Shown here one piece after another: positions 1 to 64,000 of a DNA stretch of 64,000 bases. Source of the DNA: a virus (Duplodnaviria > Caudoviricetes); the IMG/VR virus record IMGVR_UViG_3300029288_000129, positions 1 through 64,000 of that record, one strand, 5' to 3'. Below the pieces are notes generated by a model. The model was not told the DNA's origin, did not search any database, and was given only the letters and a program-made list of their open reading frames with translations. The translations under genes and the position numbers were made by a program. Position 1 is the stretch's first letter, and every line of letters begins with the position of its first letter.

Positions 1-157
1 CACCGGCACCGTAACCGTAACCGTAACCGTAACCGTCACCGTAACCGTAACCGGAACCGGAACCGGAACCGTCACCGGAACCGTAACCGGAACCGGAACC
101 GTCACCGGAACCGGAACCGTAACCGGAACCGGAACCGTCACCGGAACCGGAACCGGA
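1..157 (-). repeat. Hexanucleotide tandem repeat (GGTTCC/GGTTAC/GGTGAC on minus strand) encoding a Gly-(Ser/Tyr/Asp) dipeptide repeat
   Basis: Plus strand is a run of ACCGGA/ACCGTA/ACCGTC units that continues off the window edge. Confidence 0.95.
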
Positions 158-175
158 ATGTTCTTTGATGGACAT
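1..175 (-). CDS. Gly-rich repeat protein, 3' end outside the window (MSIKEHSGSGSGDGSGSGYG...)
   Basis: ATG at 175-173 overlaps the upstream stop (TAATG); frame open through the repeat; missed by the ORF track because it is truncated. Confidence 0.8.
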   Translation of the reverse strand, partial: MSIKEHSGSGSGDGSGSGYGSGSGDGSGSGYGSGDGSGSGSGYGYGDGYGYGYGYGAG

Positions 176-471
176 TACGCCCTCCATTTTGGAACGGCGC
201 GGATGTTTTTCTCGCCGTCTTTGGTCGTGGCTATAATCTCGATTGCTTCCGTCAGCGTGATTTCGCCGACAGGCACCGAAAACTTGCACTCGTCCGGGCA
301 TTTCACGCCATACATCGCCAGTTCAGAAAGACTCGCCGCGCCTTTCCAATACCAGATGCGCCGTGCATTTTTCAGCACGACTTCCTTTCCTTTCCGCGAC
401 ACCAGTTCACCGGCATGAACGCCAGCGGAATAGGTGCGGACAACAACATACTTCACCTTTTTCGCCGTCAT
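175..471 (-). CDS. DUF6948-like phage protein
   Basis: MTAKKVKYVVVRTYSAGVHAGEL...ARRIWYWKGAASLSELA; AGGAGG RBS before the ATG at 471; this family usually precedes GxG-repeat genes. Confidence 0.75.
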   Translation of the reverse strand: MTAKKVKYVVVRTYSAGVHAGELVSRKGKEVVLKNARRIWYWKGAASLSELAMYGVKCPDECKFSVPVGEITLTEAIEIIATTKDGEKNIRAVPKWRA

Positions 472-646
472 GGTAGCACCTCCTGTTATTCGTCGCAACT
501 TGCGACTATTATTTTCGCATCCCGCGCCACAGCGGAATCCACAAAGAGTTTCCGCATCTCCGCGTACTCGTCGAGGGCCGCTTGGTAGCAGGCCGCACAG
601 AGCGCGGGGTCGGGAGTAGTGATCGGGGAGACGCACTTCACGCAGT

Positions 647-1063
647 TCATTCTGCCTCCTTTATCGCATCGGGGTTTGTGCAACGCCCATCGTCTTTGTA
701 TGCACACTCACGCGCCGCAGTCGCAGACAGCGTGACATCGGGATACGCTACTTGCGCCGACACCCCGAACCGGCACGACTGCCAGCATGACGCATCGCAG
801 TAATGCTCGACGCGGCATAGGTTCTGTTTCACTTCGCCCTCCGCTTCGTACTGTTCGGGGAACATCTTGCGGTGTATCTCGCGGAGCATACAGGCAAGAT
901 CGGGGTCTATGTTCACCCATTGCGGCGTTGTCGGGACAAAATTCACCGGGTTTTTTTCACAGTCCGGGCAGATATTCTTCGCCGCTGTTGAAAAAGAGTC
1001 AAACCATGTCCCGCATTGGTGGCATTGTATTTTCACTTCGTCCTCCTCTTCGCTATATCCCAC
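647..1063 (-). CDS. Cys-rich (Zn-binding) hypothetical phage protein
   Basis: CxxC pairs; in line with the minus-strand gene run. Confidence 0.55.
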   Translation of the reverse strand: MGYSEEEDEVKIQCHQCGTWFDSFSTAAKNICPDCEKNPVNFVPTTPQWVNIDPDLACMLREIHRKMFPEQYEAEGEVKQNLCRVEHYCDASCWQSCRFGVSAQVAYPDVTLSATAARECAYKDDGRCTNPDAIKEAE

Positions 1064-1333
1064 AGTATGCGCATCACGCCGACCACAACGCCGAGCGTGA
1101 GAAGTAGTTCGGGTATGGTGATCATTCGTCGGCCTCTATTTCGTCGGCGGCTTCTATTAAACGATCCGCGATTTCTCGTAAATCCCTCGCATCCATAGCC
1201 CATCTATGTATCGTAACTCATTGACCACAGCATTTTGACGGCGTTAATCTATAGCCGCCGCCGTCTTCATGGTCAATGCAAATGCTCATAAAGTTTTTGT
1301 GTATTGGACATTGCGAGATTGCGAGATATTTCT

Positions 1334-1555
1334 TCATCGCTCGGCCTCCTTCAGTTTGTCGATCATAACCAAGCGCATACCCGTTAGTTCTTCCAGCGCG
1401 GCGGTGAGCGCGGCGATCTTCTCGGCGGCGGTGGGTGACAAGTCTCCTTCATCCGCGTCACAACGGTCTTTTTCTTCGCAACCAGAGCAATTAGGCGACC
1501 CGTTATCGCACAACGGGCAAAGCGTCTGAACAATTACTTCAAAAGTCGGCCTCAT
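1334..1555 (-). CDS. Small Cys-cluster hypothetical protein
   Basis: CPLC/CSGC motifs; ATGA overlap with the upstream gene. Confidence 0.55.
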   Translation of the reverse strand: MRPTFEVIVQTLCPLCDNGSPNCSGCEEKDRCDADEGDLSPTAAEKIAALTAALEELTGMRLVMIDKLKEAER

Positions 1556-1941
1556 AGCGTTTCCTCCTTCTTTATTTGTTTCAACACTTCGCGGTACTCT
1601 TTGCTTTCGTAGGTAACCGAAAAAAGGACACGCAGGCGGCGATACAGCCCTAACAGTCTATTCTGCTTTTCGATGAGGTCGGCCATTTCGGGAGCAAGGG
1701 CGATGAGCGCGGCGTTATGTTCGCTCGTAGGCCCATTCCCTACATGGCAAACATCGGCAGGGCCGTCTTCTTTCTGACAGAGTATGAAATAAAAATCATT
1801 CAGCGGACCGACATCGACACACCCTTGGACATATTCGCCTATTTTGTCAAGTGGCATGTCCATCGCTCCGCATTGCCACGGCCCCGGCGTTATGCTTTTC
1901 TTCAACTCTGCGATCCGCTCAACCAACTCCTTACTCATCAC
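1552..1941 (-). CDS. Phage 'TPGPW...LIALAP' family protein (Ead/Ea22-like)
   Basis: ITPGPW and NAALIALAPEM motifs; RBS present. Confidence 0.65.
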   Translation of the reverse strand: MMSKELVERIAELKKSITPGPWQCGAMDMPLDKIGEYVQGCVDVGPLNDFYFILCQKEDGPADVCHVGNGPTSEHNAALIALAPEMADLIEKQNRLLGLYRRLRVLFSVTYESKEYREVLKQIKKEETL

Positions 1942-2894
1942 TCGCCTCCTTTACATATCCTACAGGACAGGTTTTTATGTACTGACAAAACTCGTTCATC
2001 AGCGTACACCACACTTCCTTCGTGCAAGCGTTCGGCTCTGCCTTGTCGCAACCGGGAATCTGTTTATACATTGCTACCATCACCCTGCCTCCTTTACTTT
2101 ACTTTTGTATATACCTTGTCAATCGACCGCGCAAAAACTTCTGGCGCATACTTCCCCAAACTGATGCCGAGCAGTTCGCAGAAAGACCAAACGAAGCGAT
2201 AAAAATACTTCATGTTTCGACTCCTCTAACTATGCCAGTTGCCGTGCCGCAGGACACGCCCGGTGCCCCCGCAGGTAAAACGGCGTTATTTCTAATGTCC
2301 TGCCTTAACACACATTGCCCATCGTGCGTAACAAGAACTATCTAACGCACACCTTGCGGTTATTGCCTGCATTGCCTCTTGACATGCAGTATGATTATTG
2401 AACTTTTGCGTGATCGCTTCTGGACTTGATCCATACCAAAGCATAATGACTAGTACATACTCCATGCCTACCTCCAATTCCCGTTAAGCAGTCCGTATCT
2501 CGGCGCGTAGGAACACTCCTGCGCGTCCGGCATAAAGTTGGGAATGTCCCATGTCGAGAGTATCCCCGTTTTCTCGCACTGACAGGCACGGAGCGTGTAA
2601 AACTCATATCGCAGATTCCAACAGTCGCCCCTCTGAATCACACGCCGCACTTCGCTTGCCTGTTCGTCGGGGGTCATGTCGCCACCAATCGTTATCATCC
2701 ATGCGCAGAGGAGGGCGATCACGGCTTCACCTCGGCTTTTTTGCAGTAAACAGTTATCTTGCGGTGCTTGCAATATCTTTTCTTCGATGGTGTACTGCAA
2801 TAGTGTGGCGCGGCACCAAGACAACCAATAGCGATGCAATCACTTATCGCCTTGTTGCATATATATTTCGGCGTGTCTGGTGTCACCTTGAGGC

Positions 2895-3671
2895 TCACGG
2901 CTTCACCTCGCTTTTCCTCTTTATCTCTGCCGCCTTGACAAGAACTTTCTCTGGCATACCGTCCCATGTAATAAGAGCGTCCCACATCGCCGTCAACTCC
3001 GCGTTCTCATGCTCCAACCGTGCGATCTTCGCCTCTGTCCGCGTAGCCGCATCGCAGTTGCTTTTATTGATCTCCTCGGCCTTGGTAAGTCGGGCGCGGA
3101 GAATATCTTTATCTTTTAGAATCTCGGCTATCGTTTCCATCTTTGCATTAAGGCAAACGCGCAAAAAGCCAGCGTCATCCCCGCCCTGCTCCTGCGTGTA
3201 GGGGGCAAAGATTGTGCCGCAGTACCAGCATAGTGTCGTCGCTCCTATCGTCTTCCCGCACTTTGGGCACTTGCCGTCTGCGCGTCCAGTCAACTGCTCC
3301 TGCGTGGGTATCAGTTTGACAACTTTCTTTGAGCCGTCAATTGACCCGTCAGACGGCGCATCGTAGTGCGGGGGCTTCGGTTGAAAGTCGCATTTGTCTT
3401 TCGTCAATTCGGGGCAATCAACGCCATCATGCACGCACTCATCACATCGCTCCGTGTCGTTCGTGTAGGTCGTCCCTTCCGGGATTTCCTTGAGGTCGGA
3501 AACGGGCGACTGGCTGACCGCGCGGACGGATGGCATAATTTTTGGTAACTGGTATTCGCATAAATCTTCAAAAGCGCAATGCCATTGTCCATCGCCCATG
3601 CGTCGGTATAAACAGGCGTTCAACCCATACGCTGGCGCTATGCAGGTTTTCTCAATCTTTTTGTCACTCAT
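2895..3671 (-). CDS. Hypothetical protein with Zn-ribbon and coiled-coil segments
   Basis: 258-aa ORF, GGAG RBS, CPKC...CWYC motif. Confidence 0.7.
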   Translation of the reverse strand: MSDKKIEKTCIAPAYGLNACLYRRMGDGQWHCAFEDLCEYQLPKIMPSVRAVSQSPVSDLKEIPEGTTYTNDTERCDECVHDGVDCPELTKDKCDFQPKPPHYDAPSDGSIDGSKKVVKLIPTQEQLTGRADGKCPKCGKTIGATTLCWYCGTIFAPYTQEQGGDDAGFLRVCLNAKMETIAEILKDKDILRARLTKAEEINKSNCDAATRTEAKIARLEHENAELTAMWDALITWDGMPEKVLVKAAEIKRKSEVKP

Positions 3672-3766
3672 TCATTCGCCTCCTATCAAGTCCGCAATGT
3701 TTACCCCTTCTTTTCGCTCGTGTCGTATCCGCTCGCAATCATGGATTTCTCCCCACGGTTCACCCA

Positions 3767-3794
3767 ATTCTATTATTTGCGAAAGGATTGTCAA
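3767..3794 (-). promoter_or_regulatory. Sigma70-like promoter with a TTTCGCAA spacer motif
   Basis: TTGACA (3794-3789), 16 nt, TAGAAT (3772-3767). Confidence 0.65.
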
Positions 3795-3800
3795 GAAAAA

Positions 3801-4946
3801 TTAGCCGATGTTCTGCTCCAGATACTGGTTCGCCTGATCCTCGATGCCAAGACTGATACTGCCGAGGCCCCACAGTTTGAACACGGCGTTCATCTGTTGC
3901 GCCGCCGCCTCCGCACTCGGAGCCTTGAACACGAGGTTGACTCCGGCACAGAAGTTATCGCCCCGCAACATCGCGGAATAGTCGGTGCCGGTTATGCCGC
4001 CACCAATGTTCGCGAAACTCCCGTTCCGTATCTGTTGCGGGATCGTGGTGGTGTAAAATGCGAGGTTGTCGTGCGCCGCATATATGCCACCGCTATCACT
4101 CACGCTACCCGTAACGATGGGAGTCACTATAATGGTGGCCGATGTGTCCAGCAGCAGTTTCTTCCACGCATCAATGATCACCACGAGGTTGCCGAGAAAG
4201 TTAATGATGCGGTTAAACATCGCCTTGAGCCGTTCCGACAATAAGTATGCGTTGACCTGCGGAATATACTTTCCTTTCAAGGATTCGAGCCAATCCTTTG
4301 CCGGATCCGCGATGTCGGGGAACAGGTCACCGACACTATACTTCTGCCAGTTGCCCGGAACCGTGGCGTGGGTCCCCGCGATCTGTTTCTTTAGGTAGTG
4401 GCCCCAAAACTCTTCAACAAGATCACCGTAGTCGGTCACTCCGATCAGGCCCTTCAGCGCGTCGAGCCGCGCCGATTCCGCATATTTGAACATGTCTGCG
4501 ATCTGTTGCGCCGCTTGTCTGGCCTGAAACATGTTCTGGTAATTGACCATCAGTATGACCGCGACCATCGCCGCGCCACCCTCATCGTAGGGCCGGTTCG
4601 AGTCGTATTGGTTCTTGAGGTTGGAGTTGAACATGTTGAGGTAAGAGGAAAGCCCGCCTGCCACCGGCGCATCGGTGAGAAGTAACTGGTGGTACGATAT
4701 GTCAAAGGTCTGTATCAGCGCATCGATGGCCGCAGAGATCGCGGTGGCTATGCCCTGTAGCCCCACCAACGCAAAATCGGCCTTCGCTTGCAGGTCCGCT
4801 ACTTTCGCGGCGATATAGACCTCATCCCGCGTTGTCTCCAAAGTATTGTATATCTCCGGAATCGCGTCAAGTATCTTCTGTAAATCCTCACTGCCCTCTA
4901 GCAGGTTGCGGAGATTGATCTGGCCCACAAATACGGGGTTTGTCAT
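3801..4946 (-). CDS. Probable virion/baseplate-region protein
   Basis: 381-aa ORF downstream of the spike cluster; function inferred from position only. Confidence 0.5.
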   Translation of the reverse strand: MTNPVFVGQINLRNLLEGSEDLQKILDAIPEIYNTLETTRDEVYIAAKVADLQAKADFALVGLQGIATAISAAIDALIQTFDISYHQLLLTDAPVAGGLSSYLNMFNSNLKNQYDSNRPYDEGGAAMVAVILMVNYQNMFQARQAAQQIADMFKYAESARLDALKGLIGVTDYGDLVEEFWGHYLKKQIAGTHATVPGNWQKYSVGDLFPDIADPAKDWLESLKGKYIPQVNAYLLSERLKAMFNRIINFLGNLVVIIDAWKKLLLDTSATIIVTPIVTGSVSDSGGIYAAHDNLAFYTTTIPQQIRNGSFANIGGGITGTDYSAMLRGDNFCAGVNLVFKAPSAEAAAQQMNAVFKLWGLGSISLGIEDQANQYLEQNIG

Positions 4947-4953
4947 CTATTTC

Positions 4954-5592
4954 TTACCCTCCTTCGCCACCTTCCCGCATCGGATTTTCTTCATCAAAAA
5001 GAGCGGTTGCGTACTTAAAAATCGATTCCATGATCTCGCCATCAAATCGAACCGAGTTAATTGCCGATTTAACAGGGGCTGTCGCCGCAGGAACATCGGC
5101 ATCGTCGGCAAAAATAACGAGGTCTACCGCGCTCAAAAAACTTGCCGCATAGATATCACTTTCTCTTATCTCCGCGTGTCTGCGGCTGTCTTCAAATTGC
5201 CAATCTCTGTCCAGAAACTTCGCCATTGTTTCCTTGTTGGGATTGTCGCGATACTGCCGTATCATCTCCATGTTCTTTTTCACAGTGTTGTCTTCGGGAT
5301 ATTTTTTTTGGTAGATGGGCATCGCTTGCTCCACAGCGAATATGGCCCAAAGCAACGAACTCCTCGGAGACAACACAAAGTTTATTATGCGGATAAGGTG
5401 TTTGACTTCCTGCAAGTCGTTTCCGCGAGCCGCAGCCTCTACGAGAGACCACATATCTCTCTTCTCTTGCCTGCGGAACCAATCAATGGCATCGCTGTAA
5501 TAGTGCCTGCCATCGGGGTTCTCGTGCTCATGTTTTTTCTGTCTGTCTAGAAAATTCTCTATTTTCTCGTCCATGATCTTTTGTTTTTCCAT
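4954..5592 (-). CDS. Imm5-like helical domain protein
   Basis: WAIFAVEQAMPIYQKKYPEDN resembles the Imm5-like 'AE.VLPIFEK.YP.D' signature. Confidence 0.45.
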   Translation of the reverse strand: MEKQKIMDEKIENFLDRQKKHEHENPDGRHYYSDAIDWFRRQEKRDMWSLVEAAARGNDLQEVKHLIRIINFVLSPRSSLLWAIFAVEQAMPIYQKKYPEDNTVKKNMEMIRQYRDNPNKETMAKFLDRDWQFEDSRRHAEIRESDIYAASFLSAVDLVIFADDADVPAATAPVKSAINSVRFDGEIMESIFKYATALFDEENPMREGGEGG

Positions 5593-5593
5593 C

Positions 5594-6028
5594 TTAGGCC
5601 ACCTTGATATTCACGGGCATTTTCATAACCGCTGTAACCACAACTATGTTGTCGATGGTATCGTGAGGAAACATGGTAGTGCGGCCACAGTTAAGGGGAA
5701 GCCCCTCGAACTTGAGTGCATCGCCCTCAATATGCCACGGAGTATCTTCAATGTGTATGGCGGAATTTTCTTCTACAATCGCGCCGGTCTTCTTCGCCAC
5801 CCCTTCTTTGCGAGCCAACACGGAAAGTCCGATTATTGTCTCTTTGGGATCGCTTACGCCTAGAGACAGCGTAAGGCAAGTCACAAACGGAACGAGATTC
5901 CCTAAAAAATGGACCTCCGCGTCTGTTGCGGACACGCATTCTCCGCCGTTACGAAAAACAATCGTCCATGCTGCCGGTGTTCTTTTTTCTTCTCCCATCT
6001 TGTTCTCCATCATCAAGTTATTAATCAC
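5594..6028 (-). CDS. Hypothetical protein
   Basis: Tightly packed ORF in the minus-strand run. Confidence 0.6.
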   Translation of the reverse strand: MINNLMMENKMGEEKRTPAAWTIVFRNGGECVSATDAEVHFLGNLVPFVTCLTLSLGVSDPKETIIGLSVLARKEGVAKKTGAIVEENSAIHIEDTPWHIEGDALKFEGLPLNCGRTTMFPHDTIDNIVVVTAVMKMPVNIKVA

Positions 6029-6030
6029 GC

Positions 6031-6501
6031 CTATACATAGGCTCCGTTCACAAACTTGGCAAACGCCGACATCAGTTTCTGCACATTCGGGGTCTCGGGG
6101 AACCCGGCAAACGATGGATTGCTCGTGGTCAGCGAGGCCCTATATGCAGCGTAGATGATCGGTTGCAGTACCGCCGCGAGTGGCACCGAGGCCGGAGGCG
6201 GTATCGGTATCGGCAATGCGTATCCTGCCACGACAGCGGCTTGCGCCGTATCGAATCCTGCCGAGAGCCCGATCACCATACTACGGCTCGCGTACCGATT
6301 GTCTGCGAGCGGTCCACCGGCCACAGCCGCGAGTAGTCGTGTCGCCGATGGTGCGGGAACCGTAATGTACCCGGCCCCGAGTGTTGACACCACCACTGCG
6401 GCTTCCGCCAAAACAACGGTCCCCACCTTGTCCCATTCCGCCGTCATTCCGGGCAACGATTGCGGAAACTCCGCGAGTATGTAGGCACTCAACGGTATCA
6501 T
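6031..6501 (-). CDS. Probable spike-associated small virion protein
   Basis: Coupled (ATGA overlap) to the spike gene; Ala/Pro-rich. Confidence 0.5.
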   Translation of the reverse strand: MIPLSAYILAEFPQSLPGMTAEWDKVGTVVLAEAAVVVSTLGAGYITVPAPSATRLLAAVAGGPLADNRYASRSMVIGLSAGFDTAQAAVVAGYALPIPIPPPASVPLAAVLQPIIYAAYRASLTTSNPSFAGFPETPNVQKLMSAFAKFVNGAYV

Positions 6502-7655
6502 GGCACTTTTACTCCCGAGGAGAGATACGGGGTTGTTGGTGTGAGCCCCACCTTTGTTACCGGCATCCCCAGACTATCGATCAGCGAGGTCGGTTGCGCC
6601 AACCAGTTGAGGAAAGTTTCGCCTCGTATCACGCTCTGTGTCGCCGCAGCGGATTGTAAAAATACGGTGGTCGCGGCGAGCAGCGATGCTGTTTTCCCGG
6701 CCGTAAACGAGACATCGCCTTTCGGAGCCACCCCGCTGATACTGCCACTACAGGTCAGCAGTAGATCCTTCGCGGCCTTCAACTGTAGGTTGCCGCCCGC
6801 CATATATGCCATGTCGAGCAGAGACGACAATATGATGGCATCGGACGACGAGATATCGACGCGGCCCCCCACCTCGGCAATAAGTGAGCCTATACTCCCC
6901 ATCCTTATGCCGGACCCGCTGATGGATAGATAGTTCGCATCCTCTCCCCGCGCCGAGAGCCGTATCTGGTCCCCGCTACTCACCACGAACTTTCCTTTCA
7001 ATACGGTGAGCCAATCCCCCGCTATTTGCTGTAATATCCGGTTCCATTGCTCCACGAGGCTACCGTCCCGCGTCACCGTGGTGGAACTGTCTTTCATCTT
7101 CATCCGGTAGATAACGGTTGCGCCGGTAATAGCGTCCTTCACCATCGCCACATTCGGCGTATATTCGTTGGACAACGCATCACCGACAATGATCTGAAGG
7201 TCTTCGTCGCCACTCGTGACGATGAACCGTCCATATTCGTCCCACTTGGTCCGTGCGCCACGCCAAAAATCGTCGCCGCCATTCGCCGATGCCTGCATCA
7301 CCGTCTCGCCCGGAGTCATGCGGCTCATCTCCTTACGCACCGCCACCATCTTACAGATAGGCACCGGCATAAAGCCCATCACGATGTAGGTCGCCGACTC
7401 TTCCGTGCCTATGTTGCAAAGCAGTCCGATTGCTCCGAGTTCGGGTAGAGAGCCGACAAACTGCGATTTCCCCGCACTCGGCACGAGGTACGGCACCTTG
7501 ATATCGGTTCCGCTACTCATCAGTCGTATCACGAGGAGTCCGCTCGGGTACATCGAACTTGTGCCGTCACTATATTGTTCCCGCGCCATATCTATGCCGA
7601 TCACGGTGCCGAACTCAAAAGTCCCGTTGCGGGCGCGAAACACATCAGCCCACAT
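6498..7655 (-). CDS. Baseplate central spike (gpV/gp5-like OB-fold plus beta-helix)
   Basis: N-terminal GTVIGID...VIRLM...GSLPELGAIGLL; C-terminal repetitive beta strands; start refined to 7655 (AAGGGAGG RBS). Confidence 0.7.
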   Translation of the reverse strand: MWADVFRARNGTFEFGTVIGIDMAREQYSDGTSSMYPSGLLVIRLMSSGTDIKVPYLVPSAGKSQFVGSLPELGAIGLLCNIGTEESATYIVMGFMPVPICKMVAVRKEMSRMTPGETVMQASANGGDDFWRGARTKWDEYGRFIVTSGDEDLQIIVGDALSNEYTPNVAMVKDAITGATVIYRMKMKDSSTTVTRDGSLVEQWNRILQQIAGDWLTVLKGKFVVSSGDQIRLSARGEDANYLSISGSGIRMGSIGSLIAEVGGRVDISSSDAIILSSLLDMAYMAGGNLQLKAAKDLLLTCSGSISGVAPKGDVSFTAGKTASLLAATTVFLQSAAATQSVIRGETFLNWLAQPTSLIDSLGMPVTKVGLTPTTPYLSSGVKVP

Positions 7656-10398
7656 CGACCGACCTCCCTTGTTCCGATGGCATCCAATAACTGTTGCTGC
7701 TCGGCATCCCCTGTGCAAACAAGTCACGGGACGGGCTGGCGTATAGGTTGAACGGACGCACTGTTCTTTGAATATAGATGTCGCCTCTCGGGTTCCCCTT
7801 CTCCGCTGGCATTGATTGACAAATTTTCAACGAAGTACCGGGATCCTTTGGCCATGACTTGAGGCCGTTTTTGTTCACATAGGCAATGATTTCTTTTTGT
7901 GCCGTTGGCCAACCGCGATTATATCCTGCCAACATAAAATATATGTTACCTTTCAGTTTGTTGTAGCATATCCTTAAATATCCGGTCCCGACCATGATGT
8001 TCCAGTACGGGTCCGCTTTCGCCTGAGCAGCGGTTATCTTTGTTACGCCCGCTGGCGTGTCGCCGAACTCTTTTATAACATCAAGCAGAGCCCATTGCGT
8101 TATCTGCATCAGCCCGGTCGCGCCACTCAATTCCCCCTTTTCATTCTTGCCTCCCGCCTTGGGATCAAATTGACTCTCGTGGGCGATTATTGCCTTTATG
8201 ATGTCGGGGGCCATGTCGAATATGGTCGCGGCTTGCTGAATAATGTCGTCGTACATATTCTCTTTCGGCAACGGTAGTGTCGGCGTGTTTTTCGGCTCTT
8301 CTACTACTGCCTGTTCCGTCGCGATCTGTGACCGTATCTGTTGCACATATTGGCTGTCTTCGACGATATTGATCGCGTCAAGGTACGGGTAGCCGAGCCG
8401 TTCCGTAACGAGGTGTGCGGAGGAACAGGAGAGCGTCATCGACACATCGGCCTCGGTTTCTCCGAGCCTATACGCGCAGACCTTTGATGTGATCATCCAT
8501 AGTTCGCCCCGCTCCATCAAGAGTAGGTTACGGCAACAGTCGAGCCACGGCGCAAATACGGGGTTCAGCGTACCTGCCTTTCGCGCATAGTTGCGGAAAT
8601 CAAGGATTGAGTCCGCGTATGCGTCCAGTGCCGATTTGAGCCGTACCGCCTCACCGTTCGGGTTCCGTAACGCGAGGTTGAGACTGTGTAGGGTCGGTGC
8701 GGTCATGGATCGGAATCCGTATCTGCGCTCCGTCGCCGCGATCTCTTCGGATCGTAGAGAATCCTCGGGATTGTTGCCACTATATCCGGTCATCTCTAGG
8801 CCGCGCATCGTCTCGTCGCCGTCCTCGACATACTGCCACTTGGCCGGAGCCTCTACATGGGTCACTATGTTGGCTTCGGACACCGAGGAGTTGTATCCTA
8901 TCATGGTGTCGCCATCCATGATGTAGTCCGGCGCATCATAGTCCGTGGTGACACAGGACTCCGGCACTATCTTTTTGTCCGCATACGCGATGATCGTGAC
9001 CTGTGCCGCCGCATCGCGTTCCAACGCAGGGGCTTCCCAGTATCGCGGTATCTCTAGGATAAGGTTGCCCGCGTCGTCCTCGCGCACATTCCCGAGCATC
9101 GCCGAAGCCGCCTTATTCAAGATGTCGGCCGCACTCATGGTGCTGAACGAAAACGCCTGTACCGAGGATTGGAACCGCTTCTCGAATATCTGTAGCCCCG
9201 CATCGTCGCCGTACAGGTGCTTGATCAGATCATCGTAATAGACTCGCGGCAAGAGGCTGGCCACATTGGACCACGGCCCCGGACCTTCCTCAAAGAGTCT
9301 GGCGCACAACGCTTCATCGGCGCGACGCTGCGCAAATAAATCGCTACGAGAGTTCATGTATTCATGGCTCTGCGCAAACATCGCCTTTGTGTCTCGTATC
9401 CAAGTGTCGAAACTCTGCGGCCACGGAGAATCTTCTCGTAGCGTTCGCAAGAACTCTCGTGCCGACTCCGGCACCTGCGGCACCTTTGCTCCCAAGAGCC
9501 AGATCGGTGCTTGATAAAACACGGTATCGACACTATAGCCCTCGTATATGGACTGGAACACCTTCGATTGTCCGTACCGCGCAATTCTGCCGTACCACGA
9601 AAAGATCGCGTTGCTTATCCATGTGGTGTACAGTAACGCACCTATCGGCCCCAGATCGCCCAACACGCCTTCCTGCTGTGCTATCGCGTCAAGTGGCAAT
9701 ATGTGTCGCAACACGCGGTCCACGAACAGTTCGGATTGGGTGCGATAAAATGCGCCTTCAAACGGCTTGATATGCACCCGCGTCAACTCTAGGAGCCGAG
9801 AGAATCCGGCGCATTCGACCATAAACGATGAGTTGCCACTACCGTAATCCACCGTTTCACCGAATCCGGTTATGATGCCACCGATCCGATGGTAGCGCGT
9901 CTCCCCGCTATCGTCTTCCATCTTGATAATGGCCCATATCCGCTGCATCTCGCCCAGCACGAAGTCGTTCCCGAGCCCAAGGTCATTGGTCCCGTCACCA
10001 CGATACCCGTGCAGATACTCGGCATTTGCCGCCACCGACCTTGCCTTTGCCACCGCGTTCGGCGATATGTCAAAGGGGTCGGTCATCGCCCGCTCAGAAT
10101 ATATGCGGTTCAGGTAGTCGCGATTATGCCGCACCGTATTGGGACTGGGGCGCGGCTTCGATACGCCTCGGGGCTCCACCACCGATGAGGTCATCACATT
10201 GCCGGGATTCGCAAAGGAGATGCGGAAGTTTTTCCCCAGTTCGGCGGAATTGTTCCAATCCACGGATTTGAACCCGTGAACCTCCAGTAGTTTTCCGGTA
10301 CTAAAGGTTAGGCATTCCGGGTCTGTTTTTAGTTCGGCGGGGCTATACAGTTCCTCGACGAAAACCTTTGCATCTATTTGTTTTCCCACATAGTTCAA
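7645..10398 (-). CDS. Tail hub-like protein with C-terminal lytic transglycosylase (SLT) domain
   Basis: IKAIIAHESQF (catalytic E), GATGLMQI, NIMVGTGYL, AGYNRG; directly upstream of the spike gene. Confidence 0.8.
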   Translation of the reverse strand: MNYVGKQIDAKVFVEELYSPAELKTDPECLTFSTGKLLEVHGFKSVDWNNSAELGKNFRISFANPGNVMTSSVVEPRGVSKPRPSPNTVRHNRDYLNRIYSERAMTDPFDISPNAVAKARSVAANAEYLHGYRGDGTNDLGLGNDFVLGEMQRIWAIIKMEDDSGETRYHRIGGIITGFGETVDYGSGNSSFMVECAGFSRLLELTRVHIKPFEGAFYRTQSELFVDRVLRHILPLDAIAQQEGVLGDLGPIGALLYTTWISNAIFSWYGRIARYGQSKVFQSIYEGYSVDTVFYQAPIWLLGAKVPQVPESAREFLRTLREDSPWPQSFDTWIRDTKAMFAQSHEYMNSRSDLFAQRRADEALCARLFEEGPGPWSNVASLLPRVYYDDLIKHLYGDDAGLQIFEKRFQSSVQAFSFSTMSAADILNKAASAMLGNVREDDAGNLILEIPRYWEAPALERDAAAQVTIIAYADKKIVPESCVTTDYDAPDYIMDGDTMIGYNSSVSEANIVTHVEAPAKWQYVEDGDETMRGLEMTGYSGNNPEDSLRSEEIAATERRYGFRSMTAPTLHSLNLALRNPNGEAVRLKSALDAYADSILDFRNYARKAGTLNPVFAPWLDCCRNLLLMERGELWMITSKVCAYRLGETEADVSMTLSCSSAHLVTERLGYPYLDAINIVEDSQYVQQIRSQIATEQAVVEEPKNTPTLPLPKENMYDDIIQQAATIFDMAPDIIKAIIAHESQFDPKAGGKNEKGELSGATGLMQITQWALLDVIKEFGDTPAGVTKITAAQAKADPYWNIMVGTGYLRICYNKLKGNIYFMLAGYNRGWPTAQKEIIAYVNKNGLKSWPKDPGTSLKICQSMPAEKGNPRGDIYIQRTVRPFNLYASPSRDLFAQGMPSSNSYWMPSEQGRSVDVG

Positions 10399-10422
10399 GA
10401 CCGTCTCCTCGCGACTCGCCTC

Positions 10423-10451
10423 ATGGTACTAAAACTGCGAGGAAATGTCAA
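10423..10451 (-). promoter_or_regulatory. Sigma70-like promoter upstream of the hub/SLT gene
   Basis: TTGACA, 17 nt containing CTCGCA, TACCAT. Confidence 0.55.
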
Positions 10452-10453
10452 GA

Positions 10454-10888
10454 TTAGCGTACTATTACGACCCCAAGGCTTTGACGAATCTCGTCGATGC
10501 GCTGTGTCAATTCCCGTCGCTTCTCCACCAACTCTTGAATCCGGGCCATAGCGTCTTCGTTTTCCTTAGATGCCGCAAACAGACTGTTTCGATGCGTTTT
10601 GGAGCGACGGCCCTTCGAGTCGCGAACCCAACAGGCGGTTCCCTTCTCGTCAACCGAGGTGATCGTCACTTTCTCGAAACTGTTTTTGTCGCCCCACTCT
10701 TCTCGCCACGCAGCATCCATGTTGGGCCTGTTTTTGTTCGACGCGATCTCTTTGTCCAGTATCGCCTTCAGTTTCTTGAGACTCGGATCAGCGAAATCGG
10801 GGTTTCTGTATTCCCCGACCTGCCACAGTTCAGTCTCTTCGCAATACTCGATCTCGTAGCCCCGGTGGTTTGTCTTGAAAATGTTCAT
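10454..10888 (-). CDS. Hypothetical protein
   Basis: 144 aa, GGAGG RBS. Confidence 0.7.
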   Translation of the reverse strand: MNIFKTNHRGYEIEYCEETELWQVGEYRNPDFADPSLKKLKAILDKEIASNKNRPNMDAAWREEWGDKNSFEKVTITSVDEKGTACWVRDSKGRRSKTHRNSLFAASKENEDAMARIQELVEKRRELTQRIDEIRQSLGVVIVR

Positions 10889-10903
10889 GGTTTTCCTCCA
10901 AAA

Positions 10904-11254
10904 TTATTGTGCCACCGGCTGAATTTTCCCGTATTTCTTCTCAAACTCGTCCCACTCCGCTTTCGCGGTATCGAAAGGCTTGTCGTAGGGACAAATGAAG
11001 TCGCTGGGCTGCGCGGCGCAACTCGGCATAAGCGGGCATTTGATGCAGTACGGAAACCCTTCGTCGCAGTCGCGACCCGCCACCACGCCCTCTATATAGG
11101 CGACCACCATTGCTTCCACCACCGCATCGCGAAGTTTGGCTTCGGCCGTATCGGATGCCACCGGTATCGAAAACAGCGGAAGCGTACCGTGTCTTGCCAG
11201 CCACTGCATCTCGAACGGACTGATACTTACATTTATCTCCATGTCTTTGCTCAT
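10904..11254 (-). CDS. Hypothetical protein
   Basis: Packed minus-strand ORF with RBS. Confidence 0.6.
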   Translation of the reverse strand: MSKDMEINVSISPFEMQWLARHGTLPLFSIPVASDTAEAKLRDAVVEAMVVAYIEGVVAGRDCDEGFPYCIKCPLMPSCAAQPSDFICPYDKPFDTAKAEWDEFEKKYGKIQPVAQ

Positions 11255-11505
11255 GTGTCACCTCTCGTTATTTTCAAATCGTTTCTGTGCCTCGACACAA
11301 CTTTCGTGGCGTTTTATTCTTCTCATCGGAGCCGCGCCTATCGTTTCAAGATCGCCGCCGAAGATAGCGCACGAGAAGTTGATGCGATTTGCCATAGCGT
11401 CTCCTGCGCGAAGAAAAGGACACTGGAGAGCCTTGACTTCGCGGGAAAGCCCGTTGTTGCAAAACTCCCCGCACGGCTCCACAGCGATGGTGATGTGGCT
11501 GGGCA

Positions 11506-11892
11506 TCACTGTGCTCCCCTCTCAATCCTTCGTTTCTCCGCGATCATGGCGGTGGCATAAAACGAACGCCACCGAACCACGGTCTTGATCTGATGCTCGG
11601 TGTCCATATCTAATCTCTGGCTGGAATACTTCGCATCGAGATCATACCACTCAAGATATTCCGGCGGATCTTTCTCGAAATACGATCTTGGGCTCCGGAC
11701 CTTACCTTCTTTTTCGTACTGCTTAATGTGGTCTCCGAGTTTTTTGTTATAGTCTTTCGGCATCTTTGAATAGTCAAGGACCACCGGATTGTCGCGTTCC
11801 ACGCTGAACCAATTCGGCTTCTCGGGCGCATGGGCCATGAAATAGTCGTGGAGTGTCGCGTCTCTCATCGTTCCGCCGTCGTCGTGCGTCAT
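11506..11892 (-). CDS. Hypothetical phage protein
   Basis: TLHDYFMAHAP...RWRSFYATAMIAE motif common in small phage proteins. Confidence 0.65.
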   Translation of the reverse strand: MTHDDGGTMRDATLHDYFMAHAPEKPNWFSVERDNPVVLDYSKMPKDYNKKLGDHIKQYEKEGKVRSPRSYFEKDPPEYLEWYDLDAKYSSQRLDMDTEHQIKTVVRWRSFYATAMIAEKRRIERGAQ

Positions 11893-12359
11893 CGTTGTAC
11901 TCCTTTGCCTAAATTTTTCACTTCCGGGAACCGCTTTGTTGGATCAAGCCCAAGGGCTATCCATACCGCTGGGTTGTCGCACAAAAACGGGCAGTTTGCA
12001 TCCAAATGGCGGCATGGATGGTTGTCATCAGACACTTCCGGGTCTCTTTCGTATGCACCGCATTCGTCGTATCGCATAAATGCACTGTGGATTCCGCAAT
12101 GCACCTCCAGTTCCGCCTTATGCCGCAACTCTTCCAACATCTCATCGTTAAACGCCATGTCCTTTGATTCATCTTGTCCCTCGAAGATGTATGACTCGTT
12201 GAATGGAATCTCCGCGATCCTTTGTTCGGTTCCGCAGAGTTCAGCGGCATCCGGGGTAAAGTTCAGATTGCCACAGGGAACGAAGCCTCGGGCATTCTTG
12301 TTCTCATCATACCATTCGCGGCTCTTGATCCTCACGGTATCGCCGATACGATGTTTCAT
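11889..12359 (-). CDS. Hypothetical protein with SH3/KOW-like N-terminus
   Basis: KHRIGDTVRIK; coupled overlaps. Confidence 0.6.
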   Translation of the reverse strand: MKHRIGDTVRIKSREWYDENKNARGFVPCGNLNFTPDAAELCGTEQRIAEIPFNESYIFEGQDESKDMAFNDEMLEELRHKAELEVHCGIHSAFMRYDECGAYERDPEVSDDNHPCRHLDANCPFLCDNPAVWIALGLDPTKRFPEVKNLGKGVQR

Positions 12360-12362
12360 CTG

Positions 12363-12881
12363 TTACTCCACGAAGTTGTTTGCGATGCGGTTCATACATT
12401 TGCGGTCCGATATTTCACACACATCTGCGTGGGGGTGACGCGCCAACTCCTCGCTGGTGCTTGCGTAGTTAGAAGACAGCAACAGAACGATGCGTTCCGA
12501 TATTTTAACCGCGACCCTATATTGGCCATAGGTATAGTCATCGTTGAACTGCCACTGTGCCAAGACAGTACCGACACCAGACGACTCCATCCCCTTACGA
12601 ATCGCTTCTATGTCCACCCTCTTTATCTCCACATCGCCCGCCATGCAAACCTGATCGTCGTTGAACGGATACGATGGCAGTTCCACGCCATAGGTGCGTT
12701 CCAGCCGGTCCATGGCCCGAAGTCGTCCAACCAAGGCGGTGTTGATGCGTTTCTCTACTTCGAGATCGGATAGACGCGGCGGACATTCGGGGGTGCCGCA
12801 ACGCTCCAACGCACCGCCTATCGTGATGAAAATTAAAATGATGCAGATAACGCTGATTATTGTCCACGCTTTGTCGATCAT
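12363..12881 (-). CDS. Membrane-anchored hypothetical protein
   Basis: N-terminal hydrophobic helix WTIISVICIILIFITIGG; start refined to 12881. Confidence 0.65.
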   Translation of the reverse strand: MIDKAWTIISVICIILIFITIGGALERCGTPECPPRLSDLEVEKRINTALVGRLRAMDRLERTYGVELPSYPFNDDQVCMAGDVEIKRVDIEAIRKGMESSGVGTVLAQWQFNDDYTYGQYRVAVKISERIVLLLSSNYASTSEELARHPHADVCEISDRKCMNRIANNFVE

Positions 12882-13963
12882 GTCTCTGCTCCAACGGGAT
12901 TTTCGTTTTCGTCGCGCCAAGACTCTACCAAGTCTTCCCATGTGATAAGAATGATCTTCGGCGGTCCATCGCCCGACTTTTTATAGAACCTCGCGTTTAC
13001 GCCTCGACAATTCACCGAATCGATGACCGCCAGATCGTCGCCGCAATGTATCTGTTTTTCGCAGAAATCCGAAAGCGTAAAATCGTCCTTGTCGGGGTCA
13101 AACGCCCGATAGCGGGGCGCGGGGCGTAGGCAGTAAGAGTCAATGGCACAGGGATACTCGCGCCCACTCCCTGGGGAACGGTAAACTATCTTCCCCTCCT
13201 TGACGAGATCATTGAACCGGGCGACCGCCTCTTCATCGAAGTGCCCTTGAAGTATCGCTTTCTTGAAAAACTCCAGCGCACTCGGCATCAGCCGATCCAT
13301 CGTGTCGGGCGGTATGCCCTCATCTTCCATCTTCATCGTGCCGGATATGATCATCTTCATCGCACGATCCTTGACCGCCTCGTCAACAAGGCCCGCCTCA
13401 ACCTCGTTGGCAATCAATTGTTTGTATGAGGACTCAACGCATCGTTCTTGTCGAGCCGCAACCTCGTCGGAAATCTCGTCCCGGCGCTGCTCGACGATCC
13501 TATCTTCTTTCGCCTCGATCTTATCCCTCTTTTCCTCGCCACGCCACGCTCTGCAACCGTTTGGTATGACCCGATACTGGTAGGCATCCAGATCGGGAAC
13601 ATGCTGTTCCGTAGCGACCATCCATGCGTCATGTTCCGTGAAGGGCCGATACTGTATCGTTTCTCCTCTCAAACGAGCATCCATGATGTCTCGAATCGAG
13701 AAGAGCCCGTACAGCGCATCTTCAAGGATTCTGTCGCAATTTTTTATGTCCCTAGTCTCTTGCGGGTCCAGCACCGAATACTTCGCGTGGTCCCGAGGAT
13801 TAAGAAAGGTGATATTCCGCGCATCCGCATAGTAGACACCATCTATCATCGTGATGCCCACAGAATTGGTGTCCTCGACATACTCCAAGAACTCGCCGCT
13901 AAATCCACGCCCCACATGCTTTATGGCCGTCCCCCTTGGCACCCGTGACCAATCAATCTTCAT
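12878..13963 (-). CDS. Hypothetical protein
   Basis: Start refined to MKIDWS at 13963 (GGAAGAGG RBS). Confidence 0.7.
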   Translation of the reverse strand: MKIDWSRVPRGTAIKHVGRGFSGEFLEYVEDTNSVGITMIDGVYYADARNITFLNPRDHAKYSVLDPQETRDIKNCDRILEDALYGLFSIRDIMDARLRGETIQYRPFTEHDAWMVATEQHVPDLDAYQYRVIPNGCRAWRGEEKRDKIEAKEDRIVEQRRDEISDEVAARQERCVESSYKQLIANEVEAGLVDEAVKDRAMKMIISGTMKMEDEGIPPDTMDRLMPSALEFFKKAILQGHFDEEAVARFNDLVKEGKIVYRSPGSGREYPCAIDSYCLRPAPRYRAFDPDKDDFTLSDFCEKQIHCGDDLAVIDSVNCRGVNARFYKKSGDGPPKIILITWEDLVESWRDENENPVGAET

Positions 13964-14980
13964 GCCTCTTCCCCCTCTATAATCATGTTTCCCGCAATGA
14001 TGGTGCCGCGACCACACGATAGCGAAACTATTCCGCCACGGGTCGCCTCGCCTTCTCTCGGATCGCATAGGGTGGCCCTGAAGTGTGGGCAGTCGTCGGC
14101 GCAGAAAGCGCATTCCCGAAAAGGACATGTTTGTTTTAACATCTGGCCTCTGCGCTCCAGAAGCAAAGTGCCATATTTGTCAATCACGATCTTCATAATG
14201 CCTCCTCTCAATAACAGTTTGTGTTGCAGGTACGATATGAGCCGGACCCGTAACAACAGGTCTGGCAAGAAACGCAGTGGCTACGCGGGAATCCGTTGTG
14301 ATCATAGTAGTTGGTGCAACAGTATTCGGTGCAACAGTCGCCGAAACAAGAGGTGGTGCAGTTGGTATCCGCTGCGCCTAGACACAGGCTCAACAAAATA
14401 ACGATCAGGGCCAAGACTTTGTTCATTGTACGCTCCCTATAGTTTTTTCTCAACGGCTTCACGCCTATACCTATCGTTTTCTTCCACGCCTCGCAGCGTC
14501 GCGTCTCGTACCGACTCAGCGAGTTGTAACAGTACCGCATCAATGTATGCCTTACATTCGTGATCGCGGACAAATGCTCGTCTCGGCAACAGTTCTTCGG
14601 GAATGATGGTGTCTGTTCCCACCACGAACTCTTTGCCGTGTCGCCAAATCGATGCAATGGTCTGACACTCCGTTTCCAGATACCATCGTTCCAGTGTCGC
14701 GTAGTATCGCCACTCAGTCTTCATACTCGGTCCACATATCGTTGCACCGCCGACATCAGCGACTCGTGAGCAACCGCGCATACCGTAAATAGTGCGGTCA
14801 TCGCATCGTCTGCCATATAGTCTCGGGGCTGTATCGTCTCTTCCCTGTAACGGTTCGTTGCCGAGTCATAGATCACTATAGACACGGGGCTGTTGGCCCA
14901 TCCGGGCCCCGAGGCTCGTTCCGCATATACGGCGCGAATCGACTCGGTACTCTTCAGCGGGATCCGAAACTTCGGTTTGT

Positions 14981-15229
14981 TCATATCCGTCGCCCCAAGA
15001 AGTCGCGGGCCTTCGTTGTCCACGCATTGTTCCACGCCTCGACAGCCAATGTTTCGGACCTATACCATGTGGTGCGCCTCGGCTCCTTGCATCCCGCGTT
15101 CTCGCACATCACCATGAAGTCGCCATAACTTGATTTGACGACAACCGGTTTCCCCCCGCAATCGGGGCAACGACGCGGTAAGACTTGAAACGATGCCGTT
15201 CCTTTTCTCTGTTTCGGTTTTCTTTTCAT
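14981..15229 (-). CDS. Lar-family restriction alleviation-like protein
   Basis: CPDCGGKP...C...C...LAVEAWN matches the Lar Zn-finger pattern. Confidence 0.6.
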   Translation of the reverse strand: MKRKPKQRKGTASFQVLPRRCPDCGGKPVVVKSSYGDFMVMCENAGCKEPRRTTWYRSETLAVEAWNNAWTTKARDFLGRRI

Positions 15230-15590
15230 GCCTCCTCCTCTTTATCCTCCTCTTTTTTCAAGGAGGGGTCACGGAACCATGTCCGCCTGCCCCTCCCCGG
15301 AGCATCGGGGGAGGATATTCCGATGCCTCAGACACTACATCTTGCGAAAAAATTGCTTGCGTGTCAAGTTTTTCGGATAAAAATAATCTTCTCGGCAACG
15401 AAGTTGATGGCGGGCACTATTTTAGCGGTATGGCCCGGGCATTCTGCGTTTGGGTTCTTGACAAAGAATTCATCAGTATCGGGATGAACGCAACGGTGAA
15501 TACTGGTTTTGGGCCTTCGCCCGAACCAACAGGAGCCACAGTCGCAATCCTTAAAATGATGTCCCGTTATCGGGTCAATGATACGGGACA

Positions 15591-15932
15591 CTACACGATC
15601 TCTATCATCTGTATCGCCACATCGGTGGACACCGTGCTGGTCATCGATACGGTGGTCCCGCTGATCACGGCGCAAAACATGTCGCGGAAGGTGAGGGCCT
15701 GTCCGTCCACATACAGTGTGACCTGTGCCGTTGCATCCTCGACATCGGCAACCAGCAGATAGGTGCCCGCCGTGTTGCATATCACCTCGTTCACGGTCGC
15801 GGTGAGGCTGAGGGTGCGTTCAAGGATATTCGAGGATTCGTAGTCCTCCTTCTCGATACGCGCCGCGTCCTGATCCACACCGGCCACGCGCTTCCGCAGT
15901 ATCAAGTCGAGGTAAAAAAGTTGAGTCGCCAT
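15591..15932 (-). CDS. Small beta-rich protein, possibly a virion component
   Basis: GGAGGAG RBS; downstream of the promoter at 15955-15982. Confidence 0.6.
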   Translation of the reverse strand: MATQLFYLDLILRKRVAGVDQDAARIEKEDYESSNILERTLSLTATVNEVICNTAGTYLLVADVEDATAQVTLYVDGQALTFRDMFCAVISGTTVSMTSTVSTDVAIQMIEIV

Positions 15933-15954
15933 GCTCTCCTCCATAGGTTACTGC

Positions 15955-15982
15955 ATTGTAACATTGCGAAACGACAAGTCAA
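15955..15982 (-). promoter_or_regulatory. Extended -10 promoter with a TTTCGCAA spacer motif
   Basis: TTGACT, 16 nt, TG-n-TACAAT; divergent from a TTGACA at 16026-16031. Confidence 0.6.
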
Positions 15983-16092
15983 GTTTCCACTCATTTGACC
16001 ATAAAAACTTTTTTTAATAATTTTCTTGACATTTAGCAAGATTTTCGCAATACTGGTATTGATGCCGCAAGGTGCGGTGACGGAGGAATCCG

Positions 16093-16473
16093 ATGCGGAA
16101 GATCGAAGGGTACACCAAAGGGCCGTGGCAAGTATCCGAAGAAAGATGTGAGCACACCTGTTGTTTTACGACCGCCGTGATTTCCGGTGATGACAGAATA
16201 TGCGAATGTGATGATGAAAATGCCGAACTCATCGCCGCCGCGCCGGAGACCTATGAGCGGTGCGTTGCCTATGAAGAGGCCCTGCGCGAGATGATGGCCG
16301 CGATCCCCAAGGAGCCGCCGACTGATATGGCCGAAGCCTTGCGTTGGCACGAGCGACAGGTGGAAGCAGGGGTGAAGGATCTCGGGATTCTTCTGGAAAA
16401 CGGTGTCGCGGTTGTGTCTCCGTTGCGGCGCGGCAAGGGATGCGTGGTGCAGTTTCCCACGCATGGAGAGTAA
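16093..16473 (+). CDS. Phage 'TxGPW...LIAAAP' family protein
   Basis: YTKGPW and NAELIAAAPE; GGAGG RBS. Confidence 0.65.
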   Translation: MRKIEGYTKGPWQVSEERCEHTCCFTTAVISGDDRICECDDENAELIAAAPETYERCVAYEEALREMMAAIPKEPPTDMAEALRWHERQVEAGVKDLGILLENGVAVVSPLRRGKGCVVQFPTHGE

Positions 16474-16475
16474 AA

Positions 16476-16916
16476 ATGAAGTCCATCGCTAAGAAAAACG
16501 ATGCTGCTTTTGAAGCGTTAAAGAAAAAACTAATCCCCCTGTGCTTTTACGACGATTTTTGGGAAGTGGAGTTTTTGATCTTGTTCAACGCAACCTCAGA
16601 TGACATGCAAGCGTTTCTCACCCCTCGTTACGGAAAAGATGTGGTACTTGATCACAGTTTGTGGTTTCGTCCCCGCCAAGCCGCTCTCTGTCAACGAGTG
16701 ATCAAAAACAATGTTGCGTCCATCGTCGTCGCTTTTGATAAAAATTCGTCCACGAACAGAAACGCTATTGTCCACGAGTCGGTTCACGCGGCGCAGTTCG
16801 TTCTGGAGCAGTATTTTCTCTGGGGCGACCCCGAGGTTTCTGCACTTTACATCTCGTGCATCTACGGTAGAATAGTATGGCATCTGAAGAAAAACGGCAA
16901 AAAACTCAAGGACTAG
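16476..16916 (+). CDS. Zincin-like metallopeptidase-motif protein
   Basis: VHESVHA (HExxH) with a downstream E (DPEVSA); start refined to 16476. Confidence 0.6.
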   Translation: MKSIAKKNDAAFEALKKKLIPLCFYDDFWEVEFLILFNATSDDMQAFLTPRYGKDVVLDHSLWFRPRQAALCQRVIKNNVASIVVAFDKNSSTNRNAIVHESVHAAQFVLEQYFLWGDPEVSALYISCIYGRIVWHLKKNGKKLKD

Positions 16917-16926
16917 GGAGGACATT

Positions 16927-17697
16927 ATGAAGAAGTATCTTGTCGCTATCGCGGCCATTCTGGTGATGGCTTGCAACGAGGAGCAGACCCCCAAGTATGA
17001 TGACAACGAGGTGCCGGACACCGCCGTTGCCGACTCCGATCTCGCACCCATGGAGTCAATCATGCCCGACACCGAGGCCGGTGACCGCTATGCCGACCCC
17101 GCTGTGTGTGGCAACGAGATCATTGACCCCGGCGAGGAATGCGACGGCGGCTGGGTGTTTTGCGCCACGATTATGCCCGATGTGTACAAGGCAACGCCTG
17201 AGTGCCGAGTCGCCTGTGCCAACAACTGCCGCGCCATTACTGTTGCCGCATGTAAGGCATCCTGTGCCATCGATTACGGTTGCGACGAGGGTTACATCGG
17301 CCCCAAGTGTGATCTCTGCGCCTACGGGTATCAGGACAGCGACGGGGATGGAATCTGTAAGCCGGATTGCATGAGACTTGGTGCGCCATCGGGCGAGGCA
17401 CCGCTATACCACGATTGCGGCAACGGCAACTGTGTCTATACGGAACAAGGCGATGCGTATTGTCTGTGCCGCAACGGATATTTGCGCCAAGACGATGCTG
17501 ACCCCGTTTCTTTATGCTCGGTCTGTGACCCCCACAATCTACCCACTGACCGCCCCATGGGATGCCCCGCAGAGTGTCCCGACACGATGCCATGCAACGG
17601 CGGCGGATCGTGTTTTCAGGTCGGCGGCGAGACGGTTTGCGTCTGTCCTTCCAATATGATACTTTCCGGTGATGGAAATTCTTGTCTTAATGAGTGA
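16927..17697 (+). CDS. Cys-rich EGF-like-repeat lipoprotein
   Basis: Lipobox-like MKKYLVAIAAILVMAC; acidic linker; CGNEIIDPGEECDG (myxobacterial-type Cys-rich repeat); EGF-like CDEGYIGPKCD and CLCRNGY. Confidence 0.8.
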   Translation: MKKYLVAIAAILVMACNEEQTPKYDDNEVPDTAVADSDLAPMESIMPDTEAGDRYADPAVCGNEIIDPGEECDGGWVFCATIMPDVYKATPECRVACANNCRAITVAACKASCAIDYGCDEGYIGPKCDLCAYGYQDSDGDGICKPDCMRLGAPSGEAPLYHDCGNGNCVYTEQGDAYCLCRNGYLRQDDADPVSLCSVCDPHNLPTDRPMGCPAECPDTMPCNGGGSCFQVGGETVCVCPSNMILSGDGNSCLNE

Positions 17698-18082
17698 TCA
17701 CGACGAGATCGTAACAAATCGTCACGCTCGCCCCTGTCTTATTCTGAATATAAAGAAGGTTGTCTACTGCTCCAAAATATGTGTTTAGGTCTCCTGCAAA
17801 ATCTTTTATGGTGTTCGTTGCGGAATTGCTGTCTATGAATGCCCCCGCCGCGTCTTCCAGCAATATCGTGCCTTCCGACGCAGTTCCTCCAGCGGCGGCT
17901 TTTCCCTTGTGCCAATACATTGGTGCGCCGCAAAATGTTCCGCCGTTAACCAGCCCCCACATATCGATCCGTCCGCTGGTGGTCGCTAGACTCACTCCTG
18001 TCACCTGATGGATATCGGCATCGGCCAGCGTCACCACACCGCTTCTACGGGTCGTTGAACTCGCTTCTATCGTCACGGCCAT
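17687..18082 (-). CDS. Small virion (tail-associated) protein
   Basis: Follows the tail fibre gene; beta-rich. Confidence 0.55.
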   Translation of the reverse strand: MAVTIEASSTTRRSGVVTLADADIHQVTGVSLATTSGRIDMWGLVNGGTFCGAPMYWHKGKAAAGGTASEGTILLEDAAGAFIDSNSATNTIKDFAGDLNTYFGAVDNLLYIQNKTGASVTICYDLVVITH

Positions 18083-18092
18083 CGTTGTCTCC

Positions 18093-21000
18093 CTACGCTA
18101 CATGGTGGTTACTGGTCACATCGAACCCGACGGCAACCGCAGGGTTCCCGCCCCTCTGCACACAGCCGATGCAGAACGAGACGCATCTTAATCCGAGATT
18201 GGCAACCAACGCGGTATACGCGAGAACATCCGCTGTGTCCACGCAATGGCACGCCGACACCGAAACATTGCCATCATCCTTTGCGCCGCCATTGATCAGG
18301 ATCATCGGCTCGTCTCCTGCCGTATGCGATCTGCGCCCCTTGACATCTGAGACATCGACCATAAAGTCGTCGTCGTCCGCAATGATCTGAACCGACTCGT
18401 TGCTGTCCGTCCCCACATTCTGGATATCGGATACGGTCACATTGATACCGGTCGCGTCGAGTCGATGCACGCTCGACACCGTGCCACCCGCATGAACCAC
18501 CGGCGGGAAATTGATGTTGCGAATCGCGATCATATCGGAGTCCGCTACGATCCTGCATCCTCTCGATACGCTGGGGTCGTCGGCCAAGAAGGTAACCCCA
18601 TCGATTATTGCAGATTCGCTACTGGTCAAGCCCTCGGTATGCACCGCCGCGAGAGTTCCGTTACTCGCAAAATAGATGGTCTCGCCCCTACACTCATACG
18701 GTCCCTCATACGCCTCCGGCAACGAGTCGCGGAACACCGCGAACGATTCATCGACGGCTGCGGTGACCGAGGTGCCTTCTGCGGTGACCCAATACGAGTT
18801 ATCGCTGAAGTACATGCCGGGTCCACCGTCGAGAGACCCGAGGGCTCCCGAGAGTGCGAACAGGGACGGATAGGTGGTCGCGTTGTCATAGGCGAGCCGG
18901 AATTCGTTGCCTTTCACCAGCAACGAGAGCAACAGGTTGCCCACGCCCGGAGCGATATCGACCATAGATACCGATGCCGCAGCGTGTGTGCTGGTCCAAT
19001 AACAGGTATTGCTGTACATCCGCACCGAAAAGGAGGCGAGCACTCCGGCTCCACTGAAATATATCGGAGCAACTGCCGCGCTATGATTCCAGTAGTTGTT
19101 GCTGAGCAGTAGGGTTGCCGTCTTCCCGCTGAAATTTAGGACTGACCCCGCACTCACGATGCTGTTCCCCATCATCTGCACCTGTGTCGAACCTACTCCG
19201 GCCCCCAACACAAGGTAGGAGAAGTTGCCGGTGGACAACCATGTGCTGTTGCGGATCCGCACCACCGATTGTACCGCGTTGGCATATACTATCGCGTTGT
19301 TGCCGCTGTGGTTAAACGCGCATTGATCGAAATCTACTGTGGACAGCGTTGTCGCCGAGAGGTCGAGGAACGGATCGCCGTATGCGCCCACCACATTGGT
19401 TCGGTCACCGCTGAACACGGAGGCCGCGAGGTTGTCTTGACTGAACCGGAACCCTGTGGAGAAAGTCGCATCATTGATCAGCGCGGTATTACAGGTGATC
19501 TCGGTGTCTCCGGTAATGCTGTGACCGTTGCCACGAATCAAGAGTTTGCCTATACTCACCGCTGCCACCGTAGAGGTGAGGTCGGTGAGTAGTTCCAGAA
19601 TGAAGGTGGTGTTGGCCGCTATCGTGGTGTCGAGACAAACGGTATGCATATAGTTAAGCGCATCGTCGATGCCCCATCCGGTCCCGAATGCACCCGCCTT
19701 GATATGGATGCCCCGGAACCCCTTCTCGCCCACCTGCTGGAACCACACGCTTTGGGCCGCGACCGGAACTCCGGCGGCATAGAACAGGTCGCCGAGTAAA
19801 ACATCGGTGTTCTTTACCCAAGTAGTGAACAGCGTGGTCTCGTCACCGAGCCGTATCACCTCATAGTTTCGTGCCGCATCGAATCGTACCGCAACGAGGT
19901 TGTGACCATTCGCCAGCCCCACTATGGATGCCAGCGTCGTGGCGGGCACACGGTATGTCTGGCCCCTAAAATCTACCTCGAACGGCACCAGTCCGTCCTC
20001 TGCCGCATTGAGTAGTCCGTCGCCACTGTACCGACACCCGTAATCCAGCGCATCCGCTACCTGTCCGTAGGTCTCGTGTTCCGCACTGAAGGTGCCGTAC
20101 CTTCTCTTATCGACCACATGGCCCCATCGGTGTCCGTCGCCCCAAGTCGCGGTGGCTAGGGTCAGTGCGGTATCGTTTTGATCCGACGCAACGAATACGA
20201 TGTTGTTACTATACACATTGTCGGGTAGCGGGAACGCTTCGATTTCATGGTACACATCGATCCATTCACCGTCATCCGCTATCAGCCGGTATCCATTAGC
20301 GACGACATTCGTAACATCCACTGTGGGGCCACCGTCAAAGGAGGCTTCGTATAGCAACGGACCCGATGTCACGGTCAGCACGAGTTGCCGCGTTCCGGTA
20401 AGCCCCGGACTCTTTGCGACCACGGACAACAACGCATCATTGGTTCCATTGATGGTTATGTTCAACGGCGCATTGTCAACCCATGTCGCCACTTTCGTGA
20501 GCACAAGAAGTCCGGTCTTGGCCATATTGACTTCGGCCGTGTAGATGTTGTATGCGCCACCCGGCGTGTCGGTGAACGGACCCCCTGTTGCCGCCACAAC
20601 CACCTCGCCGTCCACGATGGCCCGGTTCAGGGGATTTGCGGCCACATTGATCTGAAGTTGGTTCACCACCGCTGTTGCGTCGAGCCAGTCCGAAGCCGAT
20701 CCTCTCGCGATACCACAGCGGTCTCTATTGTGTTCCCGCCTCTGGTGATCCGCCATGCTGTCGGCGAGCCCCGGTATATCGTCGATGCCGGTCCCGTGCG
20801 GGTTATTATCGGTCATCGCCTCGTGTCCTTTCCGGGTCACATGGTTCGACATCGTATCGTTTTCGGGCATAAACTTCTCTTGCCGCGCCGGGTCTCGGCT
20901 ATCCACGGTCACGCTACCGCCCCTAGCCACATAGTATTGACGATGGCTGTCGCCGCCGCTCATCTGTTGGTACTCGTCAAGATATATCGCGCCTGTGTGT

Positions 21001-21824
21001 GGGAAAAGGATGAGGGGAAGCCCCGCAACCGACGCGGTAAATGCCGATGTCGCGGAAATAGCGGCTTGCACCTCCGCGTGGTTGGCCACAGAAACTCCTG
21101 CCGTATCGGTAGGAATCACCACATCCATGTACCAGACATCGGTGAGCCACGGATGCTGTTGTTCCGTAACCGTGACGGAACCGGCCGGTCCTATTTCGGT
21201 CCGAAACCTATAAAATCTTTTATTGCTTTGCGCCCCGTACAGAATCGCGCCGTCCTTTGCATTGATCGTCATGGTTGCAGAGAGCGGAAATACGCCGGAC
21301 GATATCGTGAGTTCAGATGCATCGCCTATTCTCACGATGGTGCCACCCACGACCTGTATCAGCCCGAGCCGTACCTTCGAGTTGGTGATGAGGGGCGAGA
21401 CCGCATACGACTCTATCTCTACGCTAAGGACCAGTTTCTTTCGCTTATACTGCGTGTCGCCACTGAACGGATGCGTGGCCTCCGTAGAGGTGTCGTTGGT
21501 CAGCGACGCGAGCAGGTTGACATTATACACATCATCGGCCAAGGCGGCGGTACTGTATGACTGAACACTTGTTTCTTCACAGCGGATCATCCGGCCAGTA
21601 TAGGCGACACCGGGCGCGATCTCAAGCGTGTCGGTCCCCGCGCCGCTCAACTCGAATCCGGAAACAATGCCGCCCTGCATCGTGTCGTGCCCCTCCAGAT
21701 CCAAGAGGGCATTGCCTGTGTCCGACATCTCATCAAGTATCAAATTCTCGTAGTCTTCGCGCAGAAACTCGAAGCCGTCATTTGCCTTGTTGCGTGGTCT
21801 GCGATCCGATGATATGAATGTCAT
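18093..21824 (-). CDS. Tail fibre / receptor-binding protein with C-terminal beta-helix-like region
   Basis: 1243 aa; N-terminal GGIVSGFELS...LEIAPGVAY baseplate-attachment-like motif; C-terminal Asn/Ser/Gly/Val-rich repeats. Confidence 0.7.
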   Translation of the reverse strand: MTFISSDRRPRNKANDGFEFLREDYENLILDEMSDTGNALLDLEGHDTMQGGIVSGFELSGAGTDTLEIAPGVAYTGRMIRCEETSVQSYSTAALADDVYNVNLLASLTNDTSTEATHPFSGDTQYKRKKLVLSVEIESYAVSPLITNSKVRLGLIQVVGGTIVRIGDASELTISSGVFPLSATMTINAKDGAILYGAQSNKRFYRFRTEIGPAGSVTVTEQQHPWLTDVWYMDVVIPTDTAGVSVANHAEVQAAISATSAFTASVAGLPLILFPHTGAIYLDEYQQMSGGDSHRQYYVARGGSVTVDSRDPARQEKFMPENDTMSNHVTRKGHEAMTDNNPHGTGIDDIPGLADSMADHQRREHNRDRCGIARGSASDWLDATAVVNQLQINVAANPLNRAIVDGEVVVAATGGPFTDTPGGAYNIYTAEVNMAKTGLLVLTKVATWVDNAPLNITINGTNDALLSVVAKSPGLTGTRQLVLTVTSGPLLYEASFDGGPTVDVTNVVANGYRLIADDGEWIDVYHEIEAFPLPDNVYSNNIVFVASDQNDTALTLATATWGDGHRWGHVVDKRRYGTFSAEHETYGQVADALDYGCRYSGDGLLNAAEDGLVPFEVDFRGQTYRVPATTLASIVGLANGHNLVAVRFDAARNYEVIRLGDETTLFTTWVKNTDVLLGDLFYAAGVPVAAQSVWFQQVGEKGFRGIHIKAGAFGTGWGIDDALNYMHTVCLDTTIAANTTFILELLTDLTSTVAAVSIGKLLIRGNGHSITGDTEITCNTALINDATFSTGFRFSQDNLAASVFSGDRTNVVGAYGDPFLDLSATTLSTVDFDQCAFNHSGNNAIVYANAVQSVVRIRNSTWLSTGNFSYLVLGAGVGSTQVQMMGNSIVSAGSVLNFSGKTATLLLSNNYWNHSAAVAPIYFSGAGVLASFSVRMYSNTCYWTSTHAAASVSMVDIAPGVGNLLLSLLVKGNEFRLAYDNATTYPSLFALSGALGSLDGGPGMYFSDNSYWVTAEGTSVTAAVDESFAVFRDSLPEAYEGPYECRGETIYFASNGTLAAVHTEGLTSSESAIIDGVTFLADDPSVSRGCRIVADSDMIAIRNINFPPVVHAGGTVSSVHRLDATGINVTVSDIQNVGTDSNESVQIIADDDDFMVDVSDVKGRRSHTAGDEPMILINGGAKDDGNVSVSACHCVDTADVLAYTALVANLGLRCVSFCIGCVQRGGNPAVAVGFDVTSNHHVA

Positions 21825-21833
21825 GGCGTACCT

Positions 21834-22442
21834 CTATGGATTTCTTGTCATTTCGTCGCTGTACCAATAACCCTCTACTGATCTCTTGTCCGCGCCGAGC
21901 CATATCAGCGGCTTTTCGAGTCCTTCCTGCTCACGCATATCCTTGGTCAGCCCCACTCTTTTGTCGCTTCCCACGAGGTCGCCGAGGAATTCGGTGGGAT
22001 ATTCCAGCATCATGTCGATGTCGCTCTGGTCCAGATCGATGTCAAGTTGCACCCGAAACTTCCCGTAGTGCTGGTACACCTCATAATCGTCGGGGCTCAT
22101 GTATCGATGCGGATAATGCATGTACTCCACCGAACCTTCATCGAAGAACTCGGGTTCCGGCGCACGATCCAGCGCAGGATATAGTTCCTGTTCGCTCCGG
22201 CGTATACCCTCTTCTCCGGGGCCGTACTCATCCATTGCTGCCTTGGTCACCACGGGCTGCCCCGCCGCTGGCATATCGATCATAAAGGAGGTGCCGCCCT
22301 GCATCGGCTTTACCGTCACTTTATTGGTCGCCGTGTCCACGGTCTCGACGGTGCCGTCCACATCCTGATCGCCGATCTTTACCTTGAGCCGGTCCCCTGA
22401 CTTATATGCGGGGCCCGTCGTCGGGGCTCCACTGGTCGGCAT
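21834..22442 (-). CDS. Modular protein (SH3-like N-terminus, TKAA linker, acidic C-terminus); true start uncertain
   Basis: YKSGDRLKVKIGDQDVDGTVETVD; frame stays open upstream (see finding at 22494). Confidence 0.7.
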   Translation of the reverse strand: MPTSGAPTTGPAYKSGDRLKVKIGDQDVDGTVETVDTATNKVTVKPMQGGTSFMIDMPAAGQPVVTKAAMDEYGPGEEGIRRSEQELYPALDRAPEPEFFDEGSVEYMHYPHRYMSPDDYEVYQHYGKFRVQLDIDLDQSDIDMMLEYPTEFLGDLVGSDKRVGLTKDMREQEGLEKPLIWLGADKRSVEGYWYSDEMTRNP

Positions 22443-22450
22443 AGTCGGTG

Positions 22451-25400
22451 TTATCGGCGCGGTCGGCGTAGTACCTCCCGCCTTGCCCGAAAAGGGGGTT
22501 TGGCATCGCCACCCTCCGTGGTTGCCTTGGCTCCGAACCGCCGGTGATACTCCTTCAGTTCGTCACGGGCCCGGTCGCTGAGGGCATCGACCGCTTCGGA
22601 CAAGTCCTTGTATTTGCCACGGGCGCGGTGCGCCTCGGGTGCATCTCCGTTGGTCTGAATCTTCATGGCGGGATTCGCCCCCTTGCTGACCCATACGGAC
22701 CAGTTCCCGTTGCGGTCATAGCCTACCTTGTGGACATAGTAGCCGTCCCCGATATCGATGGGGTTGGCGGCTCCCTTCGCGTTCATACTGGCATAGATAG
22801 CCTTCTGCTGTTCCCGCGCTTTCTCTTCGCTGTCATGGGTGCCCAGCACCTTGTCGTTGTCCTTGCGGTCCACGACTTCCCACTTGCCCTTGCTCTGGCG
22901 CACATCGATGCCACCGGGCTTCTTGGCGGCGGTCACATCAAACTCTCCGGCGGGTCGAATGATCTTTTCGCCTTTCAAGTCTCCATCAATCACCTCGAAC
23001 ACGGCCATCGGAATCGAATAGGTCTTGTCGTCAATATGCTCTATCCGCACCTTTCCGAACCGAGGATGCTCAACTTCCTCTCCGGCCTTAACCGCAGCGA
23101 CTCGCGCCGTCGCTTGCCGTAACGGAGTCTCTTCGTAGAGGTCCGCCATGAGTTCGCGCATCCGGTCCGCCTTTGCCTTGATCTCTTCGCTCATCTTCGC
23201 GTAGGTCTCGGGCGGCATATCCTTGATCGGATTCTTGGAGAACCAGTTCTGGATCTCGCGGAGTTCATCGAGGGCCACCGTGTTTTCGGCCCTCGCCTTC
23301 TGTCCCCGCATGGTGCCGAGGCTCGTTTCAAGGCCGGTGTGATCGGTAAAGATGCGGCGCAGGTCTTCGGCGTACACATCATCAACCACCGCGACATCCT
23401 TCACTTCCATCGTCGGCGCACCCTTCTGTGAAATGAAGCGCATCCGGTAGGTATCCTTGCCTTCGTCGTAGTACACGGCAAGCGCGTTGATGCCGTCCTT
23501 CGCCTTGGGAAACTTGACGGCAAGCATGTTCTCGGTCGTACTCTGGACATGCGCCCCGGTCATGGCAAGAAACTTGTTGCCGCCCAACTGTTGCAGTATC
23601 GTTTCGCCAACACCGGCACTCGCCGATCTGCGGGCACTCGGCGCAAAGTGCTTTTCCATCTTGGCGTTCTCTTCCTTGGCGAAAGCATCGAACGCTTCCC
23701 GCGCTATTTCCGCCCATTTCTGCCGAAGACCCGCCATGTCGCCGATATAACCGTATCGGTCATCCCACCGACCATCATTCGTTCTTCGCACGATATACTC
23801 GCGAGCCTCAACATAACGAGGGGTATCGGACTTCTCTGTCTTGTAGTTAAACCCTATACGGTACATGGTCGGAGTTACCTTCTCAATCTTCGGCTCAAAC
23901 GAGTCCTCAAGGATGCGCCCACCGAGCAGCGCATTGAGTTCGTTCTTCTTCTCGGACAACTGCTGCTTTATCTCTTCTTCGTTCGCGCCATCGTCAAACA
24001 TGCGCCGACGCAGATCGCGGATGTCTTTCCGTATCTCATCCTCGGTACGGGCGGCCCTTGCCCGCATTGCAGTTTTTCGCCCGCCGCTCGTATCGCGTAT
24101 CTTTTCCACGATCTCAAGACGACCATCCGCTTCGAGTTCAGCGATGTCGGACGGACGAAGCCCGCCGAGCCGATATGTCCCATCATTGAGACCGGACACA
24201 TCACCGACTCCAAACTCTTCCATGAGATACCATGCGTCATGGTTGCGAACATCGGAAAGGTCGGCCCCTTCTTTTACCTTGACGATCAGATCGTACCGGG
24301 ACAATGCTTCTGGGTCTGGCCGATAGGTTTCTCCCTCGGATATCTTCTTGTTGGCCAACAGGTCTTTGTAGTCCTGCACCCGCTTGATTATGAGCGGATT
24401 TGCGTTTCCGGCAGCCGTCTTGAGGTAATGCTCGTAGTTTTTTATGCCGTTCTTGAGCGACTTCTCGGCGACATACTTAAATGCTTGCTCGTCTTCCCAT
24501 GTCTCTCTTGCTTCGGGAGTATACGGCCAATGCTTGAAATACACCTTGCCGTTCTCGACCTTGGTGATGTATACCGGGTCGGGACTCGAAGACCCGCCAT
24601 AGGGTATCTTGAGGCCGGGGTAGATGTCTATAGTCCCCTTCATCTCGGTCATCCCATCGCTGATCGAGTAGTAGGGCGCAGCGGTAGCCGATCTGCGGGC
24701 GGTCGCTGCGGTCGGAGCGTTCTGTAGCGTGTCCTCTATGATCTCGATGAGAAAGTGATAGTTATAGTCGGAAAGAACTTCGAGGTCTGCTTTCGACACG
24801 CTTTTGATGCGGGGACGCATGTGTTTTACGATAGCATCTTTGTTCGCATCGAAATCTTTCTTTTCACGCCACCCCTTGCCGATCACGAAAGTGTCAAAAA
24901 GTTCCATGAGTCTGCATGCCCCCGGAGTTATGTCGGACCCGTCCTTGGTCCACGCTTTGCCCCTAAAAGGGCGGGTGCGTTCGCCACCTCTCTGTGCCGC
25001 CGTCGTCCCAAGGTTCCGCACGAAGTCTTTGATCTTGTGGTAGAACGCGCCGTTGGGTTCGCCTTTGCCGTAGTTGGCGGCCATCACCTTCCGGCCCGCC
25101 TCAACGGTAACCTTGAGCCCCGCGCACACCTTGGCGAAGTCCGCGTCGTCTATCCGCCGGTGCATCGAGGCATAGGCGCGGATCGCCTTCACGGCTCGTG
25201 GATTCATCGCCGCCGTCTGCTTTCGAGCCGCATCTATCCTGCCCTCTCTTATGGCCCGATCCCGTTCAGACTTGCTCATCGACGGGTAGGTGGAGCCGCC
25301 GGTGTCATCGCGGTCATCGTCATCGTCGTCGTCGGGTTCCATATCGAAGTTCTCTTTCTCCTCATCAGTCATCAGTTCGGGGCAGATCAGGAAAAGATCG

Positions 25401-26656
25401 CCTCCGCCCTCGCCATAAGTAAGCGTGTAGGTGTGCCCATCCAGAACGACCTCCGCACTTCTTTCCACATCATCCCATGCTTCCCAGTAAAATTCGTGAT
25501 CCGGCCCCGCCTCCAATATCTCCCAGTCCTCATCGGAAACACCCTTCACAAGGTCTCTCTCGATTGACTCGGCGAAGTATTGAGGAATGTAGATGCCACG
25601 GGCACCATCTGCGAACAGGATAACACCTTCGGGACTCTTGGCCACGACCTTCTTCGCATTGGTCAGTTTCTTCTCCACCAGTTTCCCGTCCACATCGGCG
25701 CGGCCCTTGGTCCCATCCTTGAGCGGGTCTTCGTCCTCCCCCTCGGCCTTGGGGGTGCTGCTGTCGGCTATCGGGCCTTCTTTGGATGCGGCGCTGGGCC
25801 GCTTCTTCTCTTTGCGAACCACGATGCCCGGATTGAAACCGTCATGGTTGACAAGGCTCTTCTTGATCTCCTCGGCATCCGTCATGTCGGCATCATAGAA
25901 GACCTTTTCTATCCACTTGCCGTTCAGGTAAACATCCCATCCGGTCTGCGGATGTCCGGCCGCTTTTGTCTTCGCCGCCGCAACCGCCGGTCTCTGCTCC
26001 TCCTCTTGGTCCGGAAGCATACCCGCGTCCATCTCTTCGGCCATCTCAAGGTTCTCGTCCGTAGGCGCGTCGCTCAACTCTTCCACCGAGTCGCCGAGTT
26101 CCTTCACGATATCCATGATCTGTTCCGCGCTGTCACGGATCAGTTCAACACTCGTCTTCGCGACCTCCACGGACTGTTCCGCCTCTTCTTGAGACACCGC
26201 GTCGTCCTCCTCTCCTTCCTCCGCCGCGCCTTCCTCTTGGGTCGGCAACATCTCTTCGTCGGGCGGCAACTCGATGCCCCGCTCCTCGGCCAGCAATTTC
26301 ATGGCACGCAGACTGAATCCGTCCATGTCCACATCGCCTAGGTCCGGCAACTGCCGTTTCGCCACGGCGGCAAAGTATCCCCGGCCCAACTCTTCGTTGA
26401 AGCGTCGTTCCGCTTCCACTGGGTCTTCTCCCGGCGTGTAGACACTGTGTTCCCCCTGTCCCCCCACCGCTTCCGCTTCGGCTCTCATCGCCTCGTCTCG
26501 CCGCCGCATCGCATCGGTGCCCATGCCGCCGCGTATCGGGGCTTCGTCTATGTCGCCAAGCACCGACTCGCGTGCCTCCTCGTCTTTCACGGTCATTGCA
26601 GTCGCGCCGATCCCGTTGATCCGTTCCTGCTCTTCTTTGGTCCAAGGATTAGGCAT
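22451..26656 (-). CDS. Large acidic multi-module protein, putative head-internal polyprotein
   Basis: 1401 aa of small domains separated by K/R-x-x-A(A) linkers. Confidence 0.65.
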   Translation of the reverse strand: MPNPWTKEEQERINGIGATAMTVKDEEARESVLGDIDEAPIRGGMGTDAMRRRDEAMRAEAEAVGGQGEHSVYTPGEDPVEAERRFNEELGRGYFAAVAKRQLPDLGDVDMDGFSLRAMKLLAEERGIELPPDEEMLPTQEEGAAEEGEEDDAVSQEEAEQSVEVAKTSVELIRDSAEQIMDIVKELGDSVEELSDAPTDENLEMAEEMDAGMLPDQEEEQRPAVAAAKTKAAGHPQTGWDVYLNGKWIEKVFYDADMTDAEEIKKSLVNHDGFNPGIVVRKEKKRPSAASKEGPIADSSTPKAEGEDEDPLKDGTKGRADVDGKLVEKKLTNAKKVVAKSPEGVILFADGARGIYIPQYFAESIERDLVKGVSDEDWEILEAGPDHEFYWEAWDDVERSAEVVLDGHTYTLTYGEGGGDLFLICPELMTDEEKENFDMEPDDDDDDDRDDTGGSTYPSMSKSERDRAIREGRIDAARKQTAAMNPRAVKAIRAYASMHRRIDDADFAKVCAGLKVTVEAGRKVMAANYGKGEPNGAFYHKIKDFVRNLGTTAAQRGGERTRPFRGKAWTKDGSDITPGACRLMELFDTFVIGKGWREKKDFDANKDAIVKHMRPRIKSVSKADLEVLSDYNYHFLIEIIEDTLQNAPTAATARRSATAAPYYSISDGMTEMKGTIDIYPGLKIPYGGSSSPDPVYITKVENGKVYFKHWPYTPEARETWEDEQAFKYVAEKSLKNGIKNYEHYLKTAAGNANPLIIKRVQDYKDLLANKKISEGETYRPDPEALSRYDLIVKVKEGADLSDVRNHDAWYLMEEFGVGDVSGLNDGTYRLGGLRPSDIAELEADGRLEIVEKIRDTSGGRKTAMRARAARTEDEIRKDIRDLRRRMFDDGANEEEIKQQLSEKKNELNALLGGRILEDSFEPKIEKVTPTMYRIGFNYKTEKSDTPRYVEAREYIVRRTNDGRWDDRYGYIGDMAGLRQKWAEIAREAFDAFAKEENAKMEKHFAPSARRSASAGVGETILQQLGGNKFLAMTGAHVQSTTENMLAVKFPKAKDGINALAVYYDEGKDTYRMRFISQKGAPTMEVKDVAVVDDVYAEDLRRIFTDHTGLETSLGTMRGQKARAENTVALDELREIQNWFSKNPIKDMPPETYAKMSEEIKAKADRMRELMADLYEETPLRQATARVAAVKAGEEVEHPRFGKVRIEHIDDKTYSIPMAVFEVIDGDLKGEKIIRPAGEFDVTAAKKPGGIDVRQSKGKWEVVDRKDNDKVLGTHDSEEKAREQQKAIYASMNAKGAANPIDIGDGYYVHKVGYDRNGNWSVWVSKGANPAMKIQTNGDAPEAHRARGKYKDLSEAVDALSDRARDELKEYHRRFGAKATTEGGDAKPPFRARREVLRRPRR

Positions 26657-26666
26657 GGTTCTCTCC

Positions 26667-27065
26667 CTACTCTATAGTTACGGTTTTGACACTCAGCAAT
26701 GCCGCATATACGATGCGCATCAACTCATACTCCATGCTTTGCCGTAGCAACGCAATAAAACTGTCCCGACCCCCCTTCCAGCCCCCGTTGATTCTCGTCA
26801 CCTCTTCGATCATTGGCACGGCTCGAACATCGTTGGTGACCCAATCCAGTATCTCGTGGTGGGTCCGCGCCGTAACCAGACTATGGGCCCGCGCCTCCAT
26901 GTCGCGTCGCCGCATCGTCACCGAGCCGTCGTCCCGGCCCACCGCGCCTTCCATGCCCGCGCCGATAATGTCCTGTACCGTCCCTCGTATAGTCTCGGTA
27001 AGGTTCGGCACCGAGGCTATGGCCGAGACACAGGCCGCGAGGCGTTCCACTTGCCGTTCGTTCAC
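26667..27065 (-). CDS. Hypothetical protein
   Basis: Coupled ORF in the operon. Confidence 0.65.
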   Translation of the reverse strand: MNERQVERLAACVSAIASVPNLTETIRGTVQDIIGAGMEGAVGRDDGSVTMRRRDMEARAHSLVTARTHHEILDWVTNDVRAVPMIEEVTRINGGWKGGRDSFIALLRQSMEYELMRIVYAALLSVKTVTIE

Positions 27066-27832
27066 AGTACGATTTCTCCGCTCAAGAATTTCCGATACGC
27101 GCCTTCCGCCAGTTCAAGAAGCATCCGGGTGTTCTGGTACTCCTGTGCCGTGACTATACCCAGACTTTGTTCCGAACCTAACTTTTCTTTCCGTGCCTTG
27201 ATATGGTCGAGACACGACTGAAAATAGAACCGGACCCCCGCCTGTATGTTGTATTCGGGCACATAGCGATACCGCATCGCCTGTAGGGTCTTTACCCTAT
27301 ACTCGTGCATCCACTGACGGAGCCCCGCGTGGTCCGGCAGATCAATGTCCTTGATCCGTCCGTGCCCATAGTCTTCCGCTATGTCGAGGAACCCTGCGGT
27401 GATCCGTTCGGGCCGTCCATCCGCGTTGGTGCCATGCGTACCCTCTATGCGTTCGATCAGAAACTCGCGGTCGTTCCAGTCGTTATAGACATGGACATCC
27501 TCTCCGACCCGTATCGTGTCTTCACTGCTTTCCCGGACCGGCACTACCTTTTCGACATCCTGCCCCAAGAAACGGGTGGTCACCACCTTCTTAAAGGTTA
27601 CATCGCCCTGCGGGGTCTCCACCGTTTCCCCCTCCATCTCGGCACAGTCGGTGTGGCCCAACTGCTCCTTCTCGACCCCGCTGGCCTCGATGACCCGAGG
27701 AGCCTGTATCTCATCGCTACCCTCTCTTTCCTCCCCCACCTCGACACGCGGACTCTCGGACTCCGTTGTCTCAACGGCGGGCTCCATGCGGGGGTCTTCC
27801 ACGACCTTTAGTTTCTTCTCTTTCTGCGCCAT
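27062..27832 (-). CDS. Acidic hypothetical protein
   Basis: GGAGG RBS; 256 aa. Confidence 0.7.
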   Translation of the reverse strand: MAQKEKKLKVVEDPRMEPAVETTESESPRVEVGEEREGSDEIQAPRVIEASGVEKEQLGHTDCAEMEGETVETPQGDVTFKKVVTTRFLGQDVEKVVPVRESSEDTIRVGEDVHVYNDWNDREFLIERIEGTHGTNADGRPERITAGFLDIAEDYGHGRIKDIDLPDHAGLRQWMHEYRVKTLQAMRYRYVPEYNIQAGVRFYFQSCLDHIKARKEKLGSEQSLGIVTAQEYQNTRMLLELAEGAYRKFLSGEIVL

Positions 27833-27841
27833 CTCTGCCTC

Positions 27842-28438
27842 CTACTCGTGTTGTGCCAACTCTATGACCCGCGCCATGTTCTGGCTCAGAGCCGCCCGCG
27901 CCTCATTGGCGTTGTGACTCAGCAGGTCGCGAAACACTTTCATCACCGATGCTTCGCTCACCTCGGGTTCGTTGGCGTTTACGGTATCGATCAGGTTGCC
28001 CCATATAATGGGATTCATCAGATTGTCGTTGGTGTTGATGCGCTGCGTGAGTTGCGCCGCCGTTACCTTCCGGGCCTCAGTCTTTGGCACCGGTGCAACG
28101 GGCTGTACCGCGTGGGTCTTCTCGTATAGAGCCACTGCGTCCCGCAACTTCGCGATGTCGAGGCTGCTCATCACCGCCGTCGATTTGGTCAACAGTTCGG
28201 CGGTGTAATCCACGATGCTCTGCACCTCGCGGGTCCGCGCATCAATATCGACATCCCAGAGTTTGGAAACTATTTCCAATTCGTCCTGTGACAGATCCCG
28301 CATCTGGTCCTCGGTCAGGTCGAGGAACTGGTCCGTATTCATGTCTATGCCCTCAAGGGGCTTCTTCTCCCCGATCAATGACTGGGCCGCCACATCAAAC
28401 ATGGGGTCGCCGGGTCCGTGGATCACGCGGTCTTTCAT
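27842..28438 (-). CDS. Hypothetical, possibly head-internal, protein
   Basis: Contains the RKVTAA linker motif. Confidence 0.65.
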   Translation of the reverse strand: MKDRVIHGPGDPMFDVAAQSLIGEKKPLEGIDMNTDQFLDLTEDQMRDLSQDELEIVSKLWDVDIDARTREVQSIVDYTAELLTKSTAVMSSLDIAKLRDAVALYEKTHAVQPVAPVPKTEARKVTAAQLTQRINTNDNLMNPIIWGNLIDTVNANEPEVSEASVMKVFRDLLSHNANEARAALSQNMARVIELAQHE

Positions 28439-28448
28439 CGCTTTCTCC

Positions 28449-31400
28449 CTACAGGTTATCCATCGTGTTTTTAAGAACCTTCAACTCGTCTTTGAGCCGG
28501 TGCGCCATCACATTGGCAAGACCCAAGGGGAGCCGCAGTTCCCGAACCTCTCGTTCCAATTCGGTGATTGATGCGCGTATCGCCTTCGGGTCCCGGCTCA
28601 TCGGCACAAGGCTTGCCGTGACCCAATTCTGAGTATGGGTCTCGTTATAGATTTGCCGCGCCTTTATGCCGATCCTATCCGCTATCGGCCGCATCACCGC
28701 ACCGACCGGCCCCGCATAGACGGACTTCACGGCCTGCGCCAGTGACAGCACTTTACGGGTCAGTGCTTCCACGCGGTCCCCATGACTCGTCTGTAATTCG
28801 GCTCGTGTGGCCATCCGCTTCATCTCCTGCCGTTTCTGTTTGAGGAGCCCCAAGTCTTTGACGAGGTTGCGCACCGACAATATCTTGTCTTCTTCCGTTT
28901 TCAGCAATGCCGTGGACTCCGCGAGTGCGCCTCGTACCTCATCGGCCTGCGCCTCGGTCAGCGCGATGAGCCGTCCGTCGTCGCTGAACCAGAAGTTGTC
29001 GCCGGTCCTATAGAACTCCGAGTCTCCATGCACCGCATAGGTCTCGTCGGTCATCGGTCCCTTGGACTTGGCCACGGCAGTCCATCCTTTCTTCATCAGT
29101 CTCCGCAGCCCTTCCTCATACTCCTTTCTATGTTCTTGTTCGGGTTGACTGTATTCTTCTGTGGCCATCATTCCTTTTGTCTTTTCGACATTCTCCATGT
29201 ATTGTTCAAATGAAAGCCCGTTCTTTTTTTCGTATTCCGCCTCTTCTTTACTCAAGGAAGCCTTGACGGACTTGGCGGTGGCCGCCATGTTCTTTTTCAG
29301 AAGGTCTTTGAACATCTTCACTTCGTTCTCCGAGCGGAGGCCGATATCGTATGTCTTCTCCGTGTCGTTGTCGCCCACCACTTCGTTGGCGGCAAAAGTG
29401 ACAACATAAGTGGGCTCTTCGGTCCCCTTCTGTTTCTTTATCTCGTACCCCTTGCCGATAAAAGTGACCTTGCCACGGATATTCTCCGGTAAGTCGTCTT
29501 TCTCGGTCCATGCCTTGATACGAGAGGCCGCGACATTGGCAGACTTGGCTTTGGCGGCAATCGGCTTCCCTATACCATGCTTCTCCATGAGCCGATCCAG
29601 TTCCTTCATCACATAGGCTTCGTCACCGTTCACGATGTTGCCACCACCCGCATCGTCGAGGAACCAAGTCAACTTGCCTCGGGTGCCGGGATACTGCTGG
29701 ATATACTCCTTCTCGATGCGAAACATGACCTTCCCGTCCGGCCCCTTGATCTCGGTGACTCGTTCGGCCCGAGCCCTTTGAGCCGTCACTTTCTCCATGT
29801 TGCTCAGTTGCTCCACGCGGCGACGCTCCGTATGTCCGTCCTCGAAACGCACCAGAGCCGTCTCCTTCCCGTTCTCGGGGCTACCGAGGACATAGACCTC
29901 GACCTCTTTGCCCACGCTGGTTCTTGCCCTGTATTTTGTCGCGCCCATTGTTTCGTTTAGGTTCCAATCGGTGTGGGCCGATGCGGTGGCCCGTTGCGCC
30001 TCGACCCGCTCCAACTCGTCGGCGGTGGCCCAACTCTCGGCTGCGGAATCGTCTATGCCCTCGCCTCTGACCTCATATACGGTTTCGATCTGATCCCAAT
30101 CGGTTCTCTTCGTGTCGGTATCAACTATTTCTCCCACCTTGCCTTCAAAGTATGTTCCGGGGAGAAACCGTACCGTATCGCCTACCCTAAGGAACTCCAC
30201 CTTCCTTGCCTCCGTCGATCTTGTCGCGTTGACATAGTACAGTTTCCTGCCCGCCTCTTTTGCGTTGGCGGCCTGCTCTTGCGCTCTCGCTATTTCCCAT
30301 TCTTCGGAAGGCACATACCAACCATAGATCGCCTCTTCGTTTCCTGTATTGGGGTTCTCCTCAATCTCATAGCCCCCCATCAAGAGCGTACCGTCTTCCG
30401 CCTGCCCAGTAAACGCCGGATTGGATGCCGCCATCATTGTTTCGGTAGGCGACATCTTGCGATACCGTTGCCCCGGCTTGAGTGACGCGGCCTTCTTGGC
30501 TCCTCTCGTCTTTGCCAGCATCGCCTTAGCCTGCGCCAGCCAGCCCTCGGCACTCTTCGCTCCGGTAGCCGACAGTTTCTTCCACAACCGCCGCGCCGCC
30601 GCAAAGTCGGGTTCCTTCCCCGTCTTATCGGCGATGCGTGCCGCGAGTTCGGCAATGCTGGTTTCACTGTTGTTCGGGTCCGCCGGATACATGATGATGT
30701 CTTCGTATTGTCCCCGCACCCAATCGTCGCTGAACCGGTCCTCGTCCAGCCTTATGGCCCTCACCGGTTTATCCATATCGATCTCGGCCCCCGGTATATT
30801 GTCCTCTATTGATTTGGTCAGCGCGTGCTCGACACCCCACAGCACATCCTCGGTGCCATACTCGCTGTTCACCGCGTATTCGTAGGTGGCGGTGCCCTGT
30901 ATCTTCACCGAGAAGTCACTCTCCACGGTCAGGCTCTCGCGATCCAACGATACGGATTCAAGCCGCATATACGCCTCGGCTCCCGCCGCATCGGTCTCTT
31001 CCTCATCGTAGCGGTAAAACCTCGTGTCGATCTGCCCCATGATATAGTCGGCAGCCCAGTCACGGAACTGGTCCTGCGCCAAGTAGCGACCCGCCACCGT
31101 CTGTGGGTCCACATTGCCTTCACAGATCAAAGTGAAGGTTGCGGTCGCTTTGGTCCCCGCCGCCGTCACTTTACGGGCCGTTGGGTTCAGGACCATCTCC
31201 CTTTTAGTCGGGTCAACCCACACCACGATGAACGCGGGCTGTCCCGGCACTTTTGAGTCGTCGATCTTATAGGCCACCCGTTCCCCGCCCTTGGTGAGCC
31301 ATCCCTGCCAGTCGGCTTCGAGCCCGTACCTTTTCATGTACTCGGCCATGGCCTGTCCATCGGCTCTCCACGGGATACGGTCGGTCTGTGCGTTATTGGC

Positions 31401-32474
31401 GCGAGTTCTCATAGGCGGCTCCTTAGTTATCGTAGTTGAAGTCCGTGAGCAGGTGCGCGTTGCCTTGGCTTCCGGATTCTTCTCCGCCTTCAGTTCCTTC
31501 TCCATCGCCTCAAGGGCTTCGTAGTAATCCGCGAATTCCTTGAGGTGGTCCGAAGCGATCCACTCGGTCACCATGTCAAAGGGAGGGAACTCTCCGTTCT
31601 CGGCGTAGTATTCCTTGATCTGGTTATAGGTGGTGCCGTGTTCCTTCTCAACGGCTGCGCCTTCCTCAACCGCCTCGGGGCTCACGCCTTCGGGCACCGC
31701 AACGGAAAGGTCGGCGGCGGCTTTGGCTTTCGCCCGGTACATCCCGAAGTCTTTGGGGTTGGTCGATCCTTTTATCTCGGGGTTCGCCTCCCACAGCGCC
31801 TCAATGCTTTCATACTTGCCGCCCGTCTTGTTGATGCGGTCAAGCAATCCATACATTTCGTCGTAGGCACGCAACTCTTCTATGTCGGCGTACACATTCT
31901 GAACCTTATCGTGCCAAAGGGCCGTTGTCTGGTGCCTCGCACGCACGCCTGCGCGGTGGGACTTGGATGGAATCGGAAGTTTTGTTCCGTTTCCCTTGTC
32001 AGCCGTAGCACTTTGACCAACTTCCGAATCGGAAGTTTTGGCGGCGCGGTACTCTTTGACAAGATCGGGTATGTACTTCTCAAGTTGACTCAAAGCATCC
32101 GATTCTGTCTTCCCGCCCAGATGATCAAAATATCCCATCGCGCTTCTCGGGACTCTTTTGTCGGACTGCATCTGGGTTTTAAGCGAGGATCGGCTTGACT
32201 TGACTTTGGCGGCGATTGCTTTCCGCTGAGCCGTCGCCACTTCGCCACGCATCTCCGCAAGTTTCTCCTGCCTCTCCCGAGTCTCCTTGGCGAACCGCGC
32301 CTTAAAACTGACGCGGCGATCTATTTCGTCCATGAACTGTTCCGACCCCGTTTGGTCCAACACGATGCCGAGGCCCGCGACCACGCGCCGACTCGCAACC
32401 GTTTTCTGCGCTCCCGCTACCGGACGCTGCGTTCCCATCCGTTTCGCTTCGACGCGCCGCCTCAACATGCTCAT
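28449..32474 (-). CDS. Large multi-module protein, putative head-internal polyprotein
   Basis: 1341 aa; repeated K/R-x-x-A linkers; KOW-like module FLRVGDTVRF. Confidence 0.65.
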   Translation of the reverse strand: MSMLRRRVEAKRMGTQRPVAGAQKTVASRRVVAGLGIVLDQTGSEQFMDEIDRRVSFKARFAKETRERQEKLAEMRGEVATAQRKAIAAKVKSSRSSLKTQMQSDKRVPRSAMGYFDHLGGKTESDALSQLEKYIPDLVKEYRAAKTSDSEVGQSATADKGNGTKLPIPSKSHRAGVRARHQTTALWHDKVQNVYADIEELRAYDEMYGLLDRINKTGGKYESIEALWEANPEIKGSTNPKDFGMYRAKAKAAADLSVAVPEGVSPEAVEEGAAVEKEHGTTYNQIKEYYAENGEFPPFDMVTEWIASDHLKEFADYYEALEAMEKELKAEKNPEAKATRTCSRTSTTITKEPPMRTRANNAQTDRIPWRADGQAMAEYMKRYGLEADWQGWLTKGGERVAYKIDDSKVPGQPAFIVVWVDPTKREMVLNPTARKVTAAGTKATATFTLICEGNVDPQTVAGRYLAQDQFRDWAADYIMGQIDTRFYRYDEEETDAAGAEAYMRLESVSLDRESLTVESDFSVKIQGTATYEYAVNSEYGTEDVLWGVEHALTKSIEDNIPGAEIDMDKPVRAIRLDEDRFSDDWVRGQYEDIIMYPADPNNSETSIAELAARIADKTGKEPDFAAARRLWKKLSATGAKSAEGWLAQAKAMLAKTRGAKKAASLKPGQRYRKMSPTETMMAASNPAFTGQAEDGTLLMGGYEIEENPNTGNEEAIYGWYVPSEEWEIARAQEQAANAKEAGRKLYYVNATRSTEARKVEFLRVGDTVRFLPGTYFEGKVGEIVDTDTKRTDWDQIETVYEVRGEGIDDSAAESWATADELERVEAQRATASAHTDWNLNETMGATKYRARTSVGKEVEVYVLGSPENGKETALVRFEDGHTERRRVEQLSNMEKVTAQRARAERVTEIKGPDGKVMFRIEKEYIQQYPGTRGKLTWFLDDAGGGNIVNGDEAYVMKELDRLMEKHGIGKPIAAKAKSANVAASRIKAWTEKDDLPENIRGKVTFIGKGYEIKKQKGTEEPTYVVTFAANEVVGDNDTEKTYDIGLRSENEVKMFKDLLKKNMAATAKSVKASLSKEEAEYEKKNGLSFEQYMENVEKTKGMMATEEYSQPEQEHRKEYEEGLRRLMKKGWTAVAKSKGPMTDETYAVHGDSEFYRTGDNFWFSDDGRLIALTEAQADEVRGALAESTALLKTEEDKILSVRNLVKDLGLLKQKRQEMKRMATRAELQTSHGDRVEALTRKVLSLAQAVKSVYAGPVGAVMRPIADRIGIKARQIYNETHTQNWVTASLVPMSRDPKAIRASITELEREVRELRLPLGLANVMAHRLKDELKVLKNTMDNL

Positions 32475-32860
32475 AGGTATCCTCCATCGTTGTTGCTGTC
32501 CGTGCTTTCCGCCAGTATCTCTTCAAGAGCCTTGCGTATCATGCCGTAGTAGTCAAGAGTCCCCGTCATCATTTTGAGCAGCGTGGTGCCACTCAGCGTT
32601 TTCAGGGCCGACATTATCTGCTCGACCTCTTCCGGTGTAGCGGGCTCCATGTCTGGTGGGCCCTTCGGCGTTTCGATCCCTACCGCTTCGGCCACAACGG
32701 TTCTTTTGCGTCGCGCCAATACGAGGTTTCCGCCCTCAATACGCGATTTCCTCTTGTATCGCATCGCGCTGTGCGCTCCCTTAATGGCCTCTTCCGGATG
32801 TTCTATCAACGCTTTTTGTATGCGTACCAGCATGTTCGGGTCGATCCGTGATCGCGGCAT
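32471..32860 (-). CDS. Hypothetical protein, first gene of the operon
   Basis: Downstream of a TTGATT-16-TAGAAT promoter-like site at about 32894-32921. Confidence 0.65.
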   Translation of the reverse strand: MPRSRIDPNMLVRIQKALIEHPEEAIKGAHSAMRYKRKSRIEGGNLVLARRKRTVVAEAVGIETPKGPPDMEPATPEEVEQIMSALKTLSGTTLLKMMTGTLDYYGMIRKALEEILAESTDSNNDGGYL

Positions 32861-32976
32861 GAGGTTCTCCCTGTAAAAAAACGGCTAACCCTATTCTACA
32901 AACCGCACCCCATAAATCAAGTTTTCAGTAAATAGGGGCACTTGCTATTTTTTTCGCAAAATACCGTAGATAAGTA

Positions 32977-33005
32977 TTGACACGGCGGTAAAAGTATGCT
33001 ATGGT
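32977..33005 (+). promoter_or_regulatory. Extended -10 sigma70 promoter for the plus-strand islet
   Basis: TTGACA, 17 nt, TG-n-TATGGT; TTTTCGCAAA at 32951. Confidence 0.65.
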
Positions 33006-33014
33006 GGCAAACAG

Positions 33015-33275
33015 ATGCTGCGAGGTGCGGCGATGGAGGCTAGAATGATCACGATGGAAAAAGCCAAAGCGGTGGTGAAAAACCCCGTGTCTGTGTGGTC
33101 GCCCGACAAGACCAGCGATGGGATCGGCGATCTTATTCTGTGCATCCACGAATCGGGACGGTACATGGTCGCCTCGGCGAATGGCCGATACGCTCCGTGC
33201 CCCGCCTACATTAAACGCAAGGAAGCCGAAAGGTATCTCAAGGAAAACCATTACCACAAGGTTGCGGAGCGATAG
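33015..33275 (+). CDS. Hypothetical protein
   Basis: First ORF after the promoter; true start may be internal. Confidence 0.5.
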   Translation: MLRGAAMEARMITMEKAKAVVKNPVSVWSPDKTSDGIGDLILCIHESGRYMVASANGRYAPCPAYIKRKEAERYLKENHYHKVAER

Positions 33276-33278
33276 ATC

Positions 33279-33563
33279 ATGGGGACCAAAAGAACTGGCA
33301 AGCAAAATCTTGGTTCATATTCATATTGTCGGGTTGGCGGACACACATATATGGCAGTTCGCATGGCTGACGACTCGTGGAGTATCTTTTTCGACAAGAA
33401 AGATTCCGGCCTTTCTTTTTCGACACTCCGCGATGCAAATGAGCATATCGCTAAAAATGCCATGCGGCTTGAGCAAGACCTGCTTTTGGTGGGAACATGC
33501 ATTGTTGATGCGAAAACTGGCGAAAGAATCGACCCGATGACGGTAACGGAAGTCGCCCAGTAG
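33279..33563 (+). CDS. Hypothetical protein
   Basis: Packed ORF. Confidence 0.55.
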   Translation: MGTKRTGKQNLGSYSYCRVGGHTYMAVRMADDSWSIFFDKKDSGLSFSTLRDANEHIAKNAMRLEQDLLLVGTCIVDAKTGERIDPMTVTEVAQ

Positions 33564-33615
33564 TGGCGATGGCTCACAATAAGTGCTAGTCGCGGGCCTT
33601 AATTGCGACAGGTGA

Positions 33616-34299
33616 TTGATGACCAAAAGAGTGATGGAACAGAAAGCGAACCGGCGGATCAGCAGCAACATGATGGTCGAGGAGTCGGAGCAACACCTTG
33701 AGGTGCTGCGTTCCTACGGTTTTCAGTTCGGCAAAAAGACGGGGAGCCGGTTCATCGCGGCCGTACACGAGATCGTCGGGATCGTGGCCAAGGAACAGAT
33801 CGCTGAGATGCTCGGGACCATTCTCGCGCTTCAACTCGATGTCAACGACCTCAATGGTCGCCTGATCGAGCAGACCGAAAAAACGAAATCGGCCGAAAAC
33901 CTTTACGATGAGATTCAGAAAAAACTGGAGGTCGTCGAATCCGACCTTTCCTCGGCCCTTGAGGCAAAAGATGTTATCGCTTCCCTTCGGGACAAAGAAA
34001 TGTCTCGTCTCAACGAAGAGATCGCCGAACTCAAGGCGCGGCCGCAGATCGTGGCGGAACACAACATCACCCAGTTGGCCTCTGCCGCCAGAAAACATGC
34101 GGAAAAGAATCCTCGCGACCAGATGGCGCAGGGTGCTTACCACGCCTACTGCCGGTGCCTCCGCCTGTGTCGCGGCGAGAGCGAACCCGAGGTCACCATG
34201 TCGATGTGCGCGGACCGGGCCGACTACGAGGCCAAGACCGCCGATGCTACTCCGATGACCGAGGCCGAAACCGTCGAAGAAACGATGAGGAGGGGGTAG
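33616..34299 (+). CDS. Coiled-coil hypothetical protein
   Basis: Heptad-rich central region. Confidence 0.7.
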   Translation: MMTKRVMEQKANRRISSNMMVEESEQHLEVLRSYGFQFGKKTGSRFIAAVHEIVGIVAKEQIAEMLGTILALQLDVNDLNGRLIEQTEKTKSAENLYDEIQKKLEVVESDLSSALEAKDVIASLRDKEMSRLNEEIAELKARPQIVAEHNITQLASAARKHAEKNPRDQMAQGAYHAYCRCLRLCRGESEPEVTMSMCADRADYEAKTADATPMTEAETVEETMRRG

Positions 34300-34302
34300 G
34301 CC

Positions 34303-34584
34303 ATGGAAGTGTCGGCAACAAAATGTATGCGCACGACGCGCAACACCAAGTTCTGTCGCGCCGGAGAACTGCTGTTTGTGCAGAGGCAAGACAACGGCAT
34401 CGCGACCTGTTACCGCACCGGATTCAACTCGTTGACCGGTGGCCTGACCCGCAGGGGCAAGCCGTTCGACATCCCCGTCTCCAGTTTTGATTCGGTCGAT
34501 GAAAACGCCGTTGAGCCCGACACCGAGGCCGAGATCGAGAGGGAGATGGATGCCGAGATCAGAACCGAAGCGTCGGGCGACTGA
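34303..34584 (+). CDS. Hypothetical protein
   Basis: GGAGGGG RBS. Confidence 0.6.
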   Translation: MEVSATKCMRTTRNTKFCRAGELLFVQRQDNGIATCYRTGFNSLTGGLTRRGKPFDIPVSSFDSVDENAVEPDTEAEIEREMDAEIRTEASGD

Positions 34585-34585
34585 T

Positions 34586-34858
34586 ATGAAGAACCCATTC
34601 ACGCTGTCTCCGTCTCTGTGGCGAACCATGCGTGAGTTGCCACGCCCATCCGGTGTGGTGTGTCTGGCCGCATATATTCTCGCCAACGACGGGGAAGAGG
34701 TTACTTCGTCTCGACTCGCAGAAAAGACGGGGTACAGTATCGAGACCATAAAAAAGGCGTTGCGCCCCATCTTGAAAACTGGTATTCTTGTCTCGACTCA
34801 ACGGCGCGTCTGTGGACGCATCGTTGGCGTTTTTTACAGCATAGGGAGGAAACCATGA
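34586..34858 (+). CDS. Winged-HTH DNA-binding protein
   Basis: SSRLAEKTGYSIETIKKALRPILKTGIL. Confidence 0.65.
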   Translation: MKNPFTLSPSLWRTMRELPRPSGVVCLAAYILANDGEEVTSSRLAEKTGYSIETIKKALRPILKTGILVSTQRRVCGRIVGVFYSIGRKP

Positions 34859-35250
34859 ACAAAGACCCGTTTCTCCGCATGATGGAACAACGCTCCGTCA
34901 ACTTGTGCGACGACTTGGTGCGCCGCATCGTGGACCTGTTTTGTCAACAGGGTTTCGTGTTGCGTAGCCGTAACCGCACATCGGGGATTCGTGTCTTTGA
35001 TCATTCGCAAATGCAGGGCATCCGAGCCGTGTTCGACCCCAGAAACCATAGGAGCGGCAAGAACCGGATGCCCTGTATCGTGATAGAACGCATCACCCCC
35101 TATCTCGCGGTGGAGATAGATCGTGTCAACTTCTTCTGTCTCGACATCAGCGACCCCGATGTGATCGTGTGGGATGCCGAGGATTTTCTGGCAGCCTTTG
35201 TTTCCAAATATACCAACCTTTTGGAGGATCGTCATGCAACCGCTGTTTGA
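34855..35250 (+). CDS. Hypothetical protein
   Basis: Start MNKDPF with GGGAGG RBS and ATGA overlap. Confidence 0.55.
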   Translation: MNKDPFLRMMEQRSVNLCDDLVRRIVDLFCQQGFVLRSRNRTSGIRVFDHSQMQGIRAVFDPRNHRSGKNRMPCIVIERITPYLAVEIDRVNFFCLDISDPDVIVWDAEDFLAAFVSKYTNLLEDRHATAV

Positions 35251-35459
35251 TCTATATGTCTTGATATGGGGCATCGGGATTGTCCTTAACCTTGTCGTCG
35301 TTTGGCGATGGCGCGATGTCGTGGAGTGGCAGAAACCGGCCGCGTGGATCCTACTCGGCGTGTTCTGTCTCATCCCCTATCTGCTGTTCGGCTTCGTCGC
35401 GCTGTGCTGGCTCGGCTGGCGGATCGGCAAACACATAGCGTCTCGACACTGGAGGAACG

Positions 35460-36161
35460 ATGTATAGTCGGTTGTCTCTGCCCTTCGGCGACGACACGAT
35501 TCTGCTGATACACGGCGACGACGCTTATGTGGACCCTTACGCTCTTGCCGCTGCGGTGGGCTTCGATTCCGCTGCGGTCCGGGCCCGAGTCTCAGCGGAG
35601 CCGTTTTGTCGCGCCACGCGCCGTTTCCGCGACATGGATACGGGACGCGGCACCACTCTTTTGCGCCTCGACTATGCGCAACTGCTTCTGTGCTCTATCC
35701 ACCCGTCGAGGGTCAAGGACCGCGATCGCCTGTTGCGGTATCAACTAGAGTTCCGAAACTTCGCGGAGTCCGCGTTGTCGCGAGTGCGGCGACGCACCGA
35801 GCCCCCGACCAACCTGTGGGACCAACCGCTGCCGCATCGACAACAAATGTTCCCGGAACCGGTCATTGTCCCCGCAAAGGATCCGCGTCGGGCCATCAGC
35901 CAACTGTTGCGGTCCTACTGTCACCGCGCAGAGACAAGCCACGAGATGGCGTGGCGCGACTTGTACCGGGAGGTGCGGTATCGTCTCGGCGTGGATCTGG
36001 TGTCGCGGGCCGAGAACCGAAAAATGGACCGGCTCGATGTGGCGGAACAGATGGGCATCATTGAGAAGGTCTACGCTATCGCCTACGATCTCTTTGCACT
36101 GAAAGGCAATGCCGTGAGGGCAAGGTTCGGTGCAGTAGTTGTTCACTCTTCGGTGCAGTAG
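35460..36161 (+). CDS. Phage antirepressor-like protein (P22 Ant N-terminal-like domain)
   Basis: YVDPYALAAAVGFD...LLCSIHPSRVKDRDRLLRYQLE; helical C-terminal DNA-binding-like domain. Confidence 0.7.
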   Translation: MYSRLSLPFGDDTILLIHGDDAYVDPYALAAAVGFDSAAVRARVSAEPFCRATRRFRDMDTGRGTTLLRLDYAQLLLCSIHPSRVKDRDRLLRYQLEFRNFAESALSRVRRRTEPPTNLWDQPLPHRQQMFPEPVIVPAKDPRRAISQLLRSYCHRAETSHEMAWRDLYREVRYRLGVDLVSRAENRKMDRLDVAEQMGIIEKVYAIAYDLFALKGNAVRARFGAVVVHSSVQ

Positions 36162-36171
36162 TTGTTCACTC
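36126..36171. repeat. Perfect 23-bp tandem duplication
   Basis: TTCGGTGCAGTAGTTGTTCACTC at 36126-36148 and 36149-36171. Confidence 0.9.
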
Positions 36172-36908
36172 TTTTTCCTCTATGGCCGGAACCAAAGCGG
36201 CTTTTTGCTGCGCCTCTTCCCTCGCCTTTCGTCGCATCTCCGCTATGGCCTCGTCGAAGTTCTCGACCCTTGCGTTTCTCGTCTGTTCCTCGCGACGCTT
36301 CACCTCGGCGTAGACCTCGGGGTTGGCAAAAAATCCGCCGTACTCTATCAGGCTTTTGTCTTCTTCATAGTTTTCTTCGCGGTCCAGCATATCGTTGATG
36401 ATCGCGTAGTGCCTACGAATCTTGTATAGCCACGCCGCGCTTACGCCCTTGTCGAGGCCCAACCAATCGGGCGTTACGGCTCCTCCTACTCGGAAGAGTC
36501 GCCAGAAATAGCGGAAACTTGGTTGGCCAAAGATTTTTTTGCAGACTCTAGTATGCCGCTGAATCGTTGCTCCTGTGCGAGACGCAACTGCTCGTAGGCA
36601 CTGTAGAGGAAATCGAGGATTCGAGGCGCGAGTTTACGAAGACTGTCGATTCTCTCGCTACTCGGTAAGTTGCGGATATCCAGAGGACCGATAGATTGTA
36701 TGTTCTGTGACAGTATCGCGATTCGCCGCATCCGCTCATTGTAGACACCGCCGTTGCGTCGCAACATGTCGATCTCTGCCTCGGCCTCGGCTCCGGCCGA
36801 TGCGAGGTCAAACACAATGGCATACCGGTCAAATTCGATCCGCGCATTGTAGCGACCCAGCGCGATCAGGTCGAGCAGGTCTTGATGGTCCTGTGTGCTG
36901 ATACTCAT
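36166..36908 (-). CDS. Tail assembly chaperone pair (G and GT) joined by a -1 programmed frameshift
   Basis: G ORF 36486-36908; slippery A AAA AAA at 36540-36534; the -1 frame is open from the slip site into ORF 36166-36462. Confidence 0.75.
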
Positions 36909-36960
36909 GGTGATGCCTCCCGTTCAGGGGTGTCTCGGAGCCGTTGCGGGGCTCCGGTGT

Positions 36961-38712
36961 CTATTTCTCCAGCATATCGGCGATAAACTGTATCTTGGCG
37001 GGGTCGCCTTTGTATTTGCGAAGAAGCGCGACCACCTGATTGGTACTCATCTCGCCCTTTTCGGGGATAATGTCGTTTTCGGGGATAAACACCATCACCT
37101 CGCTGGCCTTCACCTTGCGCCGCGCCTCTGCGTCGATACGAGCCACTTCCTCGTCCGGCGTGTTGATGGCCTCGTGGAGCATGGTCAGGGCAAAGTCGTC
37201 GGCGGCTTCGGGTTCGACCCCGAGGTCTCCGGCGATCTCGCGGAACTCTAGGGCCGACATGGGCCGCTCCGATATCTCTTCGATCAGTTTCTCGGCGGCT
37301 TCATCCGGTATGTCGGATACCGGCTCCGGCGCGTCTTCGGCGCGGGTGCGCATGGCGGTGACATTGCCGCCCACCTTTTCGATAGCAGCGCGGAGTTCAT
37401 TCCCGAGTTGTTTCAGTTGCGACTCGAACCACTGTATCTTTTCATCTTTCGACTTTTTGCCTATACTCGAAGCAATAGCAATTTGAGTCGTTGACAACTC
37501 GGCTTTTTTCAGAGCCGCAAGCATCTGTTTGATGATTGCTTTGTCATCCCCCTCGGCCTTCACCTTGCGGTTGCCCTCTGTAGTGATGCCTTCCGGCTTC
37601 TCGGTGGGCGACGCAAAGCCGCTATAGACCAGCGTGATCGAACGACCGTTGGCAAGTTCCTCGACAAAACCTTTGACGGCGTAATCGGCGAACCACCACA
37701 CATTGCCGGTATAAAATTCGCCGTGTTCATCGTAATCGCCGTCGCCGACAAGAAGCCCGTCTGTTAATGCCCCGACATCCTCTGGCTGAACCGCTGTATA
37801 CCCGTTGCCAAAAGCGCCGGAAGTGGATGGACCATCAAAGAGGTCATATATTTTATCGTCACCGGCACGCCCTTCTTCGTCAAGCATTTCTTTGATGTCG
37901 CCTATGTTCTCGGGATTGGCCGTCACCTTGATGTCTCCGTTTGGCTGATGCTCAAATCGGAGATATCCATAGTTGCGGGCTCCGCTTTTCGGCGGTTCCC
38001 ACTCATCTTCGGCCTTCGCCCGCATCGCCGCCTCGATCTTGCCGGGAAGCGCATCCAGAAGCGACCGTGCGTGGCCCCTCGCCTCCTTCTCGTTGTCGTA
38101 CATGCCAAACACTTCCTTCGCGTCAAGGCCACCCTTGAACTGCCGCTGAAGTTCCTCGACATTGGCAGAGAACAGAATGTCGCTGATCTCGCTTTCCGGA
38201 TTCGGATACATGACGACCCACACGCGGTCGATCCGTGCGGCTTCCACATGATCTTTATTGTCTCTGGCCCATGCTTCCGCATCTTCCGACTTGGAGAACT
38301 CTTCCATGACTTTGCCATCGGGGGCTTTAACCTGCCACTTGCCGGAACCTTTGTCCTGCGCGATCTTCCATTTGTTTATGGTCTTGGCCGCTTCCGTTTT
38401 TTCCTTCTTGTCCTTGTCGCCGCTCAGCCGCTTCTGATAGTGATCGGCCTGATGCTCTCTCTCGCCGTTGCTGGGGCTACGGTACGGGTCCGCTTTGCCC
38501 CACACCGCGTCCATCGCCATCTGTTTCAGCGCGTCGAGTACGGTGATGCGCGGATAGTTCTGAGTCATCCAGATGCGGAAGTCGTGACGACCCGGATTCT
38601 GAACGCCCTTGTCCTTACAGAACTTCGCCCATTCCTTGGCAATGCGCTCAAGGTTCTCGCGCTCATACGAGGTGTTGGGGTCGTACTTTTTCTCAGCCGC
38701 TTGCGTCTTCAT
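36961..38712 (-). CDS. Multi-module protein, putative head-internal polyprotein
   Basis: 583 aa; KTQAA, KTEAA, MRAKA, RKVKA, MRTRA linkers. Confidence 0.65.
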   Translation of the reverse strand: MKTQAAEKKYDPNTSYERENLERIAKEWAKFCKDKGVQNPGRHDFRIWMTQNYPRITVLDALKQMAMDAVWGKADPYRSPSNGEREHQADHYQKRLSGDKDKKEKTEAAKTINKWKIAQDKGSGKWQVKAPDGKVMEEFSKSEDAEAWARDNKDHVEAARIDRVWVVMYPNPESEISDILFSANVEELQRQFKGGLDAKEVFGMYDNEKEARGHARSLLDALPGKIEAAMRAKAEDEWEPPKSGARNYGYLRFEHQPNGDIKVTANPENIGDIKEMLDEEGRAGDDKIYDLFDGPSTSGAFGNGYTAVQPEDVGALTDGLLVGDGDYDEHGEFYTGNVWWFADYAVKGFVEELANGRSITLVYSGFASPTEKPEGITTEGNRKVKAEGDDKAIIKQMLAALKKAELSTTQIAIASSIGKKSKDEKIQWFESQLKQLGNELRAAIEKVGGNVTAMRTRAEDAPEPVSDIPDEAAEKLIEEISERPMSALEFREIAGDLGVEPEAADDFALTMLHEAINTPDEEVARIDAEARRKVKASEVMVFIPENDIIPEKGEMSTNQVVALLRKYKGDPAKIQFIADMLEK

Positions 38713-38722
38713 GCCGATCTCC

Positions 38723-39055
38723 CTATTCTATGGTGTTTGGTGTCACTTCGACATTGCAACTCACGATAGCACCGGCACCACCTGCCGGAGTGAACACCAT
38801 CTTGAGTTTCGGGTACCGCCACGAGTATATCTTCACCGGATGAATCGTTGCGCCGCCCGTGATCGGCAATGCATCGAACTGTTCATACGCGCCGCCGAGT
38901 TCCTTGTACATGGTCAGAACGCCATCGGTATCCGACATGAACGATATGGATATCCCCTTGGCGTAGTAGGGAATCTCTATCTCGGGGCTGGCCCATGTCG
39001 CGGCAGGCGCGATCACGGAATCTTGGAGATCATAAGGTGCGATAAAAATAGTCAC
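38723..39055 (-). CDS. Small beta-sandwich-like virion protein
   Basis: GTG start with GGAGG RBS; position in the structural operon. Confidence 0.55.
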   Translation of the reverse strand: MTIFIAPYDLQDSVIAPAATWASPEIEIPYYAKGISISFMSDTDGVLTMYKELGGAYEQFDALPITGGATIHPVKIYSWRYPKLKMVFTPAGGAGAIVSCNVEVTPNTIE

Positions 39056-39205
39056 GAAAGCCTCCTTCTATAAGACGATAATATGTTATCTGTTTTTGTT
39101 GCTTTTGCAATCTTTCTAACCTTTTTTTCACACTTATGTGATCGTATGGTGCGATCTGACAACAATCACAACCGAAGCCATAATTGCTTTGCTCGTTGGT
39201 GCGTT

Positions 39206-40438
39206 TCATCGTAGCACCTCCGAAACTGGCCGTGCCAGACGGCCCCAATCAAGAACCACATTGTGATCCCCAATCGCCTTTCTCATTATGTTTAATGCGC
39301 CGTTGACATCGGCGTGTATCTGCTTCCCTGTAGAAGAGACAAATAATCCACGGTGTCTTCTCTTGCCGAGATACGGTTCGCGATGTTCGATGGGTTCAAG
39401 CGCAAGCGCATCACACTTGCTGGTATGCGATTCTTTCTGCTCCACAACATCAATGCAAAACAATCCAGCCTTATACTTGATTTGGTCAATCAAGCGAGCA
39501 TGAGGCATCTGCATAAATTTCTGATTGCAGCAATCGCCCATGTGGATGTTTTCCTTCCAGCCCTTGTTTTTGCCAACCACTATTGTGCCGATGTCGTTTT
39601 CTTTGCAATAGTCAATTATGCAGCACGATGTTTTATGAAGAAAATCTCGAACTCGGTTGTTTCGCTTTAATGACACTTGTTGCAACTGCCGCGTTTTTCC
39701 TTTGCCTCCCGGCAAGCATGACTCAAGAAATGCCTTGCGCTTACTATACCATTGATTCTCGGCTTTCACTCTCCCGCCCTTGACTACAATCGGCTGTCTC
39801 TCGCCGGTGTTGTCTACCATAGTTACGAGATTTGCGACTCCCAAATCAATGCCCAGCACTCGCGATTTATCTAACTTTGCATCTTGGACCTCCTTGTTGT
39901 AGACTACCTCTATCCTGTAAACGCTGCCATACGGAAAAACCCATACTTGGCAGACATCTTCTGGCTTTATGTTTGTCTTAATCGGCGGGATAATGTTCTT
40001 TGCAAAATATATTTTTCCGTTTTTTACTTTAATGCTGTTTTTAGCAAAAACAGCGGGGTGTCGTCCTTTTTCTTTGTCTTTATATTTTGGCGGGCGCGGT
40101 CTTTTTTGGTTTTTCTGTGGATTCTTATGATATTTTTGCGCGGTTCCAAAAAATGATTTCCATGCGCGATCTACCGAAAAAATTGTTTGTTGCGCAACGG
40201 CGGATGGCAATGCGCGATAGTCAGGTTGATCTTCTCGCGCATATTGACTCATCAAATCAAACTTGCGCGGCATTGGCAATCGTTCTCTAATTCCCGCATT
40301 GTGTCGCTCCAAATTCTCAAAATAAATTTTTCGGTAATGGTAATTTACCGCATTGTAAAGATTCTTGGTCTTAAAACAAAGATCGTCTATTTCTTTTCCT
40401 TTTTTGCGCTTGATTTGATGAGTTTCCGATAACTTCAT
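39206..40438 (-). mobile_element. tnpB: IS200/IS605-family TnpB (solo, no tnpA nearby), AT-rich insertion
   Basis: KTKNLYN N-terminus; RuvC GIDLG, IVVGKNKGWKE, ESHTSKC, HADVNGALNI; lower GC than the flanks. Confidence 0.92.
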
Positions 40439-40523
40439 TTTTTCAAAACAGCCTCTTCCTACAAAAAAGTCTAACCCTATGATAAGGAAAAGAAAAGTAT
40501 AGGCAAGTTTTTACGATGCGAAA

Positions 40524-40856
40524 CTATTGCTTGTTGGCTCCGGCCGTGGTGGTGCCGCTGATGTGGATTTCGGTGGTGCAGGTATAGTCGCGGGGACCAT
40601 AGATGACGGGACCGCATCCATAGCAGACCACTATGCCGGGAGGATACGGCGACGGGCAGGGAATCGTGTCGGGCCACGGATACGGTTTTTGTTCCACCGG
40701 CGGCTTTTCCGGCCTCGGAATATAGAGATCGTCTTCCTCGTTGTCCACCGCTTCGAGCAGTTTGGTGAGCAGTGCCAGCACCCGTGCATCCACGGCCCGC
40801 GAGAGCCGCAACACCACGCTGTCGCCTTCCATCCGTTCTATTCGTGATTTTTCCAT
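40524..40856 (-). CDS. Pro-rich hypothetical protein
   Basis: Start refined to MEKSRI (GGAGG RBS). Confidence 0.6.
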   Translation of the reverse strand: MEKSRIERMEGDSVVLRLSRAVDARVLALLTKLLEAVDNEEDDLYIPRPEKPPVEQKPYPWPDTIPCPSPYPPGIVVCYGCGPVIYGPRDYTCTTEIHISGTTTAGANKQ

Positions 40857-40866
40857 CCTTGTCCTC

Positions 40867-41751
40867 CTAGTAAGACCAAGTGTAGGAACCGCTCCAATAC
40901 GATGCCGAGGTGGTGGCGAGGCCACGCCACGCATACATGATCGGCCACTTGCGCCGACTAAATCCGGCTATCGCGCTACCCGCCTCTGACTTCTTCACCG
41001 CCGCCGCGCCTTCCTTCGCCTCTTTCAACGCGACATCGTACATTCTCAGATACTTCTCATACTTTTGTTGCGACAAACTGTGGGTGTCCGATATCTGTAG
41101 GTCGTTGTCAACGAAGTTTCGAGCCTTCGCAAACATCAGCATGGCCACGGCGTACTGTTGCACGATCCATTCGTAACTGGTCGGAAGAGACGACATGGTA
41201 AATTCGTCGCGACGCGGCCCCTGCACATTGATGAACTGTATCGCATCTGCGATAAAACCCAACACGGTCTGGGCCCGAAACTTGAGATACGGGCCTGCCG
41301 CCGCGATATAGTCCTCAACATCGGTATCCGCGACTTGGTTCAAGACGCGGTGTGCGATGCGGTCGTAACGCGACAGAGCCGTTATCTCTATCACGCCGTC
41401 GAGCCTCAAGTTTATTGCCTCTGTGCCCAGCATCGTTTGGCCCAGAAATATCACTTCGTACCAACCATCTTCGATGCTCGTGGGGTCAATGTCCACACTA
41501 TAGACTGTATTCCCGCTGAGGGGCGGCACGAGAGTCCATGTCGTAAAGTCGGTTCCTATCGGTGTTGAACCGGGGGCGCGGAACGGCACATAGGATTCAC
41601 TGTCCTTGCGCCGCAACCGCACCCGTGGATTCGTAACCGTTATCGCAATATCGTCGCGGGTGAACTGACACCGCAGAGTAAAGACATCGCCTTCCAACCG
41701 TTGTTCCGATGCCAGTTGGGACGGCCCCGTAACCGTAGTGCTCTGCGTCAT
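40867..41751 (-). CDS. Head-tail connector/neck-like protein
   Basis: C-terminal helical region (FIADAIQFIN...YAVAMLM...DLQISD...KYL) resembles adaptor proteins; N-terminal Ig-like region. Confidence 0.55.
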   Translation of the reverse strand: MTQSTTVTGPSQLASEQRLEGDVFTLRCQFTRDDIAITVTNPRVRLRRKDSESYVPFRAPGSTPIGTDFTTWTLVPPLSGNTVYSVDIDPTSIEDGWYEVIFLGQTMLGTEAINLRLDGVIEITALSRYDRIAHRVLNQVADTDVEDYIAAAGPYLKFRAQTVLGFIADAIQFINVQGPRRDEFTMSSLPTSYEWIVQQYAVAMLMFAKARNFVDNDLQISDTHSLSQQKYEKYLRMYDVALKEAKEGAAAVKKSEAGSAIAGFSRRKWPIMYAWRGLATTSASYWSGSYTWSY

Positions 41752-41762
41752 CAGTCCCTCCC

Positions 41763-42623
41763 TTATTCGATACCCGCCGCTGTCGCCGCATCAAGAATTT
41801 CCTGATCCGGATCCGCTCCGGCCTCGGCCTCGTTTATCTCGTGTTCGCGCTTCACCTGTTGGGTCAGCCGTTTCATGTACCAATCGTTCTTGAGATTGAT
41901 CTCGACCTGAAACTTGCCTTCCTTCGTCTTGCTGCCCATTGAATCCACGACTTCCTTGGGGCTGACCTTGCCGTCCCAATAGCCGTGACGCACCATCTGT
42001 TTCGGCGACAGGCGACCCAATACGAGGATTTTCTGCGCCGCCAGTAGCGTGAGGCGGTTGCTGCGGTACAGATCGTTGGGGGTCTTAAAGGTCACCGACT
42101 CGCCGTTCACGAAAACTTCGCCGAGTTTGTCGAGCCTCTTCACCTCGCCGGGGCTGAACACCATCGCAGTGCTCGGGTCGTTTTTGTCCATCCACACATC
42201 GCTGACCACGATCATGTGGTCCGCGTAGCGGTTCGACAGGTATAGGCCCGAGGGGTCCGTGTCTTCTCGTGTCCCCACCGTGCCGCTCCTTGCCTCGGAG
42301 GCACGACGCTGCGCCTCCGCCGCGAAATCTTCGGGGCTCTCGGGAACCACATGCTCCTGCGCCTCTTTCTCGGCCAGAGCCATAACGGGAATCTTCGTCT
42401 CGTCAACGCCTTTCCGCGTCGAAACTTGCTGCTGCTTCTTTGCCATAACGGCCTCCTTCAATAAAGGGTGATCCAGCATCGGCACTTGTGTCACCACGAG
42501 ACTATACGGGTCTCGGGTAAACTCTTCGGCAACCCCATGCTTCCTCAGTTTACGGGCCAATCCCGGATTGGCATAACCGATCACCTGATTCTGCATCGAA
42601 TAGATTGGAATCGCCGCCATCAA
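41763..42623 (-). CDS. Hypothetical virion-operon protein
   Basis: First gene after the promoter at 42665-42693. Confidence 0.65.
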   Translation of the reverse strand: MMAAIPIYSMQNQVIGYANPGLARKLRKHGVAEEFTRDPYSLVVTQVPMLDHPLLKEAVMAKKQQQVSTRKGVDETKIPVMALAEKEAQEHVVPESPEDFAAEAQRRASEARSGTVGTREDTDPSGLYLSNRYADHMIVVSDVWMDKNDPSTAMVFSPGEVKRLDKLGEVFVNGESVTFKTPNDLYRSNRLTLLAAQKILVLGRLSPKQMVRHGYWDGKVSPKEVVDSMGSKTKEGKFQVEINLKNDWYMKRLTQQVKREHEINEAEAGADPDQEILDAATAAGIE

Positions 42624-42664
42624 GCGCCTCTCGCCAGACCTCGGACACCTTGTCCGGTATCGCT

Positions 42665-42693
42665 ATACTACGCCGAATCGTTTGGCGTGTCAA
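42665..42693 (-). promoter_or_regulatory. Sigma70 promoter for the structural operon
   Basis: TTGACA, 17 nt, TAGTAT. Confidence 0.65.
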
Positions 42694-42863
42694 TTTTCTC
42701 CGTATTTTCGGCTAGTTGCGAAATTTTTGCTAGTATTTAATGCCGCGCTTGTGGTGTCTGCTTGCAAACACCACTACAGGTAGCGGTACAAATAATCTTT
42801 ACTTTTATCTTGCTTTATGCCAAATAATGCGTAGTGTCGATTGTAGCGAACGGAGGTTTTCTC

Positions 42864-43118
42864 ATGGATATGGCTCTTATGACGATTAAAGACGCGGCTG
42901 AGTATTGCCGAGTCACAACCGATGGAATTTACCTGTGGCGATACACCGAATGGTTTCCGATCTTCTCGATTCAGCCGCCTCGTTACGAAAAAAACGCGGC
43001 CAACGAATGGTTACAGAAGCGACCCATCGGTGGTTACAAGGAAAAACCTGATCTTGATTGCTATTCGTATTGCACCACCGACCCTAAGTCGGACAATAGA
43101 AAGCAACTGGCGGAGTAG
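42864..43118 (+). CDS. Excisionase/MerR-like HTH protein
   Basis: LMTIKDAAEYCRVTTDGIYLW; GGAGG RBS. Confidence 0.7.
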   Translation: MDMALMTIKDAAEYCRVTTDGIYLWRYTEWFPIFSIQPPRYEKNAANEWLQKRPIGGYKEKPDLDCYSYCTTDPKSDNRKQLAE

Positions 43119-43372
43119 TTCGTGGAGTTCAAAACAAAACTTGGCTCCGCGATAGGCACTATCATTGACACGGCGACCGGCGCATTTTCTTCTGATGATG
43201 CGGTAGAAACTCTGGAAGGACTTGCCGACGACCTTCTTATCATCGCGGCTGACACCATGAAGGGACCGGACATGGATGATCTGCGGCAAGATTTTATTGA
43301 TGATATGGTTGCCTACGCTCTTGATAAACTAAAAAACAGGCCCGGTGGAACACGACCCCGATAGGAGGACTG

Positions 43373-44302
43373 ATGCATCGCTACGACTGGGAGCCGGAAA
43401 AGTATATGGTTGACACCGCGCATCTTGACGAGATCGAGGATTTGGTTTATCGTCGTCTTTTGGATTACGCATATCTTTTAGAGACTCCTTTGCCAAACAA
43501 CATTGCCGACATAACTAAAAAAATACGGCTTGGAAAGAATCGCATTGACACTGTTTCTGCTGTTTTGCATGAGTTTTTTTATCTAAAAAAATATGCTGAA
43601 AACGATATTGAGAAGGATGGGTGGGCTCACAAAAAGGTTGAGTTGGTGCTTGAAAAAATATATCAACGCAGTGATAAGGCTAGAGAATCTGCAAATGCAA
43701 AGTGGGCTAAATGGTATCGCGCAAATCCTGCGAACGCAGAGCGAACGCAGAGCGAACGCAGAGCGAACGCTATGCAAACGCAATGCGATGGCTCTGCGAA
43801 TGCTCTGCTTATTCAAGTACTCAAGTACCCAAAGACTCAAATACTCAAAGACAAAGATAAAAATAATGGGGATACAGTATCGTCTCCTAGCGGAGACTCA
43901 CCCCCGCAGCAACAAAAACTTTTTCCCGAAACACAACGGACATTAATTCCATACGATGAGATTGTGAACGAATATAATCGAATTTGCATCAGTCTGCGAA
44001 AGTGTCGTCCACATCTGTCCGATGTGCGGAAGAAAGGGGTTGCAAAAATATATCGATTGCTGGATAACGATATGGATCAAATCAGACTTTTGTTTACAAA
44101 GGCCCAAAACTCTGCTTTCTGCCGAGGCGAAAGGCCCAACGAAAAGCATCCAAATTTTCAAGCAGATTTTGCATGGCTTATGAAAGAAGAGCCTGCGTTG
44201 AGAACACTTGAGGGTAAATACGACGACAAGAACCCCTACGATTCAGTAGATGAGTTCGGCGAGTCAAAGATGGAGGAAGAAGATGATCGACACCATGAGT
44301 GA
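43373..44302 (+). CDS. Replication initiator, DUF1376/YdaU (lambda O-like)
   Basis: YMVDTAHLDEIEDLVYRRLLDYAY...PLP; C-terminal ADFAWLMK...EGKY. Confidence 0.85.
   Translation: MHRYDWEPEKYMVDTAHLDEIEDLVYRRLLDYAYLLETPLPNNIADITKKIRLGKNRIDTVSAVLHEFFYLKKYAENDIEKDGWAHKKVELVLEKIYQRSDKARESANAKWAKWYRANPANAERTQSERRANAMQTQCDGSANALLIQVLKYPKTQILKDKDKNNGDTVSSPSGDSPPQQQKLFPETQRTLIPYDEIVNEYNRICISLRKCRPHLSDVRKKGVAKIYRLLDNDMDQIRLLFTKAQNSAFCRGERPNEKHPNFQADFAWLMKEEPALRTLEGKYDDKNPYDSVDEFGESKMEEEDDRHHE
43730..43770 (+). repeat. 11-bp iteron-like tandem repeats, probable origin of replication
   Basis: GCGAACGCAGA x3 plus GCGAACGC inside the initiator gene, followed by an A-rich tract. Confidence 0.7.
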
Positions 44303-45287
44303 GGAAACACGGCTCCGTGAGGCCATACAGGGCTACGGGAACAACGAGATGGTGCTCAGCGATGGGTATAGTACCCTCTCGGTCGATCCGGCGACCCTGC
44401 CGCCCCACAAAGCGTCTTTACTCTCGGCTCTGGGCAAACAGAATATATCGGTGACGACCTGCAAGAGTTGCGGATCCGATACGCCGGGTATGTTGCGGCC
44501 CGTCGAGGTGCGATGGAACGGTGACCGTTATGTGTGGCGTGACAATCCAATGGCATGCATCGAATACTGTTGCGACTCGAACCGTAGCGTAGTGGCAGCA
44601 CTCGAAGAGAAGCGCAACGCCTATGCGAACCGCATTTGCGACGAGTCCAGCGACGCGGTGCGACAACAGCGGATGGCGAGCCTAGTATCGTTGAGTATGT
44701 TGGGGGATCGGTGGCAGGACCGGACCTTCGCCAATTTCCGCATCAACGATAAGAACCGGCGCAGTTATGATATGTGTCGCACCTACGCCGAATCGTTTCG
44801 ACGCATGTACAGTGTCGGGTCTCCACAACAGGGACGAGGGCTCGCCTTGATCGGCCCCGCCGGAACCGGAAAAACACATCTGGCCGCCGCTACGACGATG
44901 CATTGCCTCGAATATGGGGTCGCGGTAGTGTTTGCCAATTTTGTCGAGATGATGAACCTTTTGACCCGCCGAGGCAGGGAGCGGGACGAATATGTGGATA
45001 AACTCTGTTATGCCGATCTGCTGGTCATTGATGATCTGGGCAAAGAGTTTAACACATCGGATGCGCACGAGGGCATACGGATACGGCAGGGGCTCTACCT
45101 TGTGGTGAATACCCGATATGAGCGGAAGCGTCCGATCATAGCGACCATGAACGATACGAGCGAAACGCTGAAGAAGAAACTGGACCCTGCCGTGGTGGAT
45201 CGGTTGCTGGAGGGCTGGTGGTCGAAGGAGGGGCGGTGGAACCATATTGTCAAGATGGACTGGAGTAGCGAGAGGACCGGACGATGA
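44283..45287 (+). CDS. DnaC/IstB-like AAA+ helicase loader
   Basis: Walker A GPAGTGKT, Walker B LLVIDDLG, YERKRPIIATMN, DRL. Confidence 0.9.
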   Translation: MIDTMSEETRLREAIQGYGNNEMVLSDGYSTLSVDPATLPPHKASLLSALGKQNISVTTCKSCGSDTPGMLRPVEVRWNGDRYVWRDNPMACIEYCCDSNRSVVAALEEKRNAYANRICDESSDAVRQQRMASLVSLSMLGDRWQDRTFANFRINDKNRRSYDMCRTYAESFRRMYSVGSPQQGRGLALIGPAGTGKTHLAAATTMHCLEYGVAVVFANFVEMMNLLTRRGRERDEYVDKLCYADLLVIDDLGKEFNTSDAHEGIRIRQGLYLVVNTRYERKRPIIATMNDTSETLKKKLDPAVVDRLLEGWWSKEGRWNHIVKMDWSSERTGR

Positions 45288-45832
45288 TAAAAGCAAGGGT
45301 ATGGAGCGAACGGTATCGGCGGCATTTCTATCATGGCGATCCTTTGGGGTCGGGTCGGGTCGAAGTACGCATGCTCGGCGACGGGGCGTGGCAACTCATC
45401 TGTGTCACCGAGGAAGGCGCGGCCACTTTGCTTCACGCCGCGATGCCCCTCAACGATTGCCCCGACGCTACACTTGAACTTGATATCGGTTGCGACGACG
45501 AGACTGGCGTACGGCTTTACGCCGGTGATGTGGTCTATGTTCCCGCAGGATATAGCGGCGACTACTACTATTCGGAACATTTTATGACCATAGAGATGGA
45601 CCCACCATCAAAAGGCTTGACGCGAGAGTTTTCAAGACCAATCACGGATTCTTCTTTTGATTCTTGCCTGCGGGTCCGCACCATACACGATCCGGAAAGC
45701 GAGATGGAGCGCACCGTTACGGCTCGACGCGAAGAGAAAGAAAAGAGTCGGGCTGAAAAGGAGATGGCGCAGGAGCGTGCCGAATATGAACGGTTGAAGG
45801 CAAGGTTTGAGAAGGAGAATAAACATGGTTGA
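45284..45832 (+). CDS. Hypothetical protein
   Basis: Coupled ORF, 182 aa. Confidence 0.65.
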   Translation: MIKARVWSERYRRHFYHGDPLGSGRVEVRMLGDGAWQLICVTEEGAATLLHAAMPLNDCPDATLELDIGCDDETGVRLYAGDVVYVPAGYSGDYYYSEHFMTIEMDPPSKGLTREFSRPITDSSFDSCLRVRTIHDPESEMERTVTARREEKEKSRAEKEMAQERAEYERLKARFEKENKHG

Positions 45833-46052
45833 GAAAGGTAACGGGCCGAAGGTGCGGGAACAGATATTGGCCGTGATGCTGCCAGATCAATGGATGTCGC
45901 CGACACAGATAGGGTTGGCTCTCGGCATCCCCTATGACCGCGCGTCCGGCTATGTGAATCGTCACCTTAAACAGTTGGTGGCGGAGCAGCGTGTCTCGAA
46001 GCGGTATCATCCCAAGCCGATGTATTGTCTGTATCGTCGAGGCGCGGCATGA
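45825..46052 (+). CDS. Small winged-HTH protein (paralog 1)
   Basis: QWMSPTQIGLALG. Confidence 0.65.
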   Translation: MVEKGNGPKVREQILAVMLPDQWMSPTQIGLALGIPYDRASGYVNRHLKQLVAEQRVSKRYHPKPMYCLYRRGAA

Positions 46053-46910
46053 GCGGGCTACTTCTTTTTCCGTGGGATCGCGGCGAAGCACCTTTCTGGG
46101 TCAATCCCGAGAATGGATTGATGTGGTATCACGACAAGGATTCGACCGAGTGGTGCAGCCGTCCGATACACGATTTACCGCCGCTGGAAGCCGCCGTGTT
46201 CTTTGTGTGTCGCAAAGAGGGGGACCGTATAGAACCGATCACGCGCATCTTGATTGACACGCGGACCAATGAGCCGTTGGCGGAACATACCAGCCTCGAA
46301 GCAATGGGCGTGAAAATAGACGCTCTTCGTTTGGCGCGAGGCACGAATCGTACGAAGAAATCGAAGCGGAGGTCAACGACATGAGATGCCTACTGTTTCT
46401 TATCGTGGTGGCAATCACGGCCTGTTCCGCGCCGCAACGACCCGAACCGGTGGAAAAGAAAAAGCCGACGCGGGACGAGATGTGCGCGGACCCGAAGACT
46501 GCGCCGAGTGTTCGCAAAATGCTATGCGAGTAGGGCATGAACATTGAAATTCACAGTCCGCGCATAGAGGGCCGATACTTTTGTCCCCTGTGCGGGAAAG
46601 CAATTTATCTGCGGACCGTTTCGTATGGACCCATACTGTTGCAATGCGACAAGTGCCGTCGTCGGGTCGAAGTAACGATACAGCCGTATGTTTTCTACAA
46701 TCTGGGAACAATAGGGGCCAACAACACAACGGGGGCATGACATGATTAGGTGTGACCACGCAGGAATGTATGTGTGCTGTGCCGATTGCGGCCACAGCGA
46801 GGACCATACGGAGTTCAACGATTGCGCGACTCAACCGGTTTCGTGCGCGGCCTTGCTCCGCGAGTTCGGAGAGGCCGTGCTGGTAAAATGTTTGCCGGTG
46901 GAGAAGAGCG

Positions 46911-47129
46911 ATGGCTAAGAAGGGAGACGAGACTAGGGCGCGGATAGACGCGATCATGGCGGATGGTGAGTGGCGCACGCCCACGGAAATAGGTCTTGCG
47001 CTGAGGATATGCAGGGAAAACGCTTCGTCGCGAGTCTGCGCTTACTTGAAAAAAATGGTGCTGTGTGGCGAGATGGAAAAAAGAACCGTGCCGATGCGGA
47101 TGTACCGGAAGGTGGGGGGGAAACGGTGA
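46911..47129 (+). CDS. Small winged-HTH protein (paralog 2)
   Basis: EWRTPTEIGLALR. Confidence 0.65.
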   Translation: MAKKGDETRARIDAIMADGEWRTPTEIGLALRICRENASSRVCAYLKKMVLCGEMEKRTVPMRMYRKVGGKR

Positions 47130-47296
47130 GAAACCGCATATTGGTTGGCGATGCGATAGAGATGTTGCGACAGATACCGGACGGTTCTGTGCAATGCATC
47201 ATATCTAGCCCGCCGTACTACGGGTTGAGATCGTATCTGGACGCGGAACATGAGGACAAAGGCAAAGAGATCGGTGCGGCAAGTAACCTTGTTTGA
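47126..47296 (+). pseudogene. Truncated N4/N6 DNA methyltransferase (N-terminal fragment)
   Basis: NRILVGDAIEML...CIISSPPYYGLRSY stops after 56 aa; no SAM-binding motif follows. Confidence 0.8.
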
Positions 47297-47557
47297 TATG
47301 GGGGCAGAACGATGACCGAACCTTTACGCCACTGGATATTTATGGTCGATGACTTTGACGGGCCGCAGTTTCTCGACGCGCTCGGAAACGAAATCGACGA
47401 ATCCGATGCGAAGCGAGATCCGTTTGTGGGCACGGATCTTGAAGCGTACAGCGAAGGCGAGAGGCGTACCGATTTGTGGGAAGAGAGGACCGGCAAGTGG
47501 GCCGAGCGGACAACGCGGATGAGTCTGGGGATTATAAAAGCGGAGGACACCAGACGA

Positions 47558-48144
47558 TGAGTGATGAAAGATGTTATGTCTGTAAAGAGCCGGTGGATAA
47601 GTGTGGGTGCGGGAACTGCATTCCCGGCAAGACAGAGGTGAGCGGCATAGAAAGATGCACCGATGTGTTTTGCGCCACCGTTACGCCGGGAGAGGCGATA
47701 TCGGTGCCGTGCAAGACGGTTACAATCACGATGACGACACAGGGGCCGTTACCGCCGCGCATCCAGATCGTGGATGCTGATGGGTTTGCGGCTCTCGTGA
47801 CGGATCGCAAGCGGCTGACCGATACGCTGCATCAAGTTGACGATCTGTTGGCCAACAATTTCATCACCGCAAGGGACGGCGACTACCGGACCGCGCTGAT
47901 GGAGTGGTTGAAGCGGAACATTGAGATACACGATGACCCCGCCGTGTCTGAGGCGGCGCGGGATCGCGAGGAGTACCGCTGTGGGCTCGAAGCCACTATT
48001 CTCGCGATTAAGAAATCCTGCGGCATGGGACCGGACGCGCCGAACGAATTGGTGGCGGCTGTTATCGGCGATGCGTTGCGCCGCAAGAACGCTACCATAG
48101 ATGCGATGGCGAAAGAACTAGAACAGATACGGGGACCGAAATGA
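47558..48144 (+). CDS. Hypothetical protein
   Basis: MSDERCY start overlapping the upstream stop. Confidence 0.55.
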
Positions 48145-49259
48145 ACCGAACCGAAACTTTCAAGGCGATGAGCAGCAAGGACCGCATTATGCGCCTTATC
48201 GAGATCGGAGCCAAAGAGGTGCATGGCACCATCACGCCCGATGATATCGCGGACCGCGAGGCGATACAGGCGATCCGTTTCAAGAATGGCGAGATGGAAG
48301 CCGTGGTCAAGGAATGGGAGCGCGACCCCGAATATCATGGTCCCGAGACCACGAAGGCTGCGGACGAGTTCCGCGAGGAACAGGCGCGGCACCGGACACG
48401 GGAAGCGATGCGGCCCAAGATCGTCGTGATCGGACCCGGAGCCGATGATGCGATAAAGAAATCTCTAAGAGCCATCCGCGCCGTGACCGCCGACCTTATT
48501 GACGACAAGATCGTGGTCAGCCCATTTATGGAAGAGGGCATGGCGTTTGTGGCCCCTGCCGAGGATATGACGCTGAAGGACAAGCCGTATGGGGTGCCGG
48601 ACCTTCCCGAGGCGACCGCTATACAGATGCCGTCGATCTCGGGTATCGGGCGCATATACGAAAGTATTTTTGGCGATCTTTTCAACGGAATTAAGGGTGC
48701 TACGCTGCGCAACTCCGGTATCATCGACATGCTGCTGGACGAATCCGCGTATGACCCGAAGCCGCCGCCGACACGGGAACTCGCCCAGTATTGGGCCGTC
48801 CGTAACCGCCGCTACACCAATATCCGGCGACTGAACCATTTCCGCAAGTACCTGCGTGAGCCGGAATGGAACGGCGAGCGTGCCGATGCGGTGTCTTATC
48901 GTATCGTTCAGAAAGCCATGGCGGTGATCCGCGCCTTGCCCGAGCAGTACCAGCCCTTTGTCGCGCCTACCGCTTGGGGCACCATACAGTTTGAGTACGG
49001 GAGCCTCAAGAAAGAAGAGAACCGTCTCGATATAGAAATAGATGGTCGTAAATCGCGGATGCGGTGGATGACCAAGATAACGGGAGGCGACGGATATAGT
49101 CGCGGCACCGAAACCTTCCGAACCAGTACCGCCAACCTTGTGCGGCGCATCCGCGACTGGCACGATGCGATGAAGCCGCCGATGTATGTGATGACGGCCG
49201 ACATGTCAACAACGGGCATGAACGATAACAACGATGTCTTTGTAGGAGAACAACCATGA
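48141..49259 (+). CDS. Hypothetical protein
   Basis: 372-aa ORF with coupled overlaps. Confidence 0.75.
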   Translation: MNRTETFKAMSSKDRIMRLIEIGAKEVHGTITPDDIADREAIQAIRFKNGEMEAVVKEWERDPEYHGPETTKAADEFREEQARHRTREAMRPKIVVIGPGADDAIKKSLRAIRAVTADLIDDKIVVSPFMEEGMAFVAPAEDMTLKDKPYGVPDLPEATAIQMPSISGIGRIYESIFGDLFNGIKGATLRNSGIIDMLLDESAYDPKPPPTRELAQYWAVRNRRYTNIRRLNHFRKYLREPEWNGERADAVSYRIVQKAMAVIRALPEQYQPFVAPTAWGTIQFEYGSLKKEENRLDIEIDGRKSRMRWMTKITGGDGYSRGTETFRTSTANLVRRIRDWHDAMKPPMYVMTADMSTTGMNDNNDVFVGEQP

Positions 49260-49738
49260 GAATCTATTTCGATGTGACCGAGTTACAAGACGACGGCAAA
49301 CGCCATTTGGTCCGGCACGATGGCAAAGGCGAACTGCCCCATGACGAGTTGCTGAAACACGCGCATTGCGTCAGCGGCGATCTTGGGTGGTGCGATATAC
49401 CCGACGCGGATTCGGCCAGCGGCGCGGAGGGTCATCGCGTGATGACCTGCGTTTACTGCGGCAAAGAGTACCCGCAGGATACGCCGGGATGGGACAACGG
49501 TGTGCTGACGGCGCATATCAAGGTTTGCCCGAAGCATCCGTTGCGGCAAGCCGAAGAGGACATGTTTTTGCTTCGCAAAGCGTTGATCGGCTTGATCGGC
49601 GCGGAGACGCGGGAAGAGTTGGAGCGCATGGAAGCGATGATGCGGGCCTTGCCTGCGCCGGAACAAGACAAGGCGGTGTCTATCAACGCTATCCACGCTC
49701 TTCTCGCTACGATGCCGGAGGCGACCCATGAGCATTGA
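49256..49738 (+). CDS. Hypothetical protein with C2H-type Zn motif
   Basis: CVYCG...HIKVCPKHP. Confidence 0.65.
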   Translation: MRIYFDVTELQDDGKRHLVRHDGKGELPHDELLKHAHCVSGDLGWCDIPDADSASGAEGHRVMTCVYCGKEYPQDTPGWDNGVLTAHIKVCPKHPLRQAEEDMFLLRKALIGLIGAETREELERMEAMMRALPAPEQDKAVSINAIHALLATMPEATHEH

Positions 49739-50330
49739 GACTATTGCGGAGCGTCTGCGGACCCAAGACAACCAGTGTACCGCCGACCCCATGTATGTCG
49801 TGTTTCGGAAACAGAAGGTGGTGACGACCGATGATTATTCATGCCTGTATCAATGGTACGATCACGATGGATGCTGCGAAGCGGACCAACGGCAAACCGC
49901 GATTCTGGACCGGATGGAGGAGCGCGGGCGTGACACGGGGCCGTGGGAGAAACACTACTATCAAGAGGTTGACGAGTTCATATCCGTGTTTTTCACCGAT
50001 CAGTCCGCCAAGGATTTCATAGCACGAAACAAACATCGGTATGGGGCTATGCATGTTTTCGTTGATTCTGGATGCCGCAACCCGGAGTGGCAGGAAGTCC
50101 GCGCATGGCTCGCCAAGCAGGATATCCGCTACGATTCGCCGCATATCTTGTCGCCCGAGTGGTATGCCAAGAACGCGGACGACCCTATGAAGATGTTGCG
50201 CCACCTACTCTGTGTTGTCAACACGATCACGGCACCGCATCGACACGGGAACCCGATACCGAAATCCCGGCTCGACGAAATGTGTGAGGTGCAGTTGAGA
50301 ATAGAGGAATCGATAGGGGATAAGATATGA
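49728..50330 (+). CDS. Conserved phage protein (Ead/Ea22 C-terminal-like)
   Basis: LRTQDNQCTADPMYVV...RNPEWQEVRAWL. Confidence 0.65.
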   Translation: MSIETIAERLRTQDNQCTADPMYVVFRKQKVVTTDDYSCLYQWYDHDGCCEADQRQTAILDRMEERGRDTGPWEKHYYQEVDEFISVFFTDQSAKDFIARNKHRYGAMHVFVDSGCRNPEWQEVRAWLAKQDIRYDSPHILSPEWYAKNADDPMKMLRHLLCVVNTITAPHRHGNPIPKSRLDEMCEVQLRIEESIGDKI

Positions 50331-50550
50331 GCCACACCACACACCTGCGCCTCAAGGCACAACGCGATCCGTCTCACTACGATGCGCCCGAGGTCAGCAA
50401 CGAGGTCTTTGCGATCTCGATGGACACTATGAACAGCGCGGAACTCATGGCTCAACGCTACAACGAACTGCTTGATCTGGTTGATATTCTGCTGTCGGAC
50501 CAGAAGCCGAGCGTTCGTGCGATGCGACAACTTGTGAAGATGCGGAGGCC

Positions 50551-52131
50551 GTGATGCCTGAGTTCCGAATCATCAACAGCGACTGTATCGTGGCGATGCG
50601 CGAGATGGCCGACAACTCGGTCGATGCGATAGTCACCGACCCCCCCGCCGGAATTTCATTTATGGGGAAAAATTGGGACCACGATAAGGGCGGCCGCGAT
50701 TCGTGGATAGCGTGGATGTCAGAGGTCGCCAAGGAATGTCTGCGTGTCATTCGGCCCGGAGGTCATGCGTTGGTGTGGGCGATTCCGCGCACCAGCCATT
50801 GGACCGCGATGGGATGGGAGAATGCGGGATGGGAAGTAAGAGATCGTATCGCTCATCACTTCGGGCAAGGATTCCCGAAAAGTATGAATGTTTCTATAGC
50901 GTTAGACAAGTCTGCCGGAGCGGAAAGAACGGTTGTCGGAAAGAAAGATGTCGGTCCCGATATGCGCGGCGGCAACTTTGAAAATGCTGAGGGCCGCATG
51001 ATGGCCAACATTACCGAGCCGACCACCGAAGCCGCGAAGCAATGGAGCGGATGGGGCACCGCGCTGAAACCGGCGACCGAGGACTGGTGGCTTTTCCGAA
51101 AGCCGGTTGAAGGTACGGTTGCCGCAAACATTCTCAAGCATGGGACTGGGGGGCTAAACATTGATGGATGCAGGGTAGAAACGGATGATCTAAAAGGCAA
51201 GGTCTACAACAACAACAACACCGGCTGGAAATGCACTTCCGCGCCATCCACGATCCACGGCAATGAACAGGGCCGCTGGCCTGCGAACCTTGTCTTGTCG
51301 CATTCCGAGGGGTGTCGGTGTGCCGGGACAAAGAAGGTAAAGGGAGTTGCCGGTGGGACAGCCCCCGTTGGCGGGAATTACAAACTTGCCGAAAACAGAA
51401 CGCAACAACCATATTTCAACTACGCCGACCCAGATGGCACCGAGACCGTTGAGGCATGGGAATGCGTCGAGGGTTGCCCGATCAGGTTGATGGACGAGCA
51501 GAGCGGCATATCCTCCACCAAACGAACAGAAAATCCTTCAAACTGTAGTGGAAACACATGGGGAGGAACAATACAGACGAACAGGAGCGCAAGGGGGCAC
51601 ACCGACTCTGGCGGCGCATCCCGCTTCTTCTACTGCGCGAAGGCAAGTAAGTCGGACAGGGATGAGGGTTGCGAGGGGATGGACGAGATGGACAAGCGCA
51701 CCATGAATGATTTTGGCGACCAGTCCCAACACAGGTGTAGTGATGGAGCAAACAGAACACAAGGCACGGGCGTATCGAAAGCCCGCAATCATCATCCCAC
51801 CGTCAAGCCTACCGCCCTCATGCGCTACCTATGCCGCCTCGTCACGCCGAAAGGTGGTGTTATCCTCGACCCGTTCATGGGTAGCGGGTCAACAGGCAAA
51901 GCGGCTAACATAGAAGGATTTAGGTTTATCGGAATAGAGCAGGATGCTGAGTATTGCAAGATCGCGGAGGCGCGGATACAATATGCGCGGAACAATGCGG
52001 GGAAAGAGCCGGAAAAGAAAAATCCTGCCCCAAGAAAACCGACAACATCCCAAGCCGCAGAGCAACCGACACCGGAAAAGCCTGCGACAGTATCGGCGCA
52101 AGTCTCTATTTTTGAAATTGACAATTCGTGA
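50551..52131 (+). CDS. Beta-class N6A/N4C DNA methyltransferase
   Basis: VTDPPAG, TALKPA, HPTVKP, LDPFMGSGSTG. Confidence 0.9.
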   Translation: MMPEFRIINSDCIVAMREMADNSVDAIVTDPPAGISFMGKNWDHDKGGRDSWIAWMSEVAKECLRVIRPGGHALVWAIPRTSHWTAMGWENAGWEVRDRIAHHFGQGFPKSMNVSIALDKSAGAERTVVGKKDVGPDMRGGNFENAEGRMMANITEPTTEAAKQWSGWGTALKPATEDWWLFRKPVEGTVAANILKHGTGGLNIDGCRVETDDLKGKVYNNNNTGWKCTSAPSTIHGNEQGRWPANLVLSHSEGCRCAGTKKVKGVAGGTAPVGGNYKLAENRTQQPYFNYADPDGTETVEAWECVEGCPIRLMDEQSGISSTKRTENPSNCSGNTWGGTIQTNRSARGHTDSGGASRFFYCAKASKSDRDEGCEGMDEMDKRTMNDFGDQSQHRCSDGANRTQGTGVSKARNHHPTVKPTALMRYLCRLVTPKGGVILDPFMGSGSTGKAANIEGFRFIGIEQDAEYCKIAEARIQYARNNAGKEPEKKNPAPRKPTTSQAAEQPTPEKPATVSAQVSIFEIDNS

Positions 52132-52164
52132 TGCTCCCGGTGTTTCAAATTTGCGAAAAAAAAG

Positions 52165-52192
52165 TTGACAGCCGTTTTATTTTCCGTATCGT
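52165..52192 (+). promoter_or_regulatory. Sigma70-like promoter with an upstream TTGCGAAA
   Basis: TTGACA, 16 nt, TATCGT. Confidence 0.5.
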
Positions 52193-52232
52193 GACGCATA
52201 GGTGGCTTACCAAACATCTATGGGGAAAAACT

Positions 52233-52616
52233 ATGCCCAAACGAATTGATCCGACACGAGACTCGCGTTACGAAGCCCTGTTGAAAGAGTTGGGGTTTAA
52301 CGACGATGTGATCAACCGGCTCCTCGACGAACACTCCAATGACCGCGTGGTTTCACAGGGGCTATCGGTCCGACTCAAGACCTTTACGCCGTATCGCGAA
52401 ATTTGTCGGCGGCTCAACATGAATTTCTGCGCTCCGTTGCAGAGTTTCATGGAAATGTTTGTGGACCATTTTTCGCGTGGAAAGAACCTTCAGGATGCCC
52501 TGAAACGGTACGGCGCGGAACGCGAACGGATGGAAAAGGCGGCTCCTCGCACATCCGAGGCCGCGAAACAGAAGCGACGCGAAAAACGAGAAAAGAAGCC
52601 GTGCGACCGCGTTTGA
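52233..52616 (+). CDS. Small basic hypothetical protein, possibly DNA-binding
   Basis: Start refined to MPKRID. Confidence 0.55.
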   Translation: MPKRIDPTRDSRYEALLKELGFNDDVINRLLDEHSNDRVVSQGLSVRLKTFTPYREICRRLNMNFCAPLQSFMEMFVDHFSRGKNLQDALKRYGAERERMEKAAPRTSEAAKQKRREKREKKPCDRV

Positions 52617-52638
52617 TCCACAACCATAGGAGAGAATC

Positions 52639-53790
52639 GTGAAGGTAGCGAAAGGTTCCGTTGCTTTGTCTGTATTCAGTCTGCCCAAAGAAATATCGTC
52701 TTTGTCGGTGTCGGAACTCGGCTCCGCTTTGGCGCAACACAGTTTCATTCCTATCGACCCGCTTTCGGTGCTGGATTCCAGCGAGGGATGGGTGGATTGG
52801 CAACGCACCTCACAGTCCTTTACCGCCGATTGCTCGGTCACGAATGGCCCCTACTCGATGCTGTGCCTTCGTTGCGATCAGTACAAATATGATGCGGCGA
52901 CGGTCGAGATGATGGCGGAAGCATATTGCGTCGAAAACGGCTACACCCAATCGTACCGCGAAATGAAGGGCAAGTTACGGCAACCCGTGATCGATGCGAT
53001 ACGCATTCAGTTGAGGGCCAAGACGATCCCGAGGGTACATTTCGTCGAGGCCGCTATCGACTATGCCGAGGGACTTATCTATGTGTTCAGCAAGGCGAGC
53101 GCGGACATCTCGGCGTTCAGCATGGCCATCATGTCCACTTTCGGGGTCGAGGCGCAATACATGAATTATGCCTACGACTGCCTACGGATCGGCGAGGACC
53201 GATGTGTACCCGCCAAGATGTTGCTTCTGCACCTGTACCGGAGCGGCGAGAAAAAAGATGGATACACGACCCCCGATGATCGCGAGATATATTGCCTCAA
53301 CGGAGACAGTATCAAGATGCATGGGGTCGCGGAGGGCAATCTCGGTAACGAGTACCGCGTGAAGATGGCCAACGAGAAAGAGGATGCGATTGCATCGAAC
53401 CTGCTGGACCATGATGCGGCATGGCCCGTTGAGATGCGGTTTAGGCTCGACTCCGATTTTGGCGATATTCAGTTCACGGTTCACGCCGACAAACTGGTGC
53501 CTTACGGCATCGACTTGCCGTTCAGCAAGGAGAAAGAGGAGGAGCAACGCATCGTGGACCGGATCAACATGCTGTCGTGGCTCAACGGCGAGTGGGTCAC
53601 ACTGCTCAAGGCCGCGTCTCAACGCATCAAGGAGGAGCAGTTCGGTGCGGAGGATAAGCCCGCCGAAAAGGACGAGACCAAAATCACCTTTAAGATGGGT
53701 AACGAGTCGGTGACGATGAGTGGCAAACAATTCGATAAGGCGACAAAGACGATACTGAAAGGGAAGGGCGGGAAGAACACCAAAAAATAG
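52639..53790 (+). CDS. rdgC: RdgC-like recombination-associated protein
   Basis: FIPIDP...SEGWV...LCLR.D...IRIQLRAKTIPR...AIDYAEGLIYV. Confidence 0.7.
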   Translation: MKVAKGSVALSVFSLPKEISSLSVSELGSALAQHSFIPIDPLSVLDSSEGWVDWQRTSQSFTADCSVTNGPYSMLCLRCDQYKYDAATVEMMAEAYCVENGYTQSYREMKGKLRQPVIDAIRIQLRAKTIPRVHFVEAAIDYAEGLIYVFSKASADISAFSMAIMSTFGVEAQYMNYAYDCLRIGEDRCVPAKMLLLHLYRSGEKKDGYTTPDDREIYCLNGDSIKMHGVAEGNLGNEYRVKMANEKEDAIASNLLDHDAAWPVEMRFRLDSDFGDIQFTVHADKLVPYGIDLPFSKEKEEEQRIVDRINMLSWLNGEWVTLLKAASQRIKEEQFGAEDKPAEKDETKITFKMGNESVTMSGKQFDKATKTILKGKGGKNTKK

Positions 53791-53800
53791 GAGGCCACCG

Positions 53801-54229
53801 ATGAGCCAGAAAACTATCGCCGACATTTACGCCGATCACATCACCGCGTCGCCACACGACACGATGGTCACGGATCGCATCCTGCTTCATTCGGGGGCCC
53901 GGAGTATCGCCGAGGTGTGTCGCGCCGCGATCAACGGATACGCCGCTGAACTGATACGGCTCAACCTCGAAAGCGGCATGGACGACACGCTGGCGGCTAA
54001 AACCGCAGAGGCCGACATGGAGGTATCCGCCGCCGCGATGCTGTCGGCCCAGAACGAAGCGTGCGCTCGCTGTGACCGCATCCTCTCCTGTTCCTCCTAC
54101 GAAAGAATCATGACCAGCATCATTCTTGACGCGGCTGTGGGTCCGCATTGCCCGATGTTCCACAACGCTTTTGAAACGGCGCGTGCCGATATCTCGCGTC
54201 GCACCATGGGCCAGTTCGGCAAGGCATAA
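53801..54229 (+). CDS. Hypothetical protein
   Basis: GGAGG RBS. Confidence 0.65.
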   Translation: MSQKTIADIYADHITASPHDTMVTDRILLHSGARSIAEVCRAAINGYAAELIRLNLESGMDDTLAAKTAEADMEVSAAAMLSAQNEACARCDRILSCSSYERIMTSIILDAAVGPHCPMFHNAFETARADISRRTMGQFGKA

Positions 54230-54246
54230 AATATCTCGCATTTTTC

Positions 54247-54274
54247 TTGACAAGTTTTTCGCAAATGCTATGAT
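54247..54274 (+). promoter_or_regulatory. Extended -10 promoter with a TTTTCGCAAA spacer, upstream of the Bet-Exo-RAMP operon
   Basis: TTGACA, 16 nt, TG-n-TATGAT. Confidence 0.7.
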
Positions 54275-54312
54275 GGCGAAGTCTGTTGTTCTATAACCAA
54301 GGGAGAAGATTG

Positions 54313-55272
54313 ATGAGCGAGAAAAAGCAAGGCGAGTTGGTAAAGGTGGAGCAGGGGCAGGAACTTTTACTGTCCGGCATGATCGACGAGAAAACGGTAC
54401 GCGACTTTCTGGTTAGTAGCGGCACCGCGTCCAAACTCACCGAGTCGCAGCAAAACCTGTTTATGCTCACCGCGAAGGCCCTTAACCTTAACCCGCTGAA
54501 ACGCGAGATATATGTCACGCCGTATCTCAAGAAGGGGGTTCGTGCCGAAAACGCGAAGCCGGGTGACTATGACATGAGCATCGTGACCGGATACGAGGTC
54601 TATCTGAAACGGGCCGAACGCGCCAAAAACAGTAAGGGCGAGAGAATTTACGACGGATTCGACAAGCCGGAGTTCGAGGGCAAGATCAGGGCTGAAAAGA
54701 AGCCCATCAAGTACAAGGATGATCATGGCCAGTGGAAAGAGTATGAGAAAGATGTGATGTTGGACGCGGACCCGGACGATCCGTTCCGTTGCACCGTGAG
54801 GGTGTGGCGCAAGGACCGGAACCGGCCCACCATTCATACCGTGTATTGGAGCGAGTGTACACAGAACAATGCGATATGGAACGAGAAGCCGCGCACCATG
54901 CTTCGGAAGGTTGCGCTGTGTCAGGCGTTCCGGCTCGCGTTCCCCGACGAGTTCGACGGCATGCCGTATGCGGAAGAAGAGTTGCCGACGGATCGCGGCA
55001 TTATAGAGTCTACGCCCGAACCCAAGAAACTGACCCACGAAACGGCGGCGGCGGCACCGAACCCCGACGAGGCGCGAATCGCCGCGTTGCGTCAGGAGGT
55101 AAAGGATATCGCGCTGGGCCGCAAAATATCGGAAATAAAACTGAACCAAAGCATCGCCCGCAAATATGGGAAAGATGGCATGGCGGTCGAAGACTGCACC
55201 GAGGAACAGTTGAACGAAGTCAAGGATGCTTTGACCGAAACGAAGCCCGCCGACAAAGAGCCGAAGGAGTAG
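54313..55272 (+). CDS. bet: Bet/RecT-family single-strand annealing protein
   Basis: LNPLKREIY, KPRTMLRKVALCQAFRLAFP, MPYAEEEL. Confidence 0.88.
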   Translation: MSEKKQGELVKVEQGQELLLSGMIDEKTVRDFLVSSGTASKLTESQQNLFMLTAKALNLNPLKREIYVTPYLKKGVRAENAKPGDYDMSIVTGYEVYLKRAERAKNSKGERIYDGFDKPEFEGKIRAEKKPIKYKDDHGQWKEYEKDVMLDADPDDPFRCTVRVWRKDRNRPTIHTVYWSECTQNNAIWNEKPRTMLRKVALCQAFRLAFPDEFDGMPYAEEELPTDRGIIESTPEPKKLTHETAAAAPNPDEARIAALRQEVKDIALGRKISEIKLNQSIARKYGKDGMAVEDCTEEQLNEVKDALTETKPADKEPKE

Positions 55273-55275
55273 CCC

Positions 55276-57237
55276 ATGAGCGGATTCGACTTTTCTCCGT
55301 CGCGGATGATAGATTTTAACGAAAAGGAACACCGGTATTTCGTGGATGGCATCGAGCGTCCGTCCGTGTCTCACCTGCTGTCAGAACTCGGTGTCGCGGA
55401 AAAATTCGATGGCGTAAACGCGGGACTCCTCGCGTATCGCGCCTCGCGTGGCAAGCGGATACACTTGGCGAGTCAATACTATAGCCAAGGCGTTCTTGAT
55501 CTTGACAGTGTTGCGCCTGAAGATCGTCCGTTCGTGGACGCGATCATAGCGTTTCATAACGATTTCCCGCGATGGAAAAGCCTGATGCGCGAACGCCGGT
55601 TCTATGTGAAGTGCTTCGACGACGAGGAGCGCGGAGAACTGGGCTACTGCGGCACCATGGACGATGTGATGCTACTGGCTCCGGGACACTATGAGATTCG
55701 GGGTCGGGCCTACGATGTCGGCGAAGACGAGATCGGCCTTTTCGACGACAAGACATCCGCGAGCCTTGCGCCTGCGTATCGGTATCAGGTCAGCGGCGGG
55801 TATCTAAAGGGTATCCGAGAGGGTCTGGACGGAGACGATCTGGACATGCCGTTGATGCAGACTATCTCGACCCTTATCGGCCGACCGGTTCGGAAAATAC
55901 ATTGTTTCATCCGGCATCTTCGGCAGGGCCATTACTTCCTCGTGCCGATTCAAGAAGACGAGACTTATCCGCAGTGGGAACAACTGCTTCGTAAGTTCTT
56001 CTATCCCCGCACCAAACTGGATGTCAAAAAAATGATGAGGAACCAGATCGACATGCCAGACACGGTGGCTCGACGATTGGTTCGCATCAAGGCCATGGAG
56101 GATGCGCTGAAGCCACGAAAGGCGGCGGCTCGGGAAGATGCGGTTAAATTGTTGACCCGTGACGGCATGGAGTTTAACGGAGTCGCCGAGATCGGTGGCC
56201 GCGAAGTCACTTTCAGCAAGAGTTTCGGCGGCTACACGGAGTCTATAGACGACGCGGCGTTTGTGGCCAAACTGTTGGCATGGGACCAGCCGTCTATTAC
56301 CATGACGGAACTTCTCGCGCTACGGGCCTCGTGTAAGGTCAGCGGAGAAACCGAGGGAGCATGGCGGCTCAATGTGGGGAAACCGAAGAAACCGGAAACG
56401 AGCGCGGAAACGAAAGTGCCGGAGCCTCCCAAAGCCGAAGTCATTCCGGCACAGAAGCCGGAAATGAAGCCGGAAGCGAAAACGGAAGCAAGCAGGGAAA
56501 GGAAGGTTTCCGAAACAACGACAGCCGCCACGACCATTGCCGGTAACACACCGACTCAATCGAAAGCCGTGTTCCCTGTCGGCGGACAGCCAAATTCCAC
56601 CCCCGCCGACTTCGTTGTCCCCAAGTCACTGGTGGACGATCTCCGCGAGGTCGCAAACCGCGTCTTTGAGCGGGCCATTATTCGTCGCACCGAGAATGAG
56701 ACATTTAAGGGATGGTCTTTTTCTTCCGAGTTTGAGCATTTCCTGATGGGCCTCGATATGCTGGTCCCCGTAAACACATGGACCGAGGGCATGACAAAGA
56801 ATTTGATCGACGCTTTAATTCGCGAGGAGGTGCGTCGTGAAGAAACGGCGCGTCAACAGAGTCCTCGTTCGGTCAACGAGACTTTAGCCGATGTGCTGGT
56901 GCGTACCGTGATGAGCGCATACGGGGATGACCGGCTCGGCGCACAGAACCGCATCGTTGATTTCTGCCGTGCCAACAAGCGACCGCACGACTTCACTTCT
57001 TTCAGCGATTCGGATCTCCGCGATCTTATCAATAAGATGGGGGCGGCGGCAGCGAACGAAAAGTTTGCGCGGAAGGACGCTGCAACCGTACCCGATGGGG
57101 CCGAATGCGTTCTTTCGGACGAGGGCCATTTGCGGCCACAGCCGGAACCTGCGCCAGAGCCGAAGCCAAGGCCCAAGACACCGGCCAAAACGAAGGCAAA
57201 GAAGGATGACCCGAAACAGCCCGGACTTTTTGATTAG
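55276..57237 (+). CDS. PD-(D/E)XK exonuclease-like protein with long C-terminal extension
   Basis: FNEKEHRY...PSVSHLL, RGKRIH, YCGTMD, FDDKTS, YQVSGGY. Confidence 0.75.
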   Translation: MSGFDFSPSRMIDFNEKEHRYFVDGIERPSVSHLLSELGVAEKFDGVNAGLLAYRASRGKRIHLASQYYSQGVLDLDSVAPEDRPFVDAIIAFHNDFPRWKSLMRERRFYVKCFDDEERGELGYCGTMDDVMLLAPGHYEIRGRAYDVGEDEIGLFDDKTSASLAPAYRYQVSGGYLKGIREGLDGDDLDMPLMQTISTLIGRPVRKIHCFIRHLRQGHYFLVPIQEDETYPQWEQLLRKFFYPRTKLDVKKMMRNQIDMPDTVARRLVRIKAMEDALKPRKAAAREDAVKLLTRDGMEFNGVAEIGGREVTFSKSFGGYTESIDDAAFVAKLLAWDQPSITMTELLALRASCKVSGETEGAWRLNVGKPKKPETSAETKVPEPPKAEVIPAQKPEMKPEAKTEASRERKVSETTTAATTIAGNTPTQSKAVFPVGGQPNSTPADFVVPKSLVDDLREVANRVFERAIIRRTENETFKGWSFSSEFEHFLMGLDMLVPVNTWTEGMTKNLIDALIREEVRREETARQQSPRSVNETLADVLVRTVMSAYGDDRLGAQNRIVDFCRANKRPHDFTSFSDSDLRDLINKMGAAAANEKFARKDAATVPDGAECVLSDEGHLRPQPEPAPEPKPRPKTPAKTKAKKDDPKQPGLFD

Positions 57238-57246
57238 GAGGAACAC

Positions 57247-57507
57247 ATGTTGCAGTTTAAGATCAAGGGCCAAGCCGCAATCCATACTACGCCGAGCAAG
57301 GCCGAGGACGAGAAGAAAAAAAAGGCAAAGAAGATAAAAATGCAGGGCGAGGCACGCAAGATCACCCGTGCGGCAGGCAAGAAAAAAAAGAAAGCGAAAC
57401 CTAACAGTATCGTCAAGCCGCGCACGCCGGAACAGCGGGCAAAGAGTATGGCAAAGAAGAGCAACAAACCACTCAAGGCGGCAAGGGCCGCGAAGAGAAA
57501 GAAATAA
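57247..57507 (+). CDS. Lys/Ala-rich very basic small protein
   Basis: AGGAGG RBS; runs of Lys. Confidence 0.65.
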   Translation: MLQFKIKGQAAIHTTPSKAEDEKKKKAKKIKMQGEARKITRAAGKKKKKAKPNSIVKPRTPEQRAKSMAKKSNKPLKAARAAKRKK

Positions 57508-57513
57508 CAACCA

Positions 57514-58140
57514 ATGGAGACTATGATGGCAAAGAAAAAGGAAGGCGCGTCCTGTATCGAAACAATCCGCAGAACGGTACGGCTCACCGGCATCAAGGAT
57601 GCGATGTTTGACCGCTATGCCGGTGACAACAAAACGAAACTGATGTGGCACCAGAAACTGTACATGATACCCGGCACCAGCATTGTGGCAATGCCGACGA
57701 TCAATATCATGTCGTTTCTGACCGCGCACAACACGAACTCGGCTCCGAAGCGGCTTCGCGACAAGCGGGAGTACAAGGACATCTGCAACGCCTGCCTATC
57801 GTTTGTCAACATCGTGGGGGGCAAGCAGAATCCCGCCTATATCCCGTTTCTCCGCGACGGAGAACCGATAGAGGTCGGCGACTTCGGCGATGAGAGGGAC
57901 GAGAAGAGCGGAGTTTATCTTCACCAATCGGTTGCTCGTCTTCCCCTCGGCATACCGAATCCGAAAGAGCGTCCCGTGCTTCCGTTGCCGTGGGAGATCG
58001 AGTTCGGCCTTGAGATATTCCCCAATAAGGAAATCAAGGAAGTCGAGATACGCAATCTTTTTGAGGAAGGCGGGCTTGCTATTGGCCTCGGGACTTTCCG
58101 TGGCGTGTTTGGCAAATTTATGGTATCCCGTTGGGACTAA
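57514..58140 (+). CDS. RAMP/Cas7-like protein (Vipr-like); likely start 57526
   Basis: N-terminal strand TVRLTGIKDAMF; PKERPVLPLPWEIEF; C-terminal G-rich loop GGLAIGLGTFRGVFGKF; adjacent pentamer array. Confidence 0.75.
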   Translation: METMMAKKKEGASCIETIRRTVRLTGIKDAMFDRYAGDNKTKLMWHQKLYMIPGTSIVAMPTINIMSFLTAHNTNSAPKRLRDKREYKDICNACLSFVNIVGGKQNPAYIPFLRDGEPIEVGDFGDERDEKSGVYLHQSVARLPLGIPNPKERPVLPLPWEIEFGLEIFPNKEIKEVEIRNLFEEGGLAIGLGTFRGVFGKFMVSRWD

Positions 58141-58150
58141 TACTTTTTCT

Positions 58151-58513
58151 GGCGTGGCTTGGCGTGGCTAGGCACGGAAAGGCAAGGCAAGGCACTGCGA
58201 GGCGAGGTTTTTTAGTGACGAAACCGGCATGGCGGGGCTTGGATTGGACAGGCAAGGCAAGGCACTGCGAGGCGAGGTATTTAGTGTGAAAAGCGGCGGG
58301 GCGCGGCGGGGCTCGGTGCGGACAGGAACGGAAAGGTGAGGCGAGGCGAGGTTTTTTAGTGACGAAACCGGCTTGGCGTGGCTAGGCATGGCTAGGCGCG
58401 GAAGGGCAAGGCAAGGCACTGCAAGGCGAGGTTTTTAGTGACGAATAGGGATCGGCATGGCTCGGCAAGGCAGTGCGAGGAGAGGAGAGGACAGGCAAGG
58501 CAAGGCGAGGTAA
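58151..58513 (+). ncRNA. Array of five putative guide RNA units of phased GG(C/A/T)NN pentamers (vrRNA-like)
   Basis: 61 pentamers (57 begin GG, 4 begin TGC) in units of 12/11/12/13/13, separated by TTAGTGACGAAACC-like linkers; starts 10 nt after the RAMP stop. Confidence 0.8.
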
Positions 58514-58516
58514 GAG

Positions 58517-59149
58517 ATGAAACCAAAGAGTACCGACATCATTGACGGGACTCGCTACGAGTTCGACAGCCCCGAGGAGATGTGGTTTGCGTGGTGGCTC
58601 GAAGAGTTGCGACAATACGAGGAGATCGGAGAGTGGCGGTATCAAGCCAAGACATGGCAACTCTCGCGGTCCTGCGACCTCTTGTGGTCCGTACAAGGCG
58701 CAAGGAAGGTGTTGGAGCGGTCGAAGTGCCTGCTCCGTGCCCACTCGTATACCGCCGACTTCTCGGTGCGGTGGCGCAACAAGGATTGGATCAATGTGGA
58801 GACTGCGGAGTGGCGCGAATCGGACGGCAATGATCTTCGCATAGTGCCACCGTACAAACCCGACGCGGTGATGCTTGCCACTGGCTCCGATCTCACCGCG
58901 TATGTGGACATAAAGGGCGGCTTTGTTCGCGGTCATTCAAAGGCGGAAGCGTTTGAGGTGAAGCGCGGCATCGTGTGGGAACAGCACGGCGACTATATCA
59001 ACCGTATCGTTCCCTATACCGCGAAGGGGCCGTGTCTGTTCAAGGCGACCTTTGTGCCGCAACGATTCTTTTTTACCGATAAGGGCCATCAGGCCCGCAA
59101 GATACACTTCCCGGTGCGGCGCATCGAAGAGTGGTTGTCGCCTTTTTAG
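58517..59149 (+). CDS. DUF1064-like PD-(D/E)XK nuclease
   Basis: DGTRYEFDSPEE...YQ...YTADF...YVDIKG. Confidence 0.7.
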   Translation: MKPKSTDIIDGTRYEFDSPEEMWFAWWLEELRQYEEIGEWRYQAKTWQLSRSCDLLWSVQGARKVLERSKCLLRAHSYTADFSVRWRNKDWINVETAEWRESDGNDLRIVPPYKPDAVMLATGSDLTAYVDIKGGFVRGHSKAEAFEVKRGIVWEQHGDYINRIVPYTAKGPCLFKATFVPQRFFFTDKGHQARKIHFPVRRIEEWLSPF

Positions 59150-59423
59150 CGGAGGCTATTATGAAAAAACCGTTCTCGTGGCTAAAGTTTTTCAATGTCG
59201 TTTTGTTTCAGTGGTTTTTTATCCGGCTTTCGAGGTGTGATCAGGAGGCAAAGGTGGGAATCGACCCAGAAATAGGGACGCTGCCTTTGCGTTGGTATTC
59301 TATCACGGGTCTGATGTGGCCTACTACCGGATGGAAAGATGACTATAAGATGCTTTTCAACATGGACCCGTTTTACTGGCGAGTCACGCCGATTATGAGG
59401 CACCAAGATTCTGCGAGGGCGAG

Positions 59424-59828
59424 ATGAGCCGCTACGAAGAACTATTCCCGTATTGGCCGTTCGGCCGCGCCATACTGCCGTTTCTGATCGATTCAATGGG
59501 CCGCGAGATCGACTGTGCCGCGATTATTCCGCTTAAAAACGCTCGTGGTGTGTTTTTTGTTTTGGACAAATCTTGTTTTTACAAACTATGCCAGCAGTAT
59601 ATTCCGCCGGATCATATAAGGACATTTCAGCGTTGCATAGATATGATGATATCTGAAATATATAAGAAGTGTCGTCAAGAGGTGACTGACATTCTTAATC
59701 ATTGCGGATGTGACGCTCTTGGCTCTACCATAGATGTTGCCGCCGAGAAAATGATGTCAAAAATGATTTTGAGCGGCGATCCTCGGGTGAAAACATCATT
59801 GCGACAACACTGTGCATTGGAGGAATAG
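59424..59828 (+). CDS. Hypothetical protein
   Basis: Coupled ORF. Confidence 0.5.
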   Translation: MSRYEELFPYWPFGRAILPFLIDSMGREIDCAAIIPLKNARGVFFVLDKSCFYKLCQQYIPPDHIRTFQRCIDMMISEIYKKCRQEVTDILNHCGCDALGSTIDVAAEKMMSKMILSGDPRVKTSLRQHCALEE

Positions 59829-60127
59829 ATGGTGCCCATTGAACAATTCATTCTGCTTGTCCGTGATTCGTTTGTCGGAGCCGAGCATGTCTATATGAAC
59901 GGGTCATGCTTTTGGTTCGCCAAGATGCTACAGGCTGTTTACGGTGGCACCTTGATGGAGAACCATAGCCATGTCTACCTCAAGATAGACGGGAACTACT
60001 ACGATATCAGAGGCCGCGTTTACCCTTGTTGGTCCGATGGAGAATTGACCGTGGCAATAGAACCGACAAGTCACGGGAAATACGATATGCTTAAAAACTA
60101 CCGAAACATTCTATAGGAGGAGTCTCG

Positions 60128-60796
60128 ATGGCCCATTCAAAGGTTCAGCGTATGACGACACAGTATCGCGGCAAGGAACTGACCGAAATGTTCCGAGCCT
60201 ATGTCGCGGAAGAAAAGGATCTGTTCGAGGCGCACCTGCTGTCGTGGAAGCGCGAGGGCATGGCCGATCTGGTGGCGTGGCTCAACACCACATCGTTTTA
60301 CCGCGACCCCGCTTCGACCCGGTATCATTCGGCGCACGATGCGGGACTTCTGATCCACAGCCTCGGGGTGGCGCATACCTTTAACCGGTTTGTGAAGGAA
60401 AACCCGATATTCGAGATATCGCTGGAAACATCGCTGGTGGCGGGTCTGCTCCACGACCTGTGCAAGATCGGCTGTTACGAGCAAAAGGAGCGGTTCCGTA
60501 AGGACAAGAACGACAGATGGGAGAAGTATCCGGGATACGAGTGGATACCCGAAGCCCTTCCGTTGGGTCACGGCGCGAAGAGCATAGAGATCGCGAGTCG
60601 GTTTATCCGTCTCACCGATCAGGAGAAGATGCTTCTGTTTTGGCACATGGGGCCGAGCACGACCACCGACATCAACGACTTCTACAATGTGTGTTCGCGG
60701 TTCCCCGCCGTCGCCTTCATGCACGCGGCCGACCTTATCCACAGCAAGTGCTTCGAGCCGCAGGAACTGATCGAGCCGTTGGTGGGGGTGCTATGA
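60128..60796 (+). CDS. HD-domain phosphohydrolase
   Basis: PASTRYH, GLLIHS, LLHDLCKIG, GHGAKS, WHMG, HAAD. Confidence 0.88.
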   Translation: MAHSKVQRMTTQYRGKELTEMFRAYVAEEKDLFEAHLLSWKREGMADLVAWLNTTSFYRDPASTRYHSAHDAGLLIHSLGVAHTFNRFVKENPIFEISLETSLVAGLLHDLCKIGCYEQKERFRKDKNDRWEKYPGYEWIPEALPLGHGAKSIEIASRFIRLTDQEKMLLFWHMGPSTTTDINDFYNVCSRFPAVAFMHAADLIHSKCFEPQELIEPLVGVL

Positions 60797-61188
60797 TTCC
60801 GCTATTTAGAGCATGGTGGCCGGAAGAAAAACGGTACTACGATGTTGGTTGTATTGACTGGCGCAACGGGGACATGCGGGTTTTAACGCACAGGGGATAT
60901 GCCCAAGAGTTGATGTCGCCGTCCACCGTCCTTGAACTGTTCACCGGCGTGGTTGACACATCGGTCGAGCGGCGCAAGATATTTGACGGCGATCTGATTC
61001 AGCCCACCACAGCATCCTATCGGATCGTCAAGGTTGTCCGGTTCGTGCCGGATCGTGCCGCGTTTATGATGGCGAATCAAGAAGACATTGAGAAGGATTT
61101 GCTGGACCCATGGCAACCCCTGTCTCAGCGATGGGTGGATGAGTGCAGGGCCGTGGTGATCGGGAACATTCATGGAGTGCCGCTATGA
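60793..61188 (+). CDS. YopX-family protein
   Basis: FRAWW...FTGVVD...IFDGD...VIGNIH. Confidence 0.75.
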   Translation: MIPLFRAWWPEEKRYYDVGCIDWRNGDMRVLTHRGYAQELMSPSTVLELFTGVVDTSVERRKIFDGDLIQPTTASYRIVKVVRFVPDRAAFMMANQEDIEKDLLDPWQPLSQRWVDECRAVVIGNIHGVPL

Positions 61189-61766
61189 AAGCACGCTATC
61201 TCAAAAAACTGCTCAATGACACACGATATATTGTAGCAGATCACGGCAAGTACATCTGTGTCGGATCGCCGCTATGCCACAATCTGATCGCCGTTGACAA
61301 GAACACCATGAAGATCACCTACGCGCTCGACACTTGGCACGAGGGGCGCAAATCCTTGAAGGACAAGGAAGAGTTGGGCCAGATATGGGATACCCTTGCT
61401 GCTCTTATCGCGTCGGGAGAGATGCGGTCGATCATGGACGACAACGATGTACTGGAGCATCCGGTGCCGATCTGGTTCTGGGACTCGGACACCCTCACTG
61501 TGGTGGAGCGGCAGACCGAGCCGGATTCTTTCGAGTGGCCTGCGGTGGCGCATGACGGGACTCAGATATACGAGAACAACGGGTTCCGCACCAGAGCCGA
61601 GGCGGTGGCCTGTGGCGTGCGGAATCTTCGGGCGCGGAAAGAAAACTTTACCGAGCGCGTCGCCGAGAAAAGAGAAGAGATAAAAAAGTACGAGGGATGG
61701 CTTGCCGAGACCGAAGCAGCACTGGCGACACTGTTGCCGGAGTATGTAGAGGAGGAAAAGGTATGA
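61185..61766 (+). CDS. Hypothetical phage protein
   Basis: Start MKARYL with ATGA overlap. Confidence 0.65.
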   Translation: MKARYLKKLLNDTRYIVADHGKYICVGSPLCHNLIAVDKNTMKITYALDTWHEGRKSLKDKEELGQIWDTLAALIASGEMRSIMDDNDVLEHPVPIWFWDSDTLTVVERQTEPDSFEWPAVAHDGTQIYENNGFRTRAEAVACGVRNLRARKENFTERVAEKREEIKKYEGWLAETEAALATLLPEYVEEEKV

Positions 61767-62200
61767 GAAAGATGGGGCTGTATCGGGGCAAGCGGATTGA
61801 TACCAGAGAATGGGTTCATGGATATCTTTTGAAGGACGACAGAGGATGCTTCATAATTCAGGATTGGACCGAATACAATTTCAACAATAGCGATCTTCGT
61901 TGTTCCGGCTTTGCGGTAGATTCCGAAACGGTCGGCGAGTTCAGTGGCGAAACGCTGCGGGGCCGAGACCTCTACGAAGGCGACATTGTGGACAAGGAGA
62001 ATAATCACCCGAGGCGAATGATGATTGCGTTCATCGAGGGAGCATTCTGTCTCGCCGCTGTTGACGAGATACGGGATGACGAGACGGGCCGCGTCCAGTT
62101 TGAGAAAGGTGAGTATGTGATGGGTATCCACTACATCCATCACGCGGGACGAGAACAGGCGGAGATCGTCGGAACCATCCACGATGAGGCAAAGCCATGA
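61763..62200 (+). CDS. YopX-family protein
   Basis: YRGKRIDTREWVHGY...ETVGEF...LYEGDIV...IVGTIHD. Confidence 0.8.
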   Translation: MRKMGLYRGKRIDTREWVHGYLLKDDRGCFIIQDWTEYNFNNSDLRCSGFAVDSETVGEFSGETLRGRDLYEGDIVDKENNHPRRMMIAFIEGAFCLAAVDEIRDDETGRVQFEKGEYVMGIHYIHHAGREQAEIVGTIHDEAKP

Positions 62201-62475
62201 CAATGCTTATAGGAACTCCGCAAACTCCGTATTGCGAAGCCATAGGGCGTAATCCGGGCGAAGAGAAGGGACGCAGCCACCTGTACTATGTGGACAAACG
62301 CGGGAACTACTGGCCGCTCTGCATGTACGGCTGGAACCGGAGCGATGGGGAATCGCTGTCCATATTCCGTGGGCATAGGGGAGATCGGGGACTTTGCAAA
62401 CTCTGCGCGAATGCGCGGGATGCTGGGTCAAAGGGGCTGCGCAAGCCGGTTCCTCACAAAACAAGGTGGTTGTAG
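62197..62475 (+). CDS. Small Cys-containing hypothetical protein
   Basis: Coupled ORF. Confidence 0.55.
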   Translation: MTMLIGTPQTPYCEAIGRNPGEEKGRSHLYYVDKRGNYWPLCMYGWNRSDGESLSIFRGHRGDRGLCKLCANARDAGSKGLRKPVPHKTRWL

Positions 62476-62737
62476 ATCGCGAAGAGGAAACAGGTATGGC
62501 TCGTCACAATAAAGAGTTTCGTACCAAAACGGAGTTGATGGAAGAAAATGTGAGTCTCAAGGAACATATACGCGAGATGCGGATGGCCTTGTCTCAAGTC
62601 ATGGACCTGTGCGCCGGAGCCATCATAGGCAAGAAGAAGTTGCTTGAACTTACGGGGCATACCGATGTGATGTCGTCGATAACGCAAACAGCCTTGTTGA
62701 AGGCGGGGCTAGACGCAAAAGCACGGAGGAAAAAGAC

Positions 62738-63172
62738 ATGACCGCAACGGTAAGAGAAAAAGACACCGCTAAGAAGGTTGTTGTAGATTTCCTTCGTCGC
62801 CACGAACGCGCCTTTGATCGCTCTCCCCACTGCGGCGGCATTCGATTCGACAAACTTGAGGAGAAACCGCTCGAACTTCTTGTCGGATATGTACGGCTGT
62901 ATAATGCGACATTTGAGAAAGACTTTGGTTCTCTGGAGTATGCGTTTCATCAAAGCCTCAAGTATGCCGAGGTGTTTGATATAGTGTCGTCAATCAAGAT
63001 CGAAGTAGTGTATAACAATCCTTCGTATGCGCCGCCGGAAGGAATTGTCTACTATGAGATGGAGTTTACCAATATCGTTGGAGAGGCGAGAGGGGACAGG
63101 CCCGGAGTTTATGATACTGGGTTCACGAAATACGGCAGACTGATATGTTGGGAGGTGCCATGCGAACCGTAA
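62738..63172 (+). CDS. Hypothetical protein
   Basis: Coupled ORF. Confidence 0.55.
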   Translation: MTATVREKDTAKKVVVDFLRRHERAFDRSPHCGGIRFDKLEEKPLELLVGYVRLYNATFEKDFGSLEYAFHQSLKYAEVFDIVSSIKIEVVYNNPSYAPPEGIVYYEMEFTNIVGEARGDRPGVYDTGFTKYGRLICWEVPCEP

Positions 63173-63823
63173 AAGAAATCGTCCGCCAACATCTGGAGCG
63201 CGAGGGCTACGACGGGCTGTTCAATGAGGCCGGTGAGTGCGCCTGTCTCCGCGACGACCTTGCCCCGTGTAACTGCATGACGGAACAATGCGAGGCCGGA
63301 TATCGCGTGGACTGTGCGGACACCGAGTGTGAGTTTGCGAACGAAGGCGGGCATTGGCACATGGTAGACGAGAAGCCGGTGCCGCCATCCGGGTTCATCG
63401 TGGGCGAGAGGTATGTTTTTGTGCGCGAGGAACCGGCGCGTTTTGAAGCGGGGCATGGATTTCCTTGGGGGTCGCAACATCGAGATAACGAAGTACCAAC
63501 CCATTATTTTGAAATCCGCAAGGGCGATATCGGAGTATTGATAAGGGTGGCTGACGATGCGCTACAGATGCGTTTTGACGATACCGAGTATCTGTTGCCG
63601 ATCAGCCTGTATGCCAACTGTTTTAAGACAAAGGAGAAAAACTGATGGACGAACTAAAAAAGATGAGAAACAGGCTGATTTTTCGGTGCATCATGTTTGC
63701 GCTTGGGGTTGCGTTGCAAGTCGCGGGCTTCGTATTGTTGTGGCGGCACGATTCGATGGTTGCTTTAGGTGTCGGGATTTTTCTCTGGGGATACGGATGG
63801 TCGCGACGAGCGGGAGAAAAATA

Positions 63824-64000
63824 ATGCCGACCAAGATCGATTGGTGTGACGAAACGCTGGGCGCGGTGTGGGGCTGCACCCATGCCTGCCCCTACTGCTA
63901 CGGTCACAGCATCGCTCGCCGCTTCGCCGCGCCTATCGCGGCAAAGGAGGCTAAGTATCGGGGTTTGCCGCCGGGTTCGATTTTCGAGACTCTGTTGGCC
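63824..64000 (+). CDS. DUF5131 (Gp37/Gp68 radical-SAM-like) protein, truncated by the window end
   Basis: MPTKIDWCDET...GCTHACPYCY (CxxxCxxC). Confidence 0.8.
   Translation, partial: MPTKIDWCDETLGAVWGCTHACPYCYGHSIARRFAAPIAAKEAKYRGLPPGSIFETLLA

Follow-up and report, generated by a model that had tools for sequence, protein, structure and literature searches.

A landfill phage locus with a solitary vipr gene and five tandem guide units is very probably a compact VIPR system

The stretch of DNA analyzed here (the window, 64,000 nucleotides [nt]) belongs to an 89.8-kb virus record from a landfill metagenome, which has a GC content of 54.5% and lacks about 23% of the phage genome. A cassette of about 1 kb, made up of a gene for a Cas7-like protein (vipr) and an array of pentamers, lies within a recombination operon that also encodes RecT, an exonuclease-like protein, a basic protein and a product of 210 amino acids (aa), with an HD protein among the neighbors. 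Two phage backbone genes bound the cassette, a lysine-rich 86-aa gene upstream (57247 to 57507) and the 210-aa gene downstream (58517 to 59149); both are on the plus strand, as are vipr and the array. The 210-aa product matches PHROG 190 (Holliday junction resolvase) only weakly and in part (E = 1.5e-5), and it has seven homologues among 5.8 billion clusters.

The longest open reading frame of vipr (57514 to 58140, with the stop codon at 58138 to 58140) encodes 208 aa and ends in GGLAIGLGTFRGVFGKFMVSRWD. Translation probably starts at 57523 or 57526, for a product of 204 or 205 aa, because homologues are mostly 204 aa long and a GGAG lies 6 to 7 nt before the ATG at 57526. A previous reading of this DNA, made from its letters alone (here called the sequence-only reading), had proposed a RAMP-type protein of about 205 aa with a G-rich loop and no other recognizable cas genes in the window. 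Both proposals hold: the 204- to 208-aa frame encodes a sequence homologue of the Vipr protein of Escherichia phage SUSP1, and the 89.8-kb record contains neither Cas1 (PF01867) nor a second RAMP gene, this being its single vipr-like gene.

Several comparisons identify the protein, on its sequence, as Vipr. The only significant match among 177,635 PDB sequences was entry 36pp, "SUSP1 Vipr protein" (E = 5e-3 with the single sequence, 1.8e-9 with the family profile), and hhalign against the SUSP1-clade Vipr of phage wV8 gave a probability of 97.1% (E = 6e-11). This similarity to the SUSP1-type protein is confined to the C-terminal 55 to 110 residues. No match was found in Pfam or NCBIfam, Cas7 models included, and in PHROGs the protein matches just phrog_4652, of unknown function. 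A tblastn search at relaxed E values matched 120 phage records, 119 of them weakly and almost all of these Felixounavirus-type. Such Felixounavirus-type phages, which infect Escherichia, Salmonella and Shigella, are relatives of SUSP1. In a structure predicted from an alignment of 87 sequences, at least the top 30 structural matches are RNA-targeting type III or type VII Cas7 subunits, and we regard both fold and homology as established.

Three of the six RNA-contact residues named for SUSP1 have a conserved or conservatively replaced counterpart in the alignable part. SUSP1 Vipr contacts RNA through H17, R138, D177, W178, R179 and K33, with D177 contacting G1 and a Y3 pocket that excludes purines (10.64898/2026.04.26.720927). 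By HMMER alignment, R138 corresponds to R153 in the landfill phage (codon at 57970 to 57972), W178 to F195, R179 to R196, D177 to T194 and F182-G183 to F199-G200; the landfill G-loop is G187-F202 (GLAIGLGTFRGVFGKF, coding segment 58079 to 58120). In SUSP1, G2 and Y3 are held by the thumb arginine, a G-loop aromatic residue and the G-loop arginine, and these three are conserved as R153, F195 and R196. D177 has no conserved counterpart, and the N-terminal part, which contains H17 and K33, is beyond the alignable region. Across 87 diverse homologues, R153 and G200 are invariant, and conservation is 90% or higher at G187, G191, G193, R196 and F202.

The array (58151 to 58513) begins 10 nt after the vipr stop codon, and an in-phase pentamer scan resolved it into five units, all downstream of vipr, in which each pentamer consists of a scaffold triplet and a dinucleotide (NN). 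U1 (58151 to 58225) has 12 pentamers (58151 to 58210), with NN reading GT TT GT TA AC AA AA AA AC GA GA TT, and a 15-nt linker, TTTAGTGACGAAACC. U2 (58226 to 58294) has 11 pentamers (58226 to 58280; AT GG TT TT CA AA AA AC GA GA AT) and a 14-nt linker, TTAGTGTGAAAAGC. U3 (58295 to 58369) has 12 pentamers (58295 to 58354; GG GC GG TC GC CA AC AA GA GA GA TT) and the same 15-nt linker as U1. U4 (58370 to 58448), a paralogue of U1, has 13 pentamers (58370 to 58434; TT GT TA AT TA GC AG AA AA AC AA GA TT) and a 14-nt linker, TTAGTGACGAATAG. U5 (58449 to 58513) has 13 pentamers (TC AT TC AA AG GA GA GA CA AA AA GA AA) and no linker; its final GGCGA GGTAA is followed by GAG and then directly by the next gene, whose start codon is at 58517. 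The block GGCAA GGCAA GGCAC TGCGA GGCGA is common to U1 and U2, and a six-pentamer block is common to U1, U2 and U4. The array limits, unit coordinates and NN strings agree exactly with the sequence-only reading; the strict 5-nt phase that it described holds within units but not across them, as the T-rich linkers are 15, 14, 15 and 14 nt long and the register therefore slips by one base at two of the four junctions. Among the 61 triplets, 39 are GGC, 7 are GGT (GGY, 75%) and, as had been noticed before, some depart from that form: 11 are GGA (18%) and 4 are TGC (7%). Position 2 is G in 61/61.

An arrangement of this kind is far beyond chance. The longest in-phase runs of GG pentamers reach 10 to 12, five times in succession, compared with a mean longest run of 4.7, and never more than 8, when the window was shuffled 100 times with a second-order Markov model; no comparable run occurs elsewhere in the 89.8-kb record. 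Periodicity is seen at 5 nt and at about 75 to 79 nt only, and the record holds no CRISPR array of 25- to 40-nt direct repeats with spacers. Folded as RNA, the units show no significant self-structure relative to shuffles (z from -1.8 to +1.9; U1, at -0.23, is no more stable than its shuffles, and U3 scores +1.89), as would be expected for a protein-coated tract. A 6-bp hairpin occurs in U1 and U3 only, and folding of the units revealed no structured 3' tail or pseudoknot. Rfam searches of 57000 to 59500 at E ≤ 10 found no hammerhead, other ribozyme or known RNA family, and a promoter and terminator scan gave no signal inside the array. No RNA dataset is listed among the public runs that hold the phage.

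The association of gene and array recurs throughout the family. Vipr homologues make up more than 2,700 protein clusters, come mainly from soil, from sediment and from Burkholderiales-type prophages, and are consistently solitary. Pentamer arrays are present at all 97 homologous loci retrieved, a check that the sequence-only reading had set beforehand, and the 220 arrays at these loci are without exception on the vipr strand (0 on the opposite strand). For 209 of them the distance to vipr is at most 1 kb, which amounts to a 48-fold enrichment in density. They are found upstream or downstream of the gene, with varying numbers of units, and in many relatives the array ends 15 to 25 nt before the vipr start codon. 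Family-wide, position 3 of the pentamer is C in 84% of cases and positions 4 and 5 are nearly evenly mixed. The last two to four pentamers of each unit, in which NN is mostly AA or GA, form a 3' block conserved across the family, and for that reason not every NN listed above is likely to be guide information. The sequence-only reading took the whole NN string as guide; the 3' AA/GA pentamers resemble scaffold more than guide.

The closest relatives allow the array to be compared at short distance. At two loci, L123 and L124, Vipr is 87% identical to the landfill protein and the flanking DNA about 80% identical, and each array has three units whose NN strings are unrelated to those described here, on a retained GGC frame with retained unit ends; there, too, the last unit abuts the next gene (...GGCGA GGCAA GAG ATG). 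NN therefore turns over between close relatives on a fixed GGC scaffold. A related phage, L126, has the same backbone genes and neither vipr nor array: the 86-aa and 210-aa genes are both present there, and the former (56% identity) directly abuts a 220-aa gene, with nothing of the two between. The vipr gene and array are therefore a self-contained cassette.

We also considered the flanking genes as candidates for vap, the accessory gene that typically, though not universally, accompanies vipr in published systems. Both were rejected, as neither the 86-aa nor the 210-aa gene flanks vipr at any of the 97 loci and both are found without vipr in L126. No conserved vap gene emerged from these loci, in which no gene cluster other than vipr is common to more than 11 of the 97. 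The missing vap does not exclude membership in VIPR, because stand-alone vipr genes have also been described (2026 preprint).

VIPR (Viral Interference Programmable Repeat) was first described in 2026 preprints as a CRISPR-related silencing system of a small Cas7-like protein and guide RNAs. In it, Vipr acts with vrRNAs of alternating GGY and NN motifs, and two type II systems, those of Escherichia phage SUSP1 and a Pseudomonas fulva prophage, were studied experimentally (bioRxiv 10.64898/2026.04.26.720920). Cryo-EM showed each repeat bound by one protomer, with GGY sequestered and NN presented (10.64898/2026.04.26.720927), and a third preprint has followed (bioRxiv 10.64898/2026.10.15.759431). 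The sequence-only reading had likened the locus to VIPR, as a system of Vipr and GGY/NN RNAs, and the three preprints bear out that description. Published vrRNA genes comprise 9 to 16 tandem pentamers adjoining vipr, with a "related consensus" and internal degeneracy allowed, and a pseudoknotted vrRNA tail has been described for one clade, that of SUSP1. Targeting in the homologous systems is, by experiment, reprogrammable and NN-dependent; Vipr reads double-stranded DNA, skipping one base per repeat, and competing elements are silenced. The experimental evidence for DNA targeting comes from type II systems only, and every published type has been taken to act on DNA, with target sites predicted on either strand. 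The guide "against DNA or RNA" of the sequence-only reading accordingly narrows, in the published systems, to double-stranded DNA with one base skipped.

Taken together, these data make it very probable that the locus is a phage-borne VIPR system, with one vipr gene and five vrRNA guide genes. Carrying the published model over to the landfill phage, we infer ribonucleoprotein assembly, a one-base-skip DNA code and silencing, and we add from our own analysis co-transcription, unit maturation and a handle function. The array would be transcribed together with the recombination operon. One Vipr protomer would bind each pentamer, its G-loop and thumb gripping GGC and exposing the two variable bases, to give a filament of 11 to 13 protomers per unit. 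The exposed dinucleotides would read double-stranded DNA with one base skipped per repeat, so that a site of roughly 30 to 38 bp would be bound and transcriptionally silenced; competing phages, satellites and prophages in the same host would be the expected targets. The 3' pentamers with NN of AA or GA and the short U-rich linker are probably a constant handle and a unit-separation site, which would stand in for the pseudoknotted tail of the SUSP1 type.

Under the published rule, natural targets are expected to match at least 80% of NN, usually to lie in competing mobile elements and to place the skip at the wobble base. We searched for targets by the same rule (one-base skip, NN-x-NN-x..., at least 80% NN match), scanning large collections (IMG/VR and JGI metagenome contigs) with exact gapped patterns. 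No self-target reached 80% in the 89.8-kb record, where the best scores were 15 to 18 of 22 to 26 and skips of 0 or 2 bases scored at least as well; the preprint systems likewise lack self-targets. Neither did any site reach 80% in the 97 related loci and the close relatives L123 to L127. In IMG/VR, U2, U3 and U5 had no match, and an 18-base pattern from U1 had 11 matches (6 distinct sequences), which we attribute to chance: all are in DNA of 27 to 35% GC, and just one to three of the next six NN agree. In the JGI contigs, U3 had no match, and the sole match of U4, in L125, was rejected as chance (two of six NN in the extension). In a check at the level of the clade, the guide of a Paraburkholderia prophage (30 specified bases, up to 3 mismatches) had no match in those genomes searched of a set of 301 from its own family.

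One candidate site, in a 107.6-kb IMG/VR contig (L098), matches 25 of 26 NN of U4 and 20 of 24 NN of U1. This match is probably due to chance. From the U1 and L125 results, about 0.3 to 1 exact 20-base match is expected by chance, and one five-of-six extension among the roughly eight chance matches examined has a probability of about 0.05 to 0.1. The skip coincides with codon position 1 of an open reading frame that is on the minus strand and has no family assignment, the contig has a GC content of 38% compared with 54.5% for the landfill phage, six orthologous loci (about 40% identity) lack the site, and no other guide matches the contig. Contigs from the four landfill and soil runs holding the phage gave just 60- to 90-nt matches, of about 80 to 93% likeness, elsewhere in the locus and did not really cover the site. 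We therefore rejected L098 as a firm target, and the one-base-skip searches yielded no convincing natural target.

The vap-less, GGC-scaffold clade of over 2,700 clusters could further be a mechanistically distinct VIPR variant, a tentative proposal that, with all of its features taken jointly, we think doubtful. Guides without a structured tail may be cut from the operon mRNA at the short U-rich linkers, the footprint of the Vipr filament may set the unit limits, and the constant AA/GA block may be an assembly or capping handle. The scaffold pocket may tolerate A at position 3. The overlap of the last unit with the ribosome-binding site of the next gene may couple guide loading to its expression, and U1, U2 and U4 may together cover allelic variants of a single target site.

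A VIPR-like system of this clade might instead target RNA, by binding or cleavage, like type III Csm3 and Cmr4, which measure out and cleave their RNA targets. This reading is suggested by the RNA-targeting subunits that are its closest structural relatives and by the restriction of the preprint evidence for DNA to type II. The catalytic aspartate of Csm3 lies in a region comparable to that just after strand beta-1. Shortly after beta-1 of the landfill protein, D33 (motif MFDRY) is at least 90% conserved in the 87 diverse homologues, and the two are likened by region, not by residue; D33 may simply be structural or bind RNA. With all published types read as DNA-directed and with predicted targets on both strands, we consider RNA targeting improbable.

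GG every 5 nt can in principle form two-tetrad G-quadruplexes. It is conceivable on that basis that the repeat tract is a structural or regulatory element, either prone to form quadruplexes or a platform controlling the 210-aa gene, and that Vipr is an autoregulatory RNA-binding protein. Just 3 nt separate U5 from the start codon of the 210-aa gene, and the closing pentamers of the unit extend over the probable ribosome-binding site, as they do in L123 and L124. The short distance between array end and vipr start in many relatives points the same way. Such an element leaves unexplained, however, why NN should turn over completely on a fixed GGC scaffold between close relatives and why arrays should lie on either side of vipr and differ in their number of units. 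In homologous systems, experiments show that DNA targeting depends on NN and can be reprogrammed, and the 210-aa gene exists without an array in L126. We regard this possibility as very unlikely, more so than RNA targeting. A degenerate type III- or IV-like CRISPR-Cas remnant, a decayed CRISPR array with an orphan Cas7, would suit the Cas7/Csm3 fold and the phage setting but is effectively refuted by the array anatomy (5-nt and 75- to 79-nt periodicities instead of 25- to 40-nt repeats and spacers), and the record has no Cas1 or other RAMP gene, the family's proteins are consistently solitary and come in every case with pentamer arrays, and the sequence matches Vipr and no Cas7 family.

Some features count against the VIPR reading itself. 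The landfill array follows the published GGY scaffold less strictly, with GGA and TGC triplets among its pentamers, and the Y3 pocket of SUSP1 excludes purines; T194 stands where SUSP1 has D177, within a homology limited to the C-terminal part; and there is no structured tail, Rfam family, conserved vap gene or convincing target. VIPR is already published, and the landfill-phage locus is no new class and leaves the general picture of VIPR unchanged. It is a well-delimited natural example from a very large clade other than the studied type II, in which a single protein gene and a small array of five guides make up the whole system of about 1 kb, with no accessory gene, no structured RNA tail and a more permissive triplet scaffold. 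As such, it may be of use in mapping the minimal requirements of VIPR and in picking compact variants for testing.

Compared with class 1 CRISPR-Cas systems, the landfill VIPR has no repeat handle, Cas6, Cas10, Cas5, small subunit or adaptation genes. Csm3, Cmr4 and Cas7 bind RNA with a 6-nt period and one base flipped, whereas the period here is 5 nt, with three bases sequestered and a non-contiguous guide; sequence identity between landfill Vipr and these proteins is 7 to 14%.

The landfill locus has several features in common with the type II systems of SUSP1 and P. fulva. Like them, the landfill phage encodes a solitary RAMP protein of about 20 kDa with a homologous thumb and G-loop, has several units of GG(C/T)+NN pentamers adjoining vipr on the same strand, and is without cas genes or self-targets in a phage-encoded setting; its units of 11 to 13 pentamers are inside the published range. 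The two Vipr proteins, however, are similar in the C-terminal third to half only (25% identity; tblastn E = 0.2 to 0.5, profile E of about 1e-9 to 1e-10). The landfill scaffold is dominated by GGC, with its share of GGA and TGC, and that of type II consists of GGT and GGC. Where SUSP1-type units end in a pseudoknotted tail of about 35 to 40 nt, those of the landfill phage have a 14- to 15-nt U-rich linker with no conserved fold, a clade difference and not grounds for exclusion, because the pseudoknot is described for one clade. Unlike type II, the landfill phage also has constant 3' pentamers (AA/GA), no vap1-like gene and all its units downstream of vipr.

The remaining types, I and III to VII, differ in accessory genes, in repeat consensus ("related consensus" repeats) and in array architecture, which includes single vrRNAs, ribozyme-interspersed arrays and staggered arrays (10.64898/2026.04.26.720920). 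A vap-less vipr with short-linker arrays fits this stated diversity; the landfill units neither overlap nor are staggered, and what lies between them is a linker, with no hammerhead ribozyme. The only cultured-phage relative that we found in the phage collection is Burkholderia phage vB_E436 (PQ789831.1), in which a "hypothetical protein" is a Vipr homologue with 67.5% identity. Its 15-pentamer GGC/GGA-NN run, ending in GGCGA GGCGA GGGCT, lies in a recombination neighborhood with an exonuclease upstream. This temperate phage, which has an integrase, carries that single unit upstream of vipr, whereas the landfill phage carries five downstream.

The locus formed by vipr and its pentamer array is a member of the published Viral Interference Programmable Repeat (VIPR) kind, in a clade only distantly related to the type II systems that have been studied. 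Vipr, a solitary RAMP protein, occurs mostly in phages and proviruses. Its guide RNA (vrRNA) has 9-16 pentamers, each a GGY triplet plus a hypervariable NN pair, and ends in a constant tail; double-stranded DNA is read through the NN pairs at a skip of one base per repeat, and the complex silences transcription (10.64898/2026.04.26.720920). Natural targets are competing satellites and prophages, and array architecture and accessory (vap) genes vary among seven VIPR types (10.64898/2026.04.26.720920). VIPR biology in E. coli has also been described, with a target caller and null models (10.64898/2026.10.15.759431). The sequence-only reading had likened the locus to VIPR, described as Vipr plus GGY/NN RNAs, which matches the published descriptions (10.64898/2026.04.26.720920, 10.64898/2026.04.26.720927, 10.64898/2026.10.15.759431).

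The vipr ORF in its longest reading covers 57514-58140 on the plus strand (208 aa). Because a GGAG lies 6-7 nt 5' of the ATG at 57526 and homologues are mostly 204 aa long, the true start is probably 57523/57526. Searches of Pfam and NCBIfam with the protein gave no match, and the sole match in PHROGs was a family of unknown function. Among all PDB sequences, the only significant match was 36pp, "SUSP1 Vipr protein" (E 5e-3 when the protein alone was the query, 1.8e-9 for a profile built from 87 diverse homologues), and a profile comparison with the Vipr of wV8, a SUSP1-relative phage, returned 97.1% probability. In published cryo-EM structures, which have one Vipr protomer per repeat, G1 is held by H17 and D177 and G2 by R138 and W178, while the Y3 pocket, lined by R179 and others, excludes purines (10.64898/2026.04.26.720927). 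Our alignment to SUSP1 Vipr covers the thumb arginine (R138, here R153 and invariant across the family) and the G-loop (GVGDWRPRFGRF aligned with GLGTFRGVFGKF); R179 is kept as R196, W178 is replaced by F195 and D177 by T194. An alignment-based structure model reached a pLDDT of 95.8. Judged by its sequence, then, the protein of about 205 aa earlier described as RAMP-type is a Vipr. Its family comprises at least 2732 clusters at 90% identity and at least 264 at 50% identity (E <= 1e-3), and the nearest named homologues are from Paraburkholderia, Burkholderia, Castellaniella, Candidimonas and various MAGs. We also observed a motif directly after strand beta-1, MFDRY (residues 31-35, window 57604-57618), in which F32-D33 is at least 90% conserved in the 87 diverse homologues and all five residues, M31-F32-D33-R34-Y35, are invariant in a closer homologue set; the motif is a possible counterpart of the region that carries the catalytic Asp in Csm3.

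The array tract is 363 bp long and starts 10 bases 3' of the vipr stop codon. Scanning for runs of GG-initial pentamers kept in one phase, we recovered five units, U1-U5 (58151-58210, 58226-58280, 58295-58354, 58370-58434 and 58449-58513), of 12, 11, 12, 13 and 13 pentamers. ORF, 10-nt gap and array all lie where the sequence-only reading had placed them, and its NN strings were identical in our rescan. The strict 5-nt phase that it claimed holds inside units only, since linkers of 15, 14, 15 and 14 nt (TTTAGTGACGAAACC and variants) separate them. Of the 61 triplets, 39 are GGC, 11 GGA, 7 GGT and 4 TGC; every pentamer has G in second place, and its two final bases vary. Among 100 Markov shuffles of the window, no run was longer than 8 (mean of the longest runs, 4.7), and elsewhere in the 89.8 kb record no in-phase GG-pentamer run exceeds 6. 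U5 lacks a linker and leads straight into the downstream gene, whose start codon is at 58517. Its last pentamers (GGCAA GGCAA GGCGA GGTAA) plus GAG (58489-58519) form a purine-rich stretch before this ATG, so that gene's ribosome-binding site could be blocked if Vipr binds U5 within the operon mRNA; the closest relatives, L123 and L124, have a similar stretch arranged likewise.

We then compared 97 vipr-homologue loci (37-75% identity) from IMG/VR, GTDB genomes and one cultured phage (Burkholderia phage vB_E436). Every locus had at least one run of at least 7 in-phase GG pentamers. All 220 runs were on the vipr strand, with none on the opposite strand, and 209 lay within 1 kb of vipr, upstream or downstream, a density enrichment of 48-fold. 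Together with the Vipr homology, these adjacent arrays support the VIPR-like interpretation first proposed for the locus. In 199 distinct runs, position 3 was C in 84%, A in 8%, T in 6% and G in 3%, and TGC and AGC triplets recurred. Hence the GGA and TGC triplets of the window, previously suggested to be a variant, are usual in this clade, whose scaffold is somewhat looser than SUSP1-type GGY. L123 and L124 (Vipr 87% identical, flanking DNA ~80% identical to the window) have three units against five, with unrelated NN strings and with scaffold and unit ends kept; changed NN on a constant scaffold is the expected signature of guide turnover. In another relative, L127, a run of 12 GG pentamers (L127:13-87) lies at the contig's very end, directly upstream of a gene (228 aa) homologous to the downstream one; any vipr there would fall beyond the contig's end. 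In Escherichia phage wV8 (NC_012749.1; L129:1340-1420), runs of GGT/GGC-NN pentamers lie upstream of vipr (gp096, labelled "hypothetical protein"), and the flanking intergenic regions carry direct-repeat annotations (DR_4) in its record; GenBank phage records still leave Vipr genes unannotated.

The 3' portions of the units are less variable. U1, U2 and U4 have in common the block GGCAA GGCAA GGCAC TGC(G/A)A GGCGA, and all five units end in GGC(G/A)A GGC(G/A)A GG(T)nn. Family-wide, NN is AA or GA in ~70% of second and third pentamers from the 3' end versus 18% in the array body, a bias that fades going upstream. From this sequence bias, the two to four pentamers nearest the 3' end resemble a handle or scaffold more than guide sequence, which would leave ~8-10 informative dinucleotides per unit. 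The proposal that the NN string is the guide fits the NN varied on a constant frame, but probably not the 3' AA/GA pairs. Self-structure of the U1-U5 RNAs was not significant (z -1.8 to +1.9), only U1 and U3 form a small GGUUUU/GAAACC hairpin, and an Rfam search of the array region found no ribozyme or other family; this clade therefore has no pseudoknotted tail of the SUSP1 type.

The phage record is a single linear virus contig (89.8 kb, 54.5% GC, estimated 77% complete). One landfill metagenome run, a possible source, contains 98% of its sampled words, and four soil runs from another study contain ~63%. At window 2-158, a 6-nt repeat (consensus ACCGGA/ACCGTA, 18-nt super-period, 86-88% matches) is present in ~26 copies that continue past the record's end; it could be either a terminal feature or part of the coding sequence of a truncated gene. 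Within the record vipr occurs once and Cas1 is absent, in keeping with the earlier claim of no other cas genes. The vipr gene and array are part of a plus-strand operon whose genes are separated by very small gaps: RecT (54286-55272), a 653-aa protein (55276-57237), an 86-aa lysine-rich protein, vipr and the array, a 210-aa protein (start 58517) whose resolvase-like match is weak, and further genes including an HD phosphohydrolase. The N-terminal ~170 residues of the 653-aa protein are exonuclease-like (PHROG 298, E 5e-4); its C-terminal part is long, low-complexity and proline- and lysine-rich, and relatives keep the protein at 655-728 aa. A search of a large database gave only 7 homologues of the 210-aa protein. 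Near vipr in the 97 loci, none of these neighbours recurred save one weak RecT match (27% identity) at one locus, and no gene cluster other than vipr was common to more than 11 loci. A more distant relative, the 52.7 kb Logan contig L126, has exonuclease-like, basic, 220-aa and HD genes in the window's order, the basic gene abutting or overlapping the start of the 220-aa gene, with neither vipr nor array (L126:4639-5663); it is a clean empty site. Vipr and array therefore form a self-contained ~1 kb insert, flanked by genes that belong to the phage backbone and are not vap genes.

We searched for targets by the published one-base-skip rule, scanning large collections with exact patterns only, and accepted no match. 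There was no self-targeting (best 15-18 of 22-26 NN positions in the phage's own record), no targeting of related vipr loci, and no match for the U2, U3 or U5 patterns in the large collections. The 18-base U1 pattern had 11 matches, all in AT-rich DNA and agreeing at 1-3 of the next six NN positions, and these behave as chance. A Paraburkholderia prophage guide had no match among 301 genomes of its family. The 20-base U4 pattern matched once in metagenomes (contig L125) and once in IMG/VR (L098, a large phage contig of 107.6 kb, estimated 29% complete). At L098 the extended U4 match reaches 25/26 positions, and U1 scores 20/24 there. We rejected this site because about one such exact match per scan is expected by chance, a 5/6 extension among ~eight such matches having a probability near 0.05-0.1; because the skipped base falls at codon position 1 of a minus-strand ORF, not at the wobble base; because contig GC is 38% versus 54.5% for the phage; and because orthologues lack the site and no other guide matches the contig. 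L098 is thus unlikely to be a real target. Landfill and soil runs that contain the phage gave no cover of the site. Elsewhere on this contig, L098:2690-2755, 4680-4840 and 5166-5260 attract very many metagenome contigs at ~80-93% likeness and look like conserved small genes, possibly tRNAs.

The mechanism assigned to the window locus would be that of homologous systems, from which it is taken. Compared with the SUSP1 type, the window clade has neither a vap gene nor a structured (pseudoknotted) tail, it carries a constant AA/GA 3' block, and its scaffold is GGC-dominated and A-tolerant where that of SUSP1 is GGY. These peculiarities all fit within the diversity already sketched for VIPR (10.64898/2026.04.26.720920).
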